NCBI GenBank assembly: GCA_907165135.1
Contig: OU015567.1
Location: 9,362,001-9,426,000, forward strand
DNA length: 64,000 nucleotides
Direction: 5' to 3'
From: Oikopleura dioica
Taxonomy: Eukaryota > Animalia > Chordata
Each line of letters begins with the position of its first letter. The stretch's first letter is position 1. Shown here piece after piece: positions 1-64,000 of the stretch. The position numbers were made by a program, and so were the translations under genes. The notes beneath the pieces are model-generated. The model worked only from the letters and a program-made list of their open reading frames with translations, was not told the origin of the DNA and made no database searches.

Positions 1-780
1 AACGCTTGGATTCCTGCTTGCGTATCTCCTTATTTAAGAAAAAATACTGCTTTTCCGAAACAAAATCAGCCACGTTACCTCCACTTATTTGTACAGAATC
101 TCAAAATTACATTCACTTTTGATAATTTAGTAGAACACATGTGACACATGTATTTACATCCCTTTTTCAAGACTAAAATTGACAAGTTGCAATCCACCCC
201 TTGCCGAGGCTCGCTTGGCGTCCAAGTTCTTGCTGTAATGAATAAAATATTTCAAAAAAAAACCTGGGTGTTGATTTTGATTAAAACAAGAGAGAGATCA
301 CAAGGATTGTAGGATTGAAGGCATCATGTGGCTTATCATAAGGCAGCCTTTTTGTTTAATAGACAATAACAAGTACTGGAATTTAGTATCTGCAAAGTCC
401 AATTCATATCCTGATCAAACAAGGCAGTTGATTGAGCATCATGACTCATGATTCATGAGTCTACTAAGCATATGATTTTTATTTGCTTCTTGTTGAAAAC
501 GCATAGCAAATGTTGTCTAGTCACCGTGCAAATAGTGCCATGCCGTTGAAATTCAAATAGAACGTGCGTCCAGAACGAAAATTTCAATAACACACTAAAT
601 TTTAAATATGCGTTTTGTAAGAGAGGTCGGAGAACTGCTTGATGCCATCAAGGACAAGATCGATGGTGGAGCTGAAGGGCTCCTTGGCGATGCTGGAGAT
701 GCAGTAGCAGATGCTTTCGGCAATGTTGGAGAGAGTATCGATAAAGCTGTCGGCGGTGCTGTTGACAACGCTGGTGATGC
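1..780 (+). repeat. Diverged copy of 5410-6206 (3' end of Ig/GPI gene, intergenic DNA, first part of Gly/Ala/Asp-rich membrane gene); probably extends left of the window
   Basis: Base 1 aacgcttggattcctgcttgcgtatctcc aligns to 5410; collinear with substitutions and small indels up to ...gctggtgatgc (780 vs 6206), then unrelated. Confidence 0.95.
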
Positions 781-802
781 ATTCGAGGTCGTCCAAACAT
801 AA
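608..802 (+). pseudogene. Truncated duplicate of the start of the 6034 membrane-protein gene
   Basis: MRFVREVGELLDAIKDK...NAGDA matches the 6034 ORF, then runs into unrelated sequence and stops at 802. Confidence 0.6.
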
Positions 803-1850
803 CCACAGCGTTTTTTAAAAGAAGAGAACATCCATCTAGTTGAAGGAGGAAAGACATCAAAGCTTGTCTTTTAATTCTGATTAAAAATATTCTTCGCGGC
901 GGAACAGATGGCAACAACAAAACCAGGCCATCACCAGCTCGTTATTAATTATTTTAGGCGACACGAATTGCTTTCCAATAAGGGCGAGTACGCGAGCGCG
1001 TTTTCCCAATCGTGAAATTTGTCAATTTTGAGCGCTACCGTATTGATTCCTAATCAGCAGCATGTTCTTTGAAGAATGAAAGCCATAGCAATTGTGATGA
1101 TGGCTTAATTTATTAATCTTTGCTATGTTTGCAGCTTTCAGATTTTTAAAAGGAAGATGTTATCGTCTTTTTAAGATTATTCAAAGGGCCTTTAGAAATA
1201 TCAACTCTGAATTTTAAATGAAAAGTCTTTTCACTCAGAATACACTCAAAACTGACCTCAAAGTTCAATTTGCTTGCCCGAAGTCATGATTTAGTAGTCA
1301 TTGCAATAACTCCTTCCAAATGCTACCAAAGCTTTGAACTTTGGTGAAAATATACTTTGCTGCGGAAAAATATTGGTATATCTGACAAACTGTGTCATTC
1401 AACTGTCAACCTAAGTTCAGGTCAAAGTTTCAAGCCCAATCTTTCTCCAAGAAACATCTCGATGAAATCGAAATTGTTTTGCATCAGAGTAGAAAGCAAA
1501 GAAGCCATGCTTTTATCAATTATTTGTTAAACATCAATGCTAATTTTATTCCCGCAACTTGAACGAAAATGAAACATAATCATTTAAAGTCGTCCTTGCT
1601 GGATAATAGACTTAGCTACAATAAGAAAAACACCGTTTGTCCACAAGATGAAGGCGTAATTGTCGTTTTGGTTTTATAATGTCCTGCCCCAAGGGGTGAA
1701 AAGCTGAAATTCGCGCTGGCACGCCACCTTTACTTTTAGGCTGCGGCGCAACCCCGTCCGCTTCAATTACGCCTGGTGACTTTTTCCAAACGATAGAATC
1801 ACTCGGCTCTTATCAACGTAAACTGCCATAGAATTTTTCAAAGGACAAAA

Positions 1851-4800
1851 ATGAAGTTTGCAAAGATAGCAACGCTACAGATACTGCTTGTAAATGCACA
1901 AGAGAAGAAACCACAGGAGAAAATCATCAGTCGAGGTGGAGATGTTCGTCTCAGGTAAGCTAACGATAATCAGGAATCTTAACTCAAAAGTGTTTGTGGC
2001 ACTGAGAAAGCCAGTTAAATCGCAAGTTGATTTACATCCTCAAATTGTATTGAGGATTAAAATCAACCCGAAACAGGGGAGTTGGCTCCTTAGGGTGCAA
2101 TAAAAGATTTGTGCTCCTGTAATTGAGGTTGGATTAATTGAAAAAGGTTACCCGTAATTTAATTCCATGCCGATTCGCGATTATTCCCTGTAGATCCCTC
2201 TCAATACTGTATGGAAAATCTAGTTTTGTATTTGCATCAAAATGATGGCCATTCAATGACCCGTGAAATATCGTTGAATAGTGATAATCCGCATACTGAG
2301 ATGATACAATACTGACATAGAAACACACTGTAAAAGATATTAGTAAGGACATTTGTCAGATCATCTACGAACTTTCTCCAAGCAAGGTTTCATCTTGTAT
2401 TCTAGCTGCAAAGTCAACACAACGGACTCAATCGTCTGGATAAACAGCAAAACTGGTGCAAGTGGAGAGCTTTCCATACCTCGCGCCCAGGGATCTAATT
2501 TTTTTCGCGAAAATCGCAATTTGCGAATATTTTGCGATTGCGATGCGAAATTTCGCAGAAAATTCGCAATCGCAAAAACTTTTTTGATCGAATCGCAATC
2601 GCATCGCAATCGCAACTCAGTTTTCGCAAATAATTCGCAAATTGCGATTTTTTTTGCGAATTTCGGTCTTGTCAAAGTGCTCCCTTGTTATTCTGACATG
2701 AGTTTTCTTTGACTCAGAGCCTATGTTCTGTGTTCTTAAGGCTTAATTGAAAGCCTGACCTCAAAAAATTTTCGTAAATTCTATGAAAAGTTACTTTTTT
2801 CGCTAAAATTTCGCAAATAGCGACGAAATCGCAATTCGCGAAAAATTCGCAATTTGCGACAAAAATCGGGGGCGCTCGGTTAGAATACCAAAAATTTTTG
2901 GTATTTGAATACCAAAAATTGGTATTTGAATACCAAAATTGGTATTTGAATACCAATTTTTTCTAGCGGAAACAATTTTTTTCCCTGAAAAACATGTAAA
3001 TCACCTCTAGAGCTTCCTAAAAAACAGGCGCGGAGCGCACACTCAAATTTTTTGGCGGGCGAAATTAGTATTCTTTGGCGAATTTGGTATTTGAATACCA
3101 AAATTGGTATTTGAATACCAAAAATTGGTATTTGAATACCAATTGGTATTCTAACCGAGCGTCTCCCACAAAAATCGCAATCGCATCGCAATTTCCGGAG
3201 TATTTTGCGTCGCAATCGCATCGCAATCGCAATTGATTTTCGGCAAAAATTAAGATCCCTGCTCGCGCCGTTTCTATTGGCATGGAACAACTCATGGACC
3301 TCGGCAAAGTCTCCTTCACTAGTGGAGGTATATGCCGCATTCTATTTCTGTAATTAGAAGTTAACTCTTTACGGACGACGCCAGTGCCAATTTTAGTGAA
3401 TAATTGATTGACTATAACCTTAACTCAATATTCTGAGATTAGGTTTTTGCCCCTGGCGATCAGGCAGGTGCAATCGCCGAGAGCCATCGGGCGATCTCGC
3501 TTGACCTGTAACTGTAAAATACTTATGTCAGCTTACGCCATCTAAATTAATTAAAATACTCATAGTCTGCAGGCATAAATAATGAACTAACGTCGAGTTT
3601 ACGTCGATTTTCTGGCAGTGGAGTATAAATAGTTGAGCAAGGATACTCTCTAATCGATCAAACTGGCTATAAGATGATAGTATATAAAACCAAACATAAG
3701 GAGTAATTGACTGAAAAATCACAAGATGAATTGAAATATTTTAAGATTATTCTCTGACGATCCAGAATGTTGATGATGATAAACAAGGACTCTGGAACTG
3801 TCAGCAAGCGGGTCGAATAGTCGCGTCTTACAATCTCATTGTCGATGGTAAATATTCAAATGAATGCTTCCAAATCCATTTAACACCGTCTTTCCCAGTG
3901 CCACCTGAAATTGAAATGGTGTCATCCTCGCCCGTCGAAGTAGGTGAAGATTCGACGTTGATCTGTCAGGCATCTGGACGACCCCGACCGAAGATTTACT
4001 GGACACGAAAGGGAGGAGAAACTATAGGTATGTTGAATCAATGCTAAGACTTATAGAAAATAAACAATTTGCGCGGAATCAGAGTTATTGATTTTGGATT
4101 ATTCAGACGGAGCCAAAACGATCGAACTTGCTGATGCAGATGGAGTTCAGCGATCCCAAGGTACATCTACATGTCTTTAATCCCTTCCATTACAATGCAA
4201 TTATACCGACCCGTCCATAAAGAAACCAAAAATAGTATCTTATTTTGCTTTCAGGAACTTTGGTGGTTCAAAATGTGACAAAATCGATGATTGCGGAAAT
4301 TTCCTGCAACGCACAAAGCCGCGCTACCACCGCCACCCAAACGACAGATGTGAACGTGAAATGTAAGCGCGATTCGATTTTTGACTACTCATTAGCTTGG
4401 AACACACACACAAACGAGAGTAGAGGCACAGATGCTCGTTAACGATAATTGTTTTGTATTTTGTCCCGAAATCATCATTTCCCATGAGTGCGCTAATCAC
4501 AATTACATGAGCGCGTTTTCGTGATTTGTTTTGTGCCTTTAGGTTCAAATGATGTTCTCGGGGTCAAGATACACGCTCATGCATGCTAGTTCATCATCAC
4601 AATATGTCATTTACATTTCCATCCTCAATGAATTTCTATTCATTTTCGCATGATCAACTTTTTAGTAAAAATTTTGAGCAATAATTAATGCTAGGCTCAA
4701 GATTTTTCCTCGCATGATTTTAAACAATGATTTTTAAAAATTGTATAGCTGCCCCCGTGGTGATAACAGAGGAGGGTTTGGGGATGACGAAGCGAAGGTA

Positions 4801-5446
4801 TGCCAAAGTAGGCAGTGCCACCCAAGTCTCCTGCATCGTACAAGGCTTTCCTATTCCTACTGTACGATGGTGGCTCGATGAGCGATTGTAAGTTGCTCAC
4901 AAGAGATAGGTTTTATTAATGATCATAGCTTGCGGATTGATGAGATCGAGGACGAGCGCATAAAGTTATGTACGAATGTCAGGGATGACGCCAAGTATGG
5001 CCGCATTATAATTTACACGATATGGAAGTGTTCATCAATTTTTAAACTCATTTTTAGTCCAAAAATGTCACTCTTGCTTTCTCGTCTTGCATTTTAACGA
5101 CAACGATACAGTAATAATGCAATAACTCTAAGTACCATCGATGCAAGTCAAGAGCTTGAGTAAAAATCATTTTTGAGCACTGTAAAAGCAATAAAAGAAG
5201 TGAAAGATGCCGACTTCGGTGTATACAAGTGTGAACCTTCTAATGAACTTGGATCCGACCATTTCAAAGCGGTCCTTGCCCGTAAAAAGGCAAAATTTTA
5301 GATACAATTTAACACTCATCCTAGGCCTTCCGAAAACCACGAACGAAGCTCAAACTCAAGCACGCAAATCGGGCCAAAATGGAGCCTCTACTCAATCTGT
5401 CAATTTGCTAACGCTTGGATTCCTGCTTGCGTATCTCCTTATTTAA
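1851..5446 (+). CDS. Three-Ig-domain GPI-anchored cell adhesion protein (lachesin/IgLON-like), multi-exon; exon 2 interrupted by a MITE
   Basis: Signal peptide MKFAKIATLQILLVNAQ (1851-1954, GT donor); Ig1 DVRLSCKV..IVW..DYSLTIQNV..GLWNC; Ig2 VPPEI..TLICQASGRPRPKIYW; Ig3 VSCIVQGFPIPTVRW..DFGVYKCEPSNELG; hydrophobic GPI-type tail LLTLGFLLAYLLI* at 5446. Confidence 0.85.
2488..3261. mobile_element. Non-autonomous hAT-type MITE (774 bp including a nested element) inside a coding exon
   Basis: TIR CAGGGATCTAATTTTT...AAAAATTAAGATCCCTG; perfect 8-bp TSD ctcgcgcc (2480-2487, 3262-3269); subterminal cgcaat/attgcg repeats. 8-bp TSD with CA ends is the hAT signature. Confidence 0.9.
2868..3167. mobile_element. 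Nested 300-bp Mutator/foldback-like MITE
   Basis: TIR GGG(G/AG)..CGCTCGGTTAGAATACCA; 9-bp TSD acaaaaatc (2859-2867, 3168-3176); six near-palindromic TGGTATTTGAATACCA units. Confidence 0.8.
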
Positions 5447-6033
5447 GAAAAAAAAACTGCTTTTCCGAAACAAAATCAGCCACGTTACCTCCACTTATTT
5501 GTACAGCGTCTCAAAATTACATTCATTTTTGATAATTTAGTAGAACACATGTGACACATGTATTTACATCCCTTTTTCAAGACTAAAATAGACAAGTTGC
5601 AATCCACCACTTGCCGAGGCTCCCTTGGCGTCCAAGTTCTTGCTGTAATGAATAAAATATTTCAAAAAAAAAACCTGGGTGTTGATTTTGATAAAACAAG
5701 AGAGAGATATTGAGATCTTGATCTTGAGAGATTTTGATAAAAGAGGGATTGTAGAATTGAAGGCATCATGTGGCTTATCATAAAGCAGCCTTGTTTGTGT
5801 TCCAGTACAATAAGTACTGGAATTTAGTTTCTGCAAAGTCCCATTCATATACTGATCGAACAAGGCAGTTGATTAAGCATCATGAGTCTACTTAGCATAT
5901 GATTTTTATTTGCTTCTTGTTGAAAACGCATGGCAAATGTTGTCTAGTCACCGTGCAAATAGTGCCATGCCGTTGAAATTCAAATAGAACGTGCGTCCAG
6001 AACGAAAATTTCAATAACACACTAATTTTAAAT

Positions 6034-7112
6034 ATGCGCTTCGCAAGAGAGGTCGGAGAACTACTCGATGCCATCAAGGACAAGATCGATGGTGGAGCTG
6101 AAGGGCTCCTTGGCGATGCTGGAGATGCAGTAGCAGATGCTTTCGGCAATGTTGGAGAGAGCATCGATAAAGCTGTCGGCGGTGCTGTTGACAACGCTGG
6201 TGATGCCGTTGCAAGTGCTTTTGGCAATGCTGGAGATGTTCTTGGAGACTCATTTGAAGGTAGTATTTACGTTTTATATTTTAAGACTACCTATTCTTAT
6301 AGACATGCAAGACGTAGCTGGCGATATGGTCAAAGACATTAAAAATGCGTTTCAGCAGAAACTCAACGAATTAGATGACAAATTTGAGGATTTGGCCGAC
6401 AATATCAACTTCGGAGGTTGTTCTAATCTTCATCCGTCCAATGACTTCCCGGTAATGGAGTGGGCCGCTTGGACGATGGTCTTTCTTCCGCTCATTTCGA
6501 TCATCATCAACTGCATCTTTACGAGAAAGCAGACCAGCAAAGAAGATGATGGCGAAACATCGCCAGTCCAAAGCAAATCGGCAAAAATAAGACAAATTTA
6601 TCATTTTTTTATTGTTATTTAGGTTCACTCCTCATCTGTTGGACTTGTAGGCATTCTCTCGATGATTGCTGGAACTCTCTTCCTTATCTTCTACTACAAT
6701 GTATGTTCTGGATACTGATAAGGTTTATAGATTATTTTTAGTTCAAAAACTGTAACGAAGCTACTTTCGGAACATGCTGGAATCAAACTATGCTAAAATG
6801 GCACGTTGGAATGACCCTTGCTGTTGTTGTTGCCGGAGCCATCTGCTCGACATTGATCACGATTGTTATGATCATGCTCGTAAGTTGAAACAAGCCCTAC
6901 AAAAATGATTTTTTTAGGTCTGCCAAGGTGGTGGATGCATGCAGGCAATTTGCTTTCACATCTTCCTTCAATTCCGTAAGAAAAATTTACACAATTGTTT
7001 TCCAATAAAAACGATCATAGAAATCACACTTATCTTTGCCGCTCCTGTTGTTGCTGTTGCCTACGGATGGGACTACACTTTCGGAAGCTGCGAAATTTTG
7101 AATTTATTGTAA
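6034..7112 (+). CDS. Multi-pass membrane protein with Gly/Ala/Asp-rich 11-mer repeat region; true start uncertain
   Basis: Short GT-AG introns join exons encoding GDAGDAVADAF-type repeats and hydrophobic segments (WAAWTMVFLPLISIIINCIF, VGLVGILSMIAGTLFLIFYY, MTLAVVVAGAICSTLITIVMIML); stop at 7112 overlaps AATAAA. Confidence 0.6.
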
Positions 7113-7175
7113 ATAAAGTGTCTCTAGAACCGAAGTGTTGTTCATCTCAATAATTGACAGACTGCTCAGTTTAAA

Positions 7176-8268
7176 ATGAGCCATTATCTATCCCAAAAGG
7201 ATGATTTTGATATAATCGACCACATTTACAGACTTGGTCAAGATGCTGAGAAGCAAAGATTCAAGGAATATGTCTCGGCGACGAGAATGCAAAAATGGTG
7301 GCGCGGACGCGCAGCCCGACTGAAAATCAAAAACGTGGTCGAGGCTGCGTCTACTGTCAGCCGATTTCTGGGCACAATCAAAGCGAAAAAGATTCTGATG
7401 CGATGTATAAAAAAGACAGTTCTGGAAGATCAGCGAAAATACTTTGACAGCAAGATTGTTAAATTTCAAGCTTTATGGCGAGGATACGCGAGTCGGAAGA
7501 ACATATTCTGGTATTATCAGTGGAAACGTGACCTTGCGGTAAGTCGAACGTTCAGATTTTACAGCTAACAAATATTAAAGAATCTTGAAGTCATGAACGA
7601 AATCACCTTGCGAAATCTGGAGCAGTATCAAATCCGTAAAAAGCTTGATGAACTCGAAGAAAATGAACAAAAAAGAGTCGAAAAACGTGAATCCGCCAAA
7701 AAGCGATCTAACTACGAGCCTATCAATTATCTCACGTGTTCTTCGACAAAAATAGTAGACACCAGCAATGTTATTCACAAGAAAAAGCGCTGCGAAATTA
7801 TCCCTACCTGCATGATAAACGTATTCGAGGAGAAAGAAAAGAAACCGCCCGTTCAACTGAAACCGATAAAAGCACGTGGTAGACCAAAAGGGCCATTTAG
7901 AAGTGAGGAAGCCGTCACAATGCAGAAGACACGAGCACCCAGTCCGACTTTGAGAGTAGCAACACCCTTTGACCTTCAGGATGAAAGCAAACGATTCGAA
8001 AAGAAAATTAAATGGATAAACAGAATTCAAGATCCGATGGTAAGCAACAAAAAGTTTCCTTACTTATCTCTACTTTCAGAAATTCGCAACAATGTCAAAA
8101 GCATCATATGAACGAACTCTGTGGGGCCTAACGCCGTACAATCCACGTGACCTGACAAGCTGCAATTTACGCGAGGAATACGAAGACCCCTTCCGACCAA
8201 AGTTCAGATCCCAAGTTCCTAACATACCGATCTTTGACCGACTGGGTCGATCCTATGATGAAAGATAA
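7176..8268 (+). CDS. SPATA17: Spermatogenesis-associated protein 17-like (IQ motifs)
   Basis: IQ motifs MQKWWRGRAAR and FQALWRGYASRKNIFWYY; KGPFR...PTLRVATPFD matches the SPATA17 C-terminal motif; three exons. Confidence 0.8.
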
Positions 8269-8794
8269 ACGTCGTATCTATTAGACGCTTTTATGTAAAT
8301 AAATTATTTAATCCATTGCCGAACAAGAACTTGATTGCCGCGAGTGTACCCGAGGAAATCAAGGAAGAAAATTTTCCATATTTTTCAAAGTTTTATTAGA
8401 TAATTGAGGAAGCCGCAGAAGATAAAGATTTTTACAAACTTATAAATTGACAAATTTCTATCGAACTTTAGACAAAACGGTCTACTCCATGAGTTTGAGG
8501 TGATCAAGTTTTGCGATAGCCAGTAAATATTTAAAGATAGATTCAGTATTTGAGATGTCTGCCCCTTATTTGCAATTAGGCAAATGATGAATTATATTTA
8601 AAAACAATAGGATGAAATTTACAATGTAAATTTTACATTAAAATGAGATACTTTGATTGAAATAAGAAACAAGGAAAAATAAGGAGATAAAGGAAAAAGT
8701 ATTTACTTTTAATGAATTTTAATGAAAGAGAAAGCTGGAGAATCCTAAAAATATGAAAAGATAGAAGAGATAAATACTTTTAAAAGAATAGGAC

Positions 8795-9882
8795 TCAGTT
8801 CATGACATGAAATTTAAAATCATCATCATCGGACACTGGTTCTTGTTTAGTTTCAGTTTTAATCGACTGATCATCGTAGATCTTGCATTCGATGGTCTCC
8901 GTCTCTTCTTTTACTTCTAATTTTGTTTCTTCTTTGACACTTTCGTGAACCACGATGGTTAACGAGGTGTCATCGTTGATTTCCGGATCGTCGTTCAGGA
9001 GAGAGCTCTTTCGTGGCTGCACGGGATCAATGATTGGAATCTTGGTTCTGCCGGTTAGCTTGTCGGTGTATTCCAGGCCTTGTGGAAGTTCGGAGATTTT
9101 CGCGAGGTCGATTCTGTCCTGTAGTTGATTTTCAAGGTAGTCGTTGTTGTTGACTTGGTATGCGGTAAGTTCGACAAATTCTTCCGCCGGCCCGCGCGTC
9201 ATTTCTTCGTGAATTCGGAGTCGTTTAGCATCTTGGTGGTATTCTAACCTATCGACGCGTTTTTGGTTTTTGTTGAATTGCGGGACCGTCAGTGTTCCCT
9301 TGATCCTCTTGTCATCCCCATCCACTGGTCGTGGGTAGAGATCGTATTCGCTCACATTCAAAGCATTGACTTTCTTTGGATTGCAAGTGTGGATGTGCTT
9401 GTAGGGATTGAAGTGAACATATTTGAAATCGGCGAGATTGAAGTCGTTGGGATTGTTCTTCAAAAATTCGTAGTAGGACTTTGGATCAAGGGGCGGGCCA
9501 CTGAAAGATTCCGGAAAGACGATCCCGATTGCGGAGAGGCATTTTTTCTGGATGCAGCGGAGAATGCAAGAGTTCTGAGAAAATAATTAGGGGCCGGTAG
9601 TAATAAATTAATTACCTTAGATTTCGATGTTGATTTGACTCTCAGCGTCGTTATGTACAGTTCTCCTTCGATTTCCAAATGAAAATGTATCGCACCGTGT
9701 TTAGATACACCGACGGCGTACATGTTCGGATGTTTCTGAGTGCCAGTATTTCTTTTCGGGATTCTCGCTAGAATTTCCTCCGAATTCATGATTTCCAACG
9801 CAATCTGAAATAACTGGTTTGAAAGATCGGGGCTTTCATAGAGAAGATTAGTCATACTTTCTTTAGGAACAAGTTCCCTCAA
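8795..9882 (-). CDS. Uncharacterised protein with acidic C-terminus; 5' end uncertain
   Basis: ORFs 9460-9882 and 8795-9463 join through a ~43-nt GT-AG intron (~9574-9616); no family recognised. Confidence 0.6.
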
Positions 9883-10169
9883 GAAAAATAAAGTTGAATC
9901 AGTAAGCCATCAGAGAGTTCTGTAAAAATAGCCAGGCCTTCTGATTTCATATACACTTATGATTTACGTTAAATGAATGTGCGTGTATTAACAAAACGAT
10001 ACAGAGAATCTCTTATTTTACGACATCATTAGCCGTAACGAATACTTTGAATTGTTAAAATACTCAAGAAGATAAATGAAAATTGCCATTTATGAGAAGA
10101 TGATGGCAGTATAACTGGAGCTTTAAAAAAAGAAAGGAAATGTCAGCGATAAAAGACTTAATAAGAGAC

Positions 10170-11952
10170 TTAGTAAGTCATCGGCTCCTGGAATTTTCGA
10201 GGATTGGAGCGTGCTGGCATGAAATTTCCTCGAGGAGCCCCTCGACCTCGGCTATTTCAGGTGTCCATTTTGTTTCAAAAGTTTTTTTTTCTTGGGCAAT
10301 CAAACACCATTCCTGCTACTTCCTCTGAAATGTCCACTGCCTCGTCCACGCGCTCCGGGCACAGTTCCCCGCGCCGAGTATCCCCCTCGACCTCTAGTTG
10401 GTGCAGTTCCGGTTCGTCGATTAGGCATCATCGGCTCGTAGTGCGGGTTTCCATCGTTAGGAATTGTTCGTGTTACTCCAACGGGCTCTGAAGCAGCCAT
10501 TTTCTTTCTGGCGTATTCAGACTCGAATTTTTCCGGTTCAGGCATGTAGTCAGGTTCATTGGGGACAGAAACGCGGATCCCATCGCCAGTTGCTCGAGCT
10601 TCTCGGGTGTCGCTTAAATTATTCCTTGAAACTGGTCGGAAATAAACAATTTCATACTTATCTTTCATAGCTGCTCGTTCCTCTTCGAGAGCTTTGTTCA
10701 TTTTATTGCGCGCTGTGACCAGCTTGGCCTTCGTTTCTGCTTTCTCTCTCGTGAGTCTTTTCTGTTTCGATTCGTCAGCTCTCTTTTCATCTCTGTAATC
10801 TCTGATGGACCGGCGCGTACTGATCAGCTTCCTTTCATTATCTCGCTTCTCTTTGGTGTATCTCACGGCCGCTTCAAGATCATTGTCGACTAAAAGTTTT
10901 AAAGTTAAAGAAAACTTACGATTTCTATTTTTTATCTCTCGACTCACTGTTTCTTTTCATTCTAGAGATGTCCTGGCGAACAGATCTGTATTTAGACTGC
11001 GTTTCATTTTTCTTTTTGCGTTTTTCGCTGATCGTCTTGTCCATTTCTTCAATCTTCTTCATCAGCGCCGCAAGCTCGTCATTTTTATCCTCGTTGGTGA
11101 GATCGATGAGCGTTTTTCGTCGAGTAGGGTCGTTGTCTTGCACTGAAGATTCATTTTATAGACGGATATTGATTCAAAAAAGCTTACCGCAAATGTCCAC
11201 AATATTCCCGCAGAGTTCGCCATTCAGTTTGCTGTGGAGAGTTTGGGCGTCTACGAGACATAAGAATTATAATCCAAATCGACCAAGAGGAATTACCTTT
11301 TGATGATTCACAAGATAGCAAAATCGCCGTCTCGTTTTTATTCTTCGCGAATTTGATGCCACAGCGAATTCCAAATTTTCGAATAGCACGTGCCGCCGTT
11401 TTTGGTTCAAGATCGTTTCTGACTTTTGTGATCCAAAGGATCTTCATATTTTCGTCAATTTCCATCTCCTCGCTCTCGTGATGGATATCTTCAGAAAAAT
11501 CGAGCTCATCAAGGTTAACTTCGTCTTCATTCATTTGGAGATTATCACATTGGCTGTCTGCGTCCTCGCAAGATTCATAATCAGCGATTCTTGCCAAGGG
11601 TTCGTCGTCGTCATTGTGAATTTCTTGGACTTCATTGTCCTCTGCGTCCATGGCAGCAGATACTTGTTCGTTTTCTTCGACAATAGACAGTTCTGATATA
11701 TTTCATAATATGAAAATACCGTAAGAATATATTATTACCTGGTTCGGAATTAGAAAATTCATCAGAAGATTGTTTTCGCTGGGGGACATCAGCAGCAGCA
11801 AAATCGTAGGTATCGGGATCAAAGTCATTGTCTTCGATCCAGTCGGATAATCTTTGGAGAAGTTCAGCTTTCTTGCCCTCCGTACTTTCGTGTCGGGCAG
11901 CAAGTGCTTCACGGATTTCTGCTACTTTGAGATCAGTCAACAATTTCACCAT
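10170..11952 (-). CDS. SAFB/SLTM-like protein: SAP domain, acidic region, divergent RRM, charged coiled coil, RGG tail
   Basis: SAP LKVAEIREALAARHESTEGKKAELLQRL; RRM-like KILWITKV...DAQTLHSKLNGELCGNIVDI; RGRGG repeats continue into last exon RGRGAPRGNF via a GA-AG intron (10252-10312). Confidence 0.75.
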
Positions 11953-12009
11953 CACAAAATCCTTCTAAAAAGTTCAGATTAAAAATAAGGATTATCGTTG
12001 CTTAAAGTT

Positions 12010-13181
12010 TTAATTGAAGAGACACTGGCTATGAGCTTGACTAGGCTCTTTTTGAGTGCTGCAGAAAGCGGGAGATGCAGGATAACTGTCAGAGATATCA
12101 AACGAGTGCTGAGTCGATTCTGTAATTGAAAAAGGGCAGCTATCTTCGATTTCCATCGTAAGGTTTTTATTCGGATCTTCATCCTCGTTTGACTCAACTG
12201 GAGTCGGCGAGATAATTTCCAGGGGCGGACTGGACGGTGGTGTTTCTTCCAATGCTAACGAAGGTATTCGTGGGGGGCTTTCTTCGTCTTCTAACCATGG
12301 CTGTTGATTTCGAGTCCTTTGGTTTTACCCGGCATTTTTTGCCGGGCAACCCACAGATTTTTCTACGGGTTACTCGCGCGGAGACCCGTGCGAGTAAATC
12401 GAGTAAATGGGTAAAGGATAATCGCGAGCTACTCGCGAAAATTTCGACTAGAAAGAAGAAAATTTGCTCGTCTGATTGGCTCTCGAAAAAGGGTTGCGGG
12501 TAATCGCGAGCTACTCGGCGGAAAGGAGAAAACAGGTAGCGCGGGTAGCCCGTGAAAAGACTCTCCGTGCGAGTAACCCGCTGTAAAATCTGCGGGTTGC
12601 CCGGAAAAAAAGGCCGGGTAAAACCAAAGGACTCAAAATCAACAGCCATGCTTCTAACGGCAAATCTTCCATCGTATATTCAGCGATTGGAATCGTAGTT
12701 TGAGATGCTTCTGCAGACCAGCTTGGCTCCTCATTGAAATCTGAATAAGAGCTCACAAGATTTTGAAGAAACGACGATTATACCTCCAGTGACAACAATT
12801 TTGTATCGCCCGAGAAAGATTCGAATGGTCTTTGGGTTGATTTCCTTGGGAATATTGAAGCGTTTTTTCCAAAGCTGTTTCTGTGAATAATCCATGCACT
12901 TTATGATCACGGCCTCCTCGAATGTACCGCAGGAAATGTGCAACTCGCCAGCATCTTCAGTGAAATCAAGCATTTGCGTCCAGTGCTGATTTAGCCGCAG
13001 TTTTGTGTAGCTACGGATGATTGGAAGATCCTCTGTGAAAAAGCTGATCCTGTAAAAATGTTTTACAAATGATATCAAGAAAACCTTTCCTTGTCTCCAT
13101 GGATTGTGTTTGATCAACCAGTTTGCCTCCCCAATCCTTTGCATCCCCGAAAAGCCCTGCTTCTCCGAAATCAACTTCCAT
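12010..13181 (-). CDS. Uncharacterised protein with Ser/Pro/Glu-rich C-terminus; last exon interrupted by a MITE
   Basis: ATG 13181 (MEVDFGEAG), exons joined by short introns; removing 12296-12650 plus one TSD fuses ORFs 12511-12756 and 12010-12252 in frame (DLPLEDEESPP). Confidence 0.6.
12296..12650. mobile_element. Non-autonomous hAT-type MITE (355 bp) inside a coding exon
   Basis: ~38-bp TIR CATGGCTGTTGATTT(C/T)GAGTCCTTTGGTTTTACCCGGC; perfect 8-bp TSD cttctaac (12288-12295, 12651-12658). Confidence 0.92.
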
Positions 13182-13459
13182 GGTTTTTCTCTTTTCAATT
13201 TGATATTTGAAATGCTTTTTTCAAAAATCAATCCGCTATTACAGCTCGTTCATTTCCTGCCGATAACGTGAGATTATCAAAATTCCTCTTCCTTTCAATC
13301 AGTTAGGTCGCGAGAAACGCGTTCTCGAACGCGTTGATTGAGGATTCAATGATGCGGCTTTTCCGCTAATCTAGAGATCTGAGGAAAGAAGGTGTGAAGA
13401 CTCAAACTGGGTCACACTGGGAGCGCTCCTGAAATTTCAACCGCTGCTAAAAATAGAAA

Positions 13460-13966
13460 ATGCAGGAGAGCGCCACCAGTTTTGATGGCTCTAGGCGAAG
13501 CTCTGGGGGAGATATAAGCATGCCCAGCGGGGAATGTCTCATTTATATCGTTATTAATCAAAAGAACAATTTACCCTCTTTTATCATGAACAGCGATGCG
13601 TGTGAGAAGACCGGATTCGAGTTCCTCAAGACGGCGGGATCGTTTATTCTCGAGCTCACCGACCTCACTGCGAAGAAAAGCGCCGAAAAAAAACCTTTCG
13701 GCAGAAAATGGATGACAAGTTATGAAAAACTGGATGCGCTGCTCGATGAAGTAAAGAACCTTGTGATTCTGCTTCCAGGAGACAGCTTTCAAGACTGGGA
13801 TTTCACCGGGAATCTTGAGACAAATAAGATCGAGATCCACACTATCGAGGGAAAACACAATCGGAGAATTTTCTTCAGACAGATTGATGAAGTTGTTACT
13901 GCCGAAATTGCTGTAAACTTTGATGAGGAACACATTTCTGTTGACTTCTACGACTATTTTTTGTAA
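13460..13966 (+). CDS. Single-exon ORF of unknown function, divergent from the 13181 gene
   Basis: 168-codon ORF with globular composition, stop followed at once by AATAAA; no family recognised. Confidence 0.55.
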   Translation: MQESATSFDGSRRSSGGDISMPSGECLIYIVINQKNNLPSFIMNSDACEKTGFEFLKTAGSFILELTDLTAKKSAEKKPFGRKWMTSYEKLDALLDEVKNLVILLPGDSFQDWDFTGNLETNKIEIHTIEGKHNRRIFFRQIDEVVTAEIAVNFDEEHISVDFYDYFL

Positions 13967-14225
13967 ATAAATTCAAATAAACGAGAATCGAGTTTTGAAA
14001 CTATCATTTTATTTGAATAAGGCCTGAAAGCAGAGTAGCAAGTTGCGGGAATACGCATCTTCTTGGGATAAATGTAATTGATGAAAGAAAATTGTCATGA
14101 AAGAGAAGAAGCTAGAATTATTTTTTAGTTCACAGAAAAAGTGGTTAGGCGTGTAATGAAAAACAGGATCCTCCTGCGCTTCTGGGCGAAGAAAAAGAAC
14201 TACAGTTGATTCGAGGTGAGGGTGT

Positions 14226-15447
14226 TTAGACGATTGGGAAAGACGCGCAAGTAGCAATGCCGCACATGTTCTCTCCTCGTTTGATTTTGAAGAAGCCTTC
14301 ATCTCCCCACTCGGCGCCCCAAGAATTCTTGACGATGTAGTAAGGGGTATTACACTTTTTGCACGTTCCATAGCCGACAGCGAGGACGGCGTGGTTCACA
14401 TCGGTTGGCCCGGATCCGCATGTGTCTGAAACAGTAAGATTAGCAAGAATGAGTCGAGTTTTTTTTTAACCTGATTGGTAAACGCCTTCTTTGTAAAATC
14501 GGAAACCATCGACGACCTCGAACACGACGGAAACTGGATTAAAATAAGCAAGAGCAATGGTCAGTTGATCCTCGTCCGTTTCAGTAATGTTGAAAACTTC
14601 TCGAACAGTTCCAGCAGTTTTGGTCGGGTCGAACTCGCAGAGACCTTCTTCGGCATGATACGCGTAGTCTTTTTCTTCTTCCAAACCTCCGATGTAGCTA
14701 AATAATGAAGTTAAATAGGGATAGTATCGTGATTATCCTACTGGATATATTCGAAGGCGTGGGAAGGCAAACCACCGTTGCAACCATGATTGTCGAAATC
14801 TTGAGCACAGTCGACCAACTGCTGCTCGGACAAGTTGAATGCCTGGTTGTGGTGAATTAAATGGGCAGATTCCAGACAACCAGTGGTGGAAAATGTCCAA
14901 CAGGACCCGCAGTGGCCTTGGTTTTTGACTGGAGAAACTCCACCGTGCTCTCGCCAGTCGAAGTTTTCAGGAAGGGAGAGGACGTCGATGTCAAGATGTC
15001 GGGTGGAGGTGGCGGAGCAGTCTTGGTTTACCATCAGATATTGGGACTGGAATTCCGCGAAGGAAAGATCAGCATCCTATATTTTTGATTTAAATATATT
15101 GTGATGAGATGGTCTTACGAAGTTCAATCCCATTTTCCAAGTAACATCTTCGCGCTGATTATGCTGCATAATCATTTCATAGTTCTTGCTAAACGTCTGC
15201 GCCCTCAATCTTCTTTCCTCCGCAGTTTTATACTTCTTCGCGAAGTCATTTTCGTATTTTCGAAAAGCGCGAAGGTTGGCCACGTCGACCCCGAGCTTGG
15301 CAGCTGAAAAATGAGTTCTAACTTGGTGCTTTCGCCTGTCAAAGAGGGCGAATTCAACTCACCTTCAGCAAAATCATTTTGCATTTGGAAGAAGTTGGAG
15401 CTGACGCGGGCCATCGCCCCGGCCGCCAAAATCGCAAAAAGTTTCAT
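14226..15447 (-). CDS. CTSH: Cathepsin H-like papain-family cysteine protease
   Basis: Signal peptide, I29 propeptide, [14 protein letters not shown] catalytic Cys, [40 protein letters not shown] His, IVKNSWG Asn, [11 protein letters not shown]. Confidence 0.92.
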
Positions 15448-15539
15448 TTTCTCCTTCGATTATCTAAAAAGCAATGGATAATCTCTTGAATATTATTTAC
15501 ATATTATTGTATTGCACACAAGAAAATAACTGTCTCTTT

Positions 15540-15923
15540 TCAATTTAAGTTAGTCTTCAACGAAGCAGGAAGATTTTTGATAATTGCTTTGCTGAACTCA
15601 GCGGCTTCCAACGACGTCTGTCTCAGCTCCTCTCGGACTCGGGCCGCTTCGGTTTTGTTTTTCACTTTTTCAAGGATCGCCTCCGTTGATTTATCGATTT
15701 CTTAATAAAAAAGTTTCGATTGACTATTCCGTAATAATGAGCTTAATCACTGATTTCAGCGATAGGAGTCCTTTGTTTACTGATGCTTACGGCAATTTTG
15801 TTGAATATAGTCGAATAAAACGTCACTAATGCATGTTTTTTCGATGTCATCCATCACAACACCCATGGAGGGTCTGGCAGGAAGGGTTGGCCGCGCATCA
15901 AACTTGATCCCTTTCGACGACAT
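15540..15923 (-). CDS. Small (~98 aa) helical protein, two exons
   Basis: AG acceptor then ATG at 15923; GT-AG intron ~15702-15789; helical second exon; no family recognised. Confidence 0.55.
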
Positions 15924-15969
15924 CGATTTTATCCGTCTAAAAAACAAGAAAAAGCCGGGGAAAAAAGTA

Positions 15970-16052
15970 TACCAGGAGTGGGGTTCGAACCCACGCGGGG
16001 ATGCCCCCATTGGAACTTAAGTCCAACGCCTTAACCACTCGGCCATCCTGGT
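15970..16052 (-). tRNA. tRNA-Leu (anticodon UAA)
   Basis: ACCAGGA acceptor stem, GGCCGAGTGGTTAAGGC D arm, TTGGA-CTTAAGT-TCCAA anticodon arm, long variable arm, GGTTCGAACCC T arm; T6 terminator downstream. Confidence 0.97.
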
Positions 16053-16741
16053 GTGCTCTGGCCACGACAAAAATGCACCAAATTACAACGCTTCTTATTT
16101 GCATAAATACGAAACGGGACTAAGCCCGTTTTAGCTCGGTCAAAATTGGTTGATAGTGTTTAAAAGAGCTTAAAAGCAATCAAATAGTAAGTTGTATTTG
16201 AATGCCTTCAGTTTTAAACACTATAAACCAATTTTGACAAGTTAATTCGTAGATAAAAGTTCGGTAGTTGATTTTTATATGAATTTATTAATAATACAAA
16301 AAGGAAACGGTCCATAACCAAGAAATAATTTGTCGGGAAATTGAAAAATATCAAAGGCAATATTAGAAAGTCTGCAGTAGCAATTCGAATACAATTTTCA
16401 TAGTTTTTTCTTTGGTTTCAGTTCTTTTTCGATAGTTATTTAGCGGATCAGGGGCAAAATGATATTTTCTGAGTAATGAAAACGGGTTGTTTAGCATAAT
16501 GGAAAAGAATACAACTTTGGGAGAAGAGAAAGAGGAGTTGTCGGTTTGCCCAAGCCAGCAAGCGAACCAGAATCCAGCTGGTGTGTTTTTTCTTTAGATA
16601 AAGAGAGAGAATGAGAAGGATGGCTCAGATGTTTCTTTACTTTGATAGAAGATTTCTTAAACAAGACTTTTTATGCTGAGTGGAGAAGTTCACTAACCAG
16701 GAAGGTCGAGTGGCATGTGTTTCAAAGTTTAAATGTTTCGC

Positions 16742-18017
16742 TCAGGTTGACATTGAAGTAAGTGAGATCGTTACGTTGATGCCCAAGTTTCCGTTTTCGG
16801 AAAACATCTGAGCAACCGCCGTGTCAAATACGAGGCAGTCCGAGTTTTGAATGGCACTGAAAGAAAAGAGATCGAAATCGTTTTTGGAAAGAGATCGACT
16901 AACCTAGAAACGCCTTCATGAATTGATCGAGGAGTGGCTTCCCAAGTCAGTCGACGACGATGGCCGTTCAACTCCAGGCGATAGGCGAATTGTTGAGCTT
17001 GTTTCCGTGTTCCGATGAGTTGGACGACTTAGAGGTTGATTTTACCAACGATCGAGGAGTAAAATATCTACCTGCAAAGAACTGGACATGTCCATCGAAT
17101 TTCTCCTGTTTCTCCAGAACGAGCATGAAGTGGTTATTGAAACAGCTCTGCATCATCACCCAGTCCACAGCTCCTGGTAGATTAACGTCCGTAGCGAGGA
17201 ACACGATGTCCTCGCCCTGGAGGGTGGTGATAGACTAATGGAAATTTTCTAGTATGATAAAGAAGTGATGGAGGTACCTTGTGGTTGACTAACAAATGTT
17301 CCATAACTTCGTCCAAGTTACCGCTCCACTTACAGGAAGCGCCGGGGCAGGGACAGACATAAGGGCGGAATTCGCATTGATCTATCAATTTCTTTTAGCT
17401 TTGAGAGGAGGAAATGACAGACCTTCATGAGTTGGCTTTTCTGTATGAAGCATTTGCTGATTGCAGCCATTCTGCTTGTACTTGCATGGAAAGTAAACAG
17501 TAGCAGCGACTTTTTCCATCGCAAGGTTTCGAATTTGGGGGATTTGTCCACGACATGTTGGGCAGGTCTAGATGAATCTGGCGCGAGAAGTTGGTGTAAG
17601 AAAAGTTACCTGAAGCTTCGGACGACATTGTCCGCAAATGAGATGTCCGATGGAACATTGGTGGATAGGTGGTAGGACGTAATCGTAGCAGACTGGGCAT
17701 TCAAAGAGGGCGGCTAATTCGGAGTTGTTCGAGTTCGGCTAGAACGTTCTTTTTGCGAATTTTCTTTGAAAAAAAGAACTTACCATATCCGCCTCACTCT
17801 TGATGACATCGACATGCATTGGAACGGCTCGTTGACTAGCTCTCGCTGGATTTGCAGATTGGCCGAAGGGACCTGATTTCCCGATCGTCGCAGAGTTCTG
17901 ATTTGGCATACTTTCGTTTTGGCTGTCTCGTTGGAACGCGGAGTCGCGATCGTTCCCCGAGCTCCCGGTGACCGTCAATTTTCGGTCGGAGAGGCTCGGG
18001 GTCCCCTCAAGACCCAT
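16742..18017 (-). CDS. SIAH1: SIAH/Sina E3 ubiquitin ligase
   Basis: [92 protein letters not shown]. Confidence 0.95.
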
Positions 18018-18448
18018 AGTCCGACGTGGTGAAAAATCTTAAAAGAAAAAAATCTGTTTTGTGCATCTCCTTTAAAATCATGTGTGTTGTCAGTCAAATA
18101 ATGATAAAAAATCCGAAAGATAAAATAAAGAAAAATGACCAGCAGTACGATACTGAAAAATGCGAAACAGAAGATATATCAGTATATCGGGAAACGTCTT
18201 GAATAGTTGAATAATGAGAAAACAGGACTAAGATAGAAAAATTCATCTACTCAAGATAATCAATAATGATGAACGAAATTTCACGGAAATTTCATTAATT
18301 AAAAAGAACAGAAAACGCGAAGTATTGGCACAGAAACGAAGAAGTGTATGTAGCTGTAACGAAAGCCCGTCGAAGGGATTAGGCAAAGTGGTGAACTACT
18401 GCAGAGGGTACTTTCAAAAAAGAATATTGCTTACGAATGAATATGGCC

Positions 18449-19517
18449 TAGGGTTTCTCACGGGAATTTCAAAGTTATAACAGGTTTTTTTTAACGTTGC
18501 ACCATTTTTGTGGAGCGCTTTTCAGCGGGTTAGAGTTGAGATATTTTGGTCATCTCTTTTGCACCATGTAGGGGAGGGTCTGTAGTATGTTAAATAAGCT
18601 TTTGGTGTCGGCACCATCACTGGTGGTGGAGTAATGACGTCATTCATTGTGAATTCGCGGCAAAGCGTGTATGGTGGGAAAAAATTTGAAAAGTCCCTAA
18701 ACGCACCATATATGGTTATTTTATCATACAGGGATGTTCCCTACATGTATACGAAAAAACCTGATAGTTTTTGGTGCCAGCACCAAGGTTGGTGCTGGAG
18801 TAATGACGTCATCAAGATTTTTTCCTATGATTTTAGTGTATTTTGGATGTCGTGATTACTCCACCACCAGTTATGGTGCCGGCACCAAAAGCTTATTTAA
18901 CATACTACAGACCCTCCCAAACAAGGTGCAAAAGAGAGAATTTAAATATCTCGACTCAAACACCATCAAAAACGCTCCACCAATTATGTGCAACGTTAAA
19001 AAAAACCTGTTTATGCTATGTTTCTGAAATTCACACTGTAGACTAAATTTGACCCGCTGATTCCAAAAATACCAAAATCGGAAATCCCCGGATGCCAGCA
19101 TCGAACCACCTGATTTAGTCACCTTGAGAAAAAAGGTTCGGACTGCTCCCCGGGCGCTCTGTAAATAAGCGCCCGCCCAGGCCCTTCCGATTAGTTAACC
19201 CTCAGTTTGAGTATCTGCTGAATGTTGCTGAATTCTGAATTTTTGAGAGATAAGTGATAAAGGTCTATTATCAATCATATCTCAAAATCAGAGGTGTATT
19301 TTGGTGTACTCCGGGAGAAAAGTAAGAAAATTTGTCCAAAAAGAGATTTTTCGGCATAATTTGACATTTATATAGAATAAAAATTCGATATTTGGAATCT
19401 GCGACCTTTAATTAGTATATTTGATAATTTAAATTTTCATTTTTGATAAAAAATAAGGGTTCGATTTTGGCGGTGGAAGGCCCGGAGCGCGCCGCGCCGT
19501 TCCCGTGAAAAACCCTA
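18449..19517. mobile_element. Non-autonomous hAT-type element (~1.07 kb)
   Basis: TIR TAGGGTTTCTCACGGGAA / TTCCCGTGAAAAACCCTA; aatatggc at 18440-18447 and 19518-19525 (8-bp TSD, one-base offset on the left); internal inverted repeat ~18594-18898. Confidence 0.75.
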
Positions 19518-19524
19518 AATATGG

Positions 19525-22500
19525 CTATTTGAACAATATGTTTGTGACTGTTTCTATTGCTTTGCCACAGTAGTTGCACTGACCGCTCTTGGCGATTGTG
19601 GAAGAGCAAGTTTGACAGTTGGCATGGCTAAAATAAAAGAGATAACAAACAGAAAGAACTGATGGTTGGCTCACCCGCACGGAAGAAAGATCGACCAAGC
19701 AACAGCCCGTCGCGAGCACTGGCGACAACGCTTGAAGCCCTCGTCCTCCGACGAGTCCGAGTCTAGCATGCAACAGTCGGGCACTATTCTCGAAATCGAC
19801 TGCTGGGTGAGACATGTTGAGTTTTCAGCGATTGGGGGGTCGATGGAGGATTTCTTGGGCTTGGAAAAGGAGGCTCGCTTTTTCGAGCTGCTGCCGGTCT
19901 TTATCGCCACGGCTGCTTTGGACGTTTTGGCGCTTTTTGAGAGCTGATCGGTGCTTCGGCTTTTTGAGAGCTATTTTTCTGATTTACTTGAATTGAATTT
20001 GGCCTAATCAGTAGGTAAACTTGATGAAAAATGAGCTCTTTTTAGAGCTTATAAATCAGGGAATATAATACAGTTTTAGAATCCTCAGAAGCTGGGGATG
20101 ATTTTGACTATTCATACTTGGGGGTTTTGCTCATGCCCTGAGGGGTTTTGGGCCTTCCAAAGTCCCGAAATGTGGCCAATCTCGGTTAGGGGCTCATAAC
20201 TTTTCTTCTCCCCATTTCTGGAGAAAGCCCACCATATGAGCTTGTAAAAGAGGCTCTAACGATTCAGAATATGTATAGAAAACCACCGGACACCCCCCAT
20301 TATAGAGCCTCTAGAAGGCCCGAAAGTTGAGGAAGTCAACGGAAAATCAGTACTATTTTCACGAAAATAGAGCAAAAGTGCAATATTTTCATCGGAAATC
20401 GTTAGAAAAACGTTTTTAATGACTTTCTGACGTACAAAATTTAGTCTGGGAACCTTCCGGGGTGAGTTGTTACGAGATTCAATTTTTTATCACAATATGA
20501 CCCCACGTGACCTCAAATGACCCAAGAGTAAATTTTGTGCGTCAGAAAGTCATTAAAACGTTTTTCTAATGATTTCCGATGAAAATATTGCACTTTTGCT
20601 CTATTTTCGTAAAAAAGTACTGATTTTCCGGTGACTTCCTCAACTTCCGGGCCTTCTAGAGGGTCTAGAATGGGGGGTGTCCGTTGGTTTTCTATACATA
20701 TTCTGAATCGTTAGAGCCTCCTCTACAAGCTCATATGGTGGGCTTTCTCCAGAAATGGGGAGAAGAAAAGTTATGAGCCCCTAACCGAGATTGGCCACAT
20801 TTCGGGACTTTGGAAGGCCCAAAACCCCTCAGGGCATGAGCAAAACCCCCAAGTATGAATAGTCAAAATCATCCCCAGCTTCTGAGGATTCTAAAACTGT
20901 ATTATATTCCCTGATTTATAAGCTTTAAAAAGAGCTCATTTTTCATCAAGTTTACCTACTAATCAGGATTTTATTGGCAAAAAATTAGTTGGGGTAGTAA
21001 ATTTGGTAAAATAACTTGTCTTAGATGGTCGGGAAGATTTGAGCGGGAGGAAGAAATGTGAGACGATCGAGAGTAGGAGTTACGTAGACTCGTTGGTCGG
21101 TTCAAATCGGCGGCGGAAAAGGAGGAACTCACCAGGGACGATCGAGGCACTGGGCTTTCCCGAGCCAGAGGACGCCTAGGTCGCGCTGTTGCCAGATTTT
21201 TATCCTACAAATAATGATAATTTTTTCTTATTATACATGCGCGCACATCTGCGCATTCATTTACCTATAAATAAACTACAGTTACATATGTAATTGAAAA
21301 AAGCAAAAGAGAGAAATCTCTTTTCTCTATCTCCGGTAGACCAAATCAGACAAAAATACAACAGCTGACAAATAAAAAAATTACCTGTCGCTGATTGAGA
21401 TTCTCCAAATAGGTGCTCTTGATTCTCAACTGTGCGATTTTCTGCACCGCGTCTTCTTCAGAAATTATCTCTTCCGTTCCAGATGAGCCAGCGCCCGCGG
21501 CTTCTTCGACAAGAAAGCCGCTTGGGAAATTGACTTTGAAATCTTTTAAAGTCTCCATCATCTCGTATAATTCTCCTCGTTTTGCGTTTGATAGTGTACG
21601 ATTACGCAGCCGCGCTTCTCCAACATATCTCGTAAATTTATACCAAGCCTTATTTTTAAAGGAAAGATTCGAAAATATGAAGTCAATACGTACGGGAAAC
21701 CAGACTTCTTCAGTATCGTCAAACATATCTAATAGGTACTCGAGAGCAGCTTTATTGTTCGTTGTCGCGTTGTATATCATTTGAAGACGAATAGAATTCA
21801 AATCCGTGAGCTTCATTTTCTCGAAAACGTCTTTTCTGAGTTTTCAGATCATGGACGACCATGATTTGAGAAGATTCGCCGAGAAAAGATACGATTTTGA
21901 GCATTATTTCTGGCTCTATCGACATTTGTCATCATATTTAATGATCATTTCTGTTGAAAACTTTTCCCTAAAAAGTACGTAGCGATGCTTTTCATTTCAT
22001 CATCGAATTTGTTCGTTTCGTAAAGTCTCAAAATGAGATACACAGGCCAGTTGTTGTGAATGCGCGCCAGCTCAAGAGGCGTTTTGTTTTCTGGATCTCG
22101 TGAAATCAAAAGTGCTCCCTGAAGAATCAGTCAATAGAGAACGATAGCGAGAAAAAGTTTCTTTCTTACGTTGTTTATGAGCATATCGACGACCACTACG
22201 GAGCGGGCCATTTTATCGACGTCCTGCCCGCTGCGGTACTCGTTCAGGCGCGTCCCAGTCCCAATAATAGGAATATTGCATGCGGCAGAAATCGGAATGT
22301 TTCCGTTTGAATCTCTGAATCAATTTTGATAGAAGACAGTTGGGGAAATTTAGCTAACCTGTTGTTGCACTGACCGCCAGCTTTGATCAACTCGTTGACG
22401 CATTTAAACTGCGCTTTGCTGCAACTAGCAACTAACGCGCTTTCTCCCTCGTATTCCCAATCTGGCTGTGCTCGGTTTCGCAAAAGCTTTTCATGGATTC

Positions 22501-22699
22501 AACTTTCAGTAATTCACTAGTCTATAACCACCTTCTTTCATGATTTTCTCATCCCGTGACTAGATAATTAATAAATCCGACTTGACGAAAGCAGGCTTTT
22601 CTCGTCACCAAGCTTGGCGTATTTGATGAAGCTCTTCTTTTTGTTGACGGTGCTCTGCGTGCGCGGAAGGTTGCGCCGCGGACTCGCTTGTATACTCAT
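19525..22699 (-). CDS. Ankyrin-repeat protein with C-terminal RING finger
   Basis: Ankyrin-like GESALVASCSKAQFKCVNELIKAG and DPENKTPLELARIHNN; C-terminal CRQC..FLPCG/SHANCQTC..CNYC RING; exact exon structure uncertain. Confidence 0.6.
20011..20959. mobile_element. 949-bp foldback element with ~430-bp near-identical arms, intronic
   Basis: Arms ~20011-20442 and ~20529-20959; ends GTAGGTAAAC...GTTTACCTAC; 6-bp TSD taatca (20005-20010, 20960-20965). Confidence 0.9.
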
Positions 22700-23835
22700 C
22701 TTAACGGATTCAATTAATTTAAAGGCTACTGCTTTGGTTTTCTGTGTTTCTGTTTATAAAATTCTCGCAATATAATAATCGTGCATGTAATGAATGAATT
22801 GGACGGAACTGCGCCGTGCCCCAAGGCATCGAACTTACCATCTGCACCACCACAGATTACCAACCCATAGTCGACATTTCTGATCTGACAGCGTAAACTT
22901 TAGTTTCTCTCTTACTCTTTATCTTCGTTTTATTTTTGCTAGTACTTCTTCAAACTCCACTTTCCGAAATTATTACGTTCCGATCCTTAGAGAACATGAC
23001 GGACTACAGTTAGAATCAGAGCTACTCTACCTAATTACGTAACATAAATATATGCCAAAATCATATGACAGACCTATTCAAAGAACCTGCAAAAAGAAAG
23101 AAAAAAAAAGGGATGAACGTGAATGTGAATATTTTTTATTAAAGCACAGGTAAATAAGAATAGAAGAGGAAGTTCGGGATTATTCTCAACCGAATAATAT
23201 AGAATAATATCTAACGAGCCTTTCTTTCAAAATGATATTTTGGCGGCAATTGCTGGCTATTGTCATTGAATATTATTTGAGTTAATTACTGAAAGTTGAA
23301 AAATCTTAACAGGAAAAAAGGCAAACACATTTTTACTTTGCATAGAAATGAATTGAATTACTTTGAATCTTTACCGCGAAAAATTGTGGTTTTCTGATCT
23401 ACGAGGTGCTAATAAATGAAAGATAATTAGTCTTTTTAGCTCCATTTATCAAGAATACCAGCTGAGCAATACTTTAAGCACCATTTTTAAATATTAAATA
23501 TACCCAGAGTAGAGGTTGACCATTTATTCGACAAAAATAATTAAGAAAATTGTCGAATAACCGGTCAACAGCTCACTCAGATTGAATCGAAATAAATATT
23601 GAACTACGAGAAATAAAAATATTTTCTTAAATTTGAAAGATTGAGAGACGAGCGGCGAATTTTAAGAATGGTAATATTGGCTGAACGGCGTTTATATTTA
23701 TATATATTTTCATTATTTACTTTCTTCATTTGTTGTCCGTTTGGTGGAAAATTGAAGCGATCCGGAGTTAACCCATTTTTGGACCAGCTCAGCCAAAAGG
23801 CCAGCAGGGCAATTGTGACGCCTCGTGGACACTTT

Positions 23836-26800
23836 TTATCGGGCTGAGAAACCGACCGGGCAACTTAACTCGAAATAGTTAACGAACGATGTAGGATCGT
23901 CCGGCTCCGTCGACATCTCCGGCCTATCGCTACTAGTCTCGCTCGCACGGCTACTCGGCCCGTTCCCGCTGGTGTAAATTTTCAGGTCAAACTGAATTAG
24001 CTTCGAAATCGTGCGCATGTCGACCGCCGTGTTTTGCTGAAATAGCAAATGATAAAAAGAACAGGGAGAAAAAGATAAGTACCTGAACTTTCTTGAGAAC
24101 TTCCATGAACGATGTATTGAGCGTTCTCAGGAGCGGCAAAAGAAGCAACACCTTACTCGTATGTCTTCTGTCGCGCGAATCTGTCAGGCCGGCGCGCTCC
24201 ATGATTCCGAGGAAATGATCTCGCGACGCAGCGATTTTGTTGCGATCCGCAATGCAGCTGTTTTGCCGGTCGTCTGAGAAGAGCGCAACGAGCATGAGTA
24301 GGAGAGTATCTTCTTCGGTCATGTTGATTTCAGCTGAATATTTGTTTCAATTTATTTCAAACAATGGTTGTTATATAGACTATATAATATAGTGTACAAT
24401 ATAGTGTGGAGAATCTGGTGTTCATATATGTAATATATTTTAATTCTAACCCATTTTTGCCATAAGTTCCATCATATTATCGATAAAACTCGTGTCACTC
24501 GTGGCGAAGAGAAAATCCTCCCGATAAAGCCACAATCCTTTAGCTCCATTGACAAAAGAGCCATCCTTGTAATCGAAAAAGCACTGAATAAGTAACTTTA
24601 GGTAAACACTCGTTTCGACTTCCAATGATTACCTTGAGGATAAGCAGCTCTAGAATAGTGTTTCTGAGGAGTTGAATTTGGTCGCCAAGTGAAAGCGAGA
24701 CGAACTCTGGGATTAGCTTGCTAAATCGATTGAGTTAAAACGGGGCGAAAAGTGGACGCAGAAATACCAGTAGTTGATGATTTGCTTGATGCCGGACTCC
24801 ATCAAATCGGCCAGAAATTCGACGAATTTCGTTCTTTTCGAAAGAACTAAAATTAAAAATAAGAAATAACATTTCTTTCCCAAAATGAACCTGAAGAGTC
24901 TGAAACGCTGTGCATCGAAAATTCGTCAAACAGCCCGGTGGAGTTGTTATGTTGCACAAATATCCTCTCGTTGCTCTGAAGCGATCCATTCGGCGTCGTC
25001 AACGGTTCGTGGTTCTTGCTGTCCAGGTCTTCGTGCGAAACAGCTGTGTATTCGGTGGTTGACTCGACCCAATGCGCCAGTCTCTCGTAGCTTGCACTAC
25101 TTAGTTGGCTATCCGTGTTTGGGCTTTTGCGGCCACACAAGTCGCGTTGCTTCTTTTCCTTAAAAATCCGTTGAATCCTTTTTCACGCTTTCATAAATAT
25201 TGAATAAAATTAACGCCGCCGTCAAGAGGTCCAATTCGAACACTTTTCTTCCGTCAAAATCCAATCTCATTTCGATATTTACCTGAATTTGCTGAGCAAT
25301 GTATCCATGATGTCTAGCATTCATCAGATAGTTATTTTCCATATCAAAGGCTTTTCTCGCCGCCAAAACAACGCCGAGCGTGGAGGATTCGGTCGAATTT
25401 ATCGACGATCCGGCGACATTATTTGGCGTTGGACAACCAGTAGAGTCGCCATTCGAGTTTCCGTTTGGTAATTCTTCTGTTTGTATTTGCGGGGTTTTTG
25501 AAGCTCGGAGGCAATTACTGGATTGCTTTGGGGACTGTTACTGATTGCAGGACTGTCGAGTAGGCTTGGAGCCTCTGTTATAGCGGATTGAAGTGTTTGG
25601 CCAAAGATTTGATCTGCAAGTTCCGTTGAAGATGTGGAACAATGAATTTGTTGCTTACCCATGTTATAATTGTTGTTATTTCTTTGTGGATTCAAGTTGG
25701 GAAGAGTAGAATCGAAGATATTGCTTGGGATGAAAGGACCTTGTTGCTGGGTGGAAACTAACGGGAGACTGATAGATTGCTGAGGTGGTTGGATAGAATT
25801 TTGAGGAGGATGATGAGGAAGCTGGGGCATACCAACTCGACCGTACTGAAAAGAAATAATCAATATTTAAAAAATAGACAGCGACCTACCTGAAACTGTG
25901 GGTTCCAACTGTTTTGTGCTGCGTCGAGAAAATTGTTAAAGCCCGCCGCCGCCTGAGGATGGGGATTAGGCGGTACGCCCAGAGGATTCTGATGGACCAA
26001 GGTTTGCGGGAATTGCGGTGCTACATTAGGTAAAGGAGATGAATTCGAAATCGCAAGGCCGGGATGGCACGGTGCAATGGGAGAGGCGACGGCTTGAGGG
26101 GGCACTGCTGGCATTGCTTGTTGAGGTGTCACCGGCGACTGGGGAAGGGGAGGCGAGGTCTTTTCACGCTTGATGTCAGGGTAAGAGAATTGAGTAGCGG
26201 TGGGTACGATTGGCCCGGTCGGACCCAAATTGGGGATGAAAGGCGCGCTATCATTACTCCTTGGTTCAGCCTCATTTGTAGCTTGCGGAGATTCTAAAGT
26301 AATCTTGAGTTAACGGATATGAACGCGGTACCCTTACCAGTTTTGATGATCATTTTCTCTTCCTCTGGAGATTTCGGCTCATTAGAAGCAGCGGCAGCTG
26401 CTGCAGCAGCAGCTTCGGCCGCGGCTTTCTCGGCCTCTTTCCGTCGGCGCTCTTCGGTACGTCGATTCTTTCGATGCTGACCGATCATGATTCTATCTCG
26501 TCTCATGCCGGTGCTCTCGCATTTAGCCATACGGCAAGCTTGGCAGTTTTTTCTCCGTTACAGGGTGAAAAATTAATCAAAGAATCAAAAGAAACTCATA
26601 AAGAAATAGAGACGAAGCTAATGAAAGAAATATTTTCAGCCCTGGACCTCCGCTCGCCAGTCACGTCACAATTCTTCTCATAATTGCAAATAAATCTAGC
26701 CCCCTTTTGTACGTTTCGTCTGAAGAATCCCTTAACAATTCTAGTCAGCCACGGAGTTATTCGAAAAATGAGTCAATTGCGAACGGGTTCCATCCGAAAC

Positions 26801-26919
26801 CGCCGCCTTCTTACCTTGCATCCCTCACATGACATTACGCCAAAGTGGTAGCCAGTAGCTCTTCCGGTGCATATTTTGCAGATTCTTTCTTCTTGCGCGC
26901 GATTCTCACGTCCGCTCAT
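23836..26919 (-). CDS. Nuclear receptor, NR1 subfamily (VDR/PXR/LXR-like), divergent
   Basis: [41 protein letters not shown]; LBD signature [29 protein letters not shown] and [13 protein letters not shown]...LLPLLRTLN. Confidence 0.88.
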
Positions 26920-26957
26920 TGTCTAAAATAGATGAGCGGTAAGTATCTCTCTGCGTC

Positions 26958-28741
26958 TCAAATGAGGTCAGTGTGCGCCAGCTCGTAAACAGTTCCAGTG
27001 TGAAAGCCAGGATATTCTTGCTGAATCTCTTTCGGGTAGTCTGTCATCGGGGTTCTTTTTAAGCATCATTATTAAGTTCGCCAGTTCGTGGCAGTCAAGA
27101 GTATCTAGCGATAATATCTTATCACCCAAAAACAAGGATCATCGCGAACTTTCGCTATCTCCCGCATGTTGTAACAAATTATCGTTCCGCCTTGATCGGT
27201 TCAAGTTGAACCCTTGCCTAGAGTGAAGACAACTTTGCACTTTTCCAAAAGATGATGATGCTCATCTAAGAAGTTTCTTCCGGGATCGCCAATAAGGACT
27301 CTGAATCTATAAATTGGTTCACAAAGGGAATAAATAATTAGAACCCTCTGATGCTCTGGGAATTTCTACAACGAGTACTGTATTGAATCACTTGACTATT
27401 GAATCGAACCTTGCCTACAACCATTCGAAGCCAGCTTCAAGAGCCACGAATACACTTGATCGCAAAATTCTGAGGAGTAAAACATGTCTCCAAAAAGAAT
27501 AGTGTCGAAATCAATCACTTGATGATCGAAAAAATCGGTATCGGTGAATTCTCATCAGTGCTTTCTTTTAGACTTTTCAATTCAAAAACAACACGTGTTC
27601 CAGTGCCAGTCAAATGTTCGAAAACATCATTGCATATCGAACTGGTCCTGGGATAAATTTGGTGTAATGCCTGAAATGAGAAAAGAAATCGAACACTGTT
27701 CCTATTTCATTTCCACTGGGGAGGTTGATTGCGGCGTTCAAACGAGCCGCGGAAAGTGCTACTTCATCAATGTCAGCTTAATTAGGGCGATCAAGAAAAG
27801 ATGAAATATTATAGCTAACCAAGTACCCCAAAATAGGGTGTAAAAAAAGATTCGTTACATCGAGAAACATAAAACACAAAACCGATTATAAACTTCTTAT
27901 CGCGCATGATTCACAGGGATAAATAAATTTTGAAACCGTTGTTATAGGAAATAAAACTAAAGATCCACCTGAAAGAGGAAGCTTCCTCGTTCCTTTCTCA
28001 GTAACTCTTCCTCTTTGTATGAAGAACTCATCCTCGTGAAATAAGGTTGGTCAAAACAGAACTGCTCTTTAGCCTTGATTAAGCTGTGCTTAGATGCTGA
28101 TTCCTCACACCCACAGGTACAAGATCTAGCTAAATCAATACAGATTTGACGCCCTTTACTGCACATACATGAGATGCCCTTTTGATCGCCGCCGCTTTGA
28201 TTGGTTATTAAATAAAAGGTTGAACGTTTGAGAAACGAACTCTCCTCCAACGTCTATTTTTCATAATTAATTCTATAATTAACCAATTAACTATCGATGC
28301 CGATCCGCAGCCGCAACCAAAGTCCAAAATTCTACCAAAATCTCTATCTTCAAGGATTATTTCTTTCAAGCTATCAGATAGAAAAGATCGGTTTTTAAAA
28401 ACAGGCTTCTTATCGGTTAAGATTCACGGAATTCGAAATTAAGTGACGTATCTCCAGAAGGGTTAATTATGTCAAACAAGATAAATCCCTTATCAGAATC
28501 CAAAAGATACCGTGTCAGGACCTGTCCACCAGGCCAATAAAACGCCCTAGGTTTAAGCCGTTGTGGCACAACAATAAACACGCGATAAAACATACCAGTA
28601 TGGCTCTTGGAAAGGAAAGTCTTCTTGTGAAACTTTATACGCCGGAGTTTGTGGTGTCACCAGCGCAAGCTTCAGTTCTGGTGTCAGATGGTCACGCGAC
28701 TTCTCGGTCACTGAATAAACTATTTTTAAAGCTGATGACAT
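26958..28741 (-). CDS. ETFBKMT: ETF-beta lysine methyltransferase (METTL20-like)
   Basis: RDHLTPELKL, EPYWAFYWPGGQVLTRYLLD, ILDFGCGCG, DTILFGDMFY, RVLIGDPGR match the ETFBKMT motif order. Confidence 0.88.
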
Positions 28742-31700
28742 ATTATAACCTAAGTCTAAAAACCCACATTTAGACGAGGCTATCAATTTAGTTTGAGTCT
28801 TCCTTATTCATATAAGACCATATATTTCATATATTTTTATAAGATTCGAAACGATCAAATAAAGTTAAAGAATCCAACGCGATAGGGTAAAAGTTAAATA
28901 TTCAATATTGAATAAGAATTTATATTCCTTGCAAAAAATATATTCGACATGATATTATATATACTATCCGCTGAAAATTATGACATGACAAACCTCTATT
29001 GATGGAATCAGCTATTTGGCAGGAAGTAAGTCTTCTATGTTTTATCAGTCGGTTCATTCTGAAACCTCTATATAATATTACATTAGAATTATGTTAAATA
29101 TTATCTGTGTGTATTCAGAGGTGACGGTAGATAGAATACGGAAACTGTTAAGATAAGTGAAGACTTAGAAAAGTTTATAGTGAAGACAGAGTGTGTATGT
29201 GTGCCTGATTAGTTCTCCTCGATAAAAATCATTGTCCGGGAGGGAATGTTCTGCGCCCAGAGGGGTGCGTCTAGTATAAGCTGACGTCTAGGAACTTCGT
29301 TTATAAAGGCAGTGTAATCATGGGCAATTGTGGCGCGGTTAGCTTCGGGAATAACTTCAGTTATGATCTAGGGAACAGATGGTTTATTGATGGAATCAAT
29401 CGAAATTTGGGAAAAATAATCAATCGGTCTTTTTCACGTGACGTAAAATTCGGTGATTTTTACGCAACGTTCATAAAGTCACGTGAATACCTTTTTGATC
29501 ATTATGAAAATCATCACGAAAATGAGCGATTTCAGATATTTGCTTCAACACTCAATAAATAAAATCTGAGCTCTCGCACCTGTCGAAGCGGATTTGTGTT
29601 CTTGATTGACTGTACCTGTAGAGGCGTACGTTCTGCTGAGTATTTTATATTTGCGAGTCGTCGACCTGAGGGTAGTCTCAGTGCCAGTTGGAAGTATTCA
29701 GGACCAGCCCCGCGGCCGAAAGCGATGGAAGAGGCGGCTGATGAGCTGGAATTTGAGCATGGCGATAACGGTCTAAAATCAATGTAAGGGTCATATTATC
29801 TTTAAAGAAAATCAGGTCCTATTTAGTCAAACAAATAGAACATTAGGAATAATAAACTATATGGCCTAAATAATTGATCGCGCGTAACTCTCGTCGAAAA
29901 AATAAAGGACTACCTCTATTTTCCTTCACATGAATATTCATCAATAAATTCTACTTCCTGTGCTTTTCTAACGCACTCTGACTTTCAATAAACAAGAACA
30001 ATGTTATTTCCTTCTCTGTTCTACAATAAATTACAATTATTCGTCAATGAAAAGTATCTCAATTTCAAATGTGTCAAACTACGACGCAAAGCTGCGGGCA
30101 GAGGTAGTAAATATGAATTATCCTCGTAAAGGCACGCGCGCGTGTTTCTCTCTCACTCTGAAGTCATAACTATTACCTCTCTTCATTTTTATTTAATGTT
30201 GTCTTCTTAATAGTTTATTTTTATGGCGAGCGGGTGGCTTTTAATGTCGCTTTGATACTACTCGGTAATCGGGGAAATTTCTTTCATGTTTTTTCTCTCT
30301 TTATTCACACGTTTCCTCGAAAATGTGGTTGAATGAAAAAGTGGGTCGAAACATGTTTCCACTGGTGGATCATTTTTCACATGTGAAAAGTCATTTTTTG
30401 ATGAACTTTTTTTCTGCGCGGTATCTCGAGCACCATCGCGTGGAATTTACCGATTCTATGGCGAGAATCGAAGATTGAAGGAGAAGATATTTCAATCATA
30501 TTCTTCTCTATTTGGTAGAGAGACAATAAACCATGCGTAGAAACGTAGTAAAATTAAATCGGGACAAAATGATATTTTACGTTATTCAATAAACTTCAAA
30601 ACTCATCCTGTCAAAGATGAAAAAACTGCTAATTAGCCAGCCGAAAATAGACCTCCGCTGCTCCTTGCTCTTGACTTTGAAGTCTTCGTCTGATCGACAT
30701 CAAGTTAAAAGTCTACATTTTGGAACATCAGAGTAAAGTGGGAGGACAAGTTTTACATTGTTTTGCGACAGACGTGCAGAATTTTTAAAGCAGAGAGAAG
30801 AAAAAGGAGCATGCTCGTTTATTTTTCATGCGTGGTCAGGGATGACACTGAGTGACAAATTTTCACACAGGAAAATTATTCTTCCGTCATCAAAATCGAC
30901 CGAAAACTACGACTAGCGAGATGGAGTTACTCTGGTAGAAAGACGATCTAAGGGATCAAGATATGCGGTTTAACTCTCTTGTACCACAGCTGCATGTAAC
31001 ATACTGTATGTTATAGATATGTTAAGGGTAACTGGCGATGAAAAATGTGCTCTCAAGTCTTTAAAATCAATGGAAAGGATCAAGCTAAAGCACTCTTATA
31101 TCTTTTTACGATCGATTAGAGAGTTACAGTACCGACCAAAAACACGGTGTTCGACAATACCCTGCCCATTAGTCTACAAAATTAGCCTCAGAAGTAGAAG
31201 ACAAGAAATCGATAAGTCTGTACCTTCCAAGATCTTCAGAAAGCAGCTTGACACGTTTTGTTTGATGCTGATGCTGGATAGATGTGTTTTCTAGTTGCTT
31301 TCAATTGGCTCGAAGAAAACAAGAGAATCGTTCTTTTCTTGTCCCTGAAGATAATTTTAAAGGCCCCCGAAGCCAGTAAGGTACCCATGCGTAAAAAAGT
31401 TCACAGTGAACTTTTTCTCAAATACTAACGGCGCTACTTTTATTAGCGAAGGATCAAGAGCAGTTCGTAAAAAATTCCTTGCTATTTTTCTTTTACATTT
31501 AAAAGCAAAAACAATTATGAATATAAAAATAAAAAAGAGATAGACGCTTTTCCTCGTTTTTATGCTCGGAGAAAAGTAGACAGAAGGAAATTAAAACTTT
31601 TCAATTAGAAATCTGTGGCTGCAATACTGTCAAGGAATTTTTCGGAGATGCCTAAATTCTCATTCATCGAGCCGGTCCTGTGTGGAATTGTCGAGTTGAA

Positions 31701-33797
31701 GCTTGAAGACGTCCGTCTCGTCCCCTTCTGAATTTTGTTCTATTTCCAGGATCACAATCGATGAAATTAAAATAAAAAAATGAAAATGTTCAAATATTTT
31801 ATTACTCAAAATTGATCTTAAATTTTAAGAGCTACAAATGAGCAATCAATCTCATCAACTTCGACAACTGCAGTATGAATCTAAGTGTTTGTTATTCCCC
31901 GAAACAAGTCAATATTTATACTTCAACTCTTGAGTCAGAGGGAACTCCTTCGAGTTCGCTCTACTCTACTTTGCTAGAAATTTTTCTTGTTTGAAAACCG
32001 GAAGGGTGTCTTTTTGGAAGACAACCCAGCAACAGACCAGCCACGTCCGTAAAAAAAACAACAAGTTAAGCTACTCTTTTGGGTTCTGTGTTCTTTTCGG
32101 CCCCGCCTTGGGGCGATTTTTGATACAGTAGCGATATACTAATTAAGAGAGGATTAGGGCTGTAGCAGGTGAACCTCGCCAACCGGGTTAATTATTTTCA
32201 TTTTATCGTTTGGCCATGTAATTATCATTCTAATAATCATCTATCATCAGCCAGTGATATTTGAATAATTGCCACCGTTACTATTACAAACACATGTATT
32301 TATCCACTTATGTAAACAATAATTCAAAGGAAACTTTAGGTACACTCATCTTAGTAGAACTTTGACAAAACAATTCTCTGTCAAGAGTAAAGAACCCGTA
32401 TATATTCTTTAATCTTTTAAAAGTCTCAAATATCTAATCCTCACTGCAAATCACCCATCTAAGTATAGTATGCCTTCTTTAAAAGAATATTCTAACTTAC
32501 TAAACATTCTGAACTTTTGCCACATACAAGAGTCCTACATTCTCTCTTTTCGCCGCTGTCTCGCAGACAATATCGATGACATAAAAATATATAGACACGA
32601 AAAAGTCAATTCTATTCTTAATGGTGTCTATTTTAATTTTCACTTCTTGCTTTATATACGGTATGTCAGTTATTATGTCGAAATTCGATCGGCTAGTAGA
32701 TTTGGCTTAGGTAGAAGACGTCTGTCCTTAACTCTAAACCTGGTTCGTTCTCAGGGGAGACGTTTTTGATTTAGACAATGGCGAACTTTTTGAAAAAATA
32801 AGTGTTTCCTCGAAAAGTATAAATATGATTTGAGAAGTCAATATTTGACTTACAAAAAGTACTACGTTGGGTCATCCAAATTTTGAAACACGTTATTTTC
32901 CGAGAAAACAAATGAAAAGTATAAAAGATGTCAAAACAATATGAATCAAACAGTTATTAAAATACACTATTCAATAACTATCAAGAAGGGACCTTACCAT
33001 GTTTTCGTTTCATTCTTTTTCCTCTATTTACTTGTTCATATCTTCAAAATTCAACTCTCTTTAAAAGCGCACCAGATTTCTTAACAAAAATGTAATAAAA
33101 TTATTTCATTTGGGAGCAATTCTCTTTCGCGAAAAAATCAAAAGATCCAGGTCTCCTGACACATCTCAGATCTGAAGGGGTAGTTACGTGAGGAGAGAGC
33201 GCGTGGGCGTGGCACTAAATGCGTGGGCGCTGGCTGCTCGCCCACGCGTTCGCGAGCCGAACTGCCGAATCGTGACCCATCTGCGCCGTGAACTGGTGAC
33301 TCGCGAGCGCCACCGCCAGAGTGACAACACGTGATTAGCAATATACCGAAAATAAGAAACCAATATTACCAAAATACGCACAATTTTACGTCTGTAATCT
33401 AAACAAATACGCAATACGGAAATCGACAAGAAAACAGCTGTTCCGTTTCCCAGTAGCTACAGTAGTAACAGCTGGATGATTATGACGCAACTATTGATAG
33501 ACATTTTTAGGAGCTTTCGTCACGTAAGATTCTGATAAATCTAACTTCTGTCACATTGAAATACTGTAATTTGACTGCTGAAACTCAGTTTATTGACCGT
33601 TGCGTTTCCTTACAGTATGTTTATTACAGTTTTGCCTCTGGCAGACGCTCGATTCTCTCTACAAAAAGACTTACAGTAACAAAAGCTTTCAAAATTTCAA
33701 AATTGTATAATTTCTGAGAAGTTGTACCAACGAAACCCGGTAGGTCAGGATCAACTGCTCAAAAATCCTTTCTTTGGAACTGATCGTCGATCCGGCA

Positions 33798-34902
33798 CTA
33801 GTCTCGCAGACAGAAAACATGCTGAATTGGGCGGCGGGTTGGGTTTTTCAAAGCCGACCGCGGTCGCCGACTGGCGAGTTTTGGAATTTGCATTTCGCCA
33901 GATTGCGAAAGGCCGTTTGTAAATATATAAGTTAGGCTGACGCGGCGCCAAGTCCGATCATCCGATATCCGAATGTTAGCGCCTCCCGCGGGGCAGAAAC
34001 CGGACGTGGCGAATTCTTCCACTACTGCAGCCAGTAGGTCACGCAAGAAGAAGTCAAAGCTTGGCGATTCGTCTAAAGCGGATTCGGCCGACTTTTGCGG
34101 CAGCCTCTTTTTTCGACAGTTTCCTAATTTTGCAATTGATATTTTCACAATTCAGACTGGAGCATTGTGAAATTCAGAAGATATGAAAATGGAAAAATCT
34201 AAAAAGGATGAGCTTTCACCCTGAGCTCAGCAACCTGTGGAGAAAACCTGAGCCAGAATCTGAAAGATGCGGCTTCTGACTCAGGTTTTCTACACAGGTT
34301 GCCGAGCCAACTTTCCAACTTTCAATCCTCTTTTTTCAGCCCTGGTTAAAAATGCATCTGTATATGCGAATTTTGTCCTGTATGGAATAAAATGAAATGC
34401 CCTGAAGGTTTGATAAGTTAGAATTTTCAATTTGAAAATTTCAAGTACTCGATGGAACTTTTTTCCCCCGTTGGAAGTCCACTAAGTTTCGATGAAGAAG
34501 GACTGCTAATGTTTGTGACTTGTTTCTCTGTTGCTGTTATTCGAAACGAGTCCGATTAAAAGTTGGCTAAGCTCGAGATGATCCCTTCTTTCTTGGCCAG
34601 CGGCGGCAGCTTTCTGAAATGAAGAAACTAAAGTCGGAAGAAGATCGAATTCGATTGAAAAGGGGGTTAGAAAAGGAGGCTTCTTTATGACACAGATGAA
34701 TACTATTTTTAATATTTTTGTTAAAGTATTGTATAAAAAGCTTCTTCTTGTTAAAATTACCTGTATCCTTTGGGGGGCTGCGGAACAATCCTCCCCCTCT
34801 TGCGCTCTTTGGTCGAAGAGGCTGCATTATTCGCTTCTCTTTTTCGATGGATCCGAACAATCTATTATTGTATGTCAATTCCTGTGAAGGAACACAAGAC
34901 AA
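33798..34902 (-). CDS. Possible spliced gene of unknown function
   Basis: ATG at 34902 with GT donor and open frames near 34520-34620 and 33798-34140; phases not fully reconciled. Confidence 0.3.
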
Positions 34903-35268
34903 ATAAATGATTGACAGTTCTGGAGAATTGTGTTCGCAATTTTGAACGAGCTCTTGGTGTTTTTAGCCTCTCATAGTAACCACAATGGAAGACAAAAAAG
35001 CACGTACGGAATGTAAATGTTTACCAACTTAAAAAGATCATAACCCAGGCGTGGCCTTTTGACACTGAAAAGAACCCTTTGTTTGTCAAAAATGTATGAT
35101 AAGAAAAGCGGATACTGTAATACGCTCTAGCTTTTACCGAGCTAATCAAAATCAAAAGCAGAAGCATGTTTAGTTGCATCACTCAGATCAATTTTCAATT
35201 AGCGCTAATTTGAAATTAGCTTCATTCATTCGGCAGATTTTTGATTCTTCCCGCAACTTTCAGAGAAA

Positions 35269-36784
35269 ATGCACTTTTTCACCTTCGTTTTTCTTTTCAA
35301 GGAAATCTCCTCGCAAACAGAGAATGAAACAACAACGACAACGGTGATACCAACTCCCATCGGGTATCGTCGACGAACCTCGGCTGATTTTCTCGACGAG
35401 CTTTTGACCGGTTACGACCGTTTTACCCACCCAAATTATTATACAAAAAAGCCAACGAATATTTCAATCAACTTATTCGTCAATTCCATCGACTCAATTG
35501 AATCGAGCACGATGGACTATAAAATCAACGTCTTCCTCCGAATGAAATGGATCGACAAGCGACTTCGTTTCAGCCAAAAAGACGTGCCAGATCCCGTTTT
35601 GAATGTTCATCCGTCGATGTATGAAAATCTCTGGGTCCCTGATCTGATTTTCTCGAATGAAAAAGTGGGCAATTTTCACACATTGACTACGGACAACCGG
35701 CTCTTGAAATTGAGCAGAAACGGGGAGGTCTACACGTCGATTCGGATATCGTTGACATTGGGCTGTTTCATGGACTTTCGCCTCTTTCCGATGGACATTC
35801 AAAACTGCCCGATTCAAATGGAATCCTTTGGCTACAGCATGGACACTCTCCAATTCAACTGGCAAGAGAAAGACGCGATTCAGCTGAACGACAACATCGT
35901 TCTTCCACAATTTAAAATCAAAGGCTTCAAATTAGAAGATTGCACGAAAGTTTACTCGTCTGGAAAATTCACTTGCAAGGAAGGCCAGTTCATCATGCAA
36001 CGACAACTGGGTTATTATTTTGTGCAGATGTATGTTCCGACAGTTTTGGTAGTTTGTCTCAGTTGGATTAGCTTTTGGATAGATATTAACGCGGCTCCTG
36101 CGAGAACTTCTCTTGGTGTCACTACTGGTAGGCTTTTTTTGACTTTAACAACTTCAGAGGATCTTCTCAGTTTTGACGATTACACAACAGGCTCAAAGCT
36201 CAGCAGCTGAAGTTCCCAAACTTTCATACATAAAGGGTAACATTAGACATCTCTTCCTTTATTCTTTTTCTATAAGGAATTGATTATTGGATGACAACCT
36301 GCATGATATTCGTTTTCGCCGCGCTGCTAGAATATGCGATCGTACAGTGGATATCTAGGAAAGACAAAGACAGTGCTTTTTACAAGCGTAAGATTCAAGA
36401 AATCCGGGCAAGGAATGATCCAAACGGCGAATTTACTTCTCAATTTGAGAAGATTAACGGATGGCTGCAGGTAGAATCTTCCTTGATTTCAGTATTGAGA
36501 ATATTCAGTCGTCCGTTTTTTCCCTTATTCCGGGAATCTCGAAAATATCCGGCTACATACAAAGACATTTCGAGTTTGTGTTTTTGAACAACGAAGAACC
36601 AGATCAGAAGAAGTTCTACCAAGAGTTCGCCGTGATGATTGACAAACGAGCACAAGTTCTTTTTCCTCTTGCATTTGCTGTCTTTACACTGCTTTACTGG
36701 TCTGTGCTCTTTGGATCTGAAGAAGCTGCTGAGAAGGTTTTAGATGATGCTGTTCCTTATGTTGCTAAATATGAAATGAAATAA
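35269..36784 (+). CDS. Cys-loop ligand-gated chloride channel, glycine-receptor-like subunit
   Basis: LWVPDLIFSNEK, Cys loop CFMDFRLFPMDIQNC, M1 GYYFVQMYVP, anion-type PAR before M2, M3 IDYWMTTCMIFVFAALLEYA, M4 IDKRAQVLFPLAF. Confidence 0.92.
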
Positions 36785-36865
36785 ATTATTGAATAATAAA
36801 CTCGTCCGCACAGAGTTGAATTGAGATTCGATTTGGAAATTTCTCTAGAAATCTATGTTGCAATG

Positions 36866-36973
36866 GCTGTCTTTACACTTCTTTACTGGTCTGTGCTTTT
36901 TGGATCCGAAGAAGCTGCGGAGAAGGTTTTAGATGATGCTGTTCCTTATGTTGCTAAATATGAAATGAAATAA
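36866..36973 (+). repeat. Tandem copy of the last 108 nt of the channel CDS (36677-36784)
   Basis: Direct alignment shows four substitutions, all synonymous third positions. Confidence 0.95.
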
Positions 36974-37454
36974 ATGATGTGCTTGCGGGCGCGCGCTTCC
37001 CTTGATTTTCTAGATTTCACCCTACTTTATTGAATAAATAATTGAATAAAGTTCTGACTCGATTCGCAAAATCCGAAGGTGGTGCGTTTTTAATTTTTTT
37101 GGCTGACGAATCAGCGTCGTCTGAAAGATCTGAGTGGATGATTTCGAGAACACAATTCGAGTTGCTGAGAGTGCTTTCGGTTTTTTATCAATAGAGAAAT
37201 TAATAAGAGATTATTACTGCTTTATCTTCTCAGTGTTTTTTGGGACCCTTCTAAAAATTTTGGCAGTTATCGCAAAAACACGGTTTCGCAACCACTTGGA
37301 AAATGATTGCAATCACTAACAGTTGACCACATATTTCTCCCTTGCATCACCTGACTGCTTCCTTCCGCCTTTATATTCCCTTCTGCTCTGTCTCTTGAAT
37401 CCAATTAGCGACTTTCAAGTGAAAGTTTAGAGAAATTCTTATATTATATAAGAA

Positions 37455-38728
37455 ATGGGCATTGATGCCGATATCGACGAGGCCGCAAGAAGCAAGGTCG
37501 ACGAAAGGCTGAAAGACAGTATCTTCTGTCCAGTTTGCAAATTAATTTTGGAGGTAAAAGCGTTATTTATTAATTTCTTTTTCGAAATCTTTTAGGACCC
37601 TGTTAATCTTAATTGCTGCGGAGGTCACCTGTGCTCCAAATGCCGCGATGGTGTTCTACGGACCGGGTATTCGAACTGCCCGTTTTGCCGAAAGCCGAAC
37701 TTCACTGCCACAAAGGGGCGATTAATGGTGGATGTTTTGAGCACTCTCAAGCTTATTTGCCCTAATACAGACTGTCGATCTTCTATTCCCTACGAAAAGT
37801 ACGAAGAGCACAAGAAGAACTGCCTGGCACTTCATGAGAAAAAATGCCCAGAGTGCGAGCAGACTACTTCGTTGAGCAAGTTCCACGAGCATTTTAAGTG
37901 TTTCGAGAAAATGGCGGCTAAAAATGCTGCTACGAAAGAAGAAAATGCATCTCTGAAAACGAGACTAACGGAAGCGGAGGAGCGACTCGCAGGAATGACT
38001 GGTGAACTTGGAGAGATGAAGAAGGAGCAACCACCCTCTGCTGGAACTCGGTCAAAAAAGCGAAAGAGAAACCAAGCTGCTTCGAATGAGATACAGCACC
38101 AAAAAAAGAGATCTCAAAAAAGGAACGAATTAGAAAGGATGGAAAGAGAAATAGGAGCGATTGGCGGCGCTGGGCATTTCTTCGAGAATGATGTTGATCC
38201 CTTACTTAGACATGTATTCAATGGGAATGGAGTAGTAAGACATGTGATGGCGGAAAGAGAAATCCGAAACATCTTGAAGATGCTGGCACTCGGCGTAACC
38301 CAAATAAATTTGAAGGAACGGGAGTTTTAAAATTTAACTAAGCGTAATTTCCACTGCGTTATGTAGTTTCAAATTGCTGATTTCTATAAACTCTCCGCGA
38401 AGTTTGCGGTTCGCCAGGCTTTGGAGGTCGAGGAGAACGGATGGAAAATCAAATTCATTGGTGCCCACTACACTTGGACAAGACCCAAGGACACACACCT
38501 TTGGCATCTTCTCTGGATTTCGAACAAAGGTAAGCAAAAATATTTAAGTATCAAAAACAAATTTTAGACGGCGGCGTGCCATTCACGGCGGTGGTCGATG
38601 AAATGAATTGGGATGGGGATGTGGAGACCACAAGAGATGGCACATCCGAGCCGGAGGGTCAGAAACAATTGATGAAGCACAAGTGGATTGGTGGTAAAAA
38701 TGTACGATACAATGTCACTTTACTGTAA
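37455..38728 (+). CDS. RING finger + TRAF-type zinc finger + coiled coil protein with a possible MATH-like tail (E3 ligase)
   Basis: CPVCKLILEDPVNLNCCGGHLCSKC..CPFCR; ICPNTDC..HKKNC; CPEC..HFKC; coiled coil; aromatic beta-rich last exons. Confidence 0.75.
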
Positions 38729-39450
38729 ATAAAGAATTATTTAGCAAAGCTTTGTTATATACTGAAAACATTTCTTGAAGTCTACTCAAGAAAAAAAATC
38801 AGCATTGACACTGTTTTTTTTATGTTTCCGACCTCATTTTCGACCCTCTGTAAAAAAGGGATGAGTATATCCTGAGATTATCTTAACCCCCCTACGCCAC
38901 AGAGTAGACCTTCAGCTCTTATTTGAGCCCTTTCGGGTATTTCCGAGTTGATGACGTCATTTGTGAAAGAACACGTGTCAATGACATTTGCTCAGTGTCC
39001 CTACGCCATAAAGCAGACCCTAAGCTACATTTTGGTACCCTTTGGGACTCTCTGCGACTTCTCTGGTCGGAGAACATAGACTCCCTAGTTGTCGGAAACA
39101 TAAAAAAAACAGTGTCATTGCATTTTACAAATGATAGCAATGCAGGGAAGATGAAATCTTTTTAAATTAAAAAGACAAAAGTTTGGATAGCAACATTAAT
39201 TTCCATTACTTGCCCATATTTTCTCAGCAAAGCACATTACTATGGATTCTCAAGAATCCAGGGATTTCCATTTTCCCCGAATCGTGATTGGCTAGAGCGC
39301 GTAACTGAGGGATCGAACCAAAAAGCTGTAGAACTGATTGTTGGAGAGCAGTTGAAAATAATCTTGTTTCGTGACAAATTTGAGTCTGTTTTAGAGAATC
39401 ATTGTCCTTTTAATTGATTCATAATTAACAGAACCATTTTTTTGAAGAAA

Positions 39451-41245
39451 ATGCTTCGAAGTCGTTTGAAAAAAGTGATTTCCCTCCGCGCGAGTGGATA
39501 TCAGTCGAAATGGAATATGCTGAAGTACAGAACCGATGTAGAAGAGTACCCTTATCATCAAGAACAGTTTCATATCGACGAAAATATTGATTTTTCATAC
39601 TTGTTGCCTAAAGATCATCCCGACTACAAACCTCCAGGTATCCTTCCTATCAAATCTTCAGTTTAACAAAATTGATAAGGAGAACCGCTCCGATCTGAAC
39701 TTTCGTCTCTCAGCGAAGAAGAAATCGAAGAAAAATATCCCGAGTTCTTGAGCTGGGCGGAATCTTGGCTTCACAACTACGAAAACGCTTTCCAAACAAA
39801 AGACTACGACGAGATTCCTCAGATGGACGCCGAACGCGAAGAAGAAAAGTACAACTTCGATTTGCGAACAAGAAGAAAGCTCATTAACCCGTTGAAGACG
39901 ATGAACATGGTGCAACGAGACATGTGGGAGCAGAAACTCCACGGCGTCACAAAAGCCGAAGAAATTTACCACGAAGAAAACGGCGAAGAATCCTTTCCAG
40001 GAAAAAGCGTCAAGTCGATCAATCTCCTTTATGAAAACTCGTATGATTCGGAAGATATTCTAAACGAGCCGATCGGAAAACAGAAGTGGCACGGCAATCA
40101 ACTCGCTAGTAAAGGCTTCACCCTGCAAGTCGATAACGATGGCCAAACAAATTACAAATGGGCAAGTCTCTGGCCAACACACAGAAGTTTTACAGACTCA
40201 CTGATTCCCTTCGATGTTCGAGCTGGTCACAAAAGAGGCAGCGCGCAACGACTGGACAAAAACTTCAACTCGCAACTCAATCACTCGCCGAATCTACTTC
40301 ATCTTTCACCACCTGTCGTCAAAGCTCATTGCGCACAGCTCAAGAAATTCACGACCAAGTTCCCGGAAGAGTACAAAAAGGACTTTTCGAAAATGCGCGA
40401 AGACTTTCCTCTAGAAATCCACACAACCTCAAAGTGCATTTCTGCGCCGTATCAACAAAGTTCCAACAATGCCACTCGATGGGCCTCTCTTTTCGTCAAT
40501 TTCGGTCAACTTGGATTGACCGAACAGCAGCGAAAGAAATTCGAAGTTTTTGTCAATGGACGGCCTGATGAGGGAGTGACGAAGCGGCTTTATACGAAAA
40601 ACTCTCATGCTTGGTACGGCTCTCCCAGGGCGACTTATCGAGATAGAATCGCACAGGATTATAGAATGGGGGAAGATAAGATTGTCCATAGAACTGGGAT
40701 GGTAAAACTCGAATCTGCAAGGTACTGAGTCTATTTTTCTTCATTCTTACTTATCAAACTTTCTTTAGATGTCCGTTGAAGTCACAAAACGAAGGCTATC
40801 TGTTGTATCTTCTTGAAGAATATTGGACGCAAGCTAGAAAAGTATTCAAGGCTGAAAATCGTGGTGAACTTAAGCATGGAAAATTTGCCTATTCTCGCTC
40901 TAGGGCTAAAAAGAGGTTTGTTCGGAAAAATCCGCAGCAGAGAAAATGATCATTTCTAGGGCTGATCGTCTTTTGAAAATTGACGAACATCCGGAAGAGT
41001 ATAAAGTTATGAGCGAAGCAGTAGAAACAATTTTCAACGAGCATTCTTCAAAGAGCAAAATCAGAGGCCACGATGGATATGTTAATAAAGCTCGGTCACA
41101 AAAGCCGGCATCGAAGTGTGCTAAACAACAGGTGAAAAAGCCCCTAGTTGGGCAACCCTTAATTAGTTTTCAGGCTTACGATGATTATGCGAAAGCAATG
41201 GAGAAACTTTTACTGAACGAAGAGCAGCAAAAAGTTTCTGCATAA
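39451..41245 (+). CDS. MRPS35: Mitochondrial ribosomal protein mS35
   Basis: WASLWP..IPFDVRAG, PNLLHLSPPVVKAHCAQLKKF, FPLEI, ARCPLKSQNEGYLLYLL match MRPS35 motifs. Confidence 0.85.
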
Positions 41246-41302
41246 AACTTGATAAATAAATTATTCTGCCGGAAATAAAATGCCAACTTTTTTCTCATCA
41301 GA

Positions 41303-43824
41303 ATGCGGTTAGAAATCGTATTGAGTTCATTTTTTTGTCTCGTGAATGCCGTTGCAGATCCTTGGAAAACTCTAGGAGTCAGTAGAAGCGCCTCGACGAA
41401 AGAAATCAAATCTGGTAGATTGATTCCTTGTTAACAAGCTGATATATGATTGTTTTAGCGTACAAAAAGCTCGCAAAAGAGTGGCATCCAGATGTAAACA
41501 AGTCACCAGAAGCGGAAGATCGTTTCGTCGACATTGCTGAAGCATATCAGATTTTAACGGACGACGATAAGCGTCGAGAATGGGAGTCTTCTCAGAACTC
41601 CGGCTTTGGCTCTTCTTTCCGTCGCTCAACCAAAGGATCTCGCTGGAGCGGTGGCTTTTCGCCTGATGATTTGTTCGATCAGTTTTTCGGGCAGTCTAAT
41701 TTTGGCGAAGATGGAGTCTCAACGAGGGATTTTTTCAATAATATCCTGAAGAAGACGAACAGGAGTCCGCATGTTTTCTTATTCACATCGCCTTGGTGTT
41801 TTGAATGCAGAAGAGCGAAGCAAGTCTTTTCTCAGGTAGAACCTGAGCTTCGAAAATGGGGCTTTGGCACTGGAAAAGTCAATGCGAATGTATATGCCAA
41901 GCTGAATGACTTCATGAACGTCCAAAAAGTACCATCTGTTGTTGTGGTTTACAACGAGAATCCGTATCCAGTTCCTCTTGCGGATCTTTATCGTGGATCA
42001 CAGCCGCTCAAGGAGTTCTGTGAGAATTTAGCGAGCAGCTCAGTTGTTATCGAAGAATTATCGACGAAGGAAAAAGCAGAGAACTTCATGAACCAGTACA
42101 AAAAGACTATGAGGCCGCGCATCTGGCTTGTAACGGAGAAAGATACGGTCGCTGGAATGTTTTCTTCAATCGCGAGTCAGTTTCGAGGAGAAATCGACTT
42201 TGCCTATTCAAAATTTAACGATGATGCGATCAACATGATCAGAGTCTCGCTTAAAATCTCAGAGCCTTCTCTTGTGTTCTTCACAGGTGTGTTTGAGCCT
42301 TTTTCTGTGAATAGAATAATTTTTAGAACAAAACACGCCATCCGAAATCATTCCAATCAACAAGCTCAAGTATCATGGTGGCATCTTGGAAAAAATTAAA
42401 AAGTACAGGACTCTGGAACTCACTAGAATCGCTCATCCTGAGCAATTCACTACGCGCTGCGAAGTACATACATCTGGAGATTCTCCGCCACTCTGCCTCA
42501 TTTTCGTTCATCATGGTTCTCTTGAAGACCCAGTTGTGAGCAACTTCGCCAAAGTTAGTCGCAATTTTTTCTCCTTTTCAATAATTCTGTAGTGGACCGC
42601 TCAACATGCTAAAGAAATGAAATCGGAGGCTGTCATCAATATCATGTCCGGCGATAATCAGTGTCACTTTTCGAAAATGATTGGAACGGACGGAAAGTCA
42701 GCTGCTGTCATCGTTCAGCGACTTTCAACTGGGTTGAGATTCCTAAAGATCCCGCACTCTGAAAGTTTTGAGGGATTCACTGCCGCAGCGTGGAAGGAAA
42801 GGTGTAAAATTTTCCATCTTAGAATTTTTTTGCTTCTAAGCTAGTAATCCTTTTGCAATTTTAATCCGAAAACAGGCTATCTTCAGCAAGCAAGACTACT
42901 CATTTGCATCATTCGTGAATATCGTCGATGAAGATCAGGATCAGACTTTCTTCGGAAGCACCTATCGCTACATTTGGAAATCATGGAGGAGAATTCGCCA
43001 CTTTGAAGAGGAAGAACTGCTTCTTTACATTTGTGCTCCGTTGGCTATCATTATGCTCACCGGTAATTGAATCATTCTTATTTGAAAATTAATGTTTTCA
43101 AGCTTCGTTTTTCATGACCGCAAATGCTGAAACAAACCCAAGGAGGCCTCGAGTCACCAAAAGAGAGCGGCAATCTGCAGCTGACTTACCTCTCAGACCT
43201 TTGAAGAAATTAGAGAAGGATGAGATCAGCAATTTTCTGACGGAAAAAGTAAAGTTTATCGTCGTCCTTGTTATCTCCGATAATAACCAAAGGTATGTTG
43301 TTTATCGTATACCGGTATTATTATCGTTATTGATTCAAAACATTTTGATTATATATAGAATACGTTTATATAGTCTATACAGAATATAAGTCTATACACT
43401 GATGATTACGATTGATTTACAAAATTTCAAATGATATTTATGTATAGTTGTCGTAAGAAATTCTATCTGATCATGTCGCTATTTATCTACTAATTATGCA
43501 GCTGTTCTTATATTTAAATTTAGCGAAGCTGAACGAGATGTAATGGTTGAAATGACGCGCCAATTTGCGATAAAAATTCAGGAATTTAAATGCGATCCGC
43601 ATATTCCCGACTTTTTCTGTATCAAAAAAGGAAATGTTGGCGAGCAATTAGCGTCAAATCTCGACCTTATTCCGGGAACCGTTCTCGCGTTAGGAGCGAA
43701 CTGGTGGGCTGGATACCAGATTGATCAAGACGATGACATTTATATGGACAATATTTTGCCAAATGTCGAGCACTGGCTAGCGAGGTTGCAAGAAGGTGCT
43801 ATTAAAAGACAGCGTTACAAATAA
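41303..43824 (+). CDS. DNAJC16: DnaJ + thioredoxin-like membrane co-chaperone
   Basis: Signal peptide, J domain with HPD ([15 protein letters not shown]), Trx-like SPWCFEC, C-terminal WLARLQEG. Confidence 0.85.
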
Positions 43825-44010
43825 AGGAACTTATTTCTTTCGAACTTCTTTCTATCTGCCTCGTTGTACAACTCTTGAATGTTCATTTTTCTGCCAGAAT
43901 CCCATCTGCTTTCCATGATGCCATAGATAACTATTATTGCATGATCTTATGTTTATTGATATTGTACGTAAATTCCCTTTATCACAAATTTTGAAAATGC
44001 AATTGCAAAG

Positions 44011-44384
44011 ACAGGTTTTTTTTTATATTGCACAAAGCTCGGGAGTCTAATAACTCCGAATAGGGATATCGTAGAATGCCCCAAAAGTGCTCAAAATGTA
44101 GCTCAGGGTCTGACCTATTGTTTGAAGTAATATGGGAAATTTTCGATCACGTGATCTATCAGAAATTACGTCATCAACACCGAACTCGCCGATTTTACCA
44201 ATATCGGCCCAATTTTGGGAGTCTAATAACTCCAAATATAGATATCGTGGAGGTTCCCTAAATGGCGCAAAATGTATCTAGGGTTCCAAACTATTGTTTG
44301 AATGAGTTTCAAAGTCATGTGACTTGCTCATCCCTATTCTAGAGGGGCGCGAAAATCGCTTGTGCAATATAAAAAAAAACCTGT
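44011..44384. mobile_element. 374-bp TIR element with internal 176-bp tandem duplication
   Basis: TIR ACAGGT9ATATTGCACAA; 5-bp TSD caaag (44006-44010, 44385-44389); repeat units begin 44041 and 44217. Confidence 0.75.
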
Positions 44385-44513
44385 CAAAGCTAAATGTAAA
44401 TCAACCTTTTCTGCTTCAAATCATTACGTTTTTCATATCGCTCTACTGAAATTCCGTTCTTCAAAACATTAAATAAACAAAAATATGCTTCTATTTTTTT
44501 CTTTAGAGAAAAG

Positions 44514-46781
44514 ATGAATGAAAGCGCAAATATTTCCACGAGCGAAGTTCGATTTGAAATTTTACTTCTGAGAGATGATGCATCTTTGGACGATCTGTTC
44601 GCCGATTTCATGGCATTCCTTGCTGCGAAAAGCTCAACTTATATCTGGAATTTTTCCTCTCCGAGAGTAGAGAAAACGGGACTTGGATTGGCCGGAGCTC
44701 TTGAATTTGGCGACTTGTATGACGAAGAGTGGCTTTTGCTTGACTTTCTAAAGGGTAAGGGAGAAGGTAATATTTTATTTGGAAGATTTTGAACCTGTTT
44801 TCAGCGAGGAACTGATAAATTTCTCAGAATTTACGAAGACTAACCCTGTTGCGGCGCGAGTTTTCGATGCAGATGGAGAATTTGTGCTCGTAGAAGCGGC
44901 TGATGTTCTTCCGAATTGGGTGAGTCCCAAAACTGCGGAGAGGAAAGTCTGGATTTATGATGGAAAAGTGATCATCTTGGACGAAAAAACATCTGCTGAC
45001 TTAATAACGGTATGTTTTGCCTAATATTCTTTTGTTGAAGACGAATTTTAGAAAGAAATGTTGGACAAATTTGTGAACAGCCTCGATTCACGACAGATAA
45101 ATATCGAACTTCTGGCGAAATTGAAGCAAGTAAATGAAAATACTTCCATTCATACGGCGAATGTTTATCTGCCGCAGCGATGTGCGTCTATTCTCAAGCA
45201 GAACCCTCAACTCATATCTGGTAAAAAATAGACTTTTTGAAAATCAATTATTTCATTTAGCATGCGTGGCCGCCTTTTACACAAGGGATCCTATTGATCT
45301 TCGAGGTTGTCGAACACTCACCGATTTTCCGAGGAACACTTTTACGGCCGCTCAATTACCACTCAATAGATGCTCTCTGGCTCAACTAATGTCCCAAACA
45401 TTTGTTCCCGATAAACGAACAGGCTATTTACCCTTGCCGCTCAAAGACGACCCTTGTAAATATGTTTTTGATTGCTGCCATAAAAAGTACTAATGTTTAG
45501 TTTATCTGCCGTACACTCTTGGAATCAAGATCACAATCGGGCTCAATATCCTTCTTCAATCTTCGAAAAAATCTTCCGATTCATTTGACGGAAGCTCCTT
45601 TTCTAACTTCGTAAAGAAGCTTGAGCGAAACGGGTATTTCGAAGGGGAAATTGAGCACTCAAAAAGATGGACGGAACTTCATGCAAAAGCCAAGAATTTT
45701 TTCATGACGAGTTATGATGACAAAACGAGTAACGATTCTTATCGCTTTCAAGGGACGGGTCTCACTTTGATCAAGATAGGAGTTAAATTGTATATGCAAA
45801 AACATATATTTAATAGCGGATTCATCAGTGAATCCCATTTCCCAGTTAATTTTGTAGTAACTAAATATATTGCGTCAGAATACAAGTCAGTAACATCGTA
45901 TAAAATTTTTCGTGCTTTTTTCATTGTCAAACGTGAAATCCTCTGAAAGCGTCTTGCATTATAAAGGAACTGTCAGAACGATTCTCTCGGCAAAAAGACC
46001 AACCGGCACTTATTCCAAATTTCTCAAATTTCCCACCAGAATCTTCAATGGACTGGCTCTGCCTCGATCCCAAATCTTTTGATCAAATGCTAAATGAGCG
46101 ATACAATTGGGACAAGAAAAATAGCGAAGTGAATGAGGAAGAGAATTTCGCTGATCAAATGGCGGACATGAGCAGAAAAATGAAGGACTTTGTAAAAACG
46201 ACGAGCGATTTTGAAGGCGTTGAAGTGAGCGAGAGTCAGATGAGCAACGAGGCTGTAGTCGAGCTTGATCCTGCCAAGGTAGTTTGAATCTCGTTTAGCC
46301 ATTTATATATTGGATTTAGTTTTCGAAAGCACTGAACAAGCTCCTTGGCAACAAGGAGGACACGGACTCAGATGATTATCTAGATTCAGATGACCTCGAA
46401 GATCTGCCGTCTGATGATGAGACTGGAAAGTATTACACAGAGATGGATAACGAGCTTGCAGGATCGAAAGTCATGGAAGGCTTTATTAGGAAGCCAGTGG
46501 AAGCTGAAAAGGAAATGAATGCTGAAGATAAAGAAGATTCTTCGGAAAAAGAAGAATCTTCTCAGTCGAGTGTCCGAATTGAAGAAAATATTGGGAAACC
46601 AGGATTTGACCACAACGGTATTTGGGTGGGCGAAGGACCGCTCGATATAGATTTAAATGTTGTAAACGGACTTCTGAAATCTTACGCATCTCAAGTGGGA
46701 TACACGGGGCCAACGGAGACGATCTTATCGTCCTTCGGCTTCGAATTACCCGATAATGCTGATACTGCCAATAAAGAATAA
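44514..46781 (+). CDS. ECD: Ecdysoneless (SGT1 domain) homolog
   Basis: YIWN..FGDLYDEEWLL, DADGEFVLVEAADVLPNWVSP, C-terminal PLDIDLNVVNGLLKSYASQVGYTGPTETILSSFG. Confidence 0.9.
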
Positions 46782-46812
46782 TGAAATCGTTCCTCATAAA
46801 GTTAAATTCAGA

Positions 46813-49403
46813 ATGAGTGTCGAGGAAATAAAAGAGGAACTTCAAAATACTTTCGATATCGAAGAAGACGAGGTTAAGGAACTCGATGAATTGTACATGG
46901 TCTATCTCAAAAGCGGACAGAGCATTGAGGACTTTCAAGACTCCCTGTTCGCCTGGAAACTCAACTCAAAAGAATACAAGTCCATTCAAGGAGTGTCTTC
47001 GGAAATGATTAGACGATTCGAGGGAACAATGAAGACAGCTGAAAAAAAGAAACCATCAAATCAGAGTAAATTTGGGACGCCAAAACGAGGTCGTGATGGC
47101 ACACCATTGAAGGGAAAGGTACAAATGATGACACCGCGAGCGAAGGTTCAAAAGTTGGAATATGTTCTTGACTCGCCTGCGTCAGCGGCCTTCAAGGATA
47201 GAAAAGATAGCGGGAAGATTATAGCTACTTTAGGTAAGTGATAATTTTAATGTCATCGTCTGAAGCAGGGATGTAAATCACCCCACCATTTTCACCCCAC
47301 CACAGCAAAATGGTGGGGTGGTCGTTGGTGAAAAATCACCCCACCACCACCACTGAAAAAAGGTGGTGGTGGAAAATCACCCCACCACAGTGGTGGGGTG
47401 GCTGTGGTGATTTACATCCCTGGTCTGAAGTCTTAAAACTATATTTTAATATGGCTTAAAAGCCCTTTTATCAGTTTTAGTAGCACATAAAATCGAAATC
47501 CTCGTGCGTGATAATCACGTCGTGATACATGCTTGAAATATATACTAACTTTTAAGGTGGTGATATTCAACCAACGATGTCGGATGAAATCGAAATTGAG
47601 AATCTTATAGGTACAATTAATTACTGAGCATAATTTTCAATTACTGATCCTCAGATACGAAGTCATACAAACTCCTGTCATTCGATAGACGACATATTGC
47701 AGATGAAATAGCATATTTTATCAACGAACGGTGCGAGGTCATTGAAAGTAGACTTGGGATCGGTAAGTGCGTTTTTTGGAACCATATTTTTTAACAGACG
47801 ATTCAGTCGAACAAGCGAGCTACTCGATGATAACAGATGTGCCAATCAAAGTTTGCGGCATGATCATTTGCGAGGGGTCGAAAGGAGCTGATGGTGTTTA
47901 CCTGCTTCGCGATGGAGAGCAAGTTCAGCTTGACATTTCCGAGCTTGAGGGAAGCTCTATTTTTCCTGGGATGATTTGCGCTGTTGAAGGAGTTAATCTT
48001 ACTGGCAAGCTTATCGTTGTGTCGAAGATCATTCAGCTTGATGACCAAGGAACAGATCAAAAATAGAATACCCTTTATCAAATGATAAGTTAAAAAGAAA
48101 TTATAAAATAAAAAAAATCGTTCATAAATGACCTAACGATAAGCAACGGAGGATGAGGGAATCAAGGAAGATACTACAATTGTGATATGCGCTGGGCCTT
48201 ACTTTACATCAGACAATACTTCAAATGAGCCTTTGGAAGAGCTGATAACGCAAGTTGCTTCGTTGGCGCCACACATGGGTACGTCAGTGGTATCGGAATC
48301 TAATAAATATTTTTGATAGCTATCTTTATGGGACCGTTTCTGGATGAAAATCATATGGGCGCGGATTGCATCAGCCCGCACAACCTCAACGATCTGTGGA
48401 AAAAGCAAATCGAAAGTCTTGCTCAAAGCGGAACTAAAGTTCGAATGATTCCATCCACATCAGATCTCTTCGCGGACCCAGTCATACCAACCCGAGCAAT
48501 TGATGAAAAAGAGTTTGCTTATTGTAGGGAATATATGGTCAGCAATCCGTGTTTCTTGGGCGCAAATAAATGGACGATTTCCGCTATTTCAGCGGACCTA
48601 CCATTGAACTTGATGAAGACGGAAATAGTCAAGAATCCAACAAACTCGTGCAAATTCACAAGGGTAAGATCATCTGATTGTATAACTTTTGGGACACACA
48701 GAAGACAAATAAATATAGATAATACGCTTTAAATAGATTTCTATAACGGTATATGTCCGACTTTATTTATAGTAATAAACCGCAATTGCGCTAAAAGTGA
48801 ACATAATTCAATTTTATTGGAACAAATTGTGGTTGGAAAGCACGAAGAGGACCCAGTTATCGTGATTGAGGCTCGCTTTACACGGAATTTTATATGATCT
48901 TCCAAAATAGAAAACGTCAGACAATTTTATTGCTTCCGAGTTTACGTACTTCTATCGCGGGGAAAATGCCAAAAGTCCAATCTAGACAATTTCAAATGTT
49001 CAAAAGGACACCACCAACGCAATCAGATTACATCAGTATATATACTTACAACTTGTAAATTACAGTGGCGTTATTCATTCCTTTTAGATTGGCGAGCATC
49101 TTCTAAACCAGCAATGTATGATGCCACTCTTCCCTGCGCCAGAGGACATCTCAGTCGACTACTCCAAGTTCAAAGAGAGTGTCTGCTTTGATAAACTACC
49201 AAATGTTCTTGTCGTCCGTTCGGAACTCAACCCGTTTATCAGAACTGTTGGAAGCACGCTCTTTGTCAATCCAGGAAAGCTCACAAAAGGTAAATCTACC
49301 CAGCTCTTGCAATTCTGATGTTTTTATAGGAAAAGGCGGTGGAAGCTACGCAACAATCCAGCTCAACTCTTCAGGCCATCGAGCAAAGATCCAAAAACTT
49401 TAG
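46813..49403 (+). CDS. POLA2: DNA polymerase alpha subunit B
   Basis: SIFPGMICAVEGVN, VICAGPYFTSD, FMGPFLD, PLFP, FVNPGKLTKGKGGGSY. Confidence 0.9.
47266..47422. mobile_element. 157-bp hAT-type MITE in a POLA2 intron
   Basis: TIR CAGGGATGTAAATCACC; 8-bp TSD gtctgaag (47258-47265, 47423-47430); internal CACCCCACC/GGTGGGGTG repeats. Confidence 0.93.
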
Positions 49404-49524
49404 ATCAATCATGAACCACACATTGCCTCTCACATGATCTCACTTATTCACACTGCCTTTTTTCGAAAATAGAGAACCCACAAAGACCATGATGATTGAT
49501 ATGATTTTAGTCATTTTATTTCAA

Positions 49525-49909
49525 TCAATGATTGTGTACAGAACTTTGCAGGACATAAAAAACATGAGCAGCAAATGTAGGAGCTAACTCCCCGATCGTA
49601 TCAAGCGTGGACCTCGGGCCGCAGTCTTGGTTATTGAAAGCCCTTCGGTTTATATCATGGCTGTTACTCTTACGAAGAAATATTATCCTAGGCGTACATG
49701 ATACCAGACAGCGGACTGCAGCAGTTTTGCATCGAAAGGGCGGAGCAAGCTTTCTCAATTCTATCGTGAATTCCTTCTCGAATTAGATGCCCTTGTGACT
49801 GGTGTAGTCTGCAGACTGTGCACATTCTTGACAATCTAGCACCAGACATTCTACATCTTGAAGCGACTGTGAGTTGGAGAAGGAAGGAAAAAATGAAGAA
49901 TAACCTCAT
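49525..49909 (-). CDS. Small secreted Cys-rich protein; C-terminal frame ambiguous
   Basis: Signal peptide MRLFFIFSFLLQLTVA; ORF to 49688, or spliced into a second frame ending at 49525 next to AATAAA. Confidence 0.5.
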
Positions 49910-51348
49910 TATTTTTCTAAAGGTTTGGCTGTGAGTATAACTCCTCTATGTTCCATCCGTCGCTTTTATACCTTCGAAAGGCGCGCCGCACTGAGGGCGC
50001 CGCGAGAGTAACTCTTATCTTCCAATGTCCAGTGAGAATAACTTTCAGGGATACACTGGAGTTACTCAGATGTACATGGATAGCACTGTATGTCAGATTG
50101 ATGACGGAAAAGGAACTTTCTTTATGGAAGGATTGACGCTTGTTCTCTCATATTTGTGTCACCTGTCTTAATCTTATGAATAAATTAGTAGAACTCTTTA
50201 TTCCTTGAAAAATAAGGTTTTTGTATTTGACAAGTTGTAAAATCTACACAATGCTCCTCATAAAATAGTCTTTATATGCCGAAATCTAACTCCAGTACTG
50301 ATTTTGAATTGTATAGATTTCGATAGCGAGTACCAAACTTGAAAATTTTACTATATTTGATTGCAGTTATTAGTGAACTCGACCAAGAAATTGATCGATT
50401 ATATAATTATTTTCATAACATTTTGTATCCGAATTCGTTTACAACTTTGATCCTTCAATTTAATTGGTTTCACTTAAGACCAGTATTATTTGAAGAATGA
50501 AATTAAAATAGTTGTATAAGAGAACGGCATGGTTTTCTTGAACACGAGATGTTCTTATTCACTGACTAATTTTTACGAGTATAAATTAAATAACAGAATT
50601 AAATAAATGCGGTTTCTTGAATGATTCGAAGATATCTTTTAATTGTATACCGCCTGGCAATCGTTACCTGGTATTATACGGTACGCGATTCACATTCGTG
50701 AGTGACCAATTCAAAAATCGTTTGAACATTTCCCTGTGTTAAAACATAGGACTTTTGTTCAAACGTATTACAATAGAAATTGATTCTGGTCAGTCAGAAA
50801 TGTGAATCAGGTATAATGAAGGATTTTTAGGAATGTGTTTTGTGTTGTTTGAGTAATAATATAGCACTGAATTCACTATGTTCAATTTTTCCCATATCAA
50901 ATATTTCCGCCAAGTATTGAAGCATATGTCACATGACCGAATCATTTAGTTCTCAGACCGCTTCTAGACAGTGCTCTAATTATGAAAAGGATCTGCTTTA
51001 GAAGACATGCATCACAATGTCGTACAGCATACTTGTTAAGAACTGCATTACCAGTGCCAATACTGTGTATTTTTTCAGAAACCATCTGTAGGTTTCGTGC
51101 CTCCAGGATCGTCGAGCAATCAAAAGGAATCTTTCCATAAATTATTTTGATCTACATCTGCCTCATATTTTTCTTATATTTGGCTTGCAGACATTTATAA
51201 ATAAACTGATACGAAACAACCTCATCGAATCGTTTCATGTGCCACTAATTCTATGCTGCTGAATTACAAATTGTCATGATAGTACAACTTAAAGTAGAAA
51301 TAATTTAATTGAAAATAGATGGACATTTATTTACAGAGAAACGTGGGT

Positions 51349-53008
51349 CTACTTTTGCCCAAAAAGGTTTTCAGCGTCCCTCTTGGAAACATACCAACAC
51401 TGGTCATTCCACGCATGGTGTTGAAACTTCGCTCCTACCATCTTACCATTATAGTAAAGGAGCCCTCTATTTTCCTTTAGCTTCTGTACTTGATAAGAAT
51501 TTGGTTTGATGAGCGTGCCTAAAATGCCTTTCGCCTCGCCAGAAATACCCTCCGGGTCGACTATTCTTATATTCACATTTCTGTGTTTTTCAACAAATTG
51601 AATTTCTAAGCTCGGCCCAGACTCGATTTTAATCGTTGCTCTTCGGCCTCCATGTGGCATTTTTCGGATTTTTCCAACAATGAGGTCGCCGAATTGAGTT
51701 GTTACTTGCTCATCAGATAATTTTGGAACTGCTTGGCCTCTGCGGAGTGTATGCGTGTTATACCTGAAGCCGTCAATATTGATATCAACGAAGATTTTAA
51801 ATGGAGTGATGAGTCTAAAAGAGGAAAAATAGACTTTTCCCTGCCCTTTGGGAGTGAATAGCTCTCCTTCGATAGAAAGTCCTGTAAGAGAATCCTCAAG
51901 AAGGAGCATTCCAGTGAGTGGCTCTCCGTCAAGGTCAAAGCAAAGATCAGGCTGGTTTGCTGATCTACCAGAAATGTGAAAATGAGGATCTTCGTAAGCA
52001 CTGGCAAAAGCTTTCTCGGCAAGCTCATTCCAGTTCTCCGGGAGGTGATCGTTTTCGCCGATCGGAACACAAATCCCGTCAACAGTCGTTTGGAACCCTT
52101 CATCACATTTACACGTGAATCCAGTGCAGTCATCCACACATGTAGAGTGCTGAGGACATTGCTGAGTAAGGCACTGGTTCTCGTCGCAGCATTCGAATGG
52201 GTCAGTGGAGTTCACTCGTGGACCGAAATTTTCCTGTGATGATTGGAAAGATAGAATTCATCTGAATGCTCTAGCATTCTACTAGTGAAAGTGGTTGCTA
52301 AGGAAACTGGAACAGTGAGCCGTTCTTATTTTCACGCGAGCGCATATCTTTCAAAAAAATGGCAGAGAAAGCTCAAAAAGAAGCGAAGGTCTATAACCAG
52401 GTAAGATGATCCTCAATTTTATGATTACGATTTTAAGGTGCACCAAAACTCGATTCTTGAAGAATTGGTGACCAAAGAAAAGAGATACGCGAAACTCAAT
52501 AAAGTCTGTAACCCAAATCCTACCAAGAAATACTTTGACGGGGCAGAAAAACCAAACTCATTCGCCAGAAATGATCCTGCAGACAATACGTTTTTCGGTA
52601 ATTGTTTTTAGTGAAGAACAACTTGAAAATATTTTTGTAGAAAAAGCAAAGGTAGCATTTGGTTCACCTCAAGAGAGATATGGAGATGCGCCTGTGACCG
52701 TAAATCAAGAATATGGCTGGGTGCATACGCGGTTAGAAATCAACGCTCCGGATTACGAATATGCTCTATACAAACCAAAGTGCGCTACTGAAATGACTCG
52801 CCGAGGCTACATCAAACGCTGAATAAAAATGACTTTCCAACCATTCCTTACACTCACAAGAATATCCAACGCATTTGTCTCTACAAACGTAATTTGTGCT
52901 CGGACAGGGGCCAAGTGGGTTCTCGGGTGTTATCTTGCATTGATCCTCGTCGCAGATCGAGATTTGCGAAAAAGAGGAAGAAAAGAGAGCAAAGTTCAGA
53001 AACTTCAT
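51349..53008 (-). CDS. Secreted protein: two EGF-like modules plus ITI heavy-chain C-terminal-like domain
   Basis: Signal peptide at 53008; EGF ..CVGYSCECK|ENF joined by an inferred GA-AG intron (52234-52846); second EGF CPQHSTCVDDCTGFTCKCDEGF; DPHFHI..DLCFDLDG..LLEDSLTGLSIEGEL..YF resembles ITI_HC_C. Confidence 0.7.
52359..52822 (+). CDS. CFAP144: FAM183/CFAP144 ciliary protein, nested antisense
   Basis: VHQNSILEELVTKEKRYAKL and NQEYGW resemble FAM183A VHQNQILRELYLKELR and NQEIGW; GT-AG intron after exon 1; AATAAA at the stop. Confidence 0.75.
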
Positions 53009-53223
53009 CGATTCTGGCAACGTGTCGAATGGAAAGGCTCGATTTTGAGTTTCGATTGAAGAATGAGCCGTGGAATTACGAATTAGCTAATTCCAGAGAT
53101 AAAGACGATAGGAACAATTAGAAAACTAGATGAAGAGGGTAAAACAAATTCTCGATTTTCCGCTGATTTGGTCGGACAAGCGAGGGGCTTCCTAATTCTG
53201 TTAAGCAGTTCTGTATTGTTTTA

Positions 53224-53820
53224 TTAGAATCCTTTGTCGTATAAGAAATCGCGAATGAAATCAGAATATTTGCCAGTTACAGTTATCCTAGCTTCTGGCT
53301 CGTCGGCTTGACCAGCTACAGGCTCGCCCGAAATTTCTTCCAAATAAGCACAGATCTCGTTTCTAATAATAAGTCAAAGCGAACAGAAGCAGGAGTACCT
53401 TAATTGAAAAATATCGCCACTGCAGTTATACAAGTGAGTAACAGGCATATCATCTGATGGGTTTCTTCTTCGCAGAGCAATATCGTGTTTGTCTTGATAC
53501 CTATTATCGTAGTTCAAGTCGAAGAATTCAGTGGAACGCTCTTCTTCGACCAAATCAAGCTCGTGGAATCGATTTCTACGAAATTTCGATGATAAATTGG
53601 AGGATAAAAAGTTGAAGTACCTTTCAACGAAATATGGATAGTCGAAGGTCTGAAGATCAGGAGAAGGCGGCTGCCATCCTGTAGGAGTTGGGAACTTCTG
53701 GTTCATGTCTGGAGTTGGGATCTGAATTGGAGGCAGAATATCTTCGACGAATTTCCATGGGTTAATGTTTTTAACTTGGGCGCTACTCGCCAATTTTCTG
53801 ATATTCGAAGCTCGTAACAT
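53224..53820 (-). CDS. MRPL49: Mitochondrial ribosomal protein mL49
   Basis: WKFVEDILPP..FPTPTGWQPP..PYFVER..GDIFQL..FLYDKGF*. Confidence 0.9.
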
Positions 53821-53911
53821 GTCTCTATTTTCTAAAAACAACTCTTTACGAGACCCTTTGAGAAGATAAATGAATCAATTTGAAAGAAGTAAGCTGAACT
53901 GACGGATTGCA

Positions 53912-56188
53912 TCACAATTTTACAGTTGGAAAATTTCTATTCTTGAGCCAGACGTTCAATTTCCGCTTGTGCTTTTCTGAATTGAAGTGAGAATTCCTCG
54001 ACGAGGCGTTGTTTTGAAAGCTCTTTGAGCAAATGTCGCATTTGTCCTTTGTAATGGAATTTACAAGTGCCTTGGCTGCATTTCTAAAATTTTGTAAGCA
54101 CAGAGTTTTAGTATTGGGCGCTTACGGGTCAATATCATCTGGTACAAAGCGCGCTCTCTCGCTCGGTGTCGGTCCTGAAGGTAGACTAGGATCTTGTGGG
54201 CCGATTAAAGGGTTCGTTTTTTCTGATCCCGCTTTTACGAAGTTCCAATTCAAGGGTGCCTGCCGCTTGCGCATCGCAAGTCCGTCAGATTGACTCTTCG
54301 ATTGTTTTCCGGCAATCGCCACACTTGAATAATCAGAAGCGAAAGGGAAACAACGGGTTTTTACCTTGAATCAACTTGATTGCCAGAAAAATTCGAAACT
54401 TGATTGGTGTGGCCCTTTTTACTCGTCCAAGTTAGAATATCTGTTCGATTGATGACGCTCTGCTGATGGTAGCCCATGTCAGGAAGGGCAGACATTGGAG
54501 GTGGAATCATTGCGTTGCCTCCTTTTGGAACTGGCTGAGCAGCGATGATCTTTTGAGCTTCTTTTTTGACTTTCTTTTCGACGAAGCCAATTACTGTGTC
54601 TTCTTTAGCCGCCATCTAAATTACTTGTCAGTTTTAAAAACAATGACTATTTCACCTTTTTCTTTTCTTCCGTTTCAAGCTTCTCCAGCAGCATCAGAGC
54701 TTTCTTTCTCGCAGACTCAACTCTCAACTTTTCCATCAGTTCCATGTCGCAATCCAGAACACCGTGTGCCCCTCTTTCCCAGGATCTTCGCCCAGACAGA
54801 GCTTCCTTTCTTACTCCATTTATACATTCGAACCAATGTTCAGAAGCGTGAAAGTGCCAGGCGGGTTTAGCGCGCATTTCTCTGTCGAGAATGAGGTCTT
54901 CGTCGTCTGGTTGATCAGGTTCGTCTTCAATTTGTCCGTAGAGACCAGGAGGGCGATGAGGATCATTTCTCGCCATTTCTATCCATTCTCCGTCGGGCCC
55001 TCGTACCGTTCGGCAAGGGATTTCATCTGAATAACAAGGTAATTATGTGATCAGTATCACTTTGATAAACCAAAAATTGAAAAATGGTTCGACGAGTTCA
55101 TAGGCTCAATTAAATCATAAACTGATGAAAGATAGTTGAAATAAATATCCCTTAGTATACTACTAGTGTCTACCTTTCTTTGGAGCTTTCGCGAGTGGCT
55201 CTGGAAAGGTCAAACTTCCAGCCACTGGCGCCGTAAGCTCTCGATACTTGTAAGTCATCTTCCAATCAATCTTTTCCTCTCTTTGAGGTTTCTTTCTCTT
55301 CTCCCACCTCATCGGAGCGCCTCGAATCGACTCATTTTGAGGCGCATAAGCGCCAACGCCAAGAATCTTCTGCTCCAACAGCTGCTGCCGGCGAACTTCT
55401 TGTTGTCGGGTTCAATTTGGGCATTTTCTAAAATGCGCTAATCAGAACATGATCTTCTCAGAATTCAAGAAGATCATGTTCTCACACGCTTATTTACTGA
55501 TCTACTGCTCAAATCTCTCGAAATTATTTCAATTATTTTTGGCGAAGCTGGACTTGAGCAGTAAGAGAGGCTTTTCTTACTTCAAATGAATTGAAAGTGA
55601 TTTGAACCAAGGGGGCCCTTTTTGCGCGACGAAGGGAACGTTTGTGATTCCAGTAGTTTCATCTCGCTCTGTAGGGATGTAGGTCAGGGCGAGATTAGTT
55701 AGAGGACGGTCTTGAGCTAGCCGAGCCGGGTCTGGAACGTTTGATTTGTCGTAGATTGGCTAGAAAACTTGATAGAAGCTAGTGAAATCATCAAAGCCGA
55801 CCTTTTGCTCGTATCCAGTGAGCTTTTTATTTATTTTCGCCGCTTTCTCCGCCGCCGCAATAAGACTTTTCTGGTGCTCCGAAAGTTCTTTTTCCTTTTG
55901 CAAATCTTCATCAGTCTTTCTCGACCAACCAGAAGATTCAGCTTCAATGATCTTTCTGCTCTTCTCCATCTCCGGCTCAAGAAAACGAGGATAATTATAA
56001 GAAGGCGGGAGTGGGATATCTTCTTTTTCTGGTGGCGGTGGAGGTGGAGCGGGAGCATGTTGGGCCATCGCTCCTGCTCCGTAGCCATAGCCAGGGCCGA
56101 GGTTAGGCGTAGGGCCAGGATCAGCTTGGCGAGTGTTGGAAGATGGATAGCTTCCAGTTGGTTGTGCAGGGTTGTATTGGCTCATCAT
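53912..56188 (-). CDS. Pro-rich protein with C-terminal U1/matrin-type C2H2 zinc finger
   Basis: Exon chain with matching phases (e.g. KK|DEIPC); last exon CDICSKSFQNNASSRNSHFNSEKH. Confidence 0.55.
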
Positions 56189-56630
56189 AGTCGACCTGAA
56201 TTAGCGTGGATTACTTGTTTGATTTATGGATGACTCAAAAAAATGGCGAAATTATGTAAAACGGCACTTTTTCTCCTTAAAAACAAGCATTTTCGGCATA
56301 AAATTCAAGACTAGAGTGAGAAAGAATCCAATAACTGTACTTACATAACACCCATGGCTGCCATAAAATTTTGCATCATATTATTTTCGTCCATTTTCTT
56401 ATCTTCTTATCAAAATTCACAGGCCTCAATTCGTAAAAAGCCCACTTCGTTTTTCAAGCGAAATCTCTTCTTTTTTTCGGCGCCAATTATTTTCGCGCTT
56501 TCCACAGTCCTCCGCCAATAGTGTCGCGCAGAGAATCCCAATTACTGACGCTTCTCTAGAACGCGTTACAGTTGTTATTCGGCCAATAATTCCATCAATT
56601 AGAAATAATAGACAAGGGATTCGAGCCAAA

Positions 56631-59279
56631 ATGGACACTCCGAGGCGAATTACAAGATCTCTATCGAGGCAGTCGTTGGATTGCACGGCCAGGTTACTTT
56701 TTTACTTGTTCTTAGACAAACGGGAGGCTTTGATTGTATTTTATATTTTAACAGATGGAGAGAAACAGGTATTTTCATCCCGTTAACTTTTCAAGCAATC
56801 AATTTTGGTTTGGTACAGAAAATGACCTCACAATATTTCGGCAATCTGCCGAAACATTTATCCATACTACCCTAACTTTAGCAGTGAGCCAAAGACTATT
56901 TGTACCCTATTTTAGAATCGAAGAGTTAGATACCTTAGCATCTGCATGTGCTTTGATTCAAAAATTTTGAACATCATATATATGTAGATATCGACGTTCG
57001 TTGATATATGTATTCTGGTGTTTTATTCCGAGTACTTTCGTCCATAAGGACATCATCAGGGCAAAGAAAACAGTAAAATAGAGGAAAATTAAAAGGTGCT
57101 TACTGAGAAAGGCGCATGGCCAGACTTATTTGAAAATAAAATAACAGTCGAAAACAAGACGAAAACAGCACCAAGTTCACGCAAGTTTTGCAGTTATGGG
57201 GCGATTCGCTGGCTCCCTTTGCACCTGCAAAACTTGCGTGAACTTGGTGTTGTTTTTGTCTTGTTTCCGACCGTTATTTTATTTCAAATCAGTCTGGCCA
57301 TGCGCCTCTCTAAGTAAGCACCTTTTAATTTTTCTCTATTTTACGAAGAGGATGATGTCCTTATGGACGAAAGTACTCGGAATAAAAGACCAGAATACAT
57401 ATAATTTTGAACATTTTTAATAAAGGTTCCGTTTCAGATCTGAGATAACATATGTAACCGACACATTATCCCGGAAGCGGAAGAACCGTAACAAGCAACA
57501 ACAAGATACAGTCTTCAACGATACAGTGAGTTGCTTCGAATTCGGCGACAATGCGATCAGACGAAATATGCGACAAATGCCGGCGATTCCAGACGCTAGT
57601 CCAGAGCAGCAGATATTCGAGCCGTTCGATTTGCCTTTGAGAAATAATAGAAAAAAAGAAGAACCGGTGGAGTTATGCCAGGCGCCTTTTCCGTCGGCTA
57701 GACCTCAGAATCAGGAAAATAATAATGCTGACTTGTGAGTTTTAATTAATCAATTCTATCTGATGTTCTTTTAGGTCCGAAAAAGACTCACAAGATGAAC
57801 CTGTAGATACTCAAGAAGAAATAGAAAAAAATCACCTCAGAAAAATCTCCGAAATCATCACGAATATGTACAGAATAGGAAAATACATCATCGACTCGAA
57901 ATGGTTCTCGCACGCAATTACAGTCATTCTTCTGCTCTTAGGTAAGCTTTTCTTCCAATCTTTGATTTAAAATAATTCTAGCCGTGCAATATATAAATAA
58001 CTCGGAAAAAAAGATCATACAGTCAGAGCCAGCGCATGTCTCGGATAGAATCAAAGACACAAATGATCCGGACATGAACTTTTGATCTTCCAGCAGTCGA
58101 GGATGGAAAAGGAAATCAACAACCTCCGTCATGAGCTTGGTAAGTTCTCTTCCTTGATTTCACCGCTCATTATTTTTATTAAGAAAGTTATGCGATAAAG
58201 TCAAAAGAAAGTTACTCAATGGAGCTCAAGAACTGCTTGAAAGTTGCCTCGGACATTCGCACTGAGATGGGAGCACATGTGCTCTCGCTTGAAGATAAAC
58301 TTCGCCAAACTCAGGTAGAAACCCCTTTCCTCATCAAATCCAACCGTTGTCTTTAGTCAGAACTAAGTTTGTATGTTGGCAGGCTACAACAAGATGTGAA
58401 GGAACTTCTCAACTTCAAGAACGACACTGCGCAAAGCGTCAAGATCAGATTTGATCATTGGATCAAAGATGAATACAAATCAGACGAGTTCAAGGCTGTC
58501 GTTGGTAAGAAAAGCCTTCTTTACGTTTGCAATGATTTACATTTTCAGAGGAGCAGATTGATAGAAAAACAAAGAAAGGATCGATCTTTGACTCATTGGG
58601 CTCTTTTGGATCTTCTGCCAAGTTGGAGGATGTCGAAGCATTGATTTCTGCAAAACTTAGACGTAAAAATTCAGCTTGAAATTCTGAATGAAATTGTTCT
58701 AGAGTACCACGAGGATAAAACGGGCCAAATGGACTTCGCCCTTTCATCTAACGGTGGTTCTATCCTTGAGCATCGATGCACAGCTTCAAAGCATGACCAC
58801 AGTCGCTATTGGAGGATCCTTGGCCTTTCAGTGATGCACTTCCATAATCAGCCAACTCGAGCGATAGAAGACGACACTTCTCCAGGGAACTGTTGGGCCT
58901 TCGACGGAGCAAGAGGGCACTTGACCATCAAACTGGGCAAACCAGTAATGGTTACTTCCATCACAGTCGAACACATTCCCACGAATCTCAGTCCTACCGG
59001 GAGCATCTCTGCACCACGAGCATTTACGGTATCGGCGATGAACAACGAAAACGATCTCGTCGGACATGAACTTGGCCAGTGGGAATACAACATCAACGAC
59101 CATCCGATTCAGACCTTCAATGTGATGAGAAAGATGCATTTCCCTTCAGGAATCATAGGTAAAAATTGCTCGGAAATTGTCTCTCAAAAACATTATCAGA
59201 CTTTCGTTTCGAGTCCAACTGGGGAGGAAGCTACACCTGTATCTACCGAGTTCGTGTCCATGGTGATCCGTTCGACTAA
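56631..59279 (+). CDS. SUN-domain inner nuclear membrane protein
   Basis: N-terminal MDTPRRITRSLSR, TM and coiled-coil exons, SUN domain DFALSSNGGSI..PGNCWAF..ITVEHIP..SAPRAF..SNWGGSYTCIYRVRVHG. Confidence 0.9.
57005..57403. repeat. ~400-bp imperfect palindrome (MITE-like) in a SUN gene intron
   Basis: Arms ~57005-57193 and ~57225-57403 with a 31-nt loop; TATA-like termini. Confidence 0.85.
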
Positions 59280-59749
59280 ATTCTTCCAGCACTTTTCATT
59301 CCACTCGCTTCACATTTCACTCTGCCATTTATTCACTGATAATATATTTATTTTCACAACTGATCCAGTTTAACATTTGTGTTACCCGCTGAAAGGTCAC
59401 AAATGTTCATTTGACCTCTGATCGGGGCCGTCAAAAGATTGTTTGAATCCATTGATTTTTGGACTTTTGCGAGATGATCCGCGCGTCAAGAAGTCCAGGG
59501 TGGTAGGTCGTTGGCCGGTGCTGTACGGACGGCCAGGGCTCGACGCTTCTTTGCTTATTGGCCCAACGTGGGAATTGTCCACCCTCTTTCTACCACACCA
59601 CTCACGTGAGCAGTCAAAGCGGCCACCAACCACACCAGCGGCTCATTCACTCGAATTGAACTTGGAATTTTAGACTCAAAATAAAGAGAAAGTTTGCTGC
59701 AAACGCAAAGCGTAGAAATAGTGAGAGATTGTTTGAAACAGATTTGATA

Positions 59750-61253
59750 ATGAGCGAAGTTGTCTGTAAAGAAGAGTCAGCATCCGAAGAAGACACAGAA
59801 GAATTTCTTATCAAAAGTAAGTCACCGCTGTTTATTTTCATAATTTCAGAAAAGCTCTGTCTTGCTTTTTCATCCACGTAACTTGATATTTTTATAGATG
59901 AATCTTCTCAAATGATGTGCATGGAAAATGATAGTAATTACCAAGAAAACGTCGAGTTTCACGTCAACAACTCGAATCCCGAAAGTGTTACGATCATCGA
60001 AACACCTTACAACGAGTTCGATGATAAGAATAAGGCCTCTGGAAAAGGCTTTGCATTGGGAAGCATTTCGGAGAAGATTGTGCCTTGGCTTCAAAGTCGC
60101 TACGACATTAAAGAAGGTGGCAAGACGGCGATCCAAGAAATCATCACTTTATACAATCACGATTTTCCACGCGACTGCGTTTACTTTCCTCTCGAGTCTT
60201 TTCAAGTTGGCCAGCTAGTTCGACAAGCCTTTCCTGAAATCAGCCTCTGCAAGGTGACATGCAAAGAGTCCAAGAAACGGTATCGTTGCTACAAAGGACT
60301 GACGCGAAAAGAACCAGAAAACGGTCCTCCCCCGATTTTCCCCTACGAGCCACCAAAAGTTCAAAAACGAAAGTCAAAGACGGTTCCTCAAAATCCCCCG
60401 AAAGGTTGATTCCAACTGTTTACCTTTTTTTAATTCAATTTAGTTATTTTCATGCAAGTGGCTGGACTGACTGGCAGTCAAATCGCCTCTTGTAAAATTA
60501 AACTTCCAAATCCTTCCCGTCCATCAAGTTCATCAACAATTACGCCTTTACAACACCTTCGAGAACCTCTTCGAGTCCAGTCACCGAAGCAAGATGCAGC
60601 CATTACTCTCAGTTCTGCGTCATCTTCCCCGAGTTCTTCATTACACTCGCCTCGGGCACCTTCGAATCTCACAAAGAGGGAGATGCCAAATCCATATTTC
60701 GTGCCTTTTAGCAAGCCACATAATGAACCACAAACTGAAGGAAAGGGTCTTGGAAATACATTTTATCCTCTATGTTTTCGACTTTCTCGTGCTAAGACCC
60801 AAAAAGCTCAAGAACCATTAGCAAAGAAAACCTGCAAGCTCGAGCTTGTCCGACTTTCATCCGAAAAATCAGCTGAGAGTATCTCCTCGCATCAGCAAGA
60901 GATGCTCTCCGAATTACCAACAATGGTTGCTTCCCAGCCAAGTAAGCAATTAACTTGAACCCAGAATTTTAATCGGCGGGGCTAAAGACATCAGCTTGAT
61001 AAAAATATTTACCCTAGCGTCTTCCGCTTCGAAGAGAAAGCTTGAAATAGGAAAACTCCACGTGACGCAATCGTTGGATTATATTGAAAGACAGGCATAT
61101 GCTCAAGAAGACTTTCAGGTACTGTAGTCCACTAAAATTTCTGTACTTAGAGCTGATTGGAACTTTATTGTTTATACTTATGTTCTTTAGGAAATTGAAG
61201 ACTTCATCCTTGAAAGACTAGATCAAATACGCTCCAAACAGTTCGGATTATAA
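59750..61253 (+). CDS. Protein with divergent RFX-type winged-helix domain
   Basis: WLQSRYDIKEG..IITLY..VGQLVRQAFPEI..YRCYKGLTRK follows the RFX-type wHTH pattern; Ser/Pro-rich middle. Confidence 0.6.
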
Positions 61254-63578
61254 TCAAAAGTTTTCACTGCCGTAAAAGTTCCATAGCATAAATAAATAAT
61301 TTCATTTGAACCTCCTTCGTCTTCTGTCAAGGCAAATCAATTTACTCTCAGCAAGATACCGTCTCTAGGATACAGTTGTTCGGTCGATTGAGACAAAAAA
61401 ATAACCTCTAATCCGGAAAGGTCACTCGGGGATCTTGATATTGTATAGATCTCGCTTCCGGACTTTAAAACGCAGATTGATTTTGATTGTTTACGATCAA
61501 GAATGAGCTTCTAAACAATTGTTTAAACCACTAGAGCAACACGTTGGATAAAAATGCGCTGCAGATCCGGTGCATCAAGGACAAAACAATCGCGCAAAAA
61601 CATTTTCAGAGCAATCACACATGCGCTCATCGGGTGCTTATTGTTTACGATGCTCAAATTTTAACTTTAGATATAATTTTTTACTCTGAATCATGATTTA
61701 TTTCTTTGATTTTTACATAAAATTATCAAGGCATAGATCTCTTCTACAGAAAGCATCAGTCATTCTTCGTAAACTGGAGGAGGCGTTACAGACAAATCTT
61801 AACTCATTCTCAAAGTGCGTCCAGCGTAATTCTTTGATACGTACCTTCAAACAATGGAATTCGGTCTTTGAAAGATTGCACTAGGATCACTATGAGTCCA
61901 ATCATCCTGTAACAGGTTAATCAAAGCCGCTCTACTGTAATAAGAAAATGCCAATTTTGATATCAAGGAGGAAATGACTCTCTAAAATTAGCCATACTTC
62001 TTGATTAACCGTGAATAAGGATCCACAAGAGAAAAACAATCGTCACTGCTCCTAGATCTCTGATACACATAACCTCTTGCAAGAACTTGAGTCTTTATTT
62101 CGGGGTTCGTCGAGCGCGTGTCATAATAAATTAGAAAATATATTATGCTTTATTTCAGACGATTTCGCACGTCTCCCGTTCCCAGAGGGCTTCTTTACTT
62201 CAATTTCGATGAAATCAGTCATTGAGTCGAGCGCAACGATTGTTACGATGCCACCAGACGCATTAACTCCGCTTCGAACAACACTCTCGCGCTGACTTCG
62301 ATTTTTGAAAGTCGCATGGCTCGTTTTCCGGCTTCTGAAGTTCATTAGTTGCTAATAAGTTGATGGAACGTACCCTTGTTGAATAGTAGGTTCTTTTCTC
62401 AAAATTCCGACTATACTATCATTTCTCAACATGACTTTAGTATCATTAGCCGTCTTCGACATGACTTTCGCTTATTTTATACTTCTGTAATAGAAAAAAA
62501 AGAATAAAAGTCCATCAAATGGTGCTTTGAAAACAGTCCGGTCCAATCAATTATTAAATTTTCGAGTAGATTTCATCTTGTAATAGTTAATTTTCCATTA
62601 CTGACCCGAATGATAATTGGCTCCCCGAGACGGAGTACGGAATCAAGTGTTTTCGAAACACATTATGCAGCATAATAAATTCGGCTGCTTAAAAATCGGC
62701 GTTTCTACAAAAAATAAGTCGACGAAAAAGTTTTTATTCTATGAAATCATCAGAGCCAAGCTCCGCAATCTCCATCTGCACAATCTGCCATGGAATAAGA
62801 TGAAATTCCATGACCAGTAAAGTCTACTGCAACACCGTAAGAGTCCATTCTTCTTATGGATCTGTTTGAATGCCTCGATCTCAGGCTCCTAAAAAAAAGA
62901 AAATCCGGCTGAGACTTTCTCAAAGTCAAACGTTCTCGTTGAAGGTCGCTTCGTTTCCTCTCTCTTACTCTGAATACAACCCATTTTATGAGTTGATTAT
63001 ATTATTGAAAATCTGAATAAAGAGACGAAAAACATGAAAATCTTCTGCATTTCACTAACGAAAATCGCTAAAATGCCGCAAATATTGATTTATGGCGTCT
63101 TTTTCTTAAGAAAATCATTAATTTTTTCAATTAAAATAATTGATTCTTGGCTTATCCTAATCAGATAGACTGCTCTTTGTCAGAAAAAATCATAGACGCT
63201 CATTGTTTTCTGATCTTCATTGAAGCTTGGCAAGGAAAGTTTGTTTTCAGTCAATAAAAATAATTTGACCAGCATTACACAAGCATTTTAATTCCGCCTC
63301 GCCTCGCGAACAACGTGAATTTATTTAGATCCAGCTCTGATTGTTGATTTTTGAGTTGCACCAAATCGGGCGCTCCGCCACCACCCTCTAGTGGGAATCG
63401 CCGCGACGCGCTGGTACCAGCCCAGACATTTAAAACTGTCTTCAATTTTGAAACAATCACCAAAGCAAGCCCGCCGAGCAAGCAAGAGTTGTTTAGAAGA
63501 AATCCTTTGAAACACATCGATACTTTTATACTTTTCTTGGTTTGACGATAAAAGAGCAAAATACACTAAAAGATCATC

Positions 63579-64000
63579 ATGAAGCTTGGACTTCTTTTCG
63601 CCGCTGTTAACAGCCAGAGATTCGAAAGACCACCACCATCGAACCCCGCCGCTGTTGTGGGGCCAACGAGCACTAAAGTAACTGAAGACGACTTCGTTCT
63701 CGTTCCAGAAGGATACACCGGTGGTTTCCAGGTAAGAATGATAGAAGTAAGCTTACATCAACAAATGAATTAGGACTTCAATGTTACAGGCCTTCTCGCA
63801 GAGAACGCTGATGACGACATCTTCAACGAGTTTGAGAACCTCTTTGCTCAGGTCACCTCTGAGATCAGCCGAAGTTCGTTCACCGATGACCAGAAAAAGA
63901 ACATCAAAAAGGTTGCAGAGATACTTAAGTTTTAGAATCTAACTTGTTGTAGTTCAAATTGGTGAAGAACATGATCTTGTACCTTCAAATGCTCCCAATT
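63579..64000 (+). CDS. 5' part of a probable secreted protein (runs off the window)
   Basis: Signal-like MKLGLLFAAVNS, short GT-AG introns, open exons to the window end. Confidence 0.55.

Follow-up and report, generated by a model that had tools for sequence, protein, structure and literature searches.

In Oikopleura dioica most ancestral introns have been replaced by new ones, many of them non-GT/AG, and reverse splicing is the usual proposal for their origin; in the sister larvacean Fritillaria, MITEs have been shown to be the source of new introns. An earlier note on the DNA analysed here had pointed to MITE-derived introns in larvaceans, and these are indeed reported, as non-canonical introns of Fritillaria borealis (Henriet et al. 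2019, as reviewed in PMC11282704). In maize, Ds1 and Ds, which belong to the Ac/Ds system of the hAT superfamily, can leave a transcript by splicing when they lie in exons (Dennis et al. 1988 and Wessler 1991, both as cited in PMC5432752 and PMC3260210). Introners have been characterized in Micromonas, Aureococcus and dinoflagellates (Huff et al. 2016; Gozashti et al. 2022, PMC9860276), and the main text of the latter study mentions neither Oikopleura nor tunicates. The non-GT/AG introns of O. dioica itself were described by Denoeud et al. 2010 (via PMC4122922), Frey and Pucker 2020 (PMC7072748) and Bliznina et al. 2021 (PMC8008620), and their origin has been put down to reverse splicing, not to MITEs.

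Here we analysed a stretch of 64,000 nucleotides from O. dioica (the window), in which a transposon lies within a coding exon; the locus is relevant to the question whether, in O. dioica, a transposon that lands in an exon can act as an intron from the outset. We consider it probable that a non-autonomous Ac-like hAT-type transposon recently inserted into exon 2 of the gene g6594 and broke it, and a broken allele is more likely than a new intron.

Window position 1 corresponds to position 9362001 of OU015567.1 and to position 12768 of L001. The host gene, Oidioi.mRNA.OKI2018_I69.chr2.g6594.t1 (CAG5112373.1; Okinawa assembly OKI2018_I69, chr2), encodes a small secreted protein with three Ig domains and a GPI-signal-like tail. 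Exon 1 (1851..1954, plus strand) carries the start codon, a signal-peptide-like MKFAKIATLQILLVNAQ... and the donor CAG|GTAAGC, matches residues 1-35 of P0151, the product of the neighbouring copy g6593, and is missing from the deposited g6594 models. Exon 2, which measures 140 nt without the element, is split into 2406..2487 (plus strand), coding for the first half of Ig domain 1 and ending in ..SCKVNTTDSIVWINSKTGASGELSIPRA, and 3270..3327 (plus strand), reading VSIGMEQLMDLGKVSFTSG. Exons 3-11 (3746..5446, plus strand; 3746-3847, 3899-4027, 4107-4160, 4255-4362, 4749-4887, 4929-4969, 5189-5281 and 5325-5446) are all open and code for the rest of Ig1, Ig2, Ig3 and the hydrophobic GPI-signal-like tail; a Pfam search with exon 4 returned Ig_3 (2.9e-9) and I-set (1.9e-5). 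The nine other introns are all GT-AG, with GTA donors. Both deposited models, g6594.t1 and g6594.t2, begin at Met 3282, just 3' of the element; they were built with RNA-seq intron hints by a pipeline that admitted 11% non-GT/AG introns.

The two flanks of the insertion translate in one frame (...GELSIPRA from 2407-2487 and the second part of exon 2 from 3270-3326), which bears out the claim that removal of the element plus one target-site duplication restores an open Ig exon. The same continuity is seen in two relatives, g6593 (P0151) and the Bergen orthologue (P0152), both of which are unbroken at the insertion site (SIPRAVSIG and SIPRAVAIG, respectively). The remainder of g6594, aligned with P0151, P0152 and P0153, is intact and recently under purifying selection; between g6594 and the neighbouring copy, exons differ by 1.2% and introns by 6.6%, and a single amino-acid change is seen. 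SNPs at 2427, 2452 and 2466 distinguish the two copies.

The insertion itself (2488..3261, strand unassigned) is an Ac-like hAT-type MITE, a composite, non-autonomous and non-coding element of 774 bp with ends CAGGGATCTAATTTTTT and AAAAATTAAGATCCCTG and subterminal ATCGCAA repeats; its open frames are low-complexity ones only. It is flanked by an 8-bp target-site duplication, the length typical of the hAT superfamily, whose left copy CTCGCGCC (2480..2487, plus strand) codes for ..P R A of exon 2 and is an exact direct repeat of the right copy (3262..3269, plus strand). The Ac-like inverted ends correspond to CAGGGATCTAA; both read CAGGGATCT(T)AATTTTT, which makes them short TIRs of YARNG / Ac type, and 9 of their 11 bases agree with the end of maize Ac, (C/T)AGGGATGAAA. 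The two subterminal regions hold 13 of the 23 ATCGCAA heptamers of the 64-kb window. A search of Rfam with window positions 1-8000, element included, gave no match. Intron 1 contains, at 1971, a CAGGAATCTTA that resembles a TIR; it lacks an inverted partner and was put down to chance.

The earlier note had placed a hAT MITE at 2480-3269 in a coding exon, and its coordinates and ends stand; it is not a single element, since a second MITE of 301 bp is nested within it (2869..3169, strand unassigned), with GGTATTTGAATACC palindromes, its own 8-bp duplication AAAAATCG at 2861-2868 / 3170-3177 and inverted ends at 2868-2891 / 3143-3166 that are 92% complementary. In the DNA run X3, a contig with a depth of 835 joins 2860 to 3170 through 8 ambiguous letters, indicating that most copies of the outer family lack the nested MITE.

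The element family is young and multi-copy. Its depth in X3 ranged from 412 to 1949, against approximately 55 in the flanks (7-35x), which points to tens of copies at an identity of at least 95%, and X3 contigs on the element showed 0-2 mismatches per 131-161 nt. No further copy was found elsewhere within the 64-kb window, nor did a scan of metagenome contigs for both element ends yield one.

The insertion is also young, is carried by some samples only, and the allele that contains it is unfixed. Presence/absence polymorphism, which had been proposed as a check, was seen in X3, which comes from another DNA sample: a single X3 contig of 1363 nt covers 2039-2479 and 3262-4191, omits exactly 782 nt and joins 2479 to 3262, with 8 ambiguous letters. 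This is the sole contig on the flanks, and its depth (54.8) equals the flank depth (55-62). The duplicated CTCGCGCC occurs once in this contig and once in the neighbouring unit (L001 10623-10630). The contig carries 12 of the 42 substitutions and none of the 3 indels of the neighbouring copy, and is thus nearer to g6594; as it is a mosaic of both units, its assignment to g6594 and not to the neighbour is likely but falls short of proof. Because some samples have the exon insertion and others lack it, the event can be dated. Filled and empty states are both present in one laboratory culture, and the insertion shows Ac-like hAT MITEs to be currently active in the Okinawa lineage.

These observations fit a course of events in which the transposase would have cut the target CTCGCGCC with an 8-bp stagger, giving rise to the duplication, and the incoming transposon would already have carried the nested second MITE. 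If the element is retained, the transcript should read through 74 element-coded codons to a stop at 2710-2712, where the open reading frame 2353..2712 ends; since the protein would be truncated or the message would be open to decay, the filled copy most likely acts as a null allele or a weak one. Its persistence may be explained by its very young age and by the intact and all but protein-identical copy, g6593, located 4.6 kb upstream. This copy may be a true tandem paralogue, or else the second allele of one heterozygous animal that the assembler set beside the first; the broken allele would accordingly be tolerated through redundancy or through heterozygosity.

The second of these alternatives, that g6593 and g6594 are two alleles of one locus set in tandem by the assembler, is nearly as probable in our estimation as its converse. 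The two units abut as a perfect tandem repeat without spacer, the joint lying between 780 (end of unit A) and 781 (start of unit B), and the divergence between units is uneven (0.75-11%), averaging about the reported heterozygosity of 3.6%. The Canu assembly reached 1.5x the genome size and was merged with HaploMerger2, the Bergen genome has a single copy, and in X3 one contig set lies on the unit, with a depth of 55-62 versus approximately 27 for haplotype-level contigs, its contig being the mosaic described above. However, a true tandem duplication that is young or copy-number-polymorphic, with gene conversion, fits these data equally well. On the allelic reading the reference animal would be heterozygous for the insertion, which bears on the context of the element and not on its nature.

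The alternatives that do compete with a gene-breaking insertion all require that the element be spliced from the message, and indirect evidence leans against this. We built joined forms (with the element deleted, and with 18 nt retained) for frame arithmetic and divergence counts only. The earlier note had proposed a route through the inverted ends, with a non-canonical candidate donor AG|GG in the left end (2489..2492, plus strand; last exonic base 2490) and a candidate acceptor TTAAG| in the right end (3250..3254, plus strand; last intronic base 3254). Its arithmetic is correct: a cut after 2490 (CAG|GGATCT) and after 3254 (TTAAG|ATC) would define a GG-AG intron of 764 nt and leave 18 additional nt, and in silico the predicted junction 2490|3255 keeps the frame and contains no stop. 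Both ends carry the AG in either orientation, as had been claimed. The further proposal that the route would work in any insertion phase needs one exception, since in one phase the retained CTG followed by a duplication starting with A would create TGA.

Partial rescue by cryptic sites, in which other donor/acceptor pairs would serve to excise the element together with some of the exon, or to excise only some of the element, is in our view unlikely. Donors such as the exonic CAA|GTGGAG at 2461 or CTG|GTGCAA at 2455 could be joined to the AG at 3309, and the messages would gain or lose sequence in frame or, as with exonic Ds1 in maize, be mostly frameshifted. We counted 57 G*-AG pairs that are in frame and free of stops; several of them have GT donors, and their acceptors are confined to three AGs (3254, 3309 and 3322). 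Ds1, itself a short hAT element, is spliced alternatively from exons through several donors and acceptors at most 35 nt from its ends. However, none of the in-frame GT candidates shows the GTA common to the nine real donors, and deletions that keep the frame would cost 13-24 residues of Ig domain 1.

That the element is a nascent intron, removed from 2491 to 3254 by a permissive U2 spliceosome through the CAG|GG and TTAAG| of its inverted ends, strikes us as quite improbable. The 18 nt left behind (Q-I-P-A-R-A) would fall in a loop of Ig domain 1, the filled allele would be functional, and the element family would be able to seed new introns. The model of the Ig domain 1 fold has a mean pLDDT of 57, and less than 50 at the insertion site, which makes it unusable for deciding whether the site is a loop. 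Several features speak for such an intron and, by the same token, against a broken allele: the route at the ends is in frame and stop-free in either orientation, the candidate donor has the AG|G-A context, and the TTAAG|A tail of the candidate acceptor is identical to that of the real intron 2 of g6594 (3741-3745). Non-GT/AG introns, which account for approximately 11-12% of the total in O. dioica, are enriched in the set of new introns; the claim that Oikopleura uses G-starting, non-GT donors after an exonic AG agrees with the reported flank of exonic AG and +3 A, into which CAG|GGA fits. The intact state of the rest of g6594 is also in line with a functional allele. The two candidate sites pair with each other in the terminal stem (approximately 20 bp) of a very stable hairpin, which may draw them together, as proposed for the MITE-derived introns of Fritillaria, but the same stem buries the proposed donor. 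Moreover, the junction 2490|3255 is just one of the 57 in-frame routes, the gene's nine other introns have GTA donors throughout, both RNA-hinted models begin 3' of the element, the paralogue and the Bergen orthologue have no 6-residue insert at the site, and the allele is unfixed. The broader proposal, that the filled allele is a segregating proto-intron, cut at the CAG|GG and TTAAG| sites that all copies of the family have in their inverted ends and left with a harmless 6-residue insert, is similarly doubtful; if true, CAGGG-type hAT ends would directly supply the AG|G-nonT donors found in excess among the many new introns of the species. Skipping of exon 2 as a means of rescue was rejected, since the loss of 140 nt shifts the frame.

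Three oligo-dT RNA runs labelled as the same species gave 0, 0 and 1 read on the 3.8 kb between 1700 and 5500, with no junction read among them; these counts are too low to bear on splicing either way, and the runs may stem from another lineage or from stages in which the gene is silent. A protein search with window positions 2353-2487 gave no match, residues 1-116 of P0151 matched only the Bergen orthologue and g6594.t2, and the matches of exon 4 in a representative protein library were the deposited models. No transcript-derived g6594 protein, with or without the 6-residue insert, was found in the protein collections searched.

As it stands, the locus holds a young transposon insertion of an ordinary kind, by which one copy of the gene is probably broken, with a route through the element's own ends that is exactly predictable. 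The element resembles introners in that a multi-copy DNA-transposon family is involved and that splice sites could arise from insertion together with target duplication. What defines introners is a large number of near-identical copies annotated as spliced introns, whereas the Oikopleura family is known here from its DNA copies. The proposed donor shares the exonic AG and +3 A context with the non-GT donors of O. dioica, but the non-GT class described in the O. dioica papers is GA-AG, and GG-AG is reported for the species in none of them (PMC4122922, PMC7072748, PMC8008620). With the introns of Fritillaria the locus has in common a larvacean tunicate host, inverted ends and target duplications at the borders, and a permissive spliceosome. 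Most of the Fritillaria introns have AG-AC or AG-AT borders and follow an exonic TAC, whereas the exon ends here in CGCGCC and the right end of the element has no AC. A Fritillaria-style AG...AT cut (2489-3256) was rejected, since the 14 nt left behind would throw the message out of frame; here only a GG-AG cut is in frame, in an unfixed insertion whose splicing is a prediction on paper. Maize Ds1 is likewise a short hAT element that is non-autonomous, duplicates 8 bp of its target and has nearly identical ends. The splicing of Ds1 is experimentally established, proceeds through several alternative sites and seldom recovers the frame; the Oikopleura element, known here from DNA, differs in its candidate donor, GG rather than GT, and in its animal host. 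As in Ds1, the candidate sites are only a few bases away from the termini, and most of the element could thus leave the message.

The octamer CTCGCGCC was found twice, without mismatch, in the repeat analysis of the window (positions 2480-2487 and 3262-3269), and the two copies enclose a 774-bp A+T-rich element (2488-3261) whose first bases, CAGGGATCTAATTTTTT, and last bases, AAAAATTAAGATCCCTG, are inverted ends with one indel. In these ends, 9 of 11 bases agree with the terminus of maize Ac/Ds elements, (C/T)AGGGATGAAA, which likewise produce 8-bp duplications. Of the 23 ATCGCAA heptamers in the window, 13 fall within the two subterminal regions of the element; no real open frame was found in it, and a comparison with Rfam gave no match. 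The duplication, Ac-like ends, subterminal repeats and absence of coding identify it, on every feature readable from DNA alone, as a non-autonomous hAT-type element, and the earlier description of a hAT MITE with an 8-bp duplication in a coding exon thus holds. It is also composite: nested at 2869-3169 is a further element of 301 bp, composed of repeated GGTATTTGAATACC palindromes, which has inverted ends and an 8-bp duplication (AAAAATCG) separate from those of the outer element.

The interrupted gene, g6594, lies on chr2 (OU015567.1) of the Okinawa assembly OKI2018_I69 of Oikopleura dioica, where the window begins at position 12768 of the genome locus L001. We read it as eleven exons, with these coordinates: exon 1 (1851-1954, with a signal-peptide-like start), exon 2 (2406-2487 and 3270-3327, 140 nt without the element), and exons 3 to 10 (3746-3847, 3899-4027, 4107-4160, 4255-4362, 4749-4887, 4929-4969, 5189-5281 and 5325-5446). 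Because the product has three Ig domains (exon 4 matches Pfam Ig_3, 2.9e-9, and I-set) and a hydrophobic, GPI-signal-like C-terminal tail, its architecture appears to be IgLON/lachesin-like. The flanks of the element, GELSIPRA before and VSIGMEQ after, share one frame and homologous sites read through, as expected from the proposal that removing the element restores an open Ig exon. If it is retained, the frame continues for 74 codons inside and stops at 2710-2712; skipping of exon 2 would shift the frame. The sequence CAGGAATCTTA at 1971-1981, 16 nt into intron 1, differs from the element end by one mismatch, but no inverted partner was found and the likeness is probably due to chance.

Uninterrupted versions of the site were found elsewhere. 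The near-identical gene g6593 (protein P0151), in the adjoining unit, reads ...GELSIPRAVSIGMEQ... with a single CTCGCGCC, and the orthologue from the distant Bergen lineage (P0152, FN654913.1) carries SIPRAVAIG inside one continuous exon. In X3, a DNA run of a different sample from the same study as the run best covering the stretch, a single 1363-nt contig aligns to 2039-2479 and then to 3262-4191, leaving out precisely 782 nt; the joint is ambiguous over 8 letters. Its depth is 54.8, compared to 55-62 for neighbouring contigs and approximately 27 for haplotype-level contigs, and no second contig on the flanks was found in this run. Since the adjoining unit is 95-97% identical, we checked to which unit the contig belongs: it carries 12 of 42 substitutions and none of three indels of the neighbour unit in its span, and is 98.5% similar to the g6594 copy versus about 96.5% to the neighbour. 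Thus, although a mosaic of both units, it is probably the empty allele of the g6594 copy, in line with the presence/absence polymorphism raised in the earlier note. Whichever unit it belongs to, the insertion postdates the divergence of the two units and is missing from another sample.

X3 depth over bins of the element is 412-1949, versus approximately 55 in the flanks, and X3 contigs on it show 0-2 mismatches per 131-161 nt, values that identify a young family with multiple copies. The joint 2860/3170, at a depth of 835, indicates that the nested element is absent from most family copies, and X3 loose ends place the nested element in further contexts too. No further copies were found in the window or in the metagenome contigs scanned. 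An unrelated MITE at 12288-12658 (minus strand; duplication GTTAGAAG, ends CATGGCTGTTGATTTTGAG...) interrupts a long exon of a SAP-domain gene (approximately 10170-13181; deposited model of 655 aa), which without it reads ...EDLPLE/DEESPP.... A 157-bp MITE at 47266-47422 (duplication GTCTGAAG, ends CAGGGATGTAAATCACC, 10 of 11 bases identical to the maize Ac end) lies approximately 25 nt 3' of AG/GTAAGT and is apparently intronic.

Tolerance of the insertion is probably explained by the presence of an intact copy. Gene g6594 belongs to unit B (781-6206) of a tandem repeat of an Ig gene and a small gene, perfect and without spacer; unit A extends from 3835 nt before the window start to 780 (4616 nt; L001 8932-13547). 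The units differ by 1.2% in exons (12 of 1032; a single amino-acid replacement was seen) compared to 6.6% in introns, a pattern indicating that both were under purifying selection until recently; the upstream part differs by 0.75% and the downstream part by 11%. They may be two alleles of the sequenced male: heterozygosity is given as 3.6% in the assembly paper, whose Canu assembly was 1.5 times the genome size and underwent merging with HaploMerger2, X3 contigs form only one set over the unit, with depth at the diploid level, and Bergen has one copy; alternatively, the repeat may be a copy-number polymorphism. The identity of the element is the same in either case. The small gene after each Ig gene (608-802 and 6034-6342) is Gly/Ala/Asp-rich (MRF.REVGELLDAIKDKIDGGAEGLLGDAGD...), and the deposited g6593 model joins the two genes (P0151 C-terminus).

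We consider a young, gene-breaking hAT MITE insertion, present in only part of the samples and protected by an intact copy or allele, to be the most likely reading, and a fairly probable one. The alternative, a proto-intron spliced out in frame through sites in the element's own ends, appears unlikely. A donor after 2490 (CAG/GGATCT) and an acceptor after 3254 (TTAAG/ATC) would excise 764 nt; the residue, CAG, ATCCCTG and the second duplication, is 18 nt long and reads, in silico, PRAQIPARAVS without a stop, and the frame arithmetic of the proposal is thus correct. The outcome would be equal in the other orientation, since the inverted ends are symmetric, but not in every phase, as in one of them CTG followed by an A-starting duplication creates TGA. 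Non-GT/AG introns make up approximately 11-12% in O. dioica and are enriched among new introns, the exonic AG and +3 A context of its non-GT donors is matched by CAG/GGA, and the TTAAG/A acceptor tail is identical to that of g6594 intron 2. However, this route is one of 57 in-frame, stop-free pairs of G-starting donor and AG acceptor, where one pair in three is expected to be in frame, and all nine ordinary introns of g6594 are GT-AG with GTA donors. Furthermore, both deposited models (t1, 186 aa; t2, 277 aa), generated by AUGUSTUS with intron hints derived from RNA-seq of the same culture in an annotation that took in 11% non-canonical introns, begin at Met 3282, directly 3' of the element; t1 also omits the third Ig domain. 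The element RNA is predicted to form a single long hairpin (-299 kcal/mol, z = -15) that pairs donor and acceptor to each other in its terminal stem, which may draw the two sites together but would also hide the donor. No RNA runs containing the stretch were found on record. Of three oligo-dT RNA runs labelled as this species, two had 0 reads over 1700-5500 and the third had 1, too few to judge splicing, and searches with individual g6594 exons found no transcript-derived protein of this gene in protein collections. As filled and empty alleles segregate in laboratory culture, the proto-intron reading is cheaply testable.

In the O. dioica literature we found no paper linking its new introns to MITEs. 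In maize, the short hAT element Ds1 was shown decades ago to leave exon transcripts via terminal sites (as cited in PMC5432752, PMC3260210). The larvacean Fritillaria has MITE-born introns with non-canonical borders (reviewed in PMC11282704); a cut of its AG...AT type would here leave 14 nt. Introners are also present in algae and dinoflagellates (PMC9860276). A proto-intron in g6594, if true, would be a novel instance of an already described mechanism, in a species whose new introns have usually been ascribed to reverse splicing.
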